From contig JAUVNS010000004.1 of the NCBI GenBank assembly GCA_030599585.1, forward strand, positions 160,001 through 224,000: a stretch of 64,000 bases of DNA. The letters are read 5' to 3'. The notes under the pieces are model-generated. The model did no database searches, was not told the DNA's origin, and saw only the letters and a program-made list of their open reading frames with translations. How positions within the stretch are numbered: the stretch's first letter is position 1; every line of letters starts with the position of its first letter. The DNA comes from Promethearchaeota archaeon (GTDB lineage Archaea; Asgardarchaeota; Lokiarchaeia; Sigyniarchaeales; SOKP01). Below, piece by piece: positions 1 through 64,000 of this stretch. A program made the translations under genes and the position numbers.

Positions 1-263
1 GTTTTTATCTTGCTTCAGTAGATCCGATTTCAAGAGCATATATCGCAGATTTAGCAGGTAAAGAAAAAAGGGGACGTGCCTATGGATACTATTATTTTTC
101 GGTCGGATTTATAAGCATGGTGGAAGCCTTAGTTTTTGGATATATCTATAGTGTGTTTTCGTATACTTGGGCGTTTATTTATATATCAATCTTATTGGCT
201 GTATGTATTATTATTTTTGCGATTACTGACTTTTCTAAAATAATAAAAAAAGCTGAAAAATAA
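1..263 (+). CDS. MFS transporter, C-terminal part (5' truncated by window)
   Basis: Frame from base 3 reads FYLASVDPISRAYIADLAGKEKRGRAYG...KKAEK* (MFS loop motif plus two TM helices); stop TAA 261-263. Confidence 0.8.
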   Translation, partial: FYLASVDPISRAYIADLAGKEKRGRAYGYYYFSVGFISMVEALVFGYIYSVFSYTWAFIYISILLAVCIIIFAITDFSKIIKKAEK

Positions 264-288
264 ACTTAATTTTTCTCTTAAATTGTAT

Positions 289-1545
289 TTAGGCAGATAT
301 CCATAATTCTGCTAAATAGATTAAAACTTCTGAAGCTTTCTGCAATGCAAGCGTTGGAATATGTTCTTTCCTTGAGTGAAAAAGTAATCCTCCAGAGAAA
401 ATATTAGGGGTGGGTATCCCCATTTCGCTTAATTTAGAACCATCTGTCCCTCCCCGAATCGCATGAATTTTAATATCCAGTCCAGCCATCTCTATCGCCT
501 TCTTTCCCAAATCCACAACTTGTTGTTTATTTTCAATAAAACGAAGCATGTTCTTGTATTGATGTAGAAATTCTATGTTAACCTTTAAACCAGAATATCG
601 ATGTTCGTACAGCTCTCCTAATTTTCTTAGGTATTCCATTCTCTTTTGATTATTTTTTTCCTTGTAATCCCTAATTATTAGTATCGCATTTGCTTCTTCT
701 ACATTCCCTTTTAATTCAGATAAATAATAAAAACCTTCTCTTTCTTCTGTGTGTTCTGGTGACTCATAATCAGGTATGTCACTGAGATATCGACTTGCTA
801 TGTGAATTGCATTAATTAGAAGGTTTTTGGCGTAGCCAGGATGTACACTAAGTCCCGTAAATTTTATTTTTGCTTTCCACGCATCAAAGCATTCAAATTC
901 TAATTCTCCCATTTCTGAGCCATCTAATGTATAACAGAAATCAGGTAACCTTTCTTTGTTTATTTTCAAAGTTCCTCTCCCAATTTCTTCATCAGGCGTA
1001 AAACATATTATAATAGGACCGTGTTTTAATTCCGAAAATTTATTCCAAGCCGCACAAGTAGCCATAATTTCTGCGATTCCAGCTTTATCATCCGCGCCTA
1101 GCAAAGTATCTCCTTCAGATGTAACTATATCCAACCCAATATACCCCGTTAATTTTGGAGAATCTTCCGTTGTGAGCTTAATATCTGGATTACTTGCAAA
1201 TTCTATTGCACTACCGTCATAATTTTTGTGAATGACAGGTTTTACATTTTTCCCGCTAACTGCTGGTGATGTATCCATATGAGCTATATAACCAATTGGT
1301 TTAACCTCTTCCAAGCCAACACTTGCATGTAAATTACCGTACACATAACCATACTCATCGTGTACTACATTTTTTAAGTTCAAATCCACTAATTCTGATG
1401 CTAAAATTTTTCCTAATGCTAATTGATTTTGCGTTGATGGGTTTGAGTTTGAATGCTCATCTGATGTAGTCCATACTTGAACATACCTAAGAAACCTATT
1501 TAATGCTTCTTTGTGTAAAAATTCTTTTATTTCTTCAGATAACAT
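289..1545 (-). CDS. pepT: Peptidase T (M20B tripeptidase)
   Basis: AHMDTSP, LLGADDKAG, PDEEIGRG, HPGYAK, IRGGTDG, FHS motifs. Confidence 0.95.
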   Translation of the reverse strand: MLSEEIKEFLHKEALNRFLRYVQVWTTSDEHSNSNPSTQNQLALGKILASELVDLNLKNVVHDEYGYVYGNLHASVGLEEVKPIGYIAHMDTSPAVSGKNVKPVIHKNYDGSAIEFASNPDIKLTTEDSPKLTGYIGLDIVTSEGDTLLGADDKAGIAEIMATCAAWNKFSELKHGPIIICFTPDEEIGRGTLKINKERLPDFCYTLDGSEMGELEFECFDAWKAKIKFTGLSVHPGYAKNLLINAIHIASRYLSDIPDYESPEHTEEREGFYYLSELKGNVEEANAILIIRDYKEKNNQKRMEYLRKLGELYEHRYSGLKVNIEFLHQYKNMLRFIENKQQVVDLGKKAIEMAGLDIKIHAIRGGTDGSKLSEMGIPTPNIFSGGLLFHSRKEHIPTLALQKASEVLIYLAELWISA

Positions 1546-1610
1546 ATTAATCCCGTCTTATATAGTAATAATACCTTTTAGAATTATTTTTAATATTATA
1601 ACTTATTTAT

Positions 1611-2408
1611 TCATTTTCCCTTAAATTTCGGCTCTCTTTTCTGTTTAAATGACTTCATACCTTCACCAAAATCGTACGAAGCAATGTTTTTACAATACAA
1701 CCTAAACTCGTGGTTCAAAGAAGAAGGTAGTTCGTTATACTGAGAAAAATTCAGCATATTTTTATTGTAACCTAAACATTTAGTAGGCAGGCTTGTTATT
1801 GATTGTATAAATTCTCTAGATTTTGCCCTAAATTCTGAAAAGGGATAAACTCTGTTGACTAAGCCAATTTTTTCTGCTTCAAATGCATCGAGTTGGCGTC
1901 CGGTTAAAATTATTTCTGTTGCTCGAGCGAAACCTATTAACCTAGGGAGTAACCAACTTGCTCCGCTCATTACGCAATGAGCCCGTTTAACTCTTTGATC
2001 TCCAATTTTCAAATTATCTGCCGCTATGCGGAAATCACAAGATAAAGCCAATTCAAACCCTGCCCCAAGACAATAACCTTTTAATAGTGCGATAACTGGT
2101 TTTTGAACTTCTCTAATTAATTGAATTACTCTGTGATGTGGGAGTTTTGAACCGTCATCTAAAGGTTTAAACTTCACCCCTTCAGGACCCATACTCTTCA
2201 AATCGTCCCCAGAACTAAAAGATTGATTATTACCCTCAATAACAAAAGCACGAATCAATTTATTCTTAAAATTTGCTTCCAATATATCTATAACTTCCAT
2301 CATTAACGGATAATTTAAAGCATTTAGTCGTTTTGGGCGATTTAAAGTTATAGTACCAATTCCTTCCTCGATTTTAAAAATGACATTTTCAAATTCTTGT
2401 TGTCCCAT
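1611..2408 (-). CDS. Enoyl-CoA hydratase/isomerase family protein
   Basis: LNRPKRLNAL, FSSGDDL, GAGFELALSCDFRIA, C-terminal KREPKFKG. Confidence 0.92.
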   Translation of the reverse strand: MGQQEFENVIFKIEEGIGTITLNRPKRLNALNYPLMMEVIDILEANFKNKLIRAFVIEGNNQSFSSGDDLKSMGPEGVKFKPLDDGSKLPHHRVIQLIREVQKPVIALLKGYCLGAGFELALSCDFRIAADNLKIGDQRVKRAHCVMSGASWLLPRLIGFARATEIILTGRQLDAFEAEKIGLVNRVYPFSEFRAKSREFIQSITSLPTKCLGYNKNMLNFSQYNELPSSLNHEFRLYCKNIASYDFGEGMKSFKQKREPKFKGK

Positions 2409-2553
2409 AATTACTACATCTTTGAAAACAGTTTCAAACTAATTTATGTTTAAAATAATTTGTATTTTATAACTATAAATATCATTCCATCTGCTTAAAA
2501 ATCTTAAAACCTCAATAATCTTAAAAAAAAAAGAAGGAACTTAGTATAATTGG

Positions 2554-3156
2554 TTACCAAATTTCAAATACAGCGTCTAACTTAGTCACAAAAACGATTA
2601 AATAAGGAATTAATAGGTCCCAAACGCTAGTTAGAGCATTTAGGAGGATTACCATTACTATCCAGTATTCTAAACCCGAAGCACCATAAAAACTTAGGAA
2701 GACCCATATATTGAGAATAAGCATTACGCCTATCCTAAAACCTGTACCAAACAAACCATAAATGACGTAATTCTTAACTTTTTTCAATGATTGGCTTTTT
2801 CGAATGCCCTCTTTACGTTTAGTTAAACTAAGTAGTAAAATGGGAATTATTATTAACGAAAATGTAGCTGAAAATTTCATTAATGGTCCAATTGGAGCAA
2901 ATGGATCAAAGGGCATTAGAATTACTGACCCTATTCCGCAACATAATACTCCAGCTAAGGGGCCAAATATTAGGAAACATGTTACCCAGACGATTGATAC
3001 GGGGTCAAAGTAAGCAAATCCTTCTGGAGTTCGTGGTAAGTATGGAACGACAAAAAGCGACAATATTAGGGAAAGAGCGCTGAATAATGCTGCTCCTGAA
3101 ATTTGTAAAACGAATTGAGACGATTTTGACATATGAGATTCTTTTTCTTCTGACAT
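2554..3156 (-). CDS. ECF transporter S-component-like membrane protein
   Basis: About 5-6 TM helices; AALFSALSLIL...YFDP...FGPLAG pattern typical of RibU-like S components. Confidence 0.65.
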   Translation of the reverse strand: MSEEKESHMSKSSQFVLQISGAALFSALSLILSLFVVPYLPRTPEGFAYFDPVSIVWVTCFLIFGPLAGVLCCGIGSVILMPFDPFAPIGPLMKFSATFSLIIIPILLLSLTKRKEGIRKSQSLKKVKNYVIYGLFGTGFRIGVMLILNIWVFLSFYGASGLEYWIVMVILLNALTSVWDLLIPYLIVFVTKLDAVFEIW

Positions 3157-3421
3157 CTGCTTGCTTGTTTATTATTAATTCAAATAGTTATTATTGAAAA
3201 AGTAAATATAAAATTAAATTTAAACAAATGGTTAAATGTCTTTCTTCTTATCGTGAGATTCACTTCCAAATTGGAATAAAACTAACTCGTTCTCCAAGAA
3301 ATATGAATTTTAATTCTTGGAATTATATGATTACTTTAGTATCCTTAATATAATGAGTTAATAATTCCATTTACTTATAGTATAGATCTACTCACAAATG
3401 GAGAGTACCCAATTATCAATT

Positions 3422-4792
3422 TTATTTCAATAGTTTTTTCTCGTTCGCATCAAATTCAAACCAATCGCTTAATTCCTTCAGTTGTTTTCTTGAAGTTCCG
3501 CTTAATGTTTTTAGAAAAGGAATAAAATCTTGAACAGCTTCAATATCTGATACTTTGTACTTTTTTTGAATTTTTTCTACTACTAACCTTTCGGTTGCTG
3601 ATAATGAAAAAAAACCAGTTGAAGTGAATCTTGGAAACGAAATTCTATGGAAGTATTCATCTTGAGTTTTATGTTTTCTAGATAGAACAACACCTCCAGC
3701 AAAAAGATCGTAGAAATATGGTAATAACGACCAATATTGATTCTTGCGGATTCTTCCAAAAATCTCGTCAGCCAACGATAAATTTTCATAAGCGTTTGCG
3801 ATTTCACTGTTTATTCTTATATAAGAAGTTAGGTTTTCGTTAACCCACTTATACAAAAAATTGTAATCTACATCTGATTTATTGGTTACATTTCGAGCTT
3901 CCTTTAATGTATTTACATTTTGAAACAAGTTCTTGATCAGAGAAAAGATTTCTTCCGTACTATCTCTGTTCAAATTTAAAATTAGCTCTTTATTGTTTTT
4001 ATTTAAGGAGCCTTGGCTAATTCCTTGTAAATCGTTAATAACCCCTCGTAAGTCTCCTCTGTTTTTTTTGATAATTAATTCTAATTCTTTTTCGCTTATA
4101 CCCGAAATATGTTCTTTGACGATTATCTTTCGGGTAATCTTCATTACTTCCTCATCCGATAATAAATTTACTTCATATCTTCTTATTTTTTTGTAAAGCG
4201 ATTGAAGATTTTGTTTGTATTTATTGGAACACATTATAATTGGAAATTGAGTGTTTTCAATTAGGTTTAATATCGTAGGGACGGCTCCTCTATCAGTAAC
4301 TCCATATAATCCATCAATTTCGTCAATTAAAATTAATTTCTTCTTGCTTTGAACCACAAAATCCATAATTCCACGAGATTTAGTGGTTTCTCTCAATTTA
4401 GCCTCTAAAGCTCCTTTAGTTCGAGTATCTGAAGCGTTCGTTTCTATTACATCCATATTTAAATCGTTAGCCAAAGCATACGCTATAGTTGTTTTACCAA
4501 TTCCTGGAGGCCCCTCAAGTAAAACTGCGGCTTTATCAAGAGGCAGCTTCTTCTCGTCTTTATGCTCTTTCTCTTCGTGGGTTCGATTGTGTGTTCTAAT
4601 TTGTCGGTTTATCTCATTAATTTTTTCTTTTTCTTTAAAAAATGAGATCACAAATTTTCTTAAATCCTCAATTAGATCGACTTTCTGACGACCCACTTTT
4701 GCCGTTGGAAATGCCATATCTTTGGTGAATTTGGGCCTGTATTTTTCTACCCATGGTATTTTCTCTGTATTTTTTGTATCCATATAACTCAC
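3422..4792 (-). CDS. rfcL: Replication factor C large subunit (true start probably ATG at 4783)
   Basis: PWVEKYRP, GPPGIGKT, ETNASD, IDEIDG, GDLRGVINDLQ, LSLADEIFGRI..QYWSL. Confidence 0.92.
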   Translation of the reverse strand: MSYMDTKNTEKIPWVEKYRPKFTKDMAFPTAKVGRQKVDLIEDLRKFVISFFKEKEKINEINRQIRTHNRTHEEKEHKDEKKLPLDKAAVLLEGPPGIGKTTIAYALANDLNMDVIETNASDTRTKGALEAKLRETTKSRGIMDFVVQSKKKLILIDEIDGLYGVTDRGAVPTILNLIENTQFPIIMCSNKYKQNLQSLYKKIRRYEVNLLSDEEVMKITRKIIVKEHISGISEKELELIIKKNRGDLRGVINDLQGISQGSLNKNNKELILNLNRDSTEEIFSLIKNLFQNVNTLKEARNVTNKSDVDYNFLYKWVNENLTSYIRINSEIANAYENLSLADEIFGRIRKNQYWSLLPYFYDLFAGGVVLSRKHKTQDEYFHRISFPRFTSTGFFSLSATERLVVEKIQKKYKVSDIEAVQDFIPFLKTLSGTSRKQLKELSDWFEFDANEKKLLK

Positions 4793-5839
4793 CTATATTA
4801 CTTCTGAAAATTGACAGATTTTTGCCAACAAATGTGAAATCTGAATGTCAGTATCCCTCCCGTCAATAGCTCTAAAATCTGCCTCAGCTATAAAATTTAT
4901 CAATTTGATTCTTGAGTACGTGCTAAATGGTAGTTTCGCTACCTCAGTTAACATTATTTGAAACATTTCCTGTGAAGAAAATTTATAACTGGATTGAATT
5001 TTACGCGATAATTCTCTAGCTTTGCGAAAATCTCCTTTAAAACACATTATTAGAAGACTTTTTATCATATCATTTTTAGGATTTGACAAATTCTCATACA
5101 ATTTGTCAGCATTAATATCATTTCCACTGATGGAACAAATTTGTAATAAATCTATAGCATTTGATAATTTGCCTGCTGTTATTTTATAAAGAGTTCTAAT
5201 TGTTTCTTTATCGATTTTTAACATTTCTTTCTCGGCTATAGTTGATATTAGTTCCTCAAACGAATGGAAGTCAACTTGAGATATAAAGAAAATTTGACAT
5301 CTACTCATTATAGGATCTATTATCTTTGACACCCTCGTTGTGGTCAAAATCATTCTACAATTCGTTCCATAAATTTCCATTAATCTACGAAATGCTTGCT
5401 GATTCGAACCTAATGAGTCGAAATCTTTTACGATTAAAATTTTGAAGGGGACATCACCTAAAACTTTTAACTGTATGAAAGGTTTAATCTTAATCCGAAT
5501 TAAAGCTGGAGTCGTAATTTTTTTCCCTGCAATGCTTCCTATTTTGCTTTTGGACACATATGCTTCAGATCGAGCCCGTTTCGTCTCTTCGCTTGTTAAA
5601 GGAACATTAGCGTATACTATTTTTGAATTAGCGTCGTAAAATCTCCCCAAGAATTCTTTCGAAAACAAATCTGCTATAATGGTCTTACCAATACCCTTTG
5701 AACCTACAAATAGTAAGTGAGGAAAATTCCTATCGTTAGCAAACTCCTTTAACCTTTCCTTGACGTCTTTTTGTCCACAAATCTCGTTTAAGGTTTTAGG
5801 TAGATATTTTATACGCCAGACAGGACTTTCTGAAAGCAA
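4793..5839 (-). CDS. Second RFC small subunit, degenerate Walker B
   Basis: WRIKYLP, GSKGIGKT, QQAFRRLME, IIDPIMSRC; Walker B reads VKDFDS instead of DEAD. Confidence 0.85.
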   Translation of the reverse strand: MLSESPVWRIKYLPKTLNEICGQKDVKERLKEFANDRNFPHLLFVGSKGIGKTIIADLFSKEFLGRFYDANSKIVYANVPLTSEETKRARSEAYVSKSKIGSIAGKKITTPALIRIKIKPFIQLKVLGDVPFKILIVKDFDSLGSNQQAFRRLMEIYGTNCRMILTTTRVSKIIDPIMSRCQIFFISQVDFHSFEELISTIAEKEMLKIDKETIRTLYKITAGKLSNAIDLLQICSISGNDINADKLYENLSNPKNDMIKSLLIMCFKGDFRKARELSRKIQSSYKFSSQEMFQIMLTEVAKLPFSTYSRIKLINFIAEADFRAIDGRDTDIQISHLLAKICQFSEVI

Positions 5840-5861
5840 ACTCTTCTCATCCTCGTTTAAA

Positions 5862-6860
5862 CTATTTTTTTTTTTTGATACTACTTTTTATCAGATGACC
5901 TATCAACGACATTAATTGGATTCTTTCATCTGCTCCCTGACTTATTCTATAGTCAACATCTCCAAAGTACGATAATGTCTTATTTAGATGTCCTGGTTTA
6001 ATATCAAGTTCATTTAATCTTCCAACTATTTGTCTTAAAAAATTCCTCGCATCCAAGTTTTCAACTGTTTCTAGCGTGTCTCTCGAACTAATCAGGTTTT
6101 TAGATTTAATGTTTTTCAATAATTCGTTTAAAGTTGAATTGTCTAAAAACCCCGAAACTTTTAATATTTCGTTAGTATCTAGATTTTTTAATAATTTTAA
6201 AGCAACTGACATCTGCAAAGTGTTAATTGCTTTTCGTAAATCGCCACCTGATATAAAAAATAGAGTCTCATAAAAAGCGTTTTCCTGTGTTTGAGGGATG
6301 TTAAGATTCTCTTTTTTTGAGATAAATCTTAAACGTTCTATAACTTTATCCTTAGATAGGTTGGTAAATCTAAATACTGCGCATCTCGATATAATAGGAT
6401 CAATAATTCTATTAATATAATTGCACATTAATATAAATTTAACATTTAAAGATGCTTTCTCAATAATTCGTCGTAATGCTTGCTGAACTTGATTCGGGAT
6501 ATTATCCGCTTCGTCTAAAATAATCAATTTCAATGCGCTTTTCTCAAGGTTCAAATTCTGTGAGACAAAATTTTTTATAACGCTTCGAACATAGTCCATT
6601 CTCACTGTATCTGAAGCATTTAATTCTAAAACATTTGAGAAATAACTTTCCTTTTTGATTACATGTTTTGCAATTATTAAGGCTGTGCTCGTTTTGCCTG
6701 TACCGGCGGGACCTGCAAAAATCATATGGGGCATATTCCCCTTTGACACTAACTCCTTTAAGTTTTCGATAGCAAGATTTTGACTAACAATTTCATCAAA
6801 CGAATTAGGTCTGTATTTTTCAACCCAAGGAATTTCTAAATCGATCAAAACACTACTCAA
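5862..6860 (-). CDS. rfcS: Replication factor C small subunit
   Basis: PWVEKYRP, GPAGTGKT, LELNASD, LDEAD, QQALRR, IISRC, GDLRKAIN. Confidence 0.95.
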   Translation of the reverse strand: MSSVLIDLEIPWVEKYRPNSFDEIVSQNLAIENLKELVSKGNMPHMIFAGPAGTGKTSTALIIAKHVIKKESYFSNVLELNASDTVRMDYVRSVIKNFVSQNLNLEKSALKLIILDEADNIPNQVQQALRRIIEKASLNVKFILMCNYINRIIDPIISRCAVFRFTNLSKDKVIERLRFISKKENLNIPQTQENAFYETLFFISGGDLRKAINTLQMSVALKLLKNLDTNEILKVSGFLDNSTLNELLKNIKSKNLISSRDTLETVENLDARNFLRQIVGRLNELDIKPGHLNKTLSYFGDVDYRISQGADERIQLMSLIGHLIKSSIKKKK

Positions 6861-6876
6861 TCTTCAATTTATGTTT

Positions 6877-7353
6877 TTAATCATCAAGGTTTTCTTTAGA
6901 TATATCGAGTTCTAACACTTCATAGACTCTCTTAAAATTCATCTTTGCGTAAAGATTGGCCGCTTCTTTTGCTTTTTCTTTGATATTTACTTTAATTTTT
7001 TCCACTTTTATCTTTTGTAAGTGTTCAATAGCTTTTTTAACCAGCAATTCACCTATGCCCTGCCCTCGATATTCTTCCATTAGAAATACTTGCTTAATGT
7101 ATCCCTCAGATGTGCCAAATGGGTCAATTCTCAACTCTGCGATTATCATACCGACGACTTCATTGTCTTTATCCTCATCTATCGCTATTAATATCCCGTG
7201 TCGCTGTAACGGGTCATAAATACGTCTTCGAATTCCCCAATCAAATCTTTTCATATCGAACGCATCGCCAAATCTCGATATTAATAATTTCATCAATTTT
7301 TCTAGCGAATCAATCTGATCTGGTGTAGCATTTTCAATTCTGATATTATTCAT
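6877..7353 (-). CDS. GNAT-family N-acetyltransferase
   Basis: Acetyl-CoA motif YRGQGIGELL; ANLYAKMNF. Confidence 0.88.
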   Translation of the reverse strand: MNNIRIENATPDQIDSLEKLMKLLISRFGDAFDMKRFDWGIRRRIYDPLQRHGILIAIDEDKDNEVVGMIIAELRIDPFGTSEGYIKQVFLMEEYRGQGIGELLVKKAIEHLQKIKVEKIKVNIKEKAKEAANLYAKMNFKRVYEVLELDISKENLDD

Positions 7354-7452
7354 ATAAAATCAACTAAAAAAAGTCTAATAATAAATTATAAATTAATTTC
7401 TCAAAATTTATATTTTCTTGATTAACAAATAACAAATTAACTAGTTAAAAAT

Positions 7453-7734
7453 TTAACGAGCTGAGACTCCATCCCATGCTTTGACTTCTGGGTCTTCATA
7501 GCCGCAGACGGCGCATTTCTGATTTACTTCCCACGCTTCTAAAGCGGGATGTACCCGCGTAAAAAGTGATCCACACTGACTACATACAAGATATTTAGCT
7601 CCACAACCATCGCACATTTTTAACTGACCTTTTTCAACGAATCGAAATGTCCTCGACATCCAGTCGTCGTTAACTAATCGAAAAGTCTCTCCACCACATT
7701 GGATACAATGTTTACCATCAAATTCTTCTCCCAT
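7453..7734 (-). CDS. Small double zinc-ribbon protein
   Basis: Four CxxC pairs (CIQC, CDGC, CSQC, CAVC) in 93 aa. Confidence 0.75.
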   Translation of the reverse strand: MGEEFDGKHCIQCGGETFRLVNDDWMSRTFRFVEKGQLKMCDGCGAKYLVCSQCGSLFTRVHPALEAWEVNQKCAVCGYEDPEVKAWDGVSAR

Positions 7735-7875
7735 ATAATCACTTCAAATGTTTTTTAAGAATTTTAACTTCAAATATTTTAAATAATAAATAGACTGAAT
7801 ATTTAAAAAAATAAAGTATTCCACATTTAAAATTGCTTCGAAAATGATTTAAAAAAAAGAAAGGAACCAACAAAT

Positions 7876-8205
7876 TTACATTTCTAATTTTTTAACTGTT
7901 CCCGTTGTAGCCCCTTTGGGATTAATATTTTCTAATTCAACGATTAATTGATAAACTTTATCGTCCTGCAGTGCTTCTCCAAATTTTATCAGCATTTCTT
8001 TTGAACCAACAAATAAACCTTTTCTTTTCATTGGTTTGCCGTCATCTTTTAACGGATTAATTTCAAGAAATAATAATGATGGTCTAGTTTTAGTCGCAGG
8101 GACCTTTACTATAAAAACTCCCGGTATAGGAGCTTCCATTTTTTCCCAATCGTTTGCGTTTTTTAGATGGGCTCTTAGTTGAGCTTCAATATCAGCCATA
8201 TTCAA
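7876..8205 (-). CDS. Hypothetical protein (start probably ATG at 8199)
   Basis: 109-aa ORF with GTGA SD-like element before second Met; divergent from RHH gene. Confidence 0.7.
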   Translation of the reverse strand: MNMADIEAQLRAHLKNANDWEKMEAPIPGVFIVKVPATKTRPSLLFLEINPLKDDGKPMKRKGLFVGSKEMLIKFGEALQDDKVYQLIVELENINPKGATTGTVKKLEM

Positions 8206-8442
8206 TCACACTTCTAATTTATATTTTTATTAATTATTATGTGTTACATATAAGACATAACATATATACTATATGGCATATATAAAGTTTTTGGTAGTGA
8301 AATATTGTAAGACAATCTTAAAAGCAAGCAGACAAAAATCTAAAATGGTATTAAAGTCGTGAATTGATGTCTAATTTTAATTCGTCGGATTACTTGGGGT
8401 TGATTTCCACTAAATGTTTATATATACGGACGTGATACTTAA

Positions 8443-8700
8443 TTGTATAGAAAAAGCAAGAGTTTTTCTAAAATACTCAGATATGTGGTGATTAAAATAA
8501 AATTAATTTCAGTAAATTTACCAGAATCTTATCTTAAGGTCCTTGAGATCCTTGTTGTCGAAGGTAAGTTCCCAAATCGTAGTGAAGCTATTCGAGTCGG
8601 AATTAGGGATTTAATTCGCACAGAATATCTCATAGAAGAATCAGTTAAGCGAAATATGAGTCATAATTTAATTCAACCTGAAATTCAGGAAATAATTTAA
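8443..8700 (+). CDS. Ribbon-helix-helix regulator, CdrS/Arc-MetJ-like (true start likely about 8488-8497)
   Basis: KLISVNLP beta strand followed by GKFPNRSEAIRVGIRDLI. Confidence 0.85.
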   Translation: MYRKSKSFSKILRYVVIKIKLISVNLPESYLKVLEILVVEGKFPNRSEAIRVGIRDLIRTEYLIEESVKRNMSHNLIQPEIQEII

Positions 8701-8729
8701 TCTTCATCTTCTTTTTTTTTATTTTTTAT

Positions 8730-11700
8730 CTACAAATCTTTAATTCTTTTTCGTCTCTCTTCTCGTCTTTTAGCAATTTTATCTCTAAGATCCTCTTCGT
8801 CTAATTTTGGAGAAACTTTTATCACTTCTAGTTCTTTTTTGATGCCTAATTCTTTTTTATAAATATTTATTTTGTCTTCAATTTCAAGGATGTATCTTTT
8901 TCCTATCTTCGTTTCAGTCAAGTTAAATATAGCTTCGTTTAATTCTGTAATAGCTTTCATAAATAAATTATTTGATAATGAGATTTGAGCTTTATCTAAA
9001 ACCAGATATGCTAACCTAAATTTATCGAAGTTTTCATCTCTATCGACATCACCATTAGTGATAATTGGAACCTGACTAGCGTTTTCCAACACTTCAATTT
9101 GTTTTTTCATCTCTTTGATCATTTTATCTTGATCTGTGTTTTCTATTTTCTTGATGACTTTCCTTAGAGCTAGTATTCCCTCGTTGTATTTAAGGTTCTT
9201 AATAATTTCATGGGCTTTGTCGCGCTCCTTTTGGATTAATTTTTCCCGCTGTTTCTTCTTTTCCTCTTTTCTTATTTGATCGAGTTCTTTTTGTTTTTCT
9301 TCGGCTTCCTTTAACAACTCTTCAAGCTCTTCCTTCTCTTCTACTTTCTTCTTCTGGTATGCTTTTAATTTTTCTGTTTGTTTCATTTCTTTTTTGAGCG
9401 TAATCATAAGGTCATTATTTATCCGGCTAACCTCGTGTTCCCATCCAATTTTTTTGAACAAGTCTCGTCCCATTATGTATTTCTCATAGGCATCTTCGAA
9501 CTTCTTACCGTCTTTCAATTTCGTTCCTGCTTCTAACAGTAGATAAGCTTTATCAGAAATTTCTCTCTCTCTTTCTTTACCCTCTTGAATTGCAGATAGT
9601 TCTCGTCTTCTCTGTTCTTGTTGCAAATCATGTAAATCTTTAGCTTTAGTGATCTGCTCTTCAAGCTGAGCTTCAATTCTAATTTTTTCAATTTTCTTCT
9701 GGGCTAATAATTTTTCCTCTCGCTCAAGTCTTTGCTTTTTCAGCTTAATGGCGTTAATAGACTCTTTAGTCATTTTACTGCCTTCAGGCCAATTTATTTC
9801 ATCAAATATTTGTTGACTTTCCTTGTAAAACTTAATAGCTTTGTCAAAATTGTTTTGCTTCAACTCTCTTTTAGCAAGATCCATAAATTTAAAAGCTTGT
9901 TCTTTTCTAGCTTCGTATTTCACTGCTCTTTTTCTTTTTTCTTCAAGTTCCTTTATTCTTACCTGTGAGAGTTCTTCTTTAGCCTTTTTTGCCTCAAGTA
10001 CTTCTTTTTCAAATCGTTTTATTTCTTCTTCTTGTTTAGCGGTCCGTTCTAGTTCTAAAGCTTTTAATCGCTTAAATTCTTCAAATTTTTTTTGATAGTA
10101 ATTAATTGAGTTTACTAATTGATCTGCTTGTTCAACCCAACCAATTTTTTCAAAATCGAGTTTTGCAGTTTTGTATATCTGAATAATGTCATTAAATGGG
10201 GATACTGCTAACGAAATTCCTTCCTTCTTCTTAATATCGTAATCTTTAGCCATCTTCTCAGCTTTAGATAATTTGCTAAAAATTTCTTCAGATTCTTTAG
10301 ATTTTGCTTCTCTTGATTTCTTTAATTCATCAATTCGTATTTCTTGAATAAGGTGGTCGTCTTTAGTAACCAAAACGGGTCTAATTTTAGATTCTTCTAT
10401 TTTTTGTAATTCAAAAGCTCGTAGGTTCTCATCTTTTTGTTTTTTGCTTTCGTAAAAACTTATTGTATTATTCAATTTTTGTGCTTCTTCATTCCATCCA
10501 ATTTTCTGTAGCATTTTACTTGCCGTTACATATGTATTGATTACTTCTTCGTATGGGCTCTTGTAGGAAAGAATATCTCTTTTAAGACTTACTTCATAAT
10601 TTCTAACTGCTTTTTCGGCTTCGTCAATTAGGTTTAATGCTTGTGTCATAATTTCGTCATTTTCTCTATTTTTACTACTAAGAGCGTCTAACTCTTCTAG
10701 TCTCAGTGGCTTAATTTCAGTGGGTGCTTTGAGAGATTCTTCAAATTCTTGCTGTTTTTTAGCTTTTTGAATCTCTAATTTACGCAATCGTTCATCCTTC
10801 TGAAATTTCTCTTGGTACAAAATAATTTGGTTTGCATATATCTCCGCCTCTTCTTTCCAACCTCTAGCATACACTTTTTTCCTCAAATTTTGATAAATCT
10901 CAGCAATTTTTAAAAACGGACATGTTTTATCAAATTGTCCTTTCATAATCGCCAGTTCGTACTCTCGAGCTTCTCTTTCAGCATCATCTATTATCTTATC
11001 TATTTCTTGCTCGAATATTTCTTCTTCCTGTTCTTTCTTAGTTAATTCTTCAATTTGTCTTAATTTTTTTCCATCATACACCGTTGGTGCTTTTTGAGCT
11101 TCAATAAATTGTTGTTGTTTTTTGACTTTCTCAGATTCAATCTTCCTCAGTTTTTTATCTTTTTCTAGTTTATCTTGATATATTTTTATTTGATTTGTAT
11201 AGATGAGTCCTTGGTCAGTCCAACCTTTTTCCACGATTTTTTTTCTTAAATGAGTATATATTTCGATTATTTCGAGATAAGGTGAATTTTCGATCAGTTT
11301 TCCTTCCTTTAACGCTTTTTTCATCTCTATATCGTAATTTCTTGCCTTTTTCTCTGCCTTTTCGACAAGCTCAGTTATTTTTTTTTGAAACTCTTGCTCT
11401 TCACCATTCAGTTTTCTTTTAAACTCTAAATCTTTTAGTCTTTGTGGTGTTATTACACTATCCGCTTTAATCTTTAAAGAATCTTCGAATTCTTTTTGCT
11501 TTTTAATCTTCTGAAGCTCAAGCTCACGCAATTTTTTATCTTTTTCCCATTTTTCTTGATATACCTTAACTTGATTAGTGTAAATTGCGACTTGGTCTTT
11601 CCATCCTTTCGAAATAACGCTATCTCGTATTTTATTGTACATTTCAATAATTTTACTAAAAGGTGATTCCTCTATTAACTTGCCCTTCTTAAGTTCCTTT

Positions 11701-13580
11701 TTTAGGGCTATTTCGTAATCTCTTGCCATTTTTTCTGCCCTTTCGACAAGTTCGATAAGTTCCAATTGAAATTTCTTATCATCAGCACCTTCTATCCTTC
11801 GTTTTTCTAAATGGGTTAAATTCTCAATGTCAATGCTTTCTTTCTGAACTTTGCGATATTCTTCAAATGTTTTTTGATCTTGATTTTTCTTAGCTTCGAT
11901 TTCTCTTATTTTGATATCTCTTTCATCTAATTCATTATATTTCCTAATCTGGCTTGAATAAATGGCTGCATCATCGTTCCATCCTTTTTCTAACGCTTTA
12001 TCTTTTGCTACAGTATATATTTTTAGGATTTCAGGATATTTTGAAGCGATATTCAAATTACCACTTTTAGCAGCTTTTTTAAATGCTACCTCATACTCCC
12101 TCGCCATTTTATCTGCCAATTTTATAGAGTCATTAAGAGTTTCTTTAAGTTTTTCAATTTCAATCTCTTTTCTCTTCTGTTCTTTTAGAGTTTTTAGTTT
12201 TTCGGGATCAATTTCGGCAACCAAAGTATCTTTTTTGATTTTTTGGCTTTCATCGAATAATTTTTGTTTTTGAATCTTCTGAGCTTCCATGTGGCGTAAT
12301 TTTTTATCTTTCTCTAAAAGAATCTGATAGTGTTGTATTTGATCTTCGTATAATTTTACTTGATCCTTCCATCCTTTTTCCTTTGTTTTATCCCTAACTT
12401 CCTGATAGATTTTTATTACGCTAGGATAAGCGCATTCTTTAACTATATTTCCTTTATTGATGGATTTTTTTAAGTTTAGTTCATATTCTCTCACTAACTT
12501 TTCTGCGTAATCTATCATATCGGTGAGATTGTTTTGAAAAATTTCCTCTTCCTGTTTTGTCTCAATCTGTTTCCTTATTTTAACTGCTTGAGCTTTTTGT
12601 TTCAAATTTTCTTCGATGGTTGAGCGTTCAATTAATTGAGCTTCTTGCTTTTTTTTTTCTTCGAGTTCTTGTTCTTCCCGTACTCGGATTTGTTGAAGTT
12701 CCAGTTTATAGTTTTCTTTATCTCTCTCTACTTGCTCCTTCATATTTTCGATTTTTTTAACTTCATTTAACCAATTTATTTCTTTAAATAACAAAATACT
12801 TTTTTCAAATAAGCCTATCGCTTGATCAAATTGGCGTATCTTTCTCAATTCTGTGGCTTTTCCAATAAGTTCATAGGCTTGGTTAGACAATTCATTTTCT
12901 TTCTTTTTCGTATCTTCATATACTTTTAATTTTTTTGCTTTTAACTCTAATTCAGATGTGTCATTTCCCGTAGCTTCTATGCCCTGATTATCTTCTTCAA
13001 TAGGCGAAGATTTTTGCTTTCTTAAGTAATCTGCTTTCCTATTGTAGCAATCTTCAATCAATTCATTTATTTTTTCTATTTCTAACCTTTTATTTAATTT
13101 TTTAAGTATGCTAATGGCATCGTCATAAGTATCAAGGGCTTGATCAAAGTTTCGGTTGTTAACAAACTCTATTGCTTCAACTATTAGCGTATCTGCTTGG
13201 TCATACAAATTATCCTCGTCTTGCTCCGATATTTCTTCTCCTTGAATGCTTTCATATTCGTCTTTAGTCTCTAATTCGCGTTTTTTAAAGTTTTCTTCTC
13301 TTAGTATGTAAATCTCTGAAATTTTCCCTTTTATAGCCTCGACTTCTGCTTCCCTATTAATTTGAGAATATAACCCAATAGCTTGACGAAAAATTTCGAT
13401 ACTATCGTCATAGAATTGTGACTCTACTAACGATAACGCGTGTTTAACTAGTTCTAACGCTTCAGAAGCTATTTCCTTCTCAATATCTCCCATATCTGAG
13501 AAGAATGCTTCTTTTGTTGGATCTGGATCGTTTTCATTAAAATCTAGCTTACCTCCCTTTTCTCCATCACGATTTACCAT
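8730..13580 (-). CDS. Large all-helical repeat/coiled-coil protein with TPR/MIT-like units
   Basis: 1616 aa, K/E-rich; seven ~125-130-aa repeats AEKxAxxY...PY/F..IY...GW...Y...KD.KLR. Confidence 0.8.
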   Translation of the reverse strand: MVNRDGEKGGKLDFNENDPDPTKEAFFSDMGDIEKEIASEALELVKHALSLVESQFYDDSIEIFRQAIGLYSQINREAEVEAIKGKISEIYILREENFKKRELETKDEYESIQGEEISEQDEDNLYDQADTLIVEAIEFVNNRNFDQALDTYDDAISILKKLNKRLEIEKINELIEDCYNRKADYLRKQKSSPIEEDNQGIEATGNDTSELELKAKKLKVYEDTKKKENELSNQAYELIGKATELRKIRQFDQAIGLFEKSILLFKEINWLNEVKKIENMKEQVERDKENYKLELQQIRVREEQELEEKKKQEAQLIERSTIEENLKQKAQAVKIRKQIETKQEEEIFQNNLTDMIDYAEKLVREYELNLKKSINKGNIVKECAYPSVIKIYQEVRDKTKEKGWKDQVKLYEDQIQHYQILLEKDKKLRHMEAQKIQKQKLFDESQKIKKDTLVAEIDPEKLKTLKEQKRKEIEIEKLKETLNDSIKLADKMAREYEVAFKKAAKSGNLNIASKYPEILKIYTVAKDKALEKGWNDDAAIYSSQIRKYNELDERDIKIREIEAKKNQDQKTFEEYRKVQKESIDIENLTHLEKRRIEGADDKKFQLELIELVERAEKMARDYEIALKKELKKGKLIEESPFSKIIEMYNKIRDSVISKGWKDQVAIYTNQVKVYQEKWEKDKKLRELELQKIKKQKEFEDSLKIKADSVITPQRLKDLEFKRKLNGEEQEFQKKITELVEKAEKKARNYDIEMKKALKEGKLIENSPYLEIIEIYTHLRKKIVEKGWTDQGLIYTNQIKIYQDKLEKDKKLRKIESEKVKKQQQFIEAQKAPTVYDGKKLRQIEELTKKEQEEEIFEQEIDKIIDDAEREAREYELAIMKGQFDKTCPFLKIAEIYQNLRKKVYARGWKEEAEIYANQIILYQEKFQKDERLRKLEIQKAKKQQEFEESLKAPTEIKPLRLEELDALSSKNRENDEIMTQALNLIDEAEKAVRNYEVSLKRDILSYKSPYEEVINTYVTASKMLQKIGWNEEAQKLNNTISFYESKKQKDENLRAFELQKIEESKIRPVLVTKDDHLIQEIRIDELKKSREAKSKESEEIFSKLSKAEKMAKDYDIKKKEGISLAVSPFNDIIQIYKTAKLDFEKIGWVEQADQLVNSINYYQKKFEEFKRLKALELERTAKQEEEIKRFEKEVLEAKKAKEELSQVRIKELEEKRKRAVKYEARKEQAFKFMDLAKRELKQNNFDKAIKFYKESQQIFDEINWPEGSKMTKESINAIKLKKQRLEREEKLLAQKKIEKIRIEAQLEEQITKAKDLHDLQQEQRRRELSAIQEGKEREREISDKAYLLLEAGTKLKDGKKFEDAYEKYIMGRDLFKKIGWEHEVSRINNDLMITLKKEMKQTEKLKAYQKKKVEEKEELEELLKEAEEKQKELDQIRKEEKKKQREKLIQKERDKAHEIIKNLKYNEGILALRKVIKKIENTDQDKMIKEMKKQIEVLENASQVPIITNGDVDRDENFDKFRLAYLVLDKAQISLSNNLFMKAITELNEAIFNLTETKIGKRYILEIEDKINIYKKELGIKKELEVIKVSPKLDEEDLRDKIAKRREERRKRIKDL

Positions 13581-13725
13581 TTTCCATCATCCTTAAAAAA
13601 ATCCTTTTTCTTCTAATTCAAATAATAAAATTGTAAAATTAAATATAATATTTAGCGATAAATTTTAATATCATTTATAAACAAAAACAACTCTATAAAG
13701 CCATACTTGGATTGACTAAAGCTTT

Positions 13726-14130
13726 TCAAAGTTCAATCTTACCAAGAGTCTTGTTTAAATAATCGTCGCAGACTTTTTCCCCCTCAACCGTTAAAGTCCA
13801 CCCGTTTGAATCTTTTTTAACCAGACGCAGATCTTCTGAACTTCTCAAAATCTCGTGAACTTCTTCTTCAATTTTACGTATATTGAAATCAATTCTTAAA
13901 CTAAATAGAATTTCATCCAAAGGAACTGGACGCCCTAGTTCATCTTCCATTACTCCCAGAGCTGCAATTATTTGTTGTTGTTCTCCTATAGCACCCTCCA
14001 TTTTCATCGATTGCTCGTCAAGTAACCAAGGAAACTTATCCAGCATCTTTTTAATTCCTTTTTCATTACCGCTTGCGAACATTTCGTTAAATTGTTCCCG
14101 AATTTTTTTCTTGTTAACCATAGAGAGCAC
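13726..14130 (-). CDS. Hypothetical protein, probable C-terminal winged helix
   Basis: LVKKDSNGWTLTVEG wing pattern; AGGTG SD precedes the ATG at 14121. Confidence 0.65.
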   Translation of the reverse strand: MLSMVNKKKIREQFNEMFASGNEKGIKKMLDKFPWLLDEQSMKMEGAIGEQQQIIAALGVMEDELGRPVPLDEILFSLRIDFNIRKIEEEVHEILRSSEDLRLVKKDSNGWTLTVEGEKVCDDYLNKTLGKIEL

Positions 14131-14252
14131 CTATATTTCTAAAAAGAAAATCCTATATATTAGTGATTATCATTTATATTAGATATATTATTTAAAAAAA
14201 AATTAATCTTTTTAATCTTAAGCATAAAAAAGCAAACTGATGATTTTAAAAT

Positions 14253-17200
14253 ATGGCAAAAAAATCTAAAAAATCTTGCAATAGACATAAGACTTTCAAT
14301 TATTATTGCGAAGATTGTCAAAGAATAAATCAATTTACTGAGGAGAGATTCCAATACAGCCGTTTTAAAGGTAAAGTTAGCTACCGTAGATACATTCTCA
14401 TTGCAATTGTAGTTGTTGCGATAATTGCTGCGTTAGGAGTGTTCTGGTTGTGGCCTGCATGGTATGGGGATATGAGTCTTAACGCACAATTGTATAACGA
14501 TAAAGCAGGTGGATTAGATTACTTTAATTTCTTTTTCTTAAACGGGTGGTCTACAAAATTCATATTTAACTGGACTGCCTTAATCGGAGCTATTATAGGA
14601 AGCATAATAATGAGCATACCTCCAGAGAGAAACCTATTAACTCTAATAGGGACAAAACTACGATTTGGAAAACCAACTAGGGGAAAATCCTTACTATTTT
14701 GGTGGACAATTGGATTTGTAATGTTCTACTTTTTAGGTTTACTCTTAAATGTTAATAGTGGTGGTTTTTCTTGGACACTTTATTTAATTGACAATGGAGA
14801 AATAGTTTTATCGCCCAATCTAATCCTTGACGCATTCAACGTAATTTTCAACCAAAACAGCATAGATTTCGTTACTATTTACATCTACTCTAACCTACTT
14901 GTTCCAATAATAAGCTTTATAATGGGAGTTATCATATTTCGATTAATTCTTAATGTTGCCAAGTATGTGTATCTACGGAGAAACGATTATTTAGTAATGG
15001 GAAATGTTTTAGTTATTATCGGCCTAGTGTGTGGATTAGTATTCGTTTATATTCCTACGCTTTCTTTGGACGGTATAAATGTGATTCAAATCCTTGCGCT
15101 CATTTTCGGATTTTTCTCGATTACCGCTTTAGGCACCATTATATGTATATTTGGAAAAAGAAAATATAAAAAAGACTCTAAGAACTATATATTTGCGCCG
15201 TACTCCCAAAAAAAACTGATTTTTGTAATAGTAGTCATAGTCGTCTTTACAATCTCACCATTGATATTCAGTATTGGACCGTTGTTAAACTTAAATAACA
15301 CGGCGGTGTGGACAGAACAACAATGGACAAAAAAATACAAAAGAGAAGTCGAGTGGACGAGACTTGCTGCGGGATTAGATATGTTTGAGGAACGACCAAT
15401 TCAAAACTTTACAGAATCATCCACAACTTTAGATGCGGAAATGGTCTCAAAAGTTAGGCAATTCGATCAAAATTTTGCTGTCCAATACCTTGCTGCTTCA
15501 ATAGGTTCCACTTTTGAAGGACTCGCTGACTCTGACATCATCTATATTAATAACAAAGAATACTGGGTTGCACCAAAAACGGTTAGATTTTCTGAAATTA
15601 CTGGCGATGCTGTCCAGACTAATACAGAATTGTATGATCATGTGGAAGGATTTCTCGCTATGGATACCTTTACTGGCGATTTAGTGAATGTAACAGAAAC
15701 TTTTAATATCACTGAGAATTACCCGATCTTTTTTGGGGAAAGTGAAAGTCAAAGGTATCTTGAACAGACATTAGGATTCTTCGAAGAAGGATCGCTGGGA
15801 GCATACGATTCTGACATAATACTTGGTACAGAATGGTCACTTGGTATTCCTAATAACGAATTTCGATATGAAGGAGATCCAGACGGGACCTTAACTGGCC
15901 TAGAAGGCTTTTGGAAAACATTAAATATAGGATTATTCGCATACGCATTTCAAACTGATCATCAATACTTAATTAATAGAAATGTAAGAAATAGAGTAAG
16001 TGAAATACTTCTTCCTCAATTAAGAATTGATAACGATCCATACTTAGTTTTCAACATGATCCAAGGCAAAATGTATTACGCTGTTTCGATATATACTTAC
16101 ATAAATGTTGGTTCTTATGCCCAATTTCCAATATTAAGGTTCTTAGGTATCAGCTTGGTTGATGTGATAAGTGGAGAAATGACTTTTTATCAAAATCCAA
16201 CTTTAGAAACATCAAACGATCCAACATATCCTCTCTGGAAAATTTATGTAGATCAATATAATTGGCAAGCAACTCCAACATGGTTAGAAGAACAATTACG
16301 ATATCCTGAAGACTTGTTTGAATTACAATTAGAAGCAAATTATATCTACCATGTGCAAAATTCAGTATCTTGGAGAAGAGCAGACGATTTCCACGAAAGA
16401 CCTGAAGACGGTGATTTATTCTACATAGAATCTGATTTAGGAGATGGAATTGAGTATATTGGTTTAGATTTAGTGGAATACAAAGGTCTAACAGCAACCC
16501 TTCTAGCTGGAATGTACGTGATACGACATGGCACTCATTTTGGTGAAGCTATTTTTTACTATACCAGAGACTCAGGGGAAAATCTTATTGGCCCGAAAAC
16601 TGCCAGAGAAACATATGGATCCGAAGCAACTCAAGAAATTTCCTTGATTTCAGGTGCTCGTAATGGAAATACATTGCTCTATCCAATTGGTGGTTCTATC
16701 TACTATTATATTCCAACATATAGCACCGCAGGTAGTCTACAGCAATTGAAACTCGCTGGATTCGTTGAGGCTTTTAGTCGCGACGTCGGATATGGAGATA
16801 GCGCTCTAGAGGCTTATGTTAACTTGAATTTGACAGGTGATGAGGCTCCATCTAATCTAACTATATCCTATAATTTTGAGATGGAATCCTCAATGAATTA
16901 CCCCGAAGATCCAGCTAATTTCGTAATAAATATACAGAATCTAGATACTAATTTTTCTGCCCCAATTGTGAATGTAAAAGTTAACCTTTCTATCTATAGT
17001 TCAACAACCAACAATGTAGATTACAATCTAATTCTACCAGATTATCTCAATCCAATCCAAAATACAACTTACATAGACGGAATTTATACCCGAGTTAATT
17101 TCACTGTCGTCGACACAACCCTCTATTTTGGAGAGGGCTTAGTTCTCAATGGATTTCTGAATACCACAAAAGGAAATGTGATAGTCTTCTATAAATGGAA

Positions 17201-17264
17201 TTTAATTGTAGATGGTATAATGATCTACGAATCTCCTGTTAACTTTTTATCCGTATTTGAATAA
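14253..17264 (+). CDS. UPF0182-like membrane protein
   Basis: N-terminal TM bundle, WTRLAAGLD, PIFFGE, RIDNDPY, QLRYPEDLFELQ, YHV, NGNTLLYP motifs. Confidence 0.75.
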   Translation: MAKKSKKSCNRHKTFNYYCEDCQRINQFTEERFQYSRFKGKVSYRRYILIAIVVVAIIAALGVFWLWPAWYGDMSLNAQLYNDKAGGLDYFNFFFLNGWSTKFIFNWTALIGAIIGSIIMSIPPERNLLTLIGTKLRFGKPTRGKSLLFWWTIGFVMFYFLGLLLNVNSGGFSWTLYLIDNGEIVLSPNLILDAFNVIFNQNSIDFVTIYIYSNLLVPIISFIMGVIIFRLILNVAKYVYLRRNDYLVMGNVLVIIGLVCGLVFVYIPTLSLDGINVIQILALIFGFFSITALGTIICIFGKRKYKKDSKNYIFAPYSQKKLIFVIVVIVVFTISPLIFSIGPLLNLNNTAVWTEQQWTKKYKREVEWTRLAAGLDMFEERPIQNFTESSTTLDAEMVSKVRQFDQNFAVQYLAASIGSTFEGLADSDIIYINNKEYWVAPKTVRFSEITGDAVQTNTELYDHVEGFLAMDTFTGDLVNVTETFNITENYPIFFGESESQRYLEQTLGFFEEGSLGAYDSDIILGTEWSLGIPNNEFRYEGDPDGTLTGLEGFWKTLNIGLFAYAFQTDHQYLINRNVRNRVSEILLPQLRIDNDPYLVFNMIQGKMYYAVSIYTYINVGSYAQFPILRFLGISLVDVISGEMTFYQNPTLETSNDPTYPLWKIYVDQYNWQATPTWLEEQLRYPEDLFELQLEANYIYHVQNSVSWRRADDFHERPEDGDLFYIESDLGDGIEYIGLDLVEYKGLTATLLAGMYVIRHGTHFGEAIFYYTRDSGENLIGPKTARETYGSEATQEISLISGARNGNTLLYPIGGSIYYYIPTYSTAGSLQQLKLAGFVEAFSRDVGYGDSALEAYVNLNLTGDEAPSNLTISYNFEMESSMNYPEDPANFVINIQNLDTNFSAPIVNVKVNLSIYSSTTNNVDYNLILPDYLNPIQNTTYIDGIYTRVNFTVVDTTLYFGEGLVLNGFLNTTKGNVIVFYKWNLIVDGIMIYESPVNFLSVFE

Positions 17265-17325
17265 CTAATTTTTTTTTTTATTAAAAATAAGAAAAATCCA
17301 ATAAAATAAATTATAAAGAGAAAAC

Positions 17326-17374
17326 TTATTCTTGGATTTTCGTTAAAAATTGTTCTATTTCGTCTTTTGAGCAC
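17326..17374 (-). pseudogene. Remnant of a proteasome alpha 3' end (CSKDEIEQFLTKIQE*)
   Basis: aattgttctatttcgtcttttgagcac (17348-17374) matches psmA 17921-17947 with one mismatch; own stop at 17326-17328. Confidence 0.8.
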
Positions 17375-17651
17375 CTCTACTGAGATCACTACTAATCTTA
17401 ATGTAAGTTACGACTTAATTTTACCACCATACTTGTATCCAATTGAAAATTCTACTTATGTAGATTTTCCTAACACGGTTACAAACTTCACAGTAGTCGA
17501 TACTACTCTATATTTTGGTGAAGGATTAGTATTAAATGGATTCGTGAATACAACAATAGAAGGCATAATCATTTTCTATAAATGGACCTTAATTGTAAAT
17601 GGTGCGATTATCTACACTTCTCCAGATAACCTGATATATGTATATGCATAA
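17367..17651 (+). pseudogene. Diverged duplicate of the last ~90 codons of the UPF0182-like gene
   Basis: NFTVVDTTLYFGEGLVLNGF identical in protein with synonymous DNA differences; same ataactaattttttt after the stop; apparent TTG start lies inside the psmA remnant. Confidence 0.8.
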
Positions 17652-17790
17652 CTAATTTTTTTTTTTTAATATTTCTTTTAAATTTATCAAATATCGATTC
17701 ATAAAAAAAGATTTTAAATCAAGTAATGCCAGTTTTATGAAGGAGAAATTAAAAATTTCGAAATAGAATCCTCTTATATAAAGTTTTAAT

Positions 17791-18633
17791 TTAAGTTTTA
17801 GGTTCTTCTTTAGGTTCTTCTTTAGGTTCTTCTTTAGGTTCTTCTTTAGGTTCTTCTTTAGGTTCTTCTTTAGGTTCTTCTTTAGGTTCTTCTTTAGGTT
17901 CTTCCTTTATAAGATTCAAGAATTGCTCTATTTCGTCTTTTGAGCACATGTGGAATTTCTTATCTTCAGATTTTATGTAAGCTAACCGTGTGTTTTCTTT
18001 GGTTGGGGTCTCATTAATGGACTCTTTAAGCGTTTTCAAAGTAAATGTTACTGTCTCATCAAATGTCATGTTCTCTTTGTAATTTTCTTTCAAGTAATCT
18101 CTCGCTGTAGCTTCTCCTCTACCCAACGCGTAAGCTTTAAACGATCGATAAATTCCGCTTGGAGATGTTGTGTAAATTTGAGGTCCTGAGGGATCAATGG
18201 CAATAAAGAACAGAGCACATCCAAAAGGTCTAATACCTCCAAACTGGGTGTATTGCTGCTTAATATCTGCTAAGGTTTTAACCAGCATATTTAATCTGAC
18301 CGGTTCATCGTAAGTTAAACGGAAAGATTGGGCTTGAACTCGCGCTAAATTAATTAAAGTTCTTGAGTCTGCGTGCAATCCAGAAATAGCTACACCAACA
18401 TGTTCATCCACCTGAAACAATTTATCAATTGAGTCTGCATCAATTAACTTCGAAGGGATTTTAATTTGAGCAGCTAAGCAAACTGAATCTTTTGATTTTG
18501 CTGCTACTGCTAAAGTACCCCGTCTTACAGCTTCTAAGGCATATTCTACTTGAAATAAACGCCCCTCAGGGCTGAAAACCGTTAAAGCTCGATCGTAAGT
18601 GCGACCTCCTCCACCAAACATAATTTTAGCCAA
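17791..18633 (-). CDS. psmA: Proteasome subunit alpha
   Basis: YDRALTVFSPEGRLFQVEYA, GIRPFG; C-terminal (EEPK)9. Confidence 0.96.
   Translation of the reverse strand: MAKIMFGGGGRTYDRALTVFSPEGRLFQVEYALEAVRRGTLAVAAKSKDSVCLAAQIKIPSKLIDADSIDKLFQVDEHVGVAISGLHADSRTLINLARVQAQSFRLTYDEPVRLNMLVKTLADIKQQYTQFGGIRPFGCALFFIAIDPSGPQIYTTSPSGIYRSFKAYALGRGEATARDYLKENYKENMTFDETVTFTLKTLKESINETPTKENTRLAYIKSEDKKFHMCSKDEIEQFLNLIKEEPKEEPKEEPKEEPKEEPKEEPKEEPKEEPKEEPKT
17797..17904. repeat. Perfect 12-bp tandem repeat x9 (tttaggttcttc) encoding EEPK
   Basis: Counted directly: 108 bp. Confidence 0.95.
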
Positions 18634-18701
18634 ATATTATTTGATATTTGTATTTAAAAAATTAAATAAACAATTTTAATTTATTGTTTATACCTTAAAA
18701 A

Positions 18702-19373
18702 TTAAATTTTTCCGGAAGCTTTAAGGATTTCAAGCGTCAACATCTCAAAAATTTCGCCTACGGAATTGCCTTCTTTAGCACTTGTTTCGAAATATTTCAT
18801 AGCATGCATTTCATATTTTACAGCTTCTCCATCCTGTTCTGCTACTTCTCGTTGACCTTGTTGTGCTAAATCAAGCTTATTACCAACGACTAAACACGGT
18901 TTCTGTCCAATAACTTTTTCAACTTCTTCTCGCCATTCTAGTAAATCTGCGAACGAAGAACGTCTAGTTAGATCAAACACATAAATTATACCCGTTGCTC
19001 CCCTATAAAATGGTGGTCTAACAAAGGAAAAATGCTTTTGACCAGCAAGATCCCACAACTGCAGTTTAACTTGTAATTCAGGGTGGTTAGGTAATTCCAC
19101 AGTTTTTGTGCTGAAATTCGACCCTATTGTCATTAAATAACTTTCTTTAAAGGAGTTTTCGCAATATCTGAGGACCATAGATGTCTTGCCTACACCTCCA
19201 TTTCCTACAACACAGATTTTATATATAAACGATTTCGCGTAAATTTGCCTCTGGATAGCTGGACTCGGGCGATCTGGTTTTTGGTAATATGATTTCGGGC
19301 GATCTGGTTTCGGGTAATATGATTTCGGGCGATCTGGTTTCGGGTAATTTGATTTTGGATAATCTGACGACAT
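18702..19373 (-). CDS. Rab-like small GTPase with repetitive N-terminal extension
   Basis: G1 GNGGVGKT, G2 TIG, G3 WDLAGQ, G4 NKLD, G5 ETSAK; no C-terminal Cys prenylation motif. Confidence 0.93.
   Translation of the reverse strand: MSSDYPKSNYPKPDRPKSYYPKPDRPKSYYQKPDRPSPAIQRQIYAKSFIYKICVVGNGGVGKTSMVLRYCENSFKESYLMTIGSNFSTKTVELPNHPELQVKLQLWDLAGQKHFSFVRPPFYRGATGIIYVFDLTRRSSFADLLEWREEVEKVIGQKPCLVVGNKLDLAQQGQREVAEQDGEAVKYEMHAMKYFETSAKEGNSVGEIFEMLTLEILKASGKI
19265..19355. repeat. 30-bp tandem repeat x3 encoding YPKPDRPKSY
   Basis: tcgggcgatctggttt(c/t)(g/t)ggtaat repeated at 30-bp period. Confidence 0.9.
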
Positions 19374-19580
19374 AGTGCTTCAATTATTTGGATTTAAAAA
19401 GCAAACTAAAATATAATTATATAATTACAACTAACTGAATTATAAAATTATTCATATTAAATATTATTTCTTTTACAATTAGTTATAATAATATATTATA
19501 TTCAAATAATAAAAATAATCATATTAAATATTTTAGCTATTTTCATTGTGATTTTGAAATAAATTAGGAGAATTTACAAC

Positions 19581-20360
19581 ATGAACGAGTTGAATACTAA
19601 AATTAAAAATTTTGCTAAATTAATCTTAGATGCTCAAAACATTGTAGCCTTAACTGGGGCAGGCATGGGGACTGAGAGCGGAATTGCTGATTTTAGAAGT
19701 CCGGGTACGGGTTTATGGGAAAAAGTTAATCCCGACGAGTTTGCTAGCATTCATTCTTATGTATCAGACCCTAAGAAAAACTTGAACTTTATGCTCGAAT
19801 TGGGTATGGCCATATTCAAAGCTAAACCTAATAAAGGTCATAAAGCAATGACTAAATTACAAAAGCTCGATAAATTAGATGGAATTCTCACTCAAAATAT
19901 TGATGGTTTGCATCAAAAAGCACACAGCAAGAATGTTGTAGAGCTACATGGAACTGCATATGAAGCGATATGTATGAGTTGTGGTAACATTTACCCAATT
20001 ACAATTATGATCGATCAGGTTAGAAACGGAAAATTTAGTCCATCATGTAAAACATGCGCCGGTTTATTAAAACCAAATGCCATCTTCTTCGGAGAACCTT
20101 TACGTTCAGAAACTCTAAGCCAAGCAGACAGATTAATAGAAGAATGCGATTTGCTGATTGTATTAGGTAGTTCATTGTTAGTATATCCAGTCGCGTTTTA
20201 TCCTAGAAAAGCACTTTCTTTAGGTGCGAAATTAGCGATTATTAACATTCAAGAAACTGATATAGATGCTTCAGCGGATGTGGTGATTCACGATAAGATT
20301 GGAGATGTTTTCCCTCTTATCGTTAATATTGTAAAAAATGAAATTGAAGAAGGATATTAA
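19581..20360 (+). CDS. cobB: NAD-dependent protein deacylase (Sir2 family)
   Basis: TGAG, DFRSP, TQNIDGLH, ELHG, two CxxC, GSSLLVYP. Confidence 0.93.
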   Translation: MNELNTKIKNFAKLILDAQNIVALTGAGMGTESGIADFRSPGTGLWEKVNPDEFASIHSYVSDPKKNLNFMLELGMAIFKAKPNKGHKAMTKLQKLDKLDGILTQNIDGLHQKAHSKNVVELHGTAYEAICMSCGNIYPITIMIDQVRNGKFSPSCKTCAGLLKPNAIFFGEPLRSETLSQADRLIEECDLLIVLGSSLLVYPVAFYPRKALSLGAKLAIINIQETDIDASADVVIHDKIGDVFPLIVNIVKNEIEEGY

Positions 20361-20456
20361 TTGTATATAATTCTACTTTTATCTCTTCAAGAATAATATA
20401 AAAAAGGAATAATAAATAAAAAAAAATTAGTTATTAAGCTCTGGGTATAATCCAGA

Positions 20457-22163
20457 TTATTTTCTCAGGCTTTTCTTATCAACTTTACCTACAGCAGTAA
20501 GAGGTAATTCTTCTGTTATTTCGATCAACTTGGGAACTTCATACGGAGAACAGTTCTCTTTAGCAAAAGCAGTAATATCTTTTTTTAAAGCTTCCTCATT
20601 TCCATCGTAATCATAGTCAGCATCTAATTGTATAACTGCTTTAACGATTTCAGAACCAGGTCTTTCAGGGTTATCAACGCCTATGGTAGCAACCATTCCG
20701 ATAGCTGGATGTTTAACTAAAGTATCTTCTAATTTTGCGGAAAATACCTTAAATCCTCCAACGATTATCATATCTTTCGTTCTATCGACGATCTTAACGT
20801 ATCCCTCTTCGTCCATTACTCCTACATCTCCAGTGTGCATAAAACCATCCTTATCTATTGCTTTTTTAGTTTCTTCGGGTTTATTGAAGTATCCTTTCAT
20901 AACTTGTGGGCCTTTTACGCAAATCTCACCAGCTTCTCCTAATGGCACGTCCTTACCTGTATTAGGATCTACTAACTTAAATTCCATGTTGTTAAGTGGT
21001 AAACCGATACTACCAAGTTTTTTAACCCCTATAGATGGATTGCTTGCTGTAAGCGGAGAGGTTTCAGTCATTCCATACGCTTCGATTAATTTACCTTTAC
21101 CTACAATAGCTTCGAATTCTCTTTGAGATTCCGCGGGAAAAGGCGCAGCGGCAGAAACGGCGAATAATAGTTTCGAATGGTCCAGTTCTTTAAATTTTGG
21201 ATTTTTCATCAAAATCTGGTAAAGAGAAGGGACATTTGCTAAAACTGAAGGTTCATACTTGGCCATTTCTTTAATAATGTGGTCTGAATCTCTTGGATTT
21301 GGTATTAAAACTTGGGTCCAGCCCAGAAAAATTACGTTTAAAGTCGTAAACGTTCCTGCGATGTGGAAGAATGGAAATCCTGAAAGAGCAACTCCTTTCC
21401 CTGCTTCCCAATTAAGCCATTTCTGAAATATAACAATATCAGAAACTATGTTTTTATGGGTTAGCATTGCTCCTTTTGGAGGTCCTGTGGTTCCACCAGT
21501 ATATTGAATGAATGCCAAATCACCTGGTTTTGTAGTTGTTTTTGGCAACTCTTTAGAATAGGTAGCAATAAGATCCTTATGAAAGTCCATTATTGTAACC
21601 CCTTCTAAAGGAGTAACCTTTCCTTTTGGAATTTTACCAATTAATTTTCCTAACACCTGCTTTATTTTTGGAAGGTAACCTCCTACGCTAGTAGTTATTA
21701 CTAATTTCAACTGCGGTATTTTTGAAGCGATTTTTGTTAATCTACCCGCAAAAATTGCATCTAAAGTCATTAGTGCGACTTTGTTCCCTCCAGTTCCTAA
21801 ATCGTTTAGTTGATATTGCATTTGAATATCTGAAAGTAGAGGTGAGACACCTGAAACAATGCAGCCTGCTTTTAGAGTACCAATAATTCCCATTAAATAT
21901 TCTGGCATATTTGGTAAATTTATACCTACGACATCACCAGTTTTAAACCCGTTTTCAATTAACATGTTGGCAAATTGATTTGAAGCCTCATCTAATTCTT
22001 TGTATGTAAAAGTTACTCCTAAATAATCAAAAGCCATTTTCTCCGGAAATTCCTTCATGGTTTGTCGAATAGCTTGGGGATAGGTCATATCAAACTCCTT
22101 AGGGTCCAGATCTTTGACGTGACTATCCCAAGATTTCGTCCATATTTTATCTTTATACGACAT
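20457..22163 (-). CDS. Long-chain acyl-CoA synthetase (AMP-binding)
   Basis: YTGGTTGPPKG, YGMTE, HTGD, DRTKDMI, GKVDKK. Confidence 0.92.
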   Translation of the reverse strand: MSYKDKIWTKSWDSHVKDLDPKEFDMTYPQAIRQTMKEFPEKMAFDYLGVTFTYKELDEASNQFANMLIENGFKTGDVVGINLPNMPEYLMGIIGTLKAGCIVSGVSPLLSDIQMQYQLNDLGTGGNKVALMTLDAIFAGRLTKIASKIPQLKLVITTSVGGYLPKIKQVLGKLIGKIPKGKVTPLEGVTIMDFHKDLIATYSKELPKTTTKPGDLAFIQYTGGTTGPPKGAMLTHKNIVSDIVIFQKWLNWEAGKGVALSGFPFFHIAGTFTTLNVIFLGWTQVLIPNPRDSDHIIKEMAKYEPSVLANVPSLYQILMKNPKFKELDHSKLLFAVSAAAPFPAESQREFEAIVGKGKLIEAYGMTETSPLTASNPSIGVKKLGSIGLPLNNMEFKLVDPNTGKDVPLGEAGEICVKGPQVMKGYFNKPEETKKAIDKDGFMHTGDVGVMDEEGYVKIVDRTKDMIIVGGFKVFSAKLEDTLVKHPAIGMVATIGVDNPERPGSEIVKAVIQLDADYDYDGNEEALKKDITAFAKENCSPYEVPKLIEITEELPLTAVGKVDKKSLRK

Positions 22164-22371
22164 TTTTTACATCGATTTCTTTTTATTTGAATTGTATATT
22201 AGAAAAAAGTGTTAAAAAATAGGAATGATTCTTTTCGATATAAAGTTTTAAGTTACGCTTTGAGTTTACAAGAATATTAGGGAATAAGATTTTGGAAGAT
22301 AAAAAAAATCTATAAATAGGAGAATGGGTATTCAAAATATAAAAAACAGAAAATAAAAAAAAATTTGAATT

Positions 22372-24087
22372 TTAACTCTTTCTTAAAGATTTCTTATCGA
22401 TTTTTCCTATAACCGTAAGTGGGAGTTCTTCAGCAATTTCAATAATTTTGGGAACTTCATATGGTGCACAATTCTCTTTCGCAAATTTGATAATATCCTC
22501 CCTAAGTGCTTCCTCGTTTCCATCGTATTCAAAATCAGGATTTAATTGGATGTGTGCCTTGACAATTTCCGAACCCGGTCTATCAGGGTTAGGCAATCCA
22601 ATTAAGGCAATCATTCCAATTGCAGGATGCTTAGCTAATACATCTTCTATTTTTGCTGAGAATACTTTAAATCCTCCAACAATGATCATATCTTTTGTAC
22701 GATCGACAATTCGGATATAACCATCTTCGTCCATTATTCCTACATCGCCGCTGTGCATATACCCGTCTGAATCTATTGCTTTTTTGGTTTCTTCAGGTTT
22801 ATTGTAATAACCCTGCATGACAAGTGGTCCTTTTACGCAAATTTCACCAGGTTCCCCTAATGGAACTTCCTTACCGGTTTCAGGATCGACAAGCTTTAAT
22901 TCAACATTTAAGAAAGGCATTCCTACAGTACCCAATTTTTTCTTCCCTATCGAGGGATTCATACTCGCGACGGGACTTAGCTCAGTCATACCGTAAAGTT
23001 CTAATAATTTTCCTTCACCTACTATGCTTTCCAATGCTTCTTGAGATTCTTTTGGAAATGGAGCTGCTGCAGAGATGCACGATACTAAATTAGAATGATC
23101 TAACCTTTTGAACTTTCGAAAATTAATCAGAATCTGGTATAAAGAAGGCACATTCACCATAACTGTTGGTTTATATTTTTTCATCTCGTTACAAATACCT
23201 AAAGCATCTCTTGGGTTAGCTATAAGTATTTGGCCCCAACCAAATAATAGAGCGCTTTCGCTCACAGTTAAACCGGCTATATGAAACATTGGAAACCCTG
23301 AACATAACATCCCTTTAGCTTCTTCCCATTGAAGCCAAGCTTTGTTACTTAACATATTTGAAGCACAGTTTCTATGACTCAACATTGCACCTTTAGGAGG
23401 ACCTGTTGTACCGCCAGTATATTGAATCCAACCAATATCGTCCGGAGATATATCAACTTTAGGCAGATCAGTAGGATATTTTGCCAAAACATCATCTTGA
23501 TAATGAAGGACGGTTTTTCCCTCTAATGGTGTGATTTCACCCGAGGGGATTTCCCTAACGGCTTTAATTTTTGCTTGATCCTCTTTTGAAAACGATCCTA
23601 TTACTGACGTTCCTATTACAAGCTTAAGCTGAGGTAATTTATCAGCAATTTTCTTCAACCTATGTTCAAAAATTGCATCAAGAGTGACTAACGCAACATT
23701 CTTTCCTCCCGCTCCAAGGTCTTCTATCTGATAGTGCATTTGGACATCAGACATTAGAGGGCTAACACCAGAAACAATACAACCTGCTTTAAGCGTACCA
23801 ACAACGGAGTACATGTATTCTGGAGTATTTGGTAAATTAATTCCCACTACGTCGCCTTTTTTAAATCCATTATCAATCAACATGTTAGCAAATTGATTGG
23901 AATACTGATCCACTTCTCTAAAAGTAATTTCTAAACCCTGAAAAGCAAGTGCCATATTATCAGGATATTTTTCGAATATAGGTCTTAACATTTCGGGATA
24001 TGTAGTTTCAAACTCTTTCGGATCGAGATCTGTGAGACCTGGGTCCCAATTCTTTCGCCAAAATCTACTTTCGTACGGACTCGACAT
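22372..24087 (-). CDS. Long-chain acyl-CoA synthetase, tandem paralogue
   Basis: Same motifs and near-collinear similarity to 20457-22163. Confidence 0.92.
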   Translation of the reverse strand: MSSPYESRFWRKNWDPGLTDLDPKEFETTYPEMLRPIFEKYPDNMALAFQGLEITFREVDQYSNQFANMLIDNGFKKGDVVGINLPNTPEYMYSVVGTLKAGCIVSGVSPLMSDVQMHYQIEDLGAGGKNVALVTLDAIFEHRLKKIADKLPQLKLVIGTSVIGSFSKEDQAKIKAVREIPSGEITPLEGKTVLHYQDDVLAKYPTDLPKVDISPDDIGWIQYTGGTTGPPKGAMLSHRNCASNMLSNKAWLQWEEAKGMLCSGFPMFHIAGLTVSESALLFGWGQILIANPRDALGICNEMKKYKPTVMVNVPSLYQILINFRKFKRLDHSNLVSCISAAAPFPKESQEALESIVGEGKLLELYGMTELSPVASMNPSIGKKKLGTVGMPFLNVELKLVDPETGKEVPLGEPGEICVKGPLVMQGYYNKPEETKKAIDSDGYMHSGDVGIMDEDGYIRIVDRTKDMIIVGGFKVFSAKIEDVLAKHPAIGMIALIGLPNPDRPGSEIVKAHIQLNPDFEYDGNEEALREDIIKFAKENCAPYEVPKIIEIAEELPLTVIGKIDKKSLRKS

Positions 24088-24445
24088 TTTTTATATTCAC
24101 ATTTTTTCCGTTTTTGATTAAATAAAATTTGTTAATAATTAATACTGACGATATTGGTTATAAAGTTTTGAATTTTAGATCATTTATTAAAAATTTTTGT
24201 TTGAAAAAGTAGAACTTCGATAATTTTAAATTCTACTAAAATACCGTAATGATTTTTGTCGGCCCATTAAAAGCTCGAAATTACAAACCTTATTTCATTT
24301 TTACTTCTACTTTCCTCCCTCGGTCTCTATGGAATGGTAATATTTTTAAAGGGAATTACCCTTCTAGCTTGAGTAATATTCTTACGAAATTTATATGTGC
24401 TTCCAGCAAATTTTAGAAAATTGTCGGAGTTACACGATTTTAGTT

Positions 24446-24459
24446 TGAAGTATACTTCA
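24446..24459. promoter_or_regulatory. Perfect 14-bp palindrome TGAAGTATACTTCA, candidate operator
   Basis: 8 nt upstream of the ATG opening the radA-like/polB2 cassette. Confidence 0.45.
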
Positions 24460-24467
24460 CTTAGATA

Positions 24468-25223
24468 ATGTCTTTCAGATCGGGGTTAAAAGTGTATCGG
24501 AAAAACAAGAGCGTTCCTTTAGTTTCGAGCGGTGATTCAACACTGGACGAGTTATTGGGCGGAGGTGGTTTTCATAAAGACTTGGTTTATCTTCTTTATG
24601 GAGATAAAAAAAAAACTTCGAACATTTTATTGACCACTTCTGTTATTGCTCAGAAATCTTTCGCTAATGGCGGTCTTGGAGAGAAAATTAAGGTTGCGTA
24701 TATCGACGCAAATAATTGCTTCAATCCATATAGCGCAAGTAAATTTGCTGTTTCCCAAAATTTATCACCTCGAAAAGTGTTAGAAAACATTGTTATTGCT
24801 CGTGCGTTTACTTGGGATCAAATGGTAGAGCTTCTAGAGAATAAACTCTCCAAGCTTGAAGACACAAAAGTTGTTTTAATTTCTGGTATTACTACATTGT
24901 TTCAGAGTTACGAAAAGCAGACATATGAGGATTTACTAAGAGCGATTAATGGAATTAAAACGATTCTCTCTAAAACAAGACCATTAATCATTTTAACTGC
25001 GCCCTTACACGAATTTTCTCTTTATAGGCCTAATGGCGGGAAAATACTCTCCCACTTCGGAAGTGTATTAGTAATGATAAACGAAGATGAGCGGTATACA
25101 GAATATGTTCTTGTTCAACACCCTTACTTGCCGGAAAATGGCCTTCGAAAGTGGAAGCCGCGCCTTCCTAAAAGAAATTTGGCAAATACTACGAAAAACA
25201 TGACTTTAGATTGCTGGTTTTAG
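24468..25223 (+). CDS. Inactivated RadA/RecA-like protein of PolB2 cassette
   Basis: SSGDSTLDELLGGG, AYIDANNCF, NIVIARAFT; Walker A degenerate (YGDKKKTS), Walker B Asp lost (VVLISG). Confidence 0.85.
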   Translation: MSFRSGLKVYRKNKSVPLVSSGDSTLDELLGGGGFHKDLVYLLYGDKKKTSNILLTTSVIAQKSFANGGLGEKIKVAYIDANNCFNPYSASKFAVSQNLSPRKVLENIVIARAFTWDQMVELLENKLSKLEDTKVVLISGITTLFQSYEKQTYEDLLRAINGIKTILSKTRPLIILTAPLHEFSLYRPNGGKILSHFGSVLVMINEDERYTEYVLVQHPYLPENGLRKWKPRLPKRNLANTTKNMTLDCWF

Positions 25224-25335
25224 TTAATTAGAAACGATTATTGAGTTAAACAAAAAAAATTAGTAAATTTCAAAGGTACTTTTCTTTAAATTTCCTTAAA
25301 AACTTACTAACGAGATACTTGAAATAATACCGAAC

Positions 25336-25617
25336 GTGTATAATATGGGAAGAACAGTACCTGCTTTTAGACCTGCTTTAGAGCATGAAATAGAGAGTTG
25401 GAAAGACTTCAAAAGAGCACTTAGGCCAGAGGATCGAACAATTTTTAATAAATTGATGAATTACGCGAGAATCCATGCTGATGCTGGTAGCTTAGGAGCT
25501 CGCCCAATGCTCTCCGAAATTCTTTTTATTTCGTTTGCAATTGAACAAGAAAGGAAGATTGGGCGATTGGAGAAGAAAATCGAAGAATTTCAGGAATTAA
25601 TAAAAGGAAAAGAATGA
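25336..25617 (+). CDS. PolB2-associated small helical protein (arCOG07300-like)
   Basis: MGRTVPAFR...WKDFKRALRPEDR..F signature; stop overlaps polB2 start (ATGA). Confidence 0.8.
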   Translation: MYNMGRTVPAFRPALEHEIESWKDFKRALRPEDRTIFNKLMNYARIHADAGSLGARPMLSEILFISFAIEQERKIGRLEKKIEEFQELIKGKE

Positions 25618-28025
25618 CGTTGGATTCGCAAACGACTTTTAATGGGTGGCTTCTCGATGTATCCACGTATAGCGAAGGAGTTATCCTCTGGGTAAAAACC
25701 GCAAAAGAACAGAAAGTAATAAGAATATACCATCAGTTCAATCCCGAATTTTTCGCTGCTACTAAAGATGACGTTGGTAATGACTTAAAGAGAATGCAAT
25801 ATATTCTTACTCAAAATGAGAATGTAAAGAAAGTCCGTATTTGCGAAAAATATGTGAAGCTAGAAGACCACGAAAAAACGAAAGTTCTTGGCGTCGCTGT
25901 TGAAAAACCGTCAGTGTTCAAGAAAACTATTAAAGAAATCGATAAAATAGGGCTATTTACACTGTATAATACAGACCTCCCAATTGCTCAGATGTATTTC
26001 TATGTCAACGACCTTTTCCCTATGTCTTTTTGCCAATTCAAAATCAAAGTTGAAAAGGGTAATAGTAAGAAGACAAACATTTTGCGTCTCGTTTCTATAG
26101 ATTTACAAGACGATAATGAAAAACTTTTTTACGATTTACCCCCACTAAGAGCCGTCTGGTTAGACGTAAAAATTGATTACCAAGGAATTAAACCGTATTA
26201 TAACGATCCTATTTCTTATGCTGAAATCAGTATCGTTCAAAACAAGGACGGAGTTCCTCGTGCAGATGGGTATAAAAAACGGAAAATAGTAATTGACAAG
26301 GGAAGTGAAGCTGAAATCATAGGAACCATCAGTAAAGTGATTGAACGCCTTAATCCCGATATTATCCTTACTTATAATGGAGACGAGTTCCTCTTCCCTT
26401 ACTTGGTTGCCCGAGCTTCAGAGAATCGAATGTCAAATGATCTCTATTTATCCCGAGATAAAAAACCTCTAGCAAAGTGTATCTTCGATCTTTCTGGAGG
26501 TTCAGATCATTACATGTCTTATGGGGTTATCCGGAGGCGTTCTAGCACGCAAGTTTACCTAAGTGGCAGGTTTCACTTAGATACAACTACTTACGCCAGC
26601 CTTCACTTTTCTGAAGGTAATATTCCCGGAGTTATTGAAGTTGCGCGTATATCGAGAATTACGCTCCAGAGGTTAAGTCGTATAACCATCGGTGGAGCGC
26701 TCCAATCAATACAGTATTATTTCGCTTACAAACTTGACCATCTGATTCCTCCATTCAAAAAAAATCCTGAAGGCTTCAACAGCGGAATGGATTTAATAAG
26801 AAGCGATCGTGGTGGCCATATCTTCGAACCAATCATAGGAGTGTTTGACCAAGTAGTAGAACTAGATTTTTCCTCGATGTATCCTTCTTTAATGGCTACC
26901 TTTAACATCTCATCAGAGACTATAAATTGTAAATGTTGCGAAGCCGACGGTACGGGTACAAAAGTACCAGGGTTAGACTTCCATATTTGTTCAAAAAGGG
27001 AAGGCATTATATCCAAATCTATTAGCTTACCACTAAAAAAAAGATTAAAATACAAAGCGTACGTGCGCAAAACTGGAAGCGTTCGCTATAACTTCGTTGA
27101 TATCGCTCTTAAATGGGTGCTTGTAGTAAGTTTTGGATATTTAGGCTTCAAAAATGCTCGATTTGGAAAGATAGAAGCACATCAGACAGTTTGTGCTTTT
27201 GCTCGCGAGTTTCTCATGCGTTCTGCTGAGATTGCTGAAGAACATGGGTGTAAAATCATACATGGAATTGTCGATTCAATATGGTTGAAAGACACAAAAA
27301 ATCGGAGCCCTGAAGAATTCGAAGAAGTAACAAAGGAAGTTGCGAATGAAATAACTAGAAGCGTAGGTATTCCAATGAGTTGGGATGGACGTTATAATGT
27401 AATTGTTTTTCTTCCCTCGAAAGCAGAACCCGATATCCCGGCGCTAAGTCATTATTGGGGTATTAAGAGCGATGGAGAAATAAAAGTACGAGGAATTGAA
27501 GTTAGACGTAGAGATATTCCTAAAATCGTTAAAGACGCTCAATATGCATTTATAGATGTGTTTCAAGGCGCAAAAACCGCCGAAGAATTTAAGCAAAGGA
27601 TACAAAAAGCCAAGAGCGTGCTCTACCGTTATATAGATAAGATAGAGACTGGTAAAGTTTCGCGTGATGAGCTTACAATACGCCAAAGAATCTCAAAAAA
27701 ACCTTCACAATACAAGGTAAATTCTTATCAAGCTGTTGCTGCAAGACAATTAGAAAGATCGGGCGTTGTGGTGACCCCTGGTAAAAATGTTCGCTATATT
27801 ATACTCAATGCCGATGCTGATCCAGAATTCCCCGAAAAAAAAGTTATTCTATCAGATATTTATGATGATAAAAAGCATAAATACGATAGAAGGAAGTATA
27901 CCGAACTCCTTAAAAGAGCTTTTGAGAGCATTTTTCCTTTCGAATTTCCTGAGCTTGAAGAATTAGTAAAGTCAGATCTCATGAGGAAATCTAATCAAAA
28001 GGATTTATATAGCTTTACGGAATAA
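25614..28025 (+). CDS. polB2: Family B DNA polymerase, PolB2 group
   Basis: RGGHIFEP, DFSSMYPS, LKWVLVVSFGYLG, variant motif C HGIVDS, RGIEVRRRD; exo I lacks Glu (LDVK). Confidence 0.9.
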   Translation: MTLDSQTTFNGWLLDVSTYSEGVILWVKTAKEQKVIRIYHQFNPEFFAATKDDVGNDLKRMQYILTQNENVKKVRICEKYVKLEDHEKTKVLGVAVEKPSVFKKTIKEIDKIGLFTLYNTDLPIAQMYFYVNDLFPMSFCQFKIKVEKGNSKKTNILRLVSIDLQDDNEKLFYDLPPLRAVWLDVKIDYQGIKPYYNDPISYAEISIVQNKDGVPRADGYKKRKIVIDKGSEAEIIGTISKVIERLNPDIILTYNGDEFLFPYLVARASENRMSNDLYLSRDKKPLAKCIFDLSGGSDHYMSYGVIRRRSSTQVYLSGRFHLDTTTYASLHFSEGNIPGVIEVARISRITLQRLSRITIGGALQSIQYYFAYKLDHLIPPFKKNPEGFNSGMDLIRSDRGGHIFEPIIGVFDQVVELDFSSMYPSLMATFNISSETINCKCCEADGTGTKVPGLDFHICSKREGIISKSISLPLKKRLKYKAYVRKTGSVRYNFVDIALKWVLVVSFGYLGFKNARFGKIEAHQTVCAFAREFLMRSAEIAEEHGCKIIHGIVDSIWLKDTKNRSPEEFEEVTKEVANEITRSVGIPMSWDGRYNVIVFLPSKAEPDIPALSHYWGIKSDGEIKVRGIEVRRRDIPKIVKDAQYAFIDVFQGAKTAEEFKQRIQKAKSVLYRYIDKIETGKVSRDELTIRQRISKKPSQYKVNSYQAVAARQLERSGVVVTPGKNVRYIILNADADPEFPEKKVILSDIYDDKKHKYDRRKYTELLKRAFESIFPFEFPELEELVKSDLMRKSNQKDLYSFTE

Positions 28026-28034
28026 AAAAAAAAG

Positions 28035-28658
28035 TTATTTAAAGGGTTGTCTTATAACAGTTTTCATAGTTACTGGATTAGCCTTCCGTGGATCGCTCAG
28101 ATAAATCTCATGGTGTTTTTGATTTTTGCCATCGAATTTACCTCCTTTTTTCTGAATGAAATCATGCACTTTTTGAACAGTTGGTCCTTCTTCCGAATAA
28201 GGCCCTATATGCATAATTTGAGCTGCCTTACCTTCTTTATACTTTTCTAATCTGAGTTTAGGAAGTAATTCTGAAAGTTCAGGTTTCTTCTTTTTGGTTA
28301 TCGATATTGCTTCATTTATCATATCTTGAGTAACCCAACCAGGTTGCATAATCATCATAGTCCATTTCCACCTATCGCGATTTCCTTCAGTAAAATCATT
28401 CATGTTATCAGCCCACCATAATCCTTCTAAGGGAGGAACGACATAATCTTTCCCTTTTGCTTTACTAAGGAATTTAGTTTTAAAAGCAATAGGATATAAA
28501 ACGGCAAGAGCATCTTGATACTCTTTCGAATCGCCTGGTGATCCCATTCCATCAATCATTAAGAACTGTATTTCTGGTACATCTACTAAGACAACTTCTT
28601 TTGGTTTTGGTTGATAAAATTCTTTCATAGTTTTCTTGAAATCTATTTTCACCGGCAT
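28035..28658 (-). CDS. GyrI-like small-molecule-binding domain protein
   Basis: PPLEGLWW, HIGPYSEE, HHEIYLSDPR, KTVIRQP. Confidence 0.88.
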   Translation of the reverse strand: MPVKIDFKKTMKEFYQPKPKEVVLVDVPEIQFLMIDGMGSPGDSKEYQDALAVLYPIAFKTKFLSKAKGKDYVVPPLEGLWWADNMNDFTEGNRDRWKWTMMIMQPGWVTQDMINEAISITKKKKPELSELLPKLRLEKYKEGKAAQIMHIGPYSEEGPTVQKVHDFIQKKGGKFDGKNQKHHEIYLSDPRKANPVTMKTVIRQPFK

Positions 28659-28714
28659 GATGTTTTCACTTTCTTATTTAAAATTAAAAAAAAGAAATTA
28701 GTTTTTCGATAAAA

Positions 28715-29269
28715 TCAGATAATAAAAGGCATCATAAAGAAGTCAATAAAGATCGCGACTAAACATATAAATTCCATTATAACCCATAAGTTTCTTTTTA
28801 TGCTCCTTAAACCTTTGAAGGATTTCCCTGAATAACTAATTGTATTGTAGATTATAATCAATATCCATGTAACTACCAAAAAGACGCTAGGGACTAATAG
28901 AGCGTATAATACCTGTCCAATAAAGTCTAATAAGTACACATATGTTAAAATTGAGAAACCGATTATAACTAAAGTAAAACCCATACCAAAAGTATATTCT
29001 GCAAAGCTAACGAATCGATTCACTTTTACTTCATCAAAATCTTCTAATTTTAGCTCAAATGATGCCCTAGAATTTGAAGAAACAGAATTTACAAACAGTA
29101 TGAAAGCTACCATCAACAAAAAAGTAGCTGTAACGATTCCTCTTGTTGGGGGTACCTGCCAAATTAAAGCAAGAATCGTTAAAACTGCTGCAATCATGGT
29201 AGTGCTAAGAATAATCCAATCTCTGACATTCAAAATTTTGTTTTGGCTATTTTCTTCCATCTTACTCAC
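28715..29269 (-). CDS. Hypothetical membrane protein (about 5 TM)
   Basis: Hydrophobic segments throughout 184 aa. Confidence 0.7.
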   Translation of the reverse strand: MSKMEENSQNKILNVRDWIILSTTMIAAVLTILALIWQVPPTRGIVTATFLLMVAFILFVNSVSSNSRASFELKLEDFDEVKVNRFVSFAEYTFGMGFTLVIIGFSILTYVYLLDFIGQVLYALLVPSVFLVVTWILIIIYNTISYSGKSFKGLRSIKRNLWVIMEFICLVAIFIDFFMMPFII

Positions 29270-29536
29270 AATAAAAGTTGTTTATGTCTAATTTATTTTT
29301 TGAAATAATTATTATAAAATATCTCATTTTACATCAAAAATTATTAATCAATTATAGGTTTTGTTCAATTAATTAGTTATGATTTAATTAAATTTAGAGA
29401 ATAAATCCTCTTTTTTTCTCACTATCGTCAAAAGCTAAATTATGATTTCACGCTTTCTACTATCATTTTTAGGATTATCTTTTAGAAAACTCACAGCCCG
29501 TATTACTTTATTATTGTTTAATGGTAAAATTAAATT

Positions 29537-29707
29537 ATGTCATCAAAAGTAGTTTCTTATTTCGATTGGGAGATGGGGTTTAAGAGTAACTCAAATGAAA
29601 ACACTTTAAAAATAAACGGTACGAAAAAAACCAACTTGAATGCAATTGGAATGAGTGATGATGACTTTAAACAATATCTAAAGAAATGGAAGAATAGAAA
29701 CTTTTAA
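29537..29707 (+). CDS. Small protein, 56 aa (not in ORF track)
   Basis: MSSKVVSYFDWEMGFKSNSNENTLKINGTKKTNLNAIGMSDDDFKQYLKKWKNRNF*; paralogous to 29867-30043. Confidence 0.75.
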   Translation: MSSKVVSYFDWEMGFKSNSNENTLKINGTKKTNLNAIGMSDDDFKQYLKKWKNRNF

Positions 29708-29866
29708 AAATTCTTTTAAATTAGCGATTTTTGTAATTTTACTTTTAATTTCGACTTTTTTAAGCAAATTCGTTCTATAGGTACGAATTATTCTTAACAA
29801 TCTAAAGGGATTTAAATATATTTTTTTATTTACTTTACAAATAAGTACAATTTTAATCTATATAAA

Positions 29867-30043
29867 ATGTCAAGAGCAAGTTCTTATTTTGATTGGGAAA
29901 AACAATTTAAATCTTCTAATAAATCCACCAATAAATCGAATTTGATGGACTTAAATCATATAATTCCATTAAATTCTATTGGAATATCATATGAAGAATT
30001 TAAAAAATACCTAAACAAATGGAAAGAGAAAAATTTATCCTGA
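29867..30043 (+). CDS. Small protein, 58 aa (not in ORF track)
   Basis: MSRASSYFDWEKQFKSSNKSTNKSNLMDLNHIIPLNSIGISYEEFKKYLNKWKEKNLS*. Confidence 0.75.
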   Translation: MSRASSYFDWEKQFKSSNKSTNKSNLMDLNHIIPLNSIGISYEEFKKYLNKWKEKNLS

Positions 30044-30050
30044 TATAGTC

Positions 30051-33000
30051 TTAAATAATAATCTCAGTGAAGTATAAAACAAGAACTAATAGTACCCAAG
30101 TAATCGCGAGGATTATTAACAATATTGTAGTATAAAACCTCCATTTTATTGAAATCTTCTGTTTCTTTTCAATTCTGTAAATATATACTGCAAGTATTGC
30201 TCCTAATATAATTATTGAGGACAATATCAAAATTATTCCAAAAATGATTGAGGTTATGTACGGTAATATCAAAGCAAATACGAATACCGTAAAACTTATC
30301 CAAAGCGTGATGAAGCGCTGCATTCTTTGTTTAAATATTTGATCTGCATCATCTGTTTTCTTAACAGGGAGGAAGGAAATTAAAATTCCTGCAGTAGCGC
30401 CACCTAAGAGGGAAGCGTGATCCCATCTTAACAAATCTAAAACAATGTTGGAGAAAAGCACTCCTACTATTATCCCTGCAAACAAGCACAAAATAATTGC
30501 TATCACTTTAAAATGCGTTTTTAAGAAATTGAGCATGGAATAATAAATGCTAAGAATGTAGTTTTTAACCTTAATAAGGGCAAATCGTAAATTATCTATA
30601 ATATTATCTAAGAATCTTTTCAATTCTTCCAACATAAAAATAAACAAGTATAGCATCATCCCTATTAACATCCAAGAGAAACTCCATCCATTTGAAGTTA
30701 GATTAAGAGTAATTAAGCTTAATAGCAAGAACATTATTACGGAATATAAGAAGGAAAGGGATTTGCTGCGTTTAAAAGGTTTGAATAGAACTAAATTTAT
30801 TATCATAAAAATGAACAGAGATATACACAAGTTTAAAACTAGATTCGGAAGCATAATAAATTCTAAGGTAATAAAAATATCTAACGATAGAAGAGTTTCA
30901 ATAAAGATAAAACTGGAAATCTTGAGTATATTCCTTGTTTTATCACTTACAATCTTAATATATTTGTCAACAAAGGTTAAAAATAGTAAGATAATAAACG
31001 ATAATATCGATAAATTAAACGAAATATAATAATCTGGATTAATATAATATAGAGGCCACGTGATTAAATCTAAGTAGACGATTAGAATAAGACCTTTATT
31101 AATTTTTGATATGTTGGAACTGATAAAATCCCATTCTGATATTAACCGAGATAAGTAGGCGATTTGTATTATGAATAGTAGTATAGTAATAGGGATAAGG
31201 TGTGGGAAAAACAATGAAATCCAATCAATGTAGAATAAGATCGAGAAACCAATCATAACGATCCACGAAGTGACGATAAAACCTTTCGAGGTTTTCTTTA
31301 AAAACTTTAACAAAAACTTATCTAACAAACCAATCAAATGTGTTAGAATACTTAAAATGAAGATAGTTATATGAAATTCTATACTAAATGCAGTCAACAA
31401 ATTATAGATGCTGATTATTAGAAAAACGTATAAACCTATTCCTAAGAAGTTCTGTCTATTAGTTTTCCATTTTTCAAATATTTCTAGCTTTTCAGGATTA
31501 AATTTACTCCTAATTTTGAAATACGAGATGTTAGTGTAAAATTGCAATGCTAAAAATAGCAATAATATATAGAAAAGCGAAGTTATTGAAAAACCATATA
31601 AATAAATTAAAATCAGAGAAAGAACCCAAGAGCTATTAAAGAAACTTAAACAGTGGACAATATCCATATACCCTGCTTTTAAACGCTTTATAGCGTAAAT
31701 TTCTAGTATGCTGATTATGAATAGAATAATCTGAGAAAATAGCAGACTTTCGAAAAATCCAAAATATAATCCAAAGAGTCCGAGAAACACGATTGAAGTC
31801 TCTAAGTAAACGACAAATACTAAGCCTGAATAAAATTTCTTTGTCTTTATAACCCATTCCTCACCTTTTATAACACCTTTCGATAGGTGTAATGTGTAAG
31901 CGGTTAGTATAGTTTCAGACAGAATAACTAAAGAAATTCTTAAAAAGTCGAGTGTTGCGAATGTTGTAAAGAAAGCGAGCCAGAAAATACCAAAAAACAT
32001 TTGGAACGCTATGAATGTAGAGAATAGAATAATATTCTTTGATTTTTTTTCTATTGTGCGATTTAAAAAGCCATTTAATAGAAACATGAGTAATGAAAAG
32101 ACAGAAAGAAAGAAACTAAATGAAGGAATTCCAATTAGTAATGGGTTGTAAGCTAGTAGAAAGTCAGTCAATAACAGAGAAAGGTAAAAACTAATCACAA
32201 GAAAAATAATATTCAGTAAAATTGCTTGTAATTGATTTTTAATTTCCTTTATTCTATTAGCATCGTATTTAGTTATTACTTCGATATAGTAAGATAAGTA
32301 ATGTAATGTATAGAACTGTAATATCAAGAATATAACTAAATTTAAAACAAATAATGTGGCATCATTTCCTGTAAGTTGGGCAAAGTAAATTAATCCACCA
32401 ATCGTTATAACAAGAAATGCTATGATATTTAACAAATAAGTGATCTTTTCTATAGTTCTCTTTAAAACATGGATGTCTAATAAAATGGAGAGGAAAAATA
32501 TGAAAACGGATAACAATATAGCTCCATATAAGTATAAGCTAATATCTATTAACTCCTGGATCAATCCAAAGCTCAACAAACCAAGTGCAAAATAGGATAC
32601 TAATGACAGAATTGAATCAAATTTCGTCATACCATAATCTTTTTCAGGCTGTTGTTCTTCGATTTTCTTCATAAATAAGAATCTTGCTACCGAAAAGTAA
32701 GCAGAATAAATCAAAAGTGAAAGTAGAACTATAAAATAGAGCGAATGAAATAATTCTATCAATAGTATAAACTGTAAAGTTAATAATGTTAATGCTAAAG
32801 GAGAAATATACCATAGAATAAAACGGTATTCATATAATGCTGATCTAAGAATAATCAAATTGACAGTTATGAATATCGCAGACACTAAAAAGATAGATCC
32901 AGGGAGGAAAATATAAACCAAGAACGATAAGGTAAGTGATATTCCAATCGATAAAATTGATAGTGGAAATATTTTTTTAAGAGGTAATATCATTCGAAAT

Positions 33001-36000
33001 TTATTAAATACAAGAGTGGAACCGCCAAAAACCGTAATTGCTAAAGATAAAGCGATGAACTCGATATTAGGAATCAATATGAATGTGTTGTAGGTAAAAA
33101 AGGAGAAATTTACGACTAATATTGATGAGATTATAATGTTAAAAAAAGTCCTGCTGAGCTTAAGGAGTCTTGAAGAAAATAGACTGAAAGCGAGTATTAT
33201 AAAAGAGAGGTTAATAGATATAAAGAAATTTAGAATTATTGAATTAATGATCAAGAAAATTGTTAAAAAGATACCTGTCAGAGAAAGAAAATAGGAACTT
33301 ACAAGTAAAATGTTTTTTAAATTTTTTAAATTGGGGAAAAATGATAAAATGACGAAAAAGAATCCCAATACAATTAAATTGATTGATAAGTTAATTTCCA
33401 AGGGTAACAAGATTACTTGGAATAATATAACGAGGAAGCTTACATTTATAAAAATGTAAAATAGCCATAATAGAGTAATGATTTTCCACATTTTCATTCT
33501 ATAAAACACCGGCATTAGAAGAGATACTGCGAAAACAAAAAACACTATATTAGTAATTACTAGATTTTCAGTAAAAACATTTTGACTAAACCAGTATAAG
33601 AAGAACAAGCTAAAACTCCAAACTATTAGTAGAATCCTGGAGAAATGTTTTTTTATCCATGTGTACCAAAAGGGTAGAGAAAGCAAAACACAAATTGTGA
33701 AAGATATTATAAATGAACCACTAATTTGAATCCCAAAGAAATTTAATGCGTTCGTATAAATATTAACATCGGTAAAACTCTCGTTGATGATATAAAAATT
33801 TACAAAGGGAACTATAATCCATAACCTCCACCCCGTTTTCCATATTACCCAAGAGAATTTCCAGTAGTAAAAGCCTACTGATAAGTAGAAAAGAAGGACG
33901 CCAATATTGATGGTTATAATAAACAGGAAAGGGTCCCATATAGGTAGATTAAAAAAGACATTCAAGAAAAAATACATAAAAGTTGGAATAGAAAGAATAT
34001 AGGATGAAAAAGCGATATAAAAAGAAAGGCGCCTGAAATTTTCTGGCGCTTTATTATAAGTCCATACATAACTAATACTGGTAACGCTTAAAGTTAGTGT
34101 AAATGTCAGTATTGGATTAAATTCTATAAAAAATGGATTATTAAACAGAATATTATAAGACAGGAAACTAATGAGGTTAAATACCATAAGCAAAACACCA
34201 GGTCGGATGAACCACTTGTAAATATCATTTTTTTGCTTGTAGTAGAAATTCCCTGTTAATAATAAAAATAGGAATAGAGAGAAAGTAATGATATATATTA
34301 AAGGAATTATGGTATTGTAGAGTAGTAAAAGAAAGGTTATAATCGATATTAAAGTATATAAAGTGAATTTTTCGATTACATTTACATTCCGTATGTTTAA
34401 CACAATAGAAAAGAATAAGACAATCATTAACGAAAGACTGAAATAAAAAAGATAAAAAGCGAAGTCGAGTAGATCGAATGAAGGAATAAACATATAAAAA
34501 TTCAGTGTGGTAATCAATTTTACTAAAATTAACAAGGTAAGCGAGAAGTAGCTAATAATTCGAAATATAAAATTGCGATTCCGATTGGAAATGAAGAAAT
34601 AAATCATAATAATAAAAAATACATAAGCAAAATATTCGAAAACACCCGGAAATATAGAAAAGAAAGTAAATAGCAGTAGTGATGGACCTAGCAATATTCT
34701 TATTAGTTTGAATTCAGCCACATTCTCAATTCTATCATTGTATTTAACCAGATAGTAATTGATTAACGAATAAATACCACAGAATAAAATTAAAAGTCGT
34801 AGTGGTTGATTTGTGCTGTAAAATGGAAACATTTGACTGGAGTTCCAATATAATTCACTGAATATAATAATTAAAGTAAAATAGAACGTGTAATAGATGA
34901 GTCTTTTGTAAAGTGTTAGAGAATCATCAGAGATAAAAAAGTTATTTCTCAGATAATAAATAGTAATAGGACTGAGGAAGGTTAGAATTAGTAAAGGTAA
35001 ACCAATCCTTTGTATAAGAGATAACTGGGCAGGAAATATCAAAATATAGAAACACAATAGAAATTTAATTATTAACCATGCGGATATATCAAAAACCCAT
35101 CTGAGTCTCGAAAATTCAATTTCGAATAAGTTACGACTGATTGTTGATACTATTAGGTAAGTTAACAGAAAGATTCCAACATTTGTAGTTAATGTTAATA
35201 GTAGGGACTCTTGAAGCTGAAGAAGTGAATAAATGATATTAAATGGAACCAGAAAAATAGTTAGCGAAGCTATCATAAATTCGATGAAAAAATAAGATAT
35301 GTTTTTAGTATATTCGTATATTTTGTAGATTCTGTAATAATCATATTTAGTAAGATCGTTTTCAAATATCCTCTGCTTGAGATTTTCAAGCGGAATTAAG
35401 ATAACCAGATTTAAAATTAAAAATAATAACGAAGAACAACTGATATTGAATCCAATATTAATAGTGAAAGAGTTTAAAACCACAAAAATCTTCGTAGATA
35501 TAACAAGAGATAAAACAACCCAAGTGATAATCTGGCAAGTTTTAATAGAAACGAAATAGGATTCTTTAAGTTTAGATTTATCAAAAAGAGATTCTAGAAA
35601 AACTAAAAATCCAAAAACTAAAGCAATAACCGAACTATTGATTATATAATAATCTACAGCTATACCTAATCTAATAAAATCTAATCCTATTACATAAGGA
35701 AGCGAAGTAATTAATCCCGATATGACTAAACTGTCTATTGTTAACAATTTCTGCACAAAACTGGTGAAAATATTCTTATTTAAGGAATGGAGTAGAGGTA
35801 ATAACAGTGTTATACTTAAGATCAGCAAAGGAATAATATATTTGTAAACCGAAGTAGGTATAAACAAATATAGATAAAATGAGATGAGGATACTAGTGAA
35901 AAACAAACTTACTATATTAAACCCTGTCGAAATTTTTTCTGAAAATAGAATTCTCTTCTTGGTAAAAAAATTAATAATCAAGCTAATAAGAACGATGGAT

Positions 36001-38207
36001 ATATATGCTGAAAAAATTAGGTCCAAATGAAGTTGTTGATTAAAGAATGCGAACATTATGAAGAAAACTTCTAACATTATTAAATAACTAATGTAATTTT
36101 CAATAACAATAATTTTTTCGTGAGAAATTATATCTATTTTATCTCCCAATTTCAAAATGTAGAAACACGCAATAGATATGTAAAGTATATTAAGCACGAT
36201 TAACGAATTTAAGATTGTTAAAAATAAATCAGCAATTAAATAGAAGTTTAATATAAAGACAGACAGAACTATGATGCTGGAGCAAAGAAAATGATAGATT
36301 AGGAAGAATTTTTTATTTATTACATTTTTTTTGTGGAGATAATAAATGGGAATATATGAGAGGACGCTAACTAAAATAAGAGGTATAAAAAATCCGAAGA
36401 ACGAACCCCAAGTGTAAAACGCACTATAATATCCCACCAAAAATAAACCTAAATATAACGTAAATGAATTTAATATCAAGGTTAGGAGCTTAGGAAAGAG
36501 TTTATGTTCTTTTGAATCCGAATACACAATTAGACTCATTACCGTAACAGATAAAAACAAGGATATAAGTAAGTCTAATTCCAAATAAATCAGGAAAAAT
36601 GTAATAAGTATGGCAAAAACTTCGAATACAATGGGATAAGATAGGATGTGTAAAAGAGATTTAGATCGTGATTCTTTGAGCATTCTAATTTTCTTCCCAT
36701 ATGAAATTAGGATTATCAAACAAATGGATATAAACAGTAAGTTAAGGATCGTACCAATAATTAGATGTGCGCTGAAGTATATTACAATTATATAAAAATT
36801 CAAAACGAAAAACAAAAACATGAGCAACCATGAGGAACCATAAGTGTAAATTGCGATGATTTTAGGTTTTAATAATTTTTCACTATATAAATAATAAATT
36901 GGAGCAAAAATCAAGAAGCAAAATACAATCGGTGTGATTAAATAAACAATGAAATCACTTATATTTGCGTTTAAGAAGTAAAACCCCGTAATCACTATAC
37001 TAATAATCAGGATAAGTAATGTCCAAGTTATTATTACTTTTCTAGGAATAAATTTTACATTCGGAGGAAAAAGATTAAAAATGATGCCAATAACGCAACA
37101 AGAAAGGAATAAAGCAAGAAATCCGTCCAAAATAAATAGAATTCTGAATACCGCATAAAATAATAAGAATACTTCAATTAAAAGAGCAAAACTATCAACT
37201 CTAATTATAAAATTGAAAGTAGAATCTTTAACTTTTTTTAGATACTGTCCAAATTTAAGGTTTGCTAAACTAAAAACTGACAAATAAGCCAGATCTAAAA
37301 GCAGAATCACAAAATTATTCCAAAAAATTATGAATATTGTAAAAAAAATCGAGAGTAGTAAAAACCAAAAAGCATAATAGCTATAATTCAAGCTGATTTC
37401 TCGAGAGAATATGTGAATACTATAGTTGAGAAGCACGAATAGTAGGAAAATTATTGGAACTATAATTGCAGATAAAATTAGTTCTCCTTGAAATACCTCA
37501 AGAATTCCAGATGCTAGATTTTTAATATTAACTAATGCAAACCAAGTTATTTCTAATAGTAAAAAGACGATCACGATACAATAGTTAAAAAACTTCCAAG
37601 GTTTATCGTATAACCGAATCCGAGCAAACGAAAAATAAAACGACAATAATGTTATTGCTAAGACGATAAAAGTGTGAATTAATACATTGGAGATAAAACG
37701 TACACTTGGATCTATAATGAACTGTAGATATACAAATTCGATTACAGGGAAGAAAAGATATAAAATCATTGTAAAACTCGCAACAACAAGAAGAGTTTGA
37801 ATAATTAGTACCGTTTTTTCTTGAAAGTACTTAAGCTTCTCAAAAACTTGAAATATTATATATGTAGATAGTGAGAGTAAAAGAAATTGAATTAAAAGAA
37901 ACTGAACATTAAAAAACGTTATGCTCGGAAATGGCAAGATCCAAAAGATTACGATGATTGCCACCCCTAAGCTATTAATTAGATATATAAATCTGCCGTA
38001 AAGAATAGTGATAAAGTTCGATTTTTCTTCGTAATAGGTAAGAATAGAAATTATTGGTAATGTTATAATACCGATTAAAGAAATATCATTTAGCAATGAA
38101 ATTGAGAGGAATAGAAGAATTAAACTGACTGAGACAATAAAGTTTAGCTTTACATAGGTTTGAATATCACCAACATCAACTTCTTCAGCATTGTTAGGAC
38201 TCGTCAA
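30051..38207 (-). CDS. Giant polytopic membrane protein of unknown function
   Basis: 2718-aa uninterrupted ORF, hydrophobic helices nearly end to end; AAGGAGGT SD before TTG start. Confidence 0.85.
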   Translation of the reverse strand: MTSPNNAEEVDVGDIQTYVKLNFIVSVSLILLFLSISLLNDISLIGIITLPIISILTYYEEKSNFITILYGRFIYLINSLGVAIIVIFWILPFPSITFFNVQFLLIQFLLLSLSTYIIFQVFEKLKYFQEKTVLIIQTLLVVASFTMILYLFFPVIEFVYLQFIIDPSVRFISNVLIHTFIVLAITLLSFYFSFARIRLYDKPWKFFNYCIVIVFLLLEITWFALVNIKNLASGILEVFQGELILSAIIVPIIFLLFVLLNYSIHIFSREISLNYSYYAFWFLLLSIFFTIFIIFWNNFVILLLDLAYLSVFSLANLKFGQYLKKVKDSTFNFIIRVDSFALLIEVFLLFYAVFRILFILDGFLALFLSCCVIGIIFNLFPPNVKFIPRKVIITWTLLILIISIVITGFYFLNANISDFIVYLITPIVFCFLIFAPIYYLYSEKLLKPKIIAIYTYGSSWLLMFLFFVLNFYIIVIYFSAHLIIGTILNLLFISICLIILISYGKKIRMLKESRSKSLLHILSYPIVFEVFAILITFFLIYLELDLLISLFLSVTVMSLIVYSDSKEHKLFPKLLTLILNSFTLYLGLFLVGYYSAFYTWGSFFGFFIPLILVSVLSYIPIYYLHKKNVINKKFFLIYHFLCSSIIVLSVFILNFYLIADLFLTILNSLIVLNILYISIACFYILKLGDKIDIISHEKIIVIENYISYLIMLEVFFIMFAFFNQQLHLDLIFSAYISIVLISLIINFFTKKRILFSEKISTGFNIVSLFFTSILISFYLYLFIPTSVYKYIIPLLILSITLLLPLLHSLNKNIFTSFVQKLLTIDSLVISGLITSLPYVIGLDFIRLGIAVDYYIINSSVIALVFGFLVFLESLFDKSKLKESYFVSIKTCQIITWVVLSLVISTKIFVVLNSFTINIGFNISCSSLLFLILNLVILIPLENLKQRIFENDLTKYDYYRIYKIYEYTKNISYFFIEFMIASLTIFLVPFNIIYSLLQLQESLLLTLTTNVGIFLLTYLIVSTISRNLFEIEFSRLRWVFDISAWLIIKFLLCFYILIFPAQLSLIQRIGLPLLILTFLSPITIYYLRNNFFISDDSLTLYKRLIYYTFYFTLIIIFSELYWNSSQMFPFYSTNQPLRLLILFCGIYSLINYYLVKYNDRIENVAEFKLIRILLGPSLLLFTFFSIFPGVFEYFAYVFFIIMIYFFISNRNRNFIFRIISYFSLTLLILVKLITTLNFYMFIPSFDLLDFAFYLFYFSLSLMIVLFFSIVLNIRNVNVIEKFTLYTLISIITFLLLLYNTIIPLIYIITFSLFLFLLLTGNFYYKQKNDIYKWFIRPGVLLMVFNLISFLSYNILFNNPFFIEFNPILTFTLTLSVTSISYVWTYNKAPENFRRLSFYIAFSSYILSIPTFMYFFLNVFFNLPIWDPFLFIITINIGVLLFYLSVGFYYWKFSWVIWKTGWRLWIIVPFVNFYIINESFTDVNIYTNALNFFGIQISGSFIISFTICVLLSLPFWYTWIKKHFSRILLIVWSFSLFFLYWFSQNVFTENLVITNIVFFVFAVSLLMPVFYRMKMWKIITLLWLFYIFINVSFLVILFQVILLPLEINLSINLIVLGFFFVILSFFPNLKNLKNILLVSSYFLSLTGIFLTIFLIINSIILNFFISINLSFIILAFSLFSSRLLKLSRTFFNIIISSILVVNFSFFTYNTFILIPNIEFIALSLAITVFGGSTLVFNKFRMILPLKKIFPLSILSIGISLTLSFLVYIFLPGSIFLVSAIFITVNLIILRSALYEYRFILWYISPLALTLLTLQFILLIELFHSLYFIVLLSLLIYSAYFSVARFLFMKKIEEQQPEKDYGMTKFDSILSLVSYFALGLLSFGLIQELIDISLYLYGAILLSVFIFFLSILLDIHVLKRTIEKITYLLNIIAFLVITIGGLIYFAQLTGNDATLFVLNLVIFLILQFYTLHYLSYYIEVITKYDANRIKEIKNQLQAILLNIIFLVISFYLSLLLTDFLLAYNPLLIGIPSFSFFLSVFSLLMFLLNGFLNRTIEKKSKNIILFSTFIAFQMFFGIFWLAFFTTFATLDFLRISLVILSETILTAYTLHLSKGVIKGEEWVIKTKKFYSGLVFVVYLETSIVFLGLFGLYFGFFESLLFSQIILFIISILEIYAIKRLKAGYMDIVHCLSFFNSSWVLSLILIYLYGFSITSLFYILLLFLALQFYTNISYFKIRSKFNPEKLEIFEKWKTNRQNFLGIGLYVFLIISIYNLLTAFSIEFHITIFILSILTHLIGLLDKFLLKFLKKTSKGFIVTSWIVMIGFSILFYIDWISLFFPHLIPITILLFIIQIAYLSRLISEWDFISSNISKINKGLILIVYLDLITWPLYYINPDYYISFNLSILSFIILLFLTFVDKYIKIVSDKTRNILKISSFIFIETLLSLDIFITLEFIMLPNLVLNLCISLFIFMIINLVLFKPFKRSKSLSFLYSVIMFLLLSLITLNLTSNGWSFSWMLIGMMLYLFIFMLEELKRFLDNIIDNLRFALIKVKNYILSIYYSMLNFLKTHFKVIAIILCLFAGIIVGVLFSNIVLDLLRWDHASLLGGATAGILISFLPVKKTDDADQIFKQRMQRFITLWISFTVFVFALILPYITSIIFGIILILSSIIILGAILAVYIYRIEKKQKISIKWRFYTTILLIILAITWVLLVLVLYFTEIII

Positions 38208-39138
38208 TTTTAAACCTCCTTAGGAATTTGCTGTAGAACGTACTTATGTATAATCTGAATTTAAAGTAAAACGCTAAGAAAATGAGAGATAATACCGTTA
38301 TTTTTATGATTTCTATGAAATCGTAATTTTGAGGAATACCAATATAAAAATAAACGATAACTATAACGAAGGGCATTTGAATTAGCAACACGAATAATAA
38401 GCCTAATAATGATTTTACAAATTTTTTCTTAAAAATTGTCAAATCTACTAGGATCGGTTTCTTACTGTCAATTGAAATCGTAATATTTTTACAGATTTTT
38501 ACACTGAAGAGTCGAGAAATGACATAAAATATAATGTTCCAAATGAGAGGAAATAACCAAGAGACTTTTGTATTAAAAGTATAAGAGAGAAATACGATGT
38601 GAACAATGTAGTTAATGAATATTATGATATTATAAGGTTGTCTAACAATTTGAGAAGAAGAAACTGCGTGATTGAATCTCTCTTCCTCTGGATCATAAAA
38701 ACCAATGGGTTGAAAATAATAATAATAGTATACAATATTATACAAAATACTAAAAGAAATTAAAGGTAAAAGCTCAAAGTAGTCATCTCCTGGAGCAAAT
38801 AACACAAAAATAGGGGTAACGATTAAAGATAAGATTGTAATCAAGAAAACGATATCAATTCTTGCGGATAGATTATTTACTTTGTTGGAAAAAAAAGGAT
38901 TTTTCCTGTATTTGTCAAATGCCTTATAAAAAAATAATAAAACAAACATAAAAGTTATAATAGACAACCCAACTGAGACAATAAGGTCTTTACCTATAAA
39001 AAAATAAATAAAAAAGCCTACAACTGCGATTAATGATGGAACTATTATTAAATAAAAACTGAACCACCAAATCTTCCAGAGTAATTCTGTTGCTTTTGTT
39101 AACTTCTCATCAGAAGAGGTGATTTTATTAGATTTCAT
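38194..39138 (-). CDS. Hypothetical membrane protein (about 8 TM)
   Basis: Overlaps the start of the giant membrane gene by 14 nt. Confidence 0.75.
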   Translation of the reverse strand: MKSNKITSSDEKLTKATELLWKIWWFSFYLIIVPSLIAVVGFFIYFFIGKDLIVSVGLSIITFMFVLLFFYKAFDKYRKNPFFSNKVNNLSARIDIVFLITILSLIVTPIFVLFAPGDDYFELLPLISFSILYNIVYYYYYFQPIGFYDPEEERFNHAVSSSQIVRQPYNIIIFINYIVHIVFLSYTFNTKVSWLFPLIWNIIFYVISRLFSVKICKNITISIDSKKPILVDLTIFKKKFVKSLLGLLFVLLIQMPFVIVIVYFYIGIPQNYDFIEIIKITVLSLIFLAFYFKFRLYISTFYSKFLRRFKIDES

Positions 39139-39304
39139 TTTTACAAAATAGTAATATTCTCTATTTTGAGATAAATAGTCACTTTCATTAAAAAATGTTT
39201 ATATGAAAAAAAGGTGTATTTGTAAGAATTTACCGGTAAAAAAAAGAGTCTATCGTCGAAAGTAGTAAAAGAGATAAAAAGAAACAGTTTAAAAAAATTA
39301 TATC

Positions 39305-40636
39305 TTATTGAAATTTGGGTAAAAATTCACTCTGTAATTCTTTCATCTCGCTGAATATTCTGTCAGCCATCTCAAAACTCCCTACATTAGGATCTATGGC
39401 TAATGCATTTATTGCTACTTCCTTAGATTTAGTAAGAACCGCTTCAACGCACAGATCTTGGATACTCGCTTCGATTCGAAGAAGAGCGGCTATATTTTTC
39501 GGTAAATTTCCCCATTTAACTCCGTGTATGCCAGATTTACTAGCTATTATTGGACACTCAATTATTAAATCTTGCGGTAAATTATCTATTATTCCATCGT
39601 TTGGAATGTTGACAGCACTCTCATAGGATGGTTGGTTAGTTATCATCGCTTCAATAATAGGAACTGCTCGTTCTCCTGATATTCCTTTGGAGAGCATGCC
39701 TTTTTTGAGATACCTTCCCTCTTTAAGGCGTTTATAATTCCTCATAACCTTCCTATAGATGCGTTCACCACCTTTTTCAGTGAGGTCAATCCAATCTACC
39801 ATATCTTGTGTTTCAGTAAATTCTTCACCAAATTGTAAATATTCACCAAGGTGATTATCTCCTACATATGGAAAATAGCCAAATCTTTTAAAAACTTCAA
39901 ATGTTAGTGAAGAAAATTCGAACCTCTCTTCGCGTTGTTTAAAATATTCCGGAGCTACCTTGTTAAATTTCGGCATTAAATCCATTCCTGAAGAGATATC
40001 TTCAATTCCCATCAAAAATCCAAAATGATTTAATCCATAAGGTTTTAGTTTTAAATCCTCTAAGTTCTTATTGAGCATTTTAGGTAAATGGTAATTAAGA
40101 GCTCCAATTTGGTGACAAAGTCCGATAGCTTTAAGATTTGGTGTTGTTCTTTTGATAGCTAAGCATACTCTTGCCATTGGATTAGAAAAATTTATGAAAA
40201 ATGCGTTGGGGCAAATATCATTCACGTCTTTCACAATATCTACAATTGGAGGAATTATTCTAAAAGCATGCATAGTCCCTCCTGGTCCCCCACATTCACC
40301 GAGTATTTGAGTCGATCCATACTTTCTTGGAATTTCGTAATCTTCCCTCCATAATTTGTAACGATCTCCTACTTCAATGGAACTTATTATGAAATCAGCA
40401 CCTTTTAGTGCAGATCTACGGTTTGTAGTATGCTCAATAATAAATTTATCGTTGTGGATCTTATTTTCAGTTGTAATTAATTCATTAATTATATTTAAAC
40501 GTTCTTTATCTATGTCATGTAGAACTATTGTCGATCCATGCAAAATTTCACTCTGAAAGAGATCTAATAAAGTAGAAGGTCCAAAAGATGCGCTAGCAGC
40601 CCCAATAAGTACAATTTTACATTTCATTGTTCTCAA
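39305..40636 (-). CDS. Glycoside hydrolase family 4 (alpha-galactosidase/glucosidase)
   Basis: IVLIGAAS, GECGGPGG, NFSNP, GLCH, GLNH motifs. Confidence 0.9.
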   Translation of the reverse strand: MRTMKCKIVLIGAASASFGPSTLLDLFQSEILHGSTIVLHDIDKERLNIINELITTENKIHNDKFIIEHTTNRRSALKGADFIISSIEVGDRYKLWREDYEIPRKYGSTQILGECGGPGGTMHAFRIIPPIVDIVKDVNDICPNAFFINFSNPMARVCLAIKRTTPNLKAIGLCHQIGALNYHLPKMLNKNLEDLKLKPYGLNHFGFLMGIEDISSGMDLMPKFNKVAPEYFKQREERFEFSSLTFEVFKRFGYFPYVGDNHLGEYLQFGEEFTETQDMVDWIDLTEKGGERIYRKVMRNYKRLKEGRYLKKGMLSKGISGERAVPIIEAMITNQPSYESAVNIPNDGIIDNLPQDLIIECPIIASKSGIHGVKWGNLPKNIAALLRIEASIQDLCVEAVLTKSKEVAINALAIDPNVGSFEMADRIFSEMKELQSEFLPKFQ

Positions 40637-40816
40637 GTATTATTTTAATAAAATAAGTTTAGAAGTGATATAATATCTTCTGTAAGGTTTAATGAGTTTA
40701 AAGAGTTATTGATTACTATTATTGACGCTATTGTCAAAGATTTTCCAAATAAGTAAACAAATGGGAAATAATACCCGCAAAATTTATTAGGGTACACTTA
40801 TTCTATTCTTATAATA

Positions 40817-40897
40817 ATGAATTTTTCGCGGCATAATACTGATTCATGGGTTGGCTGTAATAAGAAGGCCATTATTCCCTTAGTAACAGTATTATAA
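40817..40897 (+). CDS. Putative leader peptide, 26 aa (MNFSRHNTDSWVGCNKKAIIPLVTVL)
   Basis: Follows TTTATTA box at about 40783; stop abuts hairpin; same layout as 41448-41540. Confidence 0.45.
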   Translation: MNFSRHNTDSWVGCNKKAIIPLVTVL

Positions 40898-40952
40898 AGA
40901 GAATAAATCCTTTTTTCTCTCTTTTTCTTTTAATTCTTTGGATTTATTCTCT
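40898..40952 (+). promoter_or_regulatory. 13-bp perfect hairpin with 29-nt pyrimidine loop (attenuator/terminator-like)
   Basis: AGAGAATAAATCC / GGATTTATTCTCT. Confidence 0.65.
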
Positions 40953-41045
40953 GCGTATGAAGTCTATTAATTTTTAAGAAAAAGTGGGATAAGGGCTTAA
41001 TTCTTACCGTAAATTCTAAAAAAAAGAATGGAGGTGAAAAAAGAA

Positions 41046-41222
41046 TTGGCAGGCAAAATAGGTCCTGAATCAATATTGGAGTATTATCAAGATTGGAATT
41101 CAGATCTGGCCCCTATCATGATGTCATTTGATCTCTCAGATGCCTATCCGGGTCAAATTGAAAGCGAGGACCAAGAAAAAATGGCTTATCTGAGAAAAAA
41201 ATATCAAAAAATATCAAAATAA
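41046..41222 (+). CDS. Small protein, 58 aa (track ORF 41028 includes the SD)
   Basis: GGAGGTG at 41030-41036 then TTG; motif DLSDAYPGQIESE. Confidence 0.65.
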   Translation: MAGKIGPESILEYYQDWNSDLAPIMMSFDLSDAYPGQIESEDQEKMAYLRKKYQKISK

Positions 41223-41447
41223 GCTCTAATTTTTTTCTATTTCTTTTTAACTATTATATAACGGTTGTTAAGCTTGAAATTTCGAAGATCCTAGATTTCT
41301 ACAATTTTCAAGTTAATCAGTTTGATTTATACTCAGTTTTAAATAAGGCGAAAAACCATAGTATAAAATTCATTTATTTGTATGATTTATTTATAATTGG
41401 GATAAAAAGTGAAACATTTAAATAGCCTCATCTTTTTATTTATTCTT

Positions 41448-41540
41448 ATGATCTTAAATAATGCTACTAAATTTTCATTTGTAAAAGCTATAAGCCTTTT
41501 ATTAGGTGTGGCAGTAGTAGTATTATTATTATTATTATAA
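41448..41540 (+). CDS. Putative leader/hydrophobic peptide, 30 aa (MILNNATKFSFVKAISLLLGVAVVVLLLLL)
   Basis: TTTAAATA box about 25 nt upstream; ends (GTA)3(TTA)5TAA next to hairpin. Confidence 0.5.
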   Translation: MILNNATKFSFVKAISLLLGVAVVVLLLLL

Positions 41541-41542
41541 AT

Positions 41543-41593
41543 GAGAGCCGATCCCTTTCGATCTTCTTTTTAATTTTTCTTGGATTTGCTCTC
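41543..41593 (+). promoter_or_regulatory. Second copy of hairpin with pyrimidine loop
   Basis: GAGAGCCGATCC / GGATTTGCTCTC; compensatory changes relative to the first copy. Confidence 0.6.
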
Positions 41594-41680
41594 TCATCAA
41601 AGAATTTAAATATAATTAAATCGAGATCATAACGGATTCCGGCACCTCAGGAAAAGTAAATAAAAATTGGAGGTGAAAAA

Positions 41681-41860
41681 ATGGAAAAAGAAGTTCTTGA
41701 CGAAATTGAAAGTCAAATTGCCTTAGAAAACAGTATAATTCAAATAAAGGGAGAAAACAAACACGCAAATAAAAATATCTTTTGGAAATACCTAGATTAT
41801 TCAAACTGGGTTCCAGGAGAAATTGAAATTGAAGAAGAAATTAAGAAAGACTATATTTGA
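41681..41860 (+). CDS. Small protein, 59 aa (not in ORF track)
   Basis: GGAGGTG SD 5 nt before ATG; MEKEVLDEIE...YLDYSNWVPGEIEIEEEIKKDYI*. Confidence 0.7.
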   Translation: MEKEVLDEIESQIALENSIIQIKGENKHANKNIFWKYLDYSNWVPGEIEIEEEIKKDYI

Positions 41861-41904
41861 TAGAAAAGAAAATCTATTAAGAAATAGTTTAATATTTAAG
41901 TTTC

Positions 41905-43080
41905 CTAATTGAGAATCTTTTCTATTCTTTCTAAGGCTTCTTTTATTTTATCAATTGGTTGAGTTAAAGCAAATCTAACAAATCCCTCTCCATATGTGCC
42001 AAAACCCGTGCCAGGAGTCAGAACTACTCCTTCGTTAATTAATTTTTTAATGAATTCCATGCTATTTGTTTCTCCTTCCGGAATGTGGGTCCAGACATAT
42101 AAGGTCGCTTTAGGCTTGTCTGTGTTCCAACCGATATCATTAAGGCCCTTCACCAAAACATCACGCCTTTTTTCATATATTTTCATGTTATTTCTTACGA
42201 TATTAGGTTTTTCTCCTGATTTGTACTCATTTAAACCTTTTACTACGGCTTTTTGGATAAAAATTGGGCATCCTGAATCAGTATGAGACTTAACCTTCCT
42301 TAGTCCACTAATAATATCCTTATCTCCCACTGCCCAACCGCACCTAAATCCCGTCATACAGAACATCTTTGACGAGCTATTAATTTCTATGTGATTCTGA
42401 TCTATCTGTAAAAGCGATGGAGCTATATAATCCTCGTAAGTGAATTCTGAATACGGATTGTCATAGACGATGACGAAATTGTAATCTTCTGCGTTATCTG
42501 CGGCTTCTTTTAGAAATTTTTTCGATGCAATTGCCCCAGTTGGATTATTTGGGTAATTTAAATACATTAACTTGGCTTTTTTTAAAATTTCGCTCTCAAT
42601 AACTTCAAAATCGGGTAAAAAATCATTTTCTCTAAGCAAAGGAATCGTATGTATTTTTCCATCACATAATTTAGTGGCACCATTTTCATATACGGGATAA
42701 CCGGGGTTGGGACATAATACAATATCTCCGGGATTGACAAATACTCTCGCGATATTAGCTACCCCCTCTTTTCCTCCTATTAAATTGGTTACTTCATCGT
42801 TAGCATCAAGTTTTAAATTAAACCTGACATCATACCACTTTTGTACAGCTTCTCTGAAATCTTGTTCTCCTTTACTTGAGGGATAATTTTGGTTTTCGGA
42901 GATTTTTACTTGATTAATTAGTTCATTAATAATCAGATCTGGAGTCGTTAAATCCGGGTCACCAATCCCTAATGGGATGATGTTTATTCCTTCCTTTTTC
43001 TTATCGTTGACCAATTGCTCAATTTCTGCGAAAATATATCCTGGTAGCTTATTAATCCTATTTGCATATGTAATTTTAAT
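41905..43080 (-). CDS. dapL: LL-diaminopimelate aminotransferase-like class I/II aminotransferase (extended to ATT start)
   Basis: LGIGDPD, GGKEG, YLNYPNNPTG, DNPYSE, SSSKMFCMTGFRCG; conserved N-terminus ANRINKLPGYIFAEI lies upstream of the track start 43014. Confidence 0.75.
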   Translation of the reverse strand: MKITYANRINKLPGYIFAEIEQLVNDKKKEGINIIPLGIGDPDLTTPDLIINELINQVKISENQNYPSSKGEQDFREAVQKWYDVRFNLKLDANDEVTNLIGGKEGVANIARVFVNPGDIVLCPNPGYPVYENGATKLCDGKIHTIPLLRENDFLPDFEVIESEILKKAKLMYLNYPNNPTGAIASKKFLKEAADNAEDYNFVIVYDNPYSEFTYEDYIAPSLLQIDQNHIEINSSSKMFCMTGFRCGWAVGDKDIISGLRKVKSHTDSGCPIFIQKAVVKGLNEYKSGEKPNIVRNNMKIYEKRRDVLVKGLNDIGWNTDKPKATLYVWTHIPEGETNSMEFIKKLINEGVVLTPGTGFGTYGEGFVRFALTQPIDKIKEALERIEKILN

Positions 43081-43322
43081 TTAAAACACCACGTAAATTT
43101 CAGTAAATAAAAAATTGTACTAACTCATTCACAAATAGATAAAAATGTTATGAAATAGATTAAGCAATTAAGCAAGAACAAATCAACTATTATTCAAAAA
43201 AGTCAAAATTTTACCCCTAGAATTTAGCTTAGTTTATATTCTATAACCGATTATTTAAAATCTAATTTTATTTTTATATATATTTATTGAATGATTATTT
43301 GAAAAAAGGTGTAGTATATTAA

Positions 43323-43736
43323 ATGGGTCGTCATACAAGGTTAAGACAGGTAAAGGATCCTCCACATAATTTCTATTTTCAATCTGAGAATGACAATTCT
43401 TCAGTAGGATTAAATATCGCAGAATTTGAAGCCTTAAGGTTAAAACATTACATTTCCTTAACCCAAAAAAGTTCCGCTGATACCATGGGAGTGTCCCAAC
43501 CTACATTTTCGCGAATTTTGGAGAAAGCTCACGAAAAAATAACGCAAGCACTTATAGAAGGAAAAGATATCCGCGTTTATGGGGGGAAAATTAATTTTAA
43601 GCAAGCTTATAGAGGTTATGGATGTTTAGATTGCGACGAAGAGTGGAAAGATGAATTAGCTTCTAAAGATCGTGGTGTAAACTGCCCTAATTGTAAAAGT
43701 AAAAAAGTCTATTTTTTAGTACGAGAACCGCTCTAA
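43323..43736 (+). CDS. DUF134 HTH protein with C-terminal zinc ribbon
   Basis: EFEALRL, MGVSQPTFSRIL, ALIEGK; CLDC...CPNCKS. Confidence 0.88.
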   Translation: MGRHTRLRQVKDPPHNFYFQSENDNSSVGLNIAEFEALRLKHYISLTQKSSADTMGVSQPTFSRILEKAHEKITQALIEGKDIRVYGGKINFKQAYRGYGCLDCDEEWKDELASKDRGVNCPNCKSKKVYFLVREPL

Positions 43737-43865
43737 TAATAAATGATTAAGAAGCTGAAGCGTAAAAAAATCCTTACATCCCCTTAAACACAGAATTTTA
43801 ATTAAAATAAATACTTATCATTCTAATTATTTTTAAAAGACTTCATTTTAAGTAGATGATAATTT

Positions 43866-44975
43866 ATGGATAAAGAACAAAATAAAGTATGGTATAAAGC
43901 AGCAAGAACTATAGTCAAAGCAGGACAACTTCCTATGGTAGTTAACGATAATCTTATTGAGCTATTGAAATTGATTATGACTGATGAACAAGCTGAATTT
44001 ATAACAGTATTCAAAAAACCATCACTAAGTATTGATCAGTTAAAAGATAAGACTAATTTAGATGAGGAAGCTTTAACCCCGATATTAAACGATTTAATGA
44101 ACAAAGGAGTTATCGTTGGTGTTCCTAGTAGGAGGTCGGGTGTCATGGTGTACAGACTTCTCGGACCTTTTCCTGGTATTTTTGAGTTCCAGTTCATGAG
44201 AGGAGAAACGGGAGAAAAACAAAAGAAACTTGCCCAAATTTTCGACAATCTTTTTAAAGAATTAAGCAAAGGAGCTCAAAAAAATTACGATACCCTCGTA
44301 GAACAATATAAAAAGTTCCCTCCAATAACTAGAGTTGTCCCCGTTGAAGAGGAAATTGAAGATGTTCCCGTTGATAAGATATTACCACATGAAGAAGTTT
44401 CTAGAATAGTAGACAAGTATGATGATATCGCTTTGGTTCATTGTTACTGTAGACATGAAAAGGATTTGCTTGGACACTCATGTACCGTGACAGATGAGCG
44501 ATTAAATTGTTTTCTTTTAGGGAAGAGCGCTCAGTTTGCTATAGAACATAAATTCGGAAACAAAATCTCTAAAAATGATGCGAAAGCAATAATCAACAAA
44601 GCGTCTGATGAAGGTCTGGTTCATAAAGCATTTCATATTCACCTAAAACCAGAATTGGATGAAGAGGCTATCTGCAACTGCTGTAAATGTTGCTGTGGAA
44701 TTTTTTCGCTTTTTTGGAGGGGTATTTCGCCTTACCATTGCTATACTAGCTATTTAGCGGAAGTAGAAGAAGATTTATGCGTAGGATGTGGAACATGTGT
44801 AGAGAAGTGCCCAATGGAAGCAATTGATTTAGTTGAAGATATTGCCGTAATAGATAATAGTAGATGTATTGGTTGCGGTGTATGTGTTCATCATTGCCCT
44901 GAAGATGCAATGAAATTAGACCGAACAGGGAATAGGGAAGTTTTTGTTCCACCACCTAGGATAAAAACAACATAA
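43866..44975 (+). CDS. N-terminal wHTH plus 4Fe-4S dicluster protein
   Basis: CYCR, ICNCCKCCC, two CxxCxxCxxxCP motifs. Confidence 0.85.
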   Translation: MDKEQNKVWYKAARTIVKAGQLPMVVNDNLIELLKLIMTDEQAEFITVFKKPSLSIDQLKDKTNLDEEALTPILNDLMNKGVIVGVPSRRSGVMVYRLLGPFPGIFEFQFMRGETGEKQKKLAQIFDNLFKELSKGAQKNYDTLVEQYKKFPPITRVVPVEEEIEDVPVDKILPHEEVSRIVDKYDDIALVHCYCRHEKDLLGHSCTVTDERLNCFLLGKSAQFAIEHKFGNKISKNDAKAIINKASDEGLVHKAFHIHLKPELDEEAICNCCKCCCGIFSLFWRGISPYHCYTSYLAEVEEDLCVGCGTCVEKCPMEAIDLVEDIAVIDNSRCIGCGVCVHHCPEDAMKLDRTGNREVFVPPPRIKTT

Positions 44976-44992
44976 TCAAGGAGGAATCTGTT

Positions 44993-46087
44993 TTGTCTGA
45001 AAAATTATGGTATCAACTTGCTAGAAATATTTTAAAGGCAGGAGGTCCACCTGTACCCATTAATGAGTCCCTTATTGAATTGTTAAAGCTATTGATAAAC
45101 GATGAGCAATTAAGATTTCTTTTAAAGTTCAGAAAATCTCTTAATTGGGAACAAATTGAATCAAAATTTGATTTAGATGAAGCTTCATTAAATAAAATGT
45201 TAAATGAATTAATGCACATCGGAATGATAACGGCTATACCTAGTAGGACTACTGGTATAATGGTTTATCGCTTAGTAGCTTTTCTACCGGGATTATTGGA
45301 ATTTACTCTCATGCGAGGCCAAACAGGAGTAAAACAAAAGAAACTTGCGAAACTATGGGAACAGTTGTTTAAAGATGAAGCAGAAATAACTCGAAAAAAC
45401 CATGATATTGTAATGAACGCATTTAAAAACGCGCCACCTATCGATAGGGTGATCCCCATTGAACAACAAATCGAACCACATGAAGAATTAACTTTACCTG
45501 AAGAAGAAGTAAGAAAAATCATAGAAAAATACGATACTATTGGCGTTTCACATTGCTATTGCAGGCACTTTAAAGATTTACTAAACGATTCATGTAAAAT
45601 TAATGCACCACGGCAGAATTGTTTAAGTTTTGGCAGAACTGCTAAATTTGCAATCGATCAAAGTTTTGCTAAGAAAATCTCTAAAAAAGAGGCTTTGAAG
45701 ATATTAAAGGAAGCAGAAGATTTCGGGCTAATTCATAAAACCTTTCATGTAAAAGGAGATCCATATTTGGAAGAGCTAGCAATCTGCAACTGTTGTCGCT
45801 GCTGTTGTCAAAATCTTCAAGCCTTTTATAACGGCGCTTCTCCTACACATACTTATACTTCTTATATTGCACATGTTAGTGAAGTCGATTGCGTTGGATG
45901 CAGTACGTGTTTAGAATTATGTCCAATGGATGCAATTGATTTAGAAGATGCTTCCGCTATCGTAAACGAAGAAAGATGTATTGGTTGTGGAGTTTGCGCA
46001 AATAATTGTCCTGAAGATGCTATAGAACTGCAACGGACAGGGCTTAGGAAGGTTTTTATTCCCCCTCCCAAAGTTTCAACTGCTTAA
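44993..46087 (+). CDS. wHTH plus 4Fe-4S dicluster protein, tandem paralogue
   Basis: CYCR, ICNCCRCCC, two ferredoxin motifs; GGAGG SD. Confidence 0.85.
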   Translation: MSEKLWYQLARNILKAGGPPVPINESLIELLKLLINDEQLRFLLKFRKSLNWEQIESKFDLDEASLNKMLNELMHIGMITAIPSRTTGIMVYRLVAFLPGLLEFTLMRGQTGVKQKKLAKLWEQLFKDEAEITRKNHDIVMNAFKNAPPIDRVIPIEQQIEPHEELTLPEEEVRKIIEKYDTIGVSHCYCRHFKDLLNDSCKINAPRQNCLSFGRTAKFAIDQSFAKKISKKEALKILKEAEDFGLIHKTFHVKGDPYLEELAICNCCRCCCQNLQAFYNGASPTHTYTSYIAHVSEVDCVGCSTCLELCPMDAIDLEDASAIVNEERCIGCGVCANNCPEDAIELQRTGLRKVFIPPPKVSTA

Positions 46088-46130
46088 AATAGTTCCTTTC
46101 TGCATAAATTTACAACAAATTTAAGGTAAA

Positions 46131-46571
46131 TCATAAATAATTAGCAAAAAAATCAATCACATTAAGCAATTTATTCGTCTTAAGTTCCATCGCTAACCTA
46201 ACACATTCTACTTTAGCAAGCAAAACCATATCAAATTCTCTAAAAATCTCATGTTGAAAAGTAATCGAAGATGTACCAATTTTTTTTATCTGAGTTTCAA
46301 CTATAACATAATCACCAAATTTTGCTGAACCTTCATAAGTTATATCCACTTTCTTAACCCCAAAAACAGTCCCTTCATGGAGAGTATCCTCTATCCTTTT
46401 TGGAGATAAAATATTATTCATAAAACTAACAAATCCATCGTCAAAATAAACAACGTAATTTTTAAAATGAACTATACCCATCGCATCAGTATCATTAAAC
46501 CTTACTTTTACTCTTGTGCTATCCCTTACTTCAATAAGCTTTTCAATTAAATTGTTTTTCATTTTTAACAC
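46131..46571 (-). CDS. Acyl-CoA thioesterase (YbgC/4HBT hot-dog fold)
   Basis: VRFNDTDAMGIVHFKNY. Confidence 0.88.
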   Translation of the reverse strand: MLKMKNNLIEKLIEVRDSTRVKVRFNDTDAMGIVHFKNYVVYFDDGFVSFMNNILSPKRIEDTLHEGTVFGVKKVDITYEGSAKFGDYVIVETQIKKIGTSSITFQHEIFREFDMVLLAKVECVRLAMELKTNKLLNVIDFFANYL

Positions 46572-46601
46572 ACGTTATAATTATTAATTTTTAATATTTT
46601 A

Positions 46602-48188
46602 TCAAATTAAACTTTCCCCAACAACGCTTGGATGCGGTTTCTTTCCTAATAACTTTAGTAAAGAAGGAACGATATCAGTTATTTTACAATGTGAAACTTC
46701 CTTTCTTGTTATATCTTTTGAACCTCCAATAATTAGTGGAACAACCGCAGATTTTTTAAGACCTATATCGTGCAAATACAAATTTTTATTTTCTTTTTTA
46801 CCGTGTTTCATATTATACGCAACATCACCGCAGGTACTAACTATTATGTCTGCCCTCCTCGGATTTTTAAAGTTTCGCGAAAGTAAATCTGGGTATAATG
46901 GATAGTCAATGTGAAAAGTAGCATCTAACCATTCATTTAACGTGTGAAATTTATTGTCTAATAGCTTACTTGCAATATCGTCGTTGATATAATTAAACAC
47001 GTCCTTATCACCAGTTTCTGTGGAGTACTTAGTTTTAAATTCCTTGCCACTTCCTGTATATTCTATAGAACCTTTTACAATTTTTCCCGTGGTTTGATCC
47101 CTTCTTTTTAAATAGATTTTTCCTTTTTTAGAAGTGTTCTCATCTTCACAGTAATACATTAGACGGGCGCCTTTAATAGTAAACAGCTTTTCTAATAGGT
47201 TAATTTGTTTTGGACCATAGTTCTCCATCTCTGAAATGGAAGGATGATTCCAATTTTGTCCATTACCATTGCTGTTTGATTTAAAATTGAAAAACCCTAC
47301 GCTATTAAATCCACCCAAATTCATATTTCCTTTATTATTCTTTCGTGGGTGGTAATTGTTTAGGCCATTTTCGCTAAAGAAATTTCCAAAATCCCCTAGA
47401 GTTTTTGCTTTATAGTTTCCATGATCAGAGGAGATAGCAATAGCAGTTTCTTCTAAATATCCTAGTTTATCCAATCCTTCGAGTAGTACTCCAAGTACTT
47501 TATCAATGTGAAATAAATTGAGTTTATACAGATTTGAATCAAATCCATAAAGGTGCATTATTATATCTGAAGATAAGAATAAAAGGTTAGAGGCTATTGG
47601 AGCTTCTTTAGTCTCGAAATATTTCTTCGGGTTTTCAAAAGTTTTTAGTAACTTATTTACGGCAACTAAGTTAGCTTTCCTAATGTACCTGTTAACATTA
47701 TAAGAATGTTTTATTAAAAGGTAATACAAAATTAATTTAGTTTTTCTCTCGGGGAAAAGATAACTAACACCCCTACTAATAAATTGACTTATACTTACTG
47801 TGTTTCCTTCTCCGACCATCTCAAATAAAGTTTTACAGTTATTGCCCAAGTCATCGTTTAATTTATAAATCTGAATTCTTTCGTCCGATCCTATAGAATT
47901 ATATGATCTTAAAAAAGGGGGAACCTCGTTTCGTCCCATCCAATGAAAAGAGGGAATTCCATGGCATAATTCTTCCAAGTAATTTCCAGTGTAAGTACCA
48001 GTCATCATTGATACTTGAGTCGGATAGGTCAATGAAGGGAAATCCGTTATACAATTTTTTGAATAAATTCCTTCCTTCATTAACAGTTTAAGATTAGGAA
48101 GTGACCCCTCGTTGATGAGTTTGAAAAATTGATCAGATCGTACATCATCTATGATACAAAAAATGACATGTTTTATCTGATTCATCAA
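46602..48188 (-). CDS. Alkaline phosphatase superfamily / nucleotide pyrophosphatase-phosphodiesterase
   Basis: IIDDVR, FPSLTYP (Thr nucleophile), DIIMH, SSDHG. Confidence 0.82.
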   Translation of the reverse strand: MMNQIKHVIFCIIDDVRSDQFFKLINEGSLPNLKLLMKEGIYSKNCITDFPSLTYPTQVSMMTGTYTGNYLEELCHGIPSFHWMGRNEVPPFLRSYNSIGSDERIQIYKLNDDLGNNCKTLFEMVGEGNTVSISQFISRGVSYLFPERKTKLILYYLLIKHSYNVNRYIRKANLVAVNKLLKTFENPKKYFETKEAPIASNLLFLSSDIIMHLYGFDSNLYKLNLFHIDKVLGVLLEGLDKLGYLEETAIAISSDHGNYKAKTLGDFGNFFSENGLNNYHPRKNNKGNMNLGGFNSVGFFNFKSNSNGNGQNWNHPSISEMENYGPKQINLLEKLFTIKGARLMYYCEDENTSKKGKIYLKRRDQTTGKIVKGSIEYTGSGKEFKTKYSTETGDKDVFNYINDDIASKLLDNKFHTLNEWLDATFHIDYPLYPDLLSRNFKNPRRADIIVSTCGDVAYNMKHGKKENKNLYLHDIGLKKSAVVPLIIGGSKDITRKEVSHCKITDIVPSLLKLLGKKPHPSVVGESLI

Positions 48189-48327
48189 ATTCTAAAATAC
48201 GGTGCTTTCTTAAAAGTTTTAATATTCACTACCGAATTTTATTTAATATCATTGATATTCATGAGTAATAACTAAAATACAATATTTTTTTTTAATAGTA
48301 ATATAAGAGAAAAAAAAGAGAAGAAAA

Positions 48328-48426
48328 AGCCTCCGGTGGGACTTGAACCCACGACCGGCTGATTACAAATGCAGCAGATTAAAATATTAATCTGTGTCAG
48401 CTGCTCTACCGCTGAGCCACGGAGGC
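48328..48426 (-). tRNA. tRNA-Thr(UGU) with 27-nt intron at position 32/33 (48369-48395)
   Basis: Acceptor GCCTCCG/CGGAGGC, D arm GCTCAGCGGTAGAGC, T arm GGTTCAAGTCCC; splicing yields GCTGA-CT-TGT-AA-TCAGC. Confidence 0.92.
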
Positions 48427-48578
48427 TTAAATGTTTTATTTAAAAATAATATTACTAGAATTTTTAATTTTGTGGTTTTAGACGCATAAAAAATTCAACA
48501 CAAATAATTAAATGTTAACTTTACTTTTTCTTTAATTAAATACTTAATATTCTGTAGTATCGAAAAGGAGTTTTAATT

Positions 48579-48926
48579 TTGTTTACAAAGGAAGAAGTGG
48601 AAGTTCTGGCTTATCAGCGCTATACCTCGGGAGAAGGTTACGATAAATCCGTTTGGTACTTAGCTGAGCTTGTAGTTAAGATTTTAAAAAATGTAAAAAA
48701 CGGCGGCGACATAAAGCCCCTTGAAACAGACAATCTAGTCTTGTTAATAAACGATGGTGTTAACGGAGAACTTATAGAACCTACTAATGAAGAAATTAAA
48801 GAATTATCTCAAGTTATTTACCACGAACATCCTGAAAAGAGCAAGCTTCACTTTTTTATTGCAGAAAAACAGTTACTTCTTCGTGAAATACAAAAAGTTA
48901 TTGAAGAACATAGTAAAACCCAGTAA
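48579..48926 (+). CDS. Hypothetical protein
   Basis: AAGGAG SD; 115 aa; internal repeat-like pattern EE(V/I)xxL...W/FxxAE. Confidence 0.65.
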   Translation: MFTKEEVEVLAYQRYTSGEGYDKSVWYLAELVVKILKNVKNGGDIKPLETDNLVLLINDGVNGELIEPTNEEIKELSQVIYHEHPEKSKLHFFIAEKQLLLREIQKVIEEHSKTQ

Positions 48927-49165
48927 TTTTTATTTATTGAGTTGCAGCTGTTAATGTGCAATCCTTTACCTTTATTGTTGGTATAAATGTAGGCGTTATC
49001 GCTTAACAAATTAAGAGAATTTTAGAGTTTCTTAAAAAACAAACAAACCTAATCTGTCTCCTTTTTTAAATTATCTTAATCACTTAACATATTAAACTCA
49101 GAATAGTTCAGATTAAAACCTTAAAAATAATAATTATAAATAGTAAATTAATTGCATTAGTAAAA

Positions 49166-52100
49166 TTGGTAAGTAAAGTGCCTAGTCCAAAAAAACCTAA
49201 GAAAAAAACTCCCCTTGATGATAAGCAAAAATCTCTTTTTTCGTTTGTAGAAAAATCAGAAACTGAGAAAGAAGAAGAAAGCAGTCGGATATTAAAAGAA
49301 GAAATTGTGGAACCAAAAGAAAAATTAAAATCCCAAGCACTTCCTAAAACAAGTGAAGTAAAAGAAGAAATAAAAACTGAAGAAGAGCCGATATTAAAAA
49401 GAGTTCCAAAAAAACTTTATTTCAAAAGTTCAGGCATTCCCTTCGGCCTAAAAGAGGATGGTATACAGTTGCAATTTATTAAAAGAGAATCTGTGAGTTC
49501 GAAATATATCCGTTATTTAATTGAAAAGAGAGAAATCGTAGAAGATTTGAAGAGAGGATTGCTTTTGGATGTAGATTATGATGGTGGAACAAATAAAGCT
49601 TATTGTAAATTTTACGATTTGGACACCGACGAGGTAAAAATATGGATTGATACGACCGACCACGAGCCTTATTGTTTGAGTAAAGAACCAATCTCAATAC
49701 TTGAACAGCTAAATTATACAAATAAAGCGGGGCAAAGAAAAAAACTTGTAGATTACGAGGGTTTTAAAAAGTTTGAAGAAATAAAGCGATTTGAATTACT
49801 CACTGATAAAGAAATACCAATGACGAAGATATTTGGAAAAACTCCCATAGATGTAGGAGGATCGGGGCTCAATATTAAAAATATCTTAGCTGAAAACGAG
49901 AAAAAAGCCTGGGAAGCAGATATAAGGTATCATTTGAATTATATTTTAGATCGACAGTTAATCCCGGGACTTATTTATCGTATTGATAGCGGTAAACTTG
50001 AAAAAATCGATTTTAAAGAAAGTTCTGAAGAAACTAAAAAATTAACAAGTGAACTAAGAACTCTGTTTAAAGATGAAAAACCAGAGATGCAAGAGTTTTC
50101 AGAGAAATTCATAGATATTTTCCTTACTCCAATTCCTGATGTGAAACGTTTAGCGCTGGACATTGAAGTAAAAGTAGGAGAACACGATTATAGGATCCCT
50201 GATGCTCGTCTTGCAAACAAAGAAATAATAAGCATATCATTTGTAGCCTCCGACGGATTAAAATTGGTCTATATCTTGGAGCGCGAAGGTTTCACTTTTA
50301 ATAAACTCCATCCAGACTTCCCAAATGATGCAAAACTTTACTTCTTTAAGTCTGAAAAAGAATTATTAACTGAATCTTTTAGAATTATGTGGGATTATCC
50401 TGTGATCATTACTTTTAATGGAGACAATTTTGATTTAAATTATATGTTTCACAGAGCAGAAAAATTGAAAATAGACAAAGATTTGAATCCAATACATGTA
50501 AAAAGGGGTTTTGGAATAATGGCGAAAGCAGAATGCGATTTAAGGAAAGGAATTCATATAGATGTTTTTAATTTCTTCTTTAATCGAAGTATTTCAGGAT
50601 ACGCCTTTGGTGGATCCTATCAAAGTGCTTCCTTAAACGCTATAAGCGAAGCTTTATTAGGTGAAAAAAAATACGAGCACGAAGAAGATATTCACGATAT
50701 GGAAATTGATATACTCTCTTGGTATAATCTGAAAGATTCAATATTAACTTTAGAGTTAACTAGATTCAATAATTCATTAGTGTGGAATTTGATCATTCTG
50801 CTATGTAGGATAACAAAATTGCCAATTCACGATATGATACGCAGACAAATCTCGACATGGATACAAAATATCTTCTATTTCGAGCATCGGAGAAAGAGTT
50901 TTCTCATTCCTAGAAAATCTGAGATTTCAGAAGCAAAGAAAGGGGGGGAATTAATGTCAAAATTTTTTGATGGTAAATTTCAAGGTGCTTACGTTATCCA
51001 ACCTGTTCCTGGAATTCATTACGATGTGGTTGTTATGGATTTTGCTTCTCTGTATCCTTCTATCATAAAGGAATTTAATTTATCATACGAAACCGTTCTC
51101 TGTTCCCACAAAGATGACGAGGATAACCTTATAAAAGGAACTCCTTATCATATCTGTACTCATAAAATGGGAATCTTTGCTTATGTCGTTGGTTTTTTCC
51201 GGGATACGAGAGTAAAATACTTTAAACCGAAATCAAGCAACAAAAATTTAACTCAAAAACAGAGAAGTTATAATCATACTATCCAACAAGCTCTTAAGGT
51301 GTTCATCAACGCAAGTTACGGTGTTTTTGGATCTCAAAATTTCCCCTTGTTTTGTTTACCTGTAGCAGAAAGCACAACAGGAATTGGCCAATACTCTATA
51401 AAACAAACGATAAAAAAAGCAGAAGAACTTGGAGTTAAAGTGTTGTATGGTGATACGGACAGTGTTTTTCTTCTTAACCCGTCTAGTTTACAGATGAAAG
51501 AAATATCCGATTGGAGCAAAAAAGAACTAGATTTAGATTTAGAAGCAGAAAAGACGTACCAATTCTTAGCTCTATCAAAGAGAAAGAAAAATTACGTAGG
51601 GATATATAAAGATACTAAGTATGTTGATATTAAAGGGTTAGTTGTTAAAAAGAAAAACACACCAGATTTTATAAAAAAGGCTTTTAGTCAATTAATAGAA
51701 ATCCTTAAAGAAATCACTAACGATGAGGAATTTAAACTAGCGAGGAAGAAAATTATTGAAATTGTTAAAAGTAACTTAAATAAAATAGGGCAACCCGATA
51801 CTTTCACACTAGAAGATTACGCCATAAATATCGGTCTGCAAAAAAAACTCAAAAACTATACAAAAGTCATTCCTCAGCACGTTAGAGCCGCTAATGCATT
51901 CATAAGAACAGAGATCAGCAAAGCACAAGCCAATAACGCTAGTGATGCTGAAATTTTAGCAATTAAGAAGACTTATCAAAAAGGAGATGCTGTTAGATTC
52001 ATCAAAAGTAAAGGACCTCTTGGGGCTAAAGTTATTGAAATGGCAAAACTCCAAGATATTGATACTAAGAAATATAAGGAACTCTTAACATCCGCGTTAG

Positions 52101-52174
52101 AACAAGTTTTAGACGCTCTGGATATTTCATTCGAAGAAATAAAAGGCATTAAAAAAATGGATGCCTTTTTCTAG
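49166..52174 (+). CDS. polB1: Family B DNA polymerase, PolB1 group (replicative type)
   Basis: LLDVDYDG, exo LDIEV and FNGDNFD, DFASLYPS, KVFINASYGVFG, YGDTDS, KKNY. Confidence 0.9.
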   Translation: MVSKVPSPKKPKKKTPLDDKQKSLFSFVEKSETEKEEESSRILKEEIVEPKEKLKSQALPKTSEVKEEIKTEEEPILKRVPKKLYFKSSGIPFGLKEDGIQLQFIKRESVSSKYIRYLIEKREIVEDLKRGLLLDVDYDGGTNKAYCKFYDLDTDEVKIWIDTTDHEPYCLSKEPISILEQLNYTNKAGQRKKLVDYEGFKKFEEIKRFELLTDKEIPMTKIFGKTPIDVGGSGLNIKNILAENEKKAWEADIRYHLNYILDRQLIPGLIYRIDSGKLEKIDFKESSEETKKLTSELRTLFKDEKPEMQEFSEKFIDIFLTPIPDVKRLALDIEVKVGEHDYRIPDARLANKEIISISFVASDGLKLVYILEREGFTFNKLHPDFPNDAKLYFFKSEKELLTESFRIMWDYPVIITFNGDNFDLNYMFHRAEKLKIDKDLNPIHVKRGFGIMAKAECDLRKGIHIDVFNFFFNRSISGYAFGGSYQSASLNAISEALLGEKKYEHEEDIHDMEIDILSWYNLKDSILTLELTRFNNSLVWNLIILLCRITKLPIHDMIRRQISTWIQNIFYFEHRRKSFLIPRKSEISEAKKGGELMSKFFDGKFQGAYVIQPVPGIHYDVVVMDFASLYPSIIKEFNLSYETVLCSHKDDEDNLIKGTPYHICTHKMGIFAYVVGFFRDTRVKYFKPKSSNKNLTQKQRSYNHTIQQALKVFINASYGVFGSQNFPLFCLPVAESTTGIGQYSIKQTIKKAEELGVKVLYGDTDSVFLLNPSSLQMKEISDWSKKELDLDLEAEKTYQFLALSKRKKNYVGIYKDTKYVDIKGLVVKKKNTPDFIKKAFSQLIEILKEITNDEEFKLARKKIIEIVKSNLNKIGQPDTFTLEDYAINIGLQKKLKNYTKVIPQHVRAANAFIRTEISKAQANNASDAEILAIKKTYQKGDAVRFIKSKGPLGAKVIEMAKLQDIDTKKYKELLTSALEQVLDALDISFEEIKGIKKMDAFF

Positions 52175-52198
52175 ATTTCGTTAAATTCGAGTTAATTT

Positions 52199-53476
52199 TT
52201 ACTTAATTTCCTTTAAATCCACTCCTTTAGTCTCTTTTACAAAAAAGAATCCTAGAGGAATTATCATTAGATTTGCAAATACAAAAATGATAAAAGTTAA
52301 CCCTAAGCCAATCTCTAGAATGATGAAACTACTCGTTAGTAGCCCAATCGTAGTGCCTAAAGCTCCACTTAACCCTCTAATTCCAATCCCGGTACCTCTT
52401 CTATCTGTAGGCATCAGTTCTATCGCAACAATTCTAATAATCCCCCATAATCCCCAAAAAGAGATATGACTTATTGCGTAGCCAATAAAAACTATTAGAA
52501 ACGCATTTTGAGAACTATTAGCCCCCACCACCCACACTACAACGGAAAATGGCAATATTAATGACCATAAACATAGTAATGGTTTCCGTCCAATTCGATC
52601 CGCCAGAAACCCATTAGTCAAATATGCTATCATTACTGTGAAAATTGTTAAGCCAAACATTATGGTTACTTGTGTTGGAGGTATAGTCCCTTCATCCTTA
52701 ATGAATTTCTCAAATAATCCTATAAACAAATTCGAAAATCCAAACAAAAACGATATTACTAATATAATTAGAAATGATTTCTTATTTTCTATTTTAAAAA
52801 CTGACTTTATATCTACAATAAAAGATCTGGAATCTTTCTTCCTAGTTTCTTTCATTGATTGAAATTCGGTAGTCTCTTTGAGAGTAAAATAAATAACAAA
52901 GCTTAAAGGAATTCCAATTATCATTGGGAACAATGTCATTCCCCTCCAATAATTTGAATCTACATCTGGTATAAAGACGAAGCGAGAAATTACCATTATT
53001 ACAGCTCCAAATAATCCCGCCATTAATATAATATTTGTGTTTAACGCTCGTTTATCTTGTTTTGACTCTTCATTCGCATAAATTAACCAAATATCACTCA
53101 TAAAGAAAAAATTCAGGAAAAACGAAAAAGATACATACATTACATAACTCACAGATAAAAACATACCCAATGAGGAAATGCTCATTCCAAGAACAGTGAT
53201 AGCCAACATTCGTTTTCGGCCAATAATATCAACTAAATATTGGTTAAAAAAGAGAAAATACATCCCAATTGATGTAATACTTCCTGCTAAAGCTAAAATA
53301 GAACTTGTTACATTATCTGGCTCTCCAGGAAAAAATTCAGCCATTATATAAGAAGGGATTGAACCGGGATAAAGAGTGCTATATGTATCAAGAATTTGAA
53401 CTAACATTAATACTCCTATTAGATACTTGAAATAAGACTTCGATCTCTTAGCTTGATTATTAGCCGTTTCTGTCAT
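52199..53476 (-). CDS. MFS transporter
   Basis: About 12 TM; DIIGRK and ADRIGRK loops, ELMPTDRRG, KETKG. Confidence 0.88.
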   Translation of the reverse strand: MTETANNQAKRSKSYFKYLIGVLMLVQILDTYSTLYPGSIPSYIMAEFFPGEPDNVTSSILALAGSITSIGMYFLFFNQYLVDIIGRKRMLAITVLGMSISSLGMFLSVSYVMYVSFSFFLNFFFMSDIWLIYANEESKQDKRALNTNIILMAGLFGAVIMVISRFVFIPDVDSNYWRGMTLFPMIIGIPLSFVIYFTLKETTEFQSMKETRKKDSRSFIVDIKSVFKIENKKSFLIILVISFLFGFSNLFIGLFEKFIKDEGTIPPTQVTIMFGLTIFTVMIAYLTNGFLADRIGRKPLLCLWSLILPFSVVVWVVGANSSQNAFLIVFIGYAISHISFWGLWGIIRIVAIELMPTDRRGTGIGIRGLSGALGTTIGLLTSSFIILEIGLGLTFIIFVFANLMIIPLGFFFVKETKGVDLKEIK

Positions 53477-53592
53477 TTTTTTTTCAGCTTGATGAATTAA
53501 ATTTATTTTAATTTATTTATTAGAAATAAGGAATAGATGTTAAACTTCAACATTAATAAAGATATAGGTTCAATAACTGTGATAGCACACCT

Positions 53593-54675
53593 TTACAAAA
53601 TAACGTAAAAGAATGTCATAACTAAACCACAGAAGATTGGATTCAAAATATTATCGTCAATTTTTAAACTTAACAAATCGATTGTTAAAAAAACTAGAGC
53701 TCCACTCAAAGACATAACAATCATTTTTAAAGGTAAAATATGTGGTTCAAATAACCAGAGGGCAAATATACTTACTCCGAAAGAAACAAAAAACCCTGAA
53801 ATATAACCTATTATTGTTTTACTACTTTTTTTCGGAAAATGGTGTCGTCCAAAACTAACTCCCATAATAGAAGCAACACCATCGCCAATACTTGTTATTA
53901 ACGCTACAGCGGTAAAAATTCCAAAAGGAAGGAAAAGTATTGGGATCAGTGAAAGGATTAATACTACATTCTTAGTGAATTCGTAGTTCTCATTCTTTTT
54001 AAGAGTTTTTATTAACATATTTGATAGACTATCGGGTAGAAGATGATATATATTTGAATTCTCGAAAATGAAAGATAAACGAACGAAATCTAAACCTGCA
54101 AATAAGATCACTGCAGTATATCCAATCATCAAGATTAAGAATATTCCATATTCATATCCCGTTAGGCCATATACTTCATCTGCATTCCACAATCCATCCC
54201 ATATATCTATAGCGAAAATCCGTAAGATAATTATGACTAAACCTGGAAGTAAATGAAAAACTTTCCTGCGAACATCGGTCCTTAACGAGTAATACTTGCT
54301 ATTTATTCGATTTACATTCATAATATCGTATTTTTCAAGGAAATTATCAATAGTTCGGTTTTCTTTGAGCTCTGGCTTATCCTTTAAAACAACTTTATAT
54401 TGGTATAATAAAATTAAGAACACCAATAATGGTGCGAAAAGGCATATAATAGACATCGAAAAGGCTTGGTGAAATCGGACGAATTCATTATCTCGTGGGT
54501 AGAATAAGGGAAATAAAATTCCAGAAACGATCCATAGTACAACAATAATGAACGAATTAATGAAACTATGGTCCTTTTTGAACTTCTTTTTCAATTTAAT
54601 CGCAAAAAATAACTGACAAAATCCTAACACAATAAAAAATATTGTAATAGGTAAAGTGATTAAATTGAAAACCAT
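53593..54675 (-). CDS. Dolichol/phytol-kinase-like (CTP-dependent isoprenoid alcohol kinase) membrane protein
   Basis: RRKVFH, IGDGVASIMG..FGRH, KSSKTIIG, DDNILNP. Confidence 0.78.
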   Translation of the reverse strand: MVFNLITLPITIFFIVLGFCQLFFAIKLKKKFKKDHSFINSFIIVVLWIVSGILFPLFYPRDNEFVRFHQAFSMSIICLFAPLLVFLILLYQYKVVLKDKPELKENRTIDNFLEKYDIMNVNRINSKYYSLRTDVRRKVFHLLPGLVIIILRIFAIDIWDGLWNADEVYGLTGYEYGIFLILMIGYTAVILFAGLDFVRLSFIFENSNIYHLLPDSLSNMLIKTLKKNENYEFTKNVVLILSLIPILFLPFGIFTAVALITSIGDGVASIMGVSFGRHHFPKKSSKTIIGYISGFFVSFGVSIFALWLFEPHILPLKMIVMSLSGALVFLTIDLLSLKIDDNILNPIFCGLVMTFFYVIL

Positions 54676-54778
54676 ATTCTAATTAAATTTCAATATAAAA
54701 AATAAGTTGTGAAATTGTAGAAAAACTATATTTTTATATCGCTTATTACTTAAATTAGAATAAAAAGAAGGAAATAGT

Positions 54779-55216
54779 ATGAAATGGGTAACACGAAGCA
54801 AACCACATGTTGATCGTTGTTCCTCTCTATGGCTTATAAAAAAATATGTTGATCCTAAAGCAGAATTTGCCTTTGTTACACGAGATTATCTATGGAAAGA
54901 AAATGAAATTCCCTTGGTTCTTCCTGGAGCTGAACTAAATCCACAAATGGGAAAAACAACCTTTGAATTAATCGTTCAGAAGTATGAAATTAAGGATAAA
55001 ATCGTACATCAAATTGCATCGATAATTCATGATATCGAACAAGCAGAGGAATCTGAGATTTATAATCTTCCTGAATCAATGGGGATCTTCATTGTTTTAC
55101 GAGGAATAGAGCCATCTTCTCCAAATGATCAAGAAACTGTAGATATTGCATTTACAGTAATAGATGCGATATACACATTTTTACAGAAAAAAAGTCAAGG
55201 CGAAAAATTGACTTGA
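54779..55216 (+). CDS. ChrB C-terminal domain (chromate resistance) protein
   Basis: KWVTRSKPHVDR...WLIKKYVDPKAEF.FV, TTFE, IIHDI. Confidence 0.82.
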   Translation: MKWVTRSKPHVDRCSSLWLIKKYVDPKAEFAFVTRDYLWKENEIPLVLPGAELNPQMGKTTFELIVQKYEIKDKIVHQIASIIHDIEQAEESEIYNLPESMGIFIVLRGIEPSSPNDQETVDIAFTVIDAIYTFLQKKSQGEKLT

Positions 55217-55280
55217 AGCATTTTGATTTATCTTGAGTGAAGATTCGTTGTTAATCTCATTCACATTCATTAAACCGTAT

Positions 55281-55556
55281 TTATTCCAATGGTATCTCAG
55301 CAAACATTAATGCCATATTTTTAGGAAACAATCCCACTCTATCACCATTTCTAATGTCTTTCCCAATTCCGCAATATTTGCCGTTTACAAATATGTGGCT
55401 AAGTTCATCTTCACTGATTGCAAATTTTTCAATGATATCATAGACAAAATGAACATTACTCTTTTCAATATTTAATGTAACAGGGAGTCCCTTTTCTAAA
55501 TCAACATCTTTCACATTTTTTCTTAATTTTCCATACAGCTTTACTAATATAGGCAT
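55281..55556 (-). CDS. MoaD/ThiS-like beta-grasp protein lacking terminal Gly-Gly
   Basis: VKLYGKLR, IFVNG, GDRVGLFP; ends KNMALMFAEIPLE. Confidence 0.78.
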   Translation of the reverse strand: MPILVKLYGKLRKNVKDVDLEKGLPVTLNIEKSNVHFVYDIIEKFAISEDELSHIFVNGKYCGIGKDIRNGDRVGLFPKNMALMFAEIPLE

Positions 55557-55666
55557 CGCTAAAACACACCCGTTACATCAACAAGTTAAATAAGATAAAA
55601 ATATTTGTTTTATAAAAAATTAAAAGAAAATAATAAATAAGATTAAAAAAATCATTAAAAAAAGAT

Positions 55667-55954
55667 TTAAAGGCCAAATAATAAGAATTCATCTAAGAAA
55701 TCGTGGACTTTTTTCATAGTTTCTTGGCCCAGAGATTTTTCTACTTGGATCTTTAAATCCAAAACTGTGCTCAGAGTCGAAACTACCGTATTTTGAATTG
55801 TACTATTAAATATGGATTTTTTTTCGTTTTGCTTTTTGAAGTACTCCACTCGATCCAACATCGCATTTTGATATTCGTCAGCCGTAGAGGTTTTAAGTTC
55901 TACAAGCTTCCGCAACTTCAATCCGTCTTTGGTTTCTATTACTTCATCGACCAT
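55667..55954 (-). CDS. Hypothetical protein, abutting the tes-like gene
   Basis: ATG directly follows the upstream stop; AGGTGA SD inside upstream gene. Confidence 0.7.
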   Translation of the reverse strand: MVDEVIETKDGLKLRKLVELKTSTADEYQNAMLDRVEYFKKQNEKKSIFNSTIQNTVVSTLSTVLDLKIQVEKSLGQETMKKVHDFLDEFLLFGL

Positions 55955-57697
55955 TTATTTTTCACCTATCTCCGTCTTTCTCATTCCTCCATTCTGTGCG
56001 ACTTGCTGTTGAATCTCTTCTCTCGTTTGACCTCTAGTAGTGTCAAATTCCTCTTTGACTTTAGCCGTTAGTTTTTTAGCTACTTGCTTCTCTATGCTTT
56101 CCCTGTGTAAAGTATTCATAGTACAAAATGAAATTTCACGGACGCTCCCGTCCGGCATTGCTACACCGAAATGCACAATACATCTCTTGACACGCTCTAT
56201 ATCCATGTTATATGCGTCTTGGAAGTGCATGCTAGAGAGAAGGAGTGTTCCGTGAGTAAAAGAGCTAATACTTTCCCAATCACCATTCATTAATAGCCTA
56301 CTGAACATATCCATGAGCTTTCCTGGTTTCTTGGTGTATTGAAGCATCCCTAATAGAAATCTGGCTCTGAGTTGCGTTTTATCTAATAAGTTGAGACCAC
56401 TATCTAAAGTTTTACCAATATCTCCTAACAATCCTTCGAAGAATTCAAGCGGTTGATTTTCTTTATGCTTTATTTTTTCCCAGAATCGGTTAGCAAAATC
56501 GATGATTTTCAGAGGATCGAAATAATCCATTATAGGAACCATTTCTTGCGTGTCGGGATCGACGACCAAATAAGTAGCGAAGCCGCAGTCCGGACTGCAG
56601 GTAAATTCGATTGGATCTACATCAGCAAGGTATGCTATAATTCTCCCGAATTCGACTATTGTCGTTAGTGGGTACCACGCTTCATCCATTCTTATTTTGC
56701 CGCCAGTTTGGTTTTCGATTTCCTTTATCACATCAGCGTTAGTAATTCTTAACTCGTCCATCTCTTCAGCTGTTATACGACCACATAAGGACACAGGTTG
56801 GAAGGTTATCCCTCTTACAACATCAATATTGTCAAGAGCAAACTGGATTATATTCCCAACTTCAATATCTGTAATCCCTTTTACAATCGTAGCAACTAAA
56901 TTAATGGATGATAATCCTGCTTTTCTACAGTTTTCTATGGCGCGCATCTTATATGGCATTAATTTCTTAATACCCCGTGTCTTCTCGTAAGTTTCGTTGT
57001 TTATCCCATCAAATTGTAAATATAGCGTATCTAAGCCCATTTCAAAAACTTTCTTCGTCCACTCAAGTCCACCATTCTTTTTCTGGAATCCATACCCATT
57101 TGTGGCAACTATTACTTCTTTAAATCCATGATCTTTTGCCATTTTACAAATTTCAGGAAAATCTTTTCTGACTGTTGGTTCGCCACCTGTGAACATAATC
57201 GCAACCGCAGGTATTGGTTTGCTTCTGAAGTGCGTCATTATTCTATCAATTTCCTCTAAGGTTGGTTCAATTAGATATCCGCTTTTTTCAATGTTAGCGT
57301 AGCAGAAATTACAATTAAAATTACAGCGATTTGTCAAGTCTATTAATGCCAAAGCACAAGTTGATATGTGTTCGTTGCAAAGACCACAATTGTAGGGGCA
57401 CCCTCTGTCGTCATCTAAAGCACAATCAGCCGGATTACTTTCGCCGTCTTTCTCAAATTGCCAGGCAATTGTTCCGTCTTTGTTTTTCATCTGGAAATGA
57501 GTCCATTTGTAATATTTTGCGCTAGAACTAATGATATCCTTAAAGTCACCGTGTTCTGGGCAGTTTTTAACCATGAAAATCTTTTCATCTTCTTCTTGAA
57601 CTACAGCATCTATCTTTTTCAAACACTCAGGACAGACCGATGAGGTCTTTCTATAGTATTTTTCGTTTAAAACATCTGTTCCGTCTAAATGATACAT
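55955..57697 (-). CDS. tes: Radical SAM tetraether lipid synthase (Tes/GDGT-MAS, MJ0619 family)
   Basis: N-terminal CPEC...CPEHG, CPYNCGLC..H, CNFNCNFC, CSPDCG, MHFQDAYNMDIERVKRC, FCTMN. Confidence 0.82.
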   Translation of the reverse strand: MYHLDGTDVLNEKYYRKTSSVCPECLKKIDAVVQEEDEKIFMVKNCPEHGDFKDIISSSAKYYKWTHFQMKNKDGTIAWQFEKDGESNPADCALDDDRGCPYNCGLCNEHISTCALALIDLTNRCNFNCNFCYANIEKSGYLIEPTLEEIDRIMTHFRSKPIPAVAIMFTGGEPTVRKDFPEICKMAKDHGFKEVIVATNGYGFQKKNGGLEWTKKVFEMGLDTLYLQFDGINNETYEKTRGIKKLMPYKMRAIENCRKAGLSSINLVATIVKGITDIEVGNIIQFALDNIDVVRGITFQPVSLCGRITAEEMDELRITNADVIKEIENQTGGKIRMDEAWYPLTTIVEFGRIIAYLADVDPIEFTCSPDCGFATYLVVDPDTQEMVPIMDYFDPLKIIDFANRFWEKIKHKENQPLEFFEGLLGDIGKTLDSGLNLLDKTQLRARFLLGMLQYTKKPGKLMDMFSRLLMNGDWESISSFTHGTLLLSSMHFQDAYNMDIERVKRCIVHFGVAMPDGSVREISFCTMNTLHRESIEKQVAKKLTAKVKEEFDTTRGQTREEIQQQVAQNGGMRKTEIGEK

Positions 57698-58055
57698 AAT
57701 ATTTCATTTTTTTTTATAACTATACGAATTAATAGGGTTTTAATATAAAAATAAAATCCAATGTTTAATATTATGTCAATTCTCACTAATCATAATATTA
57801 AATGTGGTAAAGTGTTTTAAAAATGCTGAAATCTAAAACTTAATAGGAATTGAAACGAATTTAACAAAATATATGTTTTACTGTTGAAACTCTATTATTA
57901 CCCAGACTCTACTGATTGTTTTCTTTGTCGTTGGCAAGTAATTAAACTATGAAAATTATGTGATTCGGGTTCGATCTTGATTGGAAAAATCGCTTTTAAT
58001 AGGTTTGATTTGATTATGAATTGTACTATTCTCTTTAGTTGTAATCTTTAGATTG

Positions 58056-59123
58056 TTAAACTTCATTATTTCTTCTTTTAGCTTCAATAATTGCTACTCC
58101 CATCTCCAGCACTCTATCAAATGGCTCTTCACAATCTTCTCTTGGTTTCAAGCTTATTGCTTCTTCTGAACAGACACTGGCACATAAACCGCATCCAAGA
58201 CATAAATCTCGATTCACAATTGCAATATCTTCCATAGTTATAGCATTAATTGGACACCTTTCAACGCAAATTTCACAAGCAACACATAATTCTTCATCTA
58301 TGACTGATTCAAACACTGCATTCATGAATTTTTGTTTATCTTGACCAAATTGAGTCATACCTTTCATGGAGACACAGCAACAAGGGCAACAGTTACAGAT
58401 ATTAGATAGATGTTTTGAATTTGCTCCAGCATGAACTAATCCCGATTCATCTGCTTCTTTTAAGATTTGAATCGCTTCTTCAGAAGTTAATTTTCTCCCC
58501 ATTTCATTTTCTATATAATATTCAGCAGCAGTTCCAAAGCTTAAACAAGTTTCCATAGGGTGATCGCATCCTTCACCTAATAACTGTGATTCTTTTCGGC
58601 AAACACAATCAGCTACAGCAATAACTCGAGCGTTCCTTATTGATTCTTCAAGCATCTGATACGGAAAAAGGGTGGTATCCATTTGAATCGTCTCTTCTAA
58701 GGGAATTACTTTAAAACCGGGAATATTGCTTGCTCCTATCTCTTCAAGACCCGCTGCATGGTAATAATCTTTAAAAAGCTGAGCTAATTCTTTATCAATT
58801 TTATTGACAGAGTATTCATACAACCCTATCATAAAAGGGGCCGCGTTATATAGGGTCTTGTTATCTCGTCGTGCTCGAAAAACAAGTCCTTTCTTTGCCA
58901 TTAAATCAAGTTTCTTTTCTATTTCAGCTGAATTCTTTCCTGCTCTTCTTGCAATACTACGGGCTCTTTCAGGTCTTATAGTTAGAAAAGTTGCCAATTC
59001 AGCTTCTTCTTCAGTAAAAAGACGCTTTAAAATTTCAATCTCAACTCCAGATTGAGTTTTCCGGAAGCCAATTGGAAATAGATCAAGGAACTCCCTTAAT
59101 TTCTCATACGAATTTACAGTCAT
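58056..59123 (-). CDS. wHTH plus 4Fe-4S dicluster protein (third paralogue)
   Basis: CVCR, ICNCCPCCC, two ferredoxin motifs. Confidence 0.85.
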   Translation of the reverse strand: MTVNSYEKLREFLDLFPIGFRKTQSGVEIEILKRLFTEEEAELATFLTIRPERARSIARRAGKNSAEIEKKLDLMAKKGLVFRARRDNKTLYNAAPFMIGLYEYSVNKIDKELAQLFKDYYHAAGLEEIGASNIPGFKVIPLEETIQMDTTLFPYQMLEESIRNARVIAVADCVCRKESQLLGEGCDHPMETCLSFGTAAEYYIENEMGRKLTSEEAIQILKEADESGLVHAGANSKHLSNICNCCPCCCVSMKGMTQFGQDKQKFMNAVFESVIDEELCVACEICVERCPINAITMEDIAIVNRDLCLGCGLCASVCSEEAISLKPREDCEEPFDRVLEMGVAIIEAKRRNNEV

Positions 59124-59183
59124 AGCACTAAAATTATTATTTTCTTCTATTATCTAATATTCATTTAAATTTAAAAATAGAAG

Positions 59184-60572
59184 TTATGTATATTTCTCTG
59201 TTAATGAGTTTGTGAGTTCACTCAATTTTTTAGAAATTTTAACATTAAATATATAATTCTCGTCCAATTCTTTAAATTTATTCGGTAATTTTTCGATATT
59301 TTGGTTATAATACTGCTGGATATTATTTAGATTAGGTAATTCCGTTATTAAACTTCCTTCTTTCATCACAAGAGTGAGGAGTGCTTCTGAATTAGGAGGT
59401 GCTGGTTCACTGTCTAACGTTAAAAAATCTTCTCTAAACTCTCCTTGCTTATTGTAAATTCTGTAGATTTGTTTTTTACCAGGATAAGTTAATTTATCTT
59501 CACTAATTTTTATTTTTGGTTTATTGTTATATTCTATGAGCTTATAAACACCCGCTATGGATGGATCGTCCCGAGAAGTAGCTAATTCTGTTCCAATTCC
59601 AAAAGCATCTATGGGGGCGTTGCTCTCTAAGATCTTTTTTATTTTATATTCGTTCAGATCTGAACTCGCAACGATTTGCACTTTTTCACATCCGTTTTTA
59701 TCTAAAATTTTTCTCACTTTTTTAGCGTGTTCAATGAGATCGCCAGAGTCTATCCTGACGGCTTTAATGGTGTTTTTATACTTAGATACCTTTTCAGCAG
59801 CTTTTTCTGTATCAAATGTATCAATTAAGAGAATTGAATTTTTCCCGTAGATGTTATAATACACATCAAAGCTTTCCATTTCGTTATCGAACCTTTGGAC
59901 AAAACTATGCGCCATAGTTCCACTCGAATTAATTCCAAACTCACAATCTGCTATTACATTACTAGTACCATTAAATCCTGCTATATAGCTCGCTCTTGCT
60001 GCGTATACACCTGCGAGCGGACTGTGTGACCTTCTGGTACCAAATTCTAAAAGAATTTTATTTTGGGCAATATTTCTTATTCGAGAAGCTTTCGACGCAA
60101 CAAGAGTCTGATAATTAATAACATTTAAAATGTAAGTTTCAGCTAATTGTGCGTGGAACATCGATCCTTGGATTCTCATAATTGGCTCGTTAGGAAAGAA
60201 GAAATTACCTTCCTTCATTGCCCACACATCTAACTTGAATTTGAATTTAGGTAGGTATTCGTCAAAAAAACTCGAATCGATTTCCTTAAAAACATCTTTT
60301 TTCCTCAGAAATTCTATCGTTTTTTCGGAAAATCTAGCATTCTGTAGATAATGAATTACCTGCTCTAAACCCGCAAAAATTAGGTAATTACGATTTTTAG
60401 GATATTTTCTGATAAAATATTCAAAAACGGCAATATCGTCTTTTTCTTTAATGTGATTATCGAGATTGTACTTATAATAAGCTGCGCCCATTGTGAGTTG
60501 GTAAAAATCAGTACTCAAGATTAAATTTTGGTAGTTAATGAATCCCGATTTTGGATTTTTCATTATCATCAT
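59184..60572 (-). CDS. pncB: Nicotinate phosphoribosyltransferase
   Basis: TDFYQLTM, EFGTRR, GTMAHSF, LIDTFD, RIDSGDL, VYKL. Confidence 0.94.
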   Translation of the reverse strand: MMIMKNPKSGFINYQNLILSTDFYQLTMGAAYYKYNLDNHIKEKDDIAVFEYFIRKYPKNRNYLIFAGLEQVIHYLQNARFSEKTIEFLRKKDVFKEIDSSFFDEYLPKFKFKLDVWAMKEGNFFFPNEPIMRIQGSMFHAQLAETYILNVINYQTLVASKASRIRNIAQNKILLEFGTRRSHSPLAGVYAARASYIAGFNGTSNVIADCEFGINSSGTMAHSFVQRFDNEMESFDVYYNIYGKNSILLIDTFDTEKAAEKVSKYKNTIKAVRIDSGDLIEHAKKVRKILDKNGCEKVQIVASSDLNEYKIKKILESNAPIDAFGIGTELATSRDDPSIAGVYKLIEYNNKPKIKISEDKLTYPGKKQIYRIYNKQGEFREDFLTLDSEPAPPNSEALLTLVMKEGSLITELPNLNNIQQYYNQNIEKLPNKFKELDENYIFNVKISKKLSELTNSLTEKYT

Positions 60573-60577
60573 CTAAA

Positions 60578-61495
60578 TTATAATTTCTTTAACCCCGTAA
60601 CCCTCTTTAACATAAATCCCAAAAATCTATCTTTATTTACTCCACCGTTGCATGTAATCTTATCTCCTAATTTAAATTTGTCGCTGGAATAAAGTTTTTC
60701 GCTTACTCTTATTTTCAATTCGTCTAAATTTTCTATGTCTTCTTTTCGATAATCGCTTTTTTTTTTCAATTGAGGTCCGAATTCAATATCTTTTAAGGTT
60801 ATTAGATAATATGTGGTTATATTCCCTTGGAAATCATCTTCTTTCTCTTCTATATCTGTTATTTCGGCTTCGTAAAGAGTTATTCTTTTGTGCCTTCCTA
60901 GAAGGGAACTAGGAGCACCTTCATTAATTAACTTTCCATTTTTAATAACTATACTTTCCACATTTTTTTCGAAATCTTTTGGTATAATAGTAAGTTTCCA
61001 ATCTGATAATTTGAAATAATTTTTCTTTAATGAGTAAATAAATCCAACCCAAAAATGGTTACAAAAACCCATATTTGAGCCTACTCTACAATCGCAATCT
61101 CGTTCAGGATCATTAATATTATTTGGAGTTATTGACAAATAGGAACCAGCCTCCCAATTAAATCCTTTGAACTTGAGTTCTATTTCATGGTTTTTATCAT
61201 TAATTATCTTAATATCAGTAATAGATTCTCGATCTTCACCATTAATTTTCTTGAGAGCGGTCTGAATTTCGCCTTTTATTATCTCTATTTCCTTTTGCTT
61301 GATTAAATCTTTTAATTCTTCCTCTGCCAATGAATCAAGAATAAAAGCAATTAATTCCAATTTCTTAAATTTAGAAAAGCCTTTAATTCCAAAGTCTCTA
61401 CAAATTTGTTTTAAACCGTCCGTATTCAAAGATTGGAGGAGGTATTTCATATAAGTCTTATCGTCTAGTTTTTTGCTCAAAATTTCCACTCTCAA
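60578..61495 (-). CDS. SWIM-type zinc finger protein with N-terminal SAP/Rho-N-like helix pair
   Basis: LKQICRDFGIKGFSKFKKLELI; CDC...CNH; beta-rich C-terminus. Confidence 0.65.
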   Translation of the reverse strand: MRVEILSKKLDDKTYMKYLLQSLNTDGLKQICRDFGIKGFSKFKKLELIAFILDSLAEEELKDLIKQKEIEIIKGEIQTALKKINGEDRESITDIKIINDKNHEIELKFKGFNWEAGSYLSITPNNINDPERDCDCRVGSNMGFCNHFWVGFIYSLKKNYFKLSDWKLTIIPKDFEKNVESIVIKNGKLINEGAPSSLLGRHKRITLYEAEITDIEEKEDDFQGNITTYYLITLKDIEFGPQLKKKSDYRKEDIENLDELKIRVSEKLYSSDKFKLGDKITCNGGVNKDRFLGFMLKRVTGLKKL

Positions 61496-61739
61496 TTTTT
61501 TAATTGTCTGTAAGTTATTTCTATGATGTTTACCAATAAATAAATTATCCTTTCTTATTTAATTATGATTGTCCTAAACCTTATGATTTTATATCTTTTA
61601 TCCTTAATCTTACCAAAAAATGTGTTAATAAGAGAGTGAAAAAAAAAATTTATAATAATTAGATCATCGAATTCTCGTAAAAATTTACGAACTTATCGAT
61701 GGGAAAACTTTCGGACAGCGAATTTTACGTAACATTAAC

Positions 61740-62354
61740 TTACTTTAACATTGTCCCATTAACGAGAATATTTGTTAAATTTTCAATAAGCTCTTCCTCT
61801 TCAAGTTCAAAATCACTCCGAATCCACCAAATAAAGACTCCAAGTACCGTAGATGTCCAAACTCTAGCTGTTATTTTAGGGTTTTGATCACGAGCTCCGA
61901 ATTTTATTAGTCTTGAGATGATTTTTTCTACCTCATTCGTAAAATTGTCAAGAATCTCATTTCTTTTGGCTCGGTATTTTTGCTCCATTCCCCCCATTTG
62001 CTCAAAAAAAATTAGAAATGTTTCTTTTTTTTCCCTAAACATCTTAGCGTATCCTCGAAAAAGATTATTAACCGCAGAGATTGGTGGAATTCTGTTTTGC
62101 TCGAAATAGATAAATAATTCTCTAAATTTGCTTATCATAAGTTCAGTTAATCCACTAATTAATACTTCAATTACGTCCTCTTTTGAATTAAAGTAATTAT
62201 AGAAGTTCCCTACACTCGTATTAGCCCGTTCTGTGATATCTTTTATACGAGTATTATTAAATCCTTTTTCTTCAAAAACAGAAAGAGCTGATATTATAAA
62301 TAAATTTCTTTTCTCCTTCTTTATTATTTCAGACTTCTTCTCTCTTAAAGACAC
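61740..62354 (-). CDS. TetR/AcrR family regulator
   Basis: ALSVFEEKGFNNTRIKDITERANTSVGNFYNYFNSKEDV. Confidence 0.92.
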   Translation of the reverse strand: MSLREKKSEIIKKEKRNLFIISALSVFEEKGFNNTRIKDITERANTSVGNFYNYFNSKEDVIEVLISGLTELMISKFRELFIYFEQNRIPPISAVNNLFRGYAKMFREKKETFLIFFEQMGGMEQKYRAKRNEILDNFTNEVEKIISRLIKFGARDQNPKITARVWTSTVLGVFIWWIRSDFELEEEELIENLTNILVNGTMLK

Positions 62355-62678
62355 CTATGGTCAACTCAAAAAATCATGAACAATTTGTATTATGTTAAAA
62401 TTCAAAAAAATTATTATTACATGTTAAGAAAATATGTTAAAATTTATTACTTATTAATTTTCAATTTTCTATTGATTTATTATGTTTTTGGGGACTCTTG
62501 TATCTGATTATATTTAATGATATGTCTATCTGTAAGAAGTAAGAAGGGAACTACAATTTACGGAGCAGGTAAAAAATACTAATTTAGATGGCGGGAAAAT
62601 GATAGGTATTTTTTAAAAAGTGTTTTTTTTTAATATCTTTCCTATGTTTTTCGTTGAGTAATAAAGATCGATGCAAAA

Positions 62679-62696
62679 TAAATGAACGTTCATTCA
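62679..62696. promoter_or_regulatory. Palindrome TAAATGAACGTTCATTCA, candidate TetR operator
   Basis: Perfect 14-bp core AATGAACGTTCATT in the intergenic region upstream of the TetR gene. Confidence 0.5.
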
Positions 62697-62833
62697 GTGA
62701 ACGAGGATTCGGAGCGCTTTTTTCATACATTTACTCTTAGGAATATTACCAAAATGTTTAAAAGTAAGACAGTCCATTTATGATTTAATTAGATAGATAA
62801 TCATTTAAGTAAAAAAATATACGCATATAAAAT

Positions 62834-63055
62834 GTGATCATAAAAATGAGTAATAGTACACCAGAATATTTGAAATTCTTTGGCGAATTTAAGTTCGCTG
62901 AAGAAAAAAGTTTAAGTGCAAGCGATTTTGAAAGCTCCCTTACAAAACATTTTTCGAAAGAGGAAAAGAGACCAAAAGGACGCTATAAATTTGCTGAACT
63001 GAACAATTCTTACATAAAGGATTTTGAGGATTCCTTTAATAAGTATTTTGAATAA
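62834..63055 (+). CDS. Small hypothetical protein (start probably ATG 62846)
   Basis: 73-aa ORF divergent from TetR. Confidence 0.55.
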   Translation: MIIKMSNSTPEYLKFFGEFKFAEEKSLSASDFESSLTKHFSKEEKRPKGRYKFAELNNSYIKDFEDSFNKYFE

Positions 63056-63125
63056 TAGATTAAGATTTTTTTTAATAATATCTTCATACTTTAATTTTTC
63101 TTATTATAATTCTTTATTGCATTTT

Positions 63126-63347
63126 TTAATACTCGAGATCAAAAATTTTATTTATTAATTGACATCCTCTATTATCCTTCACCTCAGAATCGAAAAAGCA
63201 ACGAGCTTTGATGTCATTTTTTTTAGTAGAATATCTCATGCAACCCCAGCACTGCCCTTTAGCGAGACTTATCTTTTTTTTACTATTTCTTTGCCTAACT
63301 AATTCACAGATTTCTAGTGCGATCTGTTCGGGAATAGGATTTTTCAT
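63126..63347 (-). CDS. Small Cys-containing hypothetical protein
   Basis: 73 aa, C...CWGC...C...C. Confidence 0.6.
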   Translation of the reverse strand: MKNPIPEQIALEICELVRQRNSKKKISLAKGQCWGCMRYSTKKNDIKARCFFDSEVKDNRGCQLINKIFDLEY

Positions 63348-63510
63348 TCAAAATATCACATTTTATATCTATTTCTAAGTGAAATATTACCTTAATTAAT
63401 TTAAAAGTTTACGAGTCCATTTATTGAGATACTCTATAGAATCTAAAGGGTTGATTTATATTATAAGAAAGTCAATAGAAATTAGTTATCTCAAAAAAGA
63501 AGGACATATT

Positions 63511-64000
63511 ATGGAACTACTGAATGAAATAGAAGAAAAATTCGTTGAAACCAACAATGTTAAACTCCATACTATTATAGTTGGGGAAGGTCCGCCTTTA
63601 ATTCTGCTCCACGGATTTCCAGATTTTTGGTATGGGTGGAAAAGCGTAATTCCAGGTCTTAAAAGTGATTATAAACTGATTATCCCTGATATGCGTGGAT
63701 ATAATTTGTCTGACAAGCCAGAAGGTGCAGAAAATTATAAGATCGAAACTTTAGTTGAGGATATTAGAGGTTTAATTGAATTCTTGGGTTTAGGAAGGGT
63801 TTTTCTTGCTGGACACGATTGGGGTGGTATTGTTGCATGGGCATTTGCTGAAAAACATCCTGAATTACTACAAAAGCTAGCAATATTAAACGCTCCTCAC
63901 ATGAAAATATTTCAACAAAAACTGAAGACAGACAAAAAACAACAAAAAGCCAGTTTTTACATTTTTGAATTTCTTAAACCTGATGGAGAAAAATTTCTGA
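63511..64000 (+). CDS. Alpha/beta hydrolase, epoxide hydrolase-like (3' truncated)
   Basis: LLHGFPDFWYGW, DMRGYNLSDKP, GHDWGG. Confidence 0.9.
   Translation, partial: MELLNEIEEKFVETNNVKLHTIIVGEGPPLILLHGFPDFWYGWKSVIPGLKSDYKLIIPDMRGYNLSDKPEGAENYKIETLVEDIRGLIEFLGLGRVFLAGHDWGGIVAWAFAEKHPELLQKLAILNAPHMKIFQQKLKTDKKQQKASFYIFEFLKPDGEKFL

Follow-up and report, generated by a model that had tools for sequence, protein, structure and literature searches.

Predicted leader-peptide RNA switches precede small-protein genes and the leucyl-tRNA synthetase gene in an Asgard archaeon

Bacteria use short leader peptides to sense amino acid supply. In the enterobacterial branched-chain attenuators ilvL (ilvGMEDA), ivbL (ilvBN) and leuL, and in pheM before pheST, a ribosome translating a short uORF decides between competing RNA hairpins, and the devices sit before synthesis and tRNA-synthetase genes. 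A related attenuator precedes ilvBNC in C. glutamicum (PMC11857589), and in mycobacteria leaderless poly-Cys sORFs act as amino acid sensors for the downstream gene (10.1101/834739). In the Bacillus subtilis at operon, the rtpLP leader gauges a charged tRNA in front of the small anti-TRAP protein of about 55 aa, with its stop beside the Shine-Dalgarno (SD) sequence and a T-box present. In archaea, transcription ends at U-rich RNA downstream of stop codons through FttA/aCPSF1 and U-tract termination (PMC11616081, PMC8116511, PMC13675443), which has been described for gene ends and as a hypothesis for coupling control. Our literature searches, which did not cover most subscription papers, found no archaeal leader-peptide attenuator and no description of conditional FttA use in a 5' leader.

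Here we describe two candidate leaders of this general type in a 64,000-nt stretch of a Promethearchaeota archaeon genome (hereafter the window; contig JAUVNS010000004.1, positions 160,001 to 224,000, of assembly GCA_030599585.1). A first-pass annotation had noted two tandem units, each with a TATA-like box, a near-leaderless uORF, a hairpin at its stop, and an SD followed by a small ORF. This observation is correct, and every element it named is present. The units lie on the plus strand between a divergent family 4 glycosidase (GH4) gene and a convergent LL-diaminopimelate aminotransferase-like (DapL) gene, and are thus self-contained.

Unit 1 begins with a BRE and TATA box (40775-40789; TTTATTA at 40783), followed by TATTCTTAT at 40804 and a 26-aa uORF (40817-40897) in which six of the last eight codons are Ile, Leu or Val. 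The hairpin, hereafter P2 (40898-40952), has arms at 40899 and 40940 and a 29-nt U/C-rich loop. A conserved SD (GGAGGTG, 41030-41036) precedes ORF1 (41046-41222), which encodes 58 aa from a likely TTG start. Unit 2 has the same layout: a TATA box (TTTAAATA, 41417-41424) conserved in 10 orthologues, TATTCTTAT at 41441, a 30-aa uORF (41448-41540) ending in four Val and five Leu codons, a P2 hairpin (41543-41593) with arms at 41543 and 41582 and a 27-nt loop, an SD (GGAGGTG, 41669-41675), and the 59-aa ORF2 (41681-41860). A TGGG(A/G) element about 20 nt upstream of the TATA box (40761-40767 in unit 1) is present at 34/34 unit 1 and 8/10 unit 2 promoters, and may be a transcription-factor site. 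Both P2 hairpins fold better than dinucleotide shuffles (z -5.97 and -2.80), and a strict pattern for this hairpin finds only these two sites in the 4.85 Mb genome.

Several details of the first-pass annotation required correction. The SD lies about 75 nt after the hairpin. The annotation held that both hairpin arms had changed together, but between the two hairpins two pairs are compensatory, one becomes G-U and one is broken. The KAI tripeptide and TATTCTTAT vary freely in orthologues and are incidental, and a fixed Trp or Cys codon is likewise not conserved. The unit 1 stop is TGA in 33 of 34 genomes; this genome alone has TAA (window 40896), which keeps the stop but loses one terminal pair of P1, a helix described below. 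Unit 2 has TAG in 8 of 10. Finally, the units are not sisters in RNA or protein trees, although support is weak, so the duplication holds only as old paralogy and not as a recent tandem event.

We next asked whether the uORF frame and stop position are conserved, a test set out beforehand. Unit 1 is syntenic in 35 of 41 other genomes of the genus, and unit 2 occurs in 10 of the genomes examined; relatives are labelled Promethearchaeota or Lokiarchaeota. All 104 leaders that we collected have an ATG, at 31 or 34 nt from the TATA box in 79 cases, and all are open for 20-32 codons, whereas the other two frames are open in 0 and 6. Within the genus, the unit 1 uORF is open in 34/34 copies (72-90 nt) and changes length only by triplets, while the spacer after it varies 13/8/13 mod 3; the unit 2 uORF is open in 10/10. 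The leader peptides themselves are under weak constraint (pN/pS 0.72 and 1.05), and it is the stop that is fixed, at -4 to +1 of P2 in 60 leaders and +9/+10, inside its 5' arm, in 40 leaders that changed frame and end in Lys-Arg-Glu. Stops are TAA in 48, TGA in 41 and TAG in 15 leaders and the frames after them close quickly, which rejects UGA read-through or SECIS-like recoding. We also rejected a second ORF starting at the ATGA overlap and running across the loop, as its frame is not conserved and its start is lost in this genome.

P2 proved to be one part of a larger fold, of which the first-pass annotation had seen only one of two competing states. The start of the uORF pairs with its last codons to form P1, a candidate pause hairpin that the annotation missed (40833-40841 with 40887-40895 in unit 1; 41457-41527 in unit 2, with a -14.5 kcal/mol duplex and a uORF fold z of -2.63). 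The U/C-rich loop of P2 pairs with a purine tract about 25-50 nt further on, and the 5' arm of P2 has a second partner behind that tract. Together these form P3, which excludes P2 and whose 3' arm lies at 40972-41005 in unit 1 and 41613-41649 in unit 2. The unit 2 arm includes a segment that can pair with the leader start codon (41623-41630) and an anti-SD hexamer (41643-41648).

Both folds covary. On a sequence-only alignment of 49 leaders, 15 of 23 P2 and loop-to-tract pairs show double changes (7 of 13 in P2, where 94.4% of cells are paired, and 8 of 10 in P3), a level reached in none of 500 shuffles, and slid registers score lower. In an alignment-free test across 25 representatives, segments paired better with partners from their own genome than from others for P1, P2, loop:tract and the outer P3 stem (0/5000 permutations), and also for a 5'-end helix, although relatedness inflates such tests. 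Anti-SD pairing showed no such advantage (p 0.26) and was barely above shuffled partners, and neither the P2 loop as an anti-SD nor downstream pairing of the P1 3' arm gave a covariation signal. Two unit 2 orthologues (loci L003 and L007) lack 12 nt of the P2 3' arm, while P3 and the anti-SD remain.

To examine how a ribosome could act on these folds, we modelled folding with an assumed ribosome footprint length. P2 formed in 25 of 25 nascent RNAs, whether free or with a ribosome stalled five codons before the stop, but in only 3 of 25 with the ribosome at the stop. In full-length RNA, P3 won in 19-23 of 25. Both window units behave this way, with P2 nearly complete once the ribosome is two or more codons short of the stop. 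In these models P2 is therefore a transient, ribosome-dependent structure, which fits a decision made during transcription.

We wondered what such a leader might sense. The small-protein loci alone left Val/Leu sensing in doubt, because the Val/Leu codons are also the 3' arm of P1, so that structure partly dictates them, and because the 40 frame-changed leaders have only 38% branched-chain codons in the tail, mainly an Ile pair at the same position. We searched for the fold elsewhere. A generic scan, a nucleotide profile and two covariance models find exactly two more copies in this genome (G000, with contigs numbered C): one before leucyl-tRNA synthetase (LeuRS) with a Leu-rich leader (G000:C21:128870, minus strand; locus L200) and one before an FrhB-family gene with an Ile-rich leader (G000:C20:394821, minus strand; L201). 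In relatives the fold precedes archaeal- and bacterial-type LeuRS (20 leaders), IlvE (2), an acyl-CoA dehydrogenase (3), FrhB-like genes (3) and 45-aa paralogues of the small proteins (10), and is thus not specific to small proteins. The RNA model found nothing in 24 genomes of other families in the class, which does not show absence.

Leader codons track the downstream gene. The last eight codons are 67% Leu before LeuRS, 51-54% Val before small genes and the acyl-CoA dehydrogenase, and 42% Ile before FrhB-like genes, against proteome values of 10, 5.5 and 10%; in unit 2 orthologues they are 97% Leu/Val. Taking one value per genus and gene class, the Leu share is higher in 5 LeuRS lineages than in 17 others (0.65 versus 0.30, exact p 0.0002), although the lineages are related and the p-value is overstated. 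Control codons match the downstream pathway at the LeuRS and IlvE loci. Moreover, a separate near-leaderless 33-codon uORF ending in a long Leu run, followed by a different purine/pyrimidine hairpin, precedes leuA-leuC in this genome (G000:C24:120101 onward; L244:202-303).

Combining these observations, we propose that each unit is a ribosome-mediated attenuator that gauges charged tRNA for Leu, Val and Ile. Comparison supports a near-leaderless uORF under frame constraint with its stop fixed at P2, two competing covarying folds (P2, which is local and forms first, and P3, which is longer and wins in full-length RNA), and leader codons that track the downstream gene. Transcription of the leaders, translation of the uORF, any response to amino acid supply, the direction of control and the output are inferred. 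In this view, the ribosome loads at the 5' end and follows RNA polymerase, with P1 acting as a pause hairpin. With plenty of amino acid it would reach the stop, cover the 5' arm of P2 and leave the U-rich loop and 3' arm single-stranded, so that FttA/aCPSF1 or U-tract termination ends the transcript before the SD. When tRNAs are uncharged, it would stall two or more codons earlier, P2 would fold and shield the tract, and the small gene would be transcribed, the direction expected for LeuRS. The small proteins would then be starvation-induced. The genome encodes FttA, which prefers U-rich nascent RNA, cuts about 22 nt from the 3' end and is proposed to compete with the ribosome (PMC11616081, PMC8116511). 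We hold a translated uORF with a two-state RNA to be very likely and branched-chain sensing to be likely, a transcriptional output is somewhat favoured over a translational one, and we have moderate confidence in the model as a whole. The first-pass interpretation, that a ribosome on a Val/Leu/Ile-rich leader controls hairpin formation or U-tract exposure, is thus supported in part: its core agrees with frame conservation, covariation, folding models and leader codons at other loci, but rests on sequence alone. Two targets fit the model poorly and are unexplained, as acyl-CoA dehydrogenase is catabolic, making induction on starvation counter-intuitive, and FrhB-like has no clear link. The loss of 12 nt of the P2 3' arm in two unit 2 orthologues also counts against the model.

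The proposed device differs from each bacterial precedent. Compared with the enterobacterial attenuators, with which it shares a short uORF with tandem Leu/Val/Ile codons, competing hairpins and a stop next to the switch, it has an archaeal TATA promoter and a near-leaderless uORF, its U-tract sits in a hairpin loop, and its targets in the window are small proteins of no known family. A search for a short G+C stem followed by a U-run returned 0 sites, P2 has no U-run after it in this genome, and Rfam gave no significant match in the window region or six related loci. Compared with the mycobacterial sORFs, it would sense branched-chain residues instead of Cys, and the RNA is unrelated. Compared with rtpLP, the SD lies 115-143 nt from the stop and no T-box matched in Rfam.

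The strongest alternative, though we consider it unlikely, retains the ribosome sensor but makes the output translational: P3 would hide an anti-SD segment and free the SD of the small gene, while P2 or a ribosome at the stop would release the anti-SD. This is credible for unit 2, where a perfect anti-SD hexamer is conserved in 10/10 (-10.7 kcal/mol) and modelled SD freedom rises from 0.14 with the ribosome at the stop to 0.5-0.6 when it is stalled on Val codons. The corresponding family means are 0.31 and 0.49, and the leader 5' end can also pair beside the SD. However, unit 1 SD freedom stays at 0.44-0.45 wherever the ribosome is, and the anti-SD shows no own-genome advantage family-wide. 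A less likely alternative is that the uORF only couples transcription to translation or reports general translation rate, or that the fold binds a protein such as the small protein itself, with the Val/Leu codons a by-product of AT-rich triplet repeats in P1. The weak constraint on leader peptides, the 40 frame switches and the many other residues in unit 1 leaders agree with this, but Leu runs specifically precede two unrelated LeuRS types and leuA, and IlvE also carries the fold. A type I toxin-antitoxin-like or dual-function RNA controlled by an antisense RNA, suggested by long-range 5'-3' pairing and a transient hairpin that recall hok-type mRNAs, a hydrophobic leader 2 and the weak start codons of ORF1, is very unlikely given that the fold precedes housekeeping LeuRS, the small proteins are hydrophilic, mostly single-copy and syntenic across a family, the leaders are not conserved as peptides, and no PDB or Rfam match or shared Pfam family was found. 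Regulation of DapL or GH4 was rejected because these genes are convergent and divergent, and the leader stays with the small gene when DapL is not next to it.

A broader possibility, which we regard as somewhat less likely than not, is a family-wide archaeal attenuation regulon in which ribosome position on a near-leaderless uORF gates FttA/aCPSF1 termination through a new two-state RNA, without a bacterial terminator, and switches on a previously unknown family of small starvation-response proteins together with LeuRS. Competition between the ribosome and FttA for nascent RNA is still a hypothesis (PMC11616081, PMC8116511). These roughly 250-nt leaders are natural, portable test elements for that hypothesis and for coupled transcription and translation in the archaeal lineage closest to eukaryotes, and would tie an unknown small-protein family to branched-chain amino acid status.

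ORF1 and ORF2 are paralogues sharing a D-x-S-x3-PG-x-IE-x-E motif (hhalign E 0.00037), and both are under purifying selection (pN/pS 0.36 and 0.47). A profile of the small proteins hits 100 of 134 genomes of one Promethearchaeia family and only one weak, probably chance, site among 265 other genomes of the phylum. Searches of Pfam, PDB sequences, Foldseek, VIA-align (best Z 3.2) and the ESM Atlas found no match, and the structure model has a pTM of 0.36; the regulatory context alone suggests a response to branched-chain amino acid shortage. ORF2 is 68 aa in 7 of 10 orthologues and nine residues shorter here, stopping at two adjacent stop codons (window 41858-41884) where most orthologues have two Trp codons and nine more residues; two other genomes are also short. 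ORF1 orthologues mostly lack an ATG at the expected place (likely starts TTG 29, CTG 27, ACG 15, ATG 14). Near-cognate starts are not specific to ORF1, since the conserved N-terminus of the neighbouring DapL-like gene lies upstream of its first standard start codon (window 43014-43085, minus strand) and that gene probably starts at ATT.

The third, 45-aa type shares the same short motif, and in this genome one copy (G000:C50:18812-18960) lies behind an SD with no ATG/TTG/GTG at the expected place and no matching leader fold. Two metagenome loci encode fused proteins of 114 and 107 aa that join two small-protein types behind one Val/Leu leader (L142:1438-1782 and L143:4001-4324), and in another genome (G074, locus L092) a winged-helix-like ORF of about 110 aa lies between two leader-plus-small-gene units. 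Elsewhere in the window, the minus strand carries an ORF for a predicted 2718-aa, very hydrophobic multi-pass membrane protein (30051-38207) and two tandem, similar-looking 4Fe-4S proteins of 369 and 364 aa (43866-46087).
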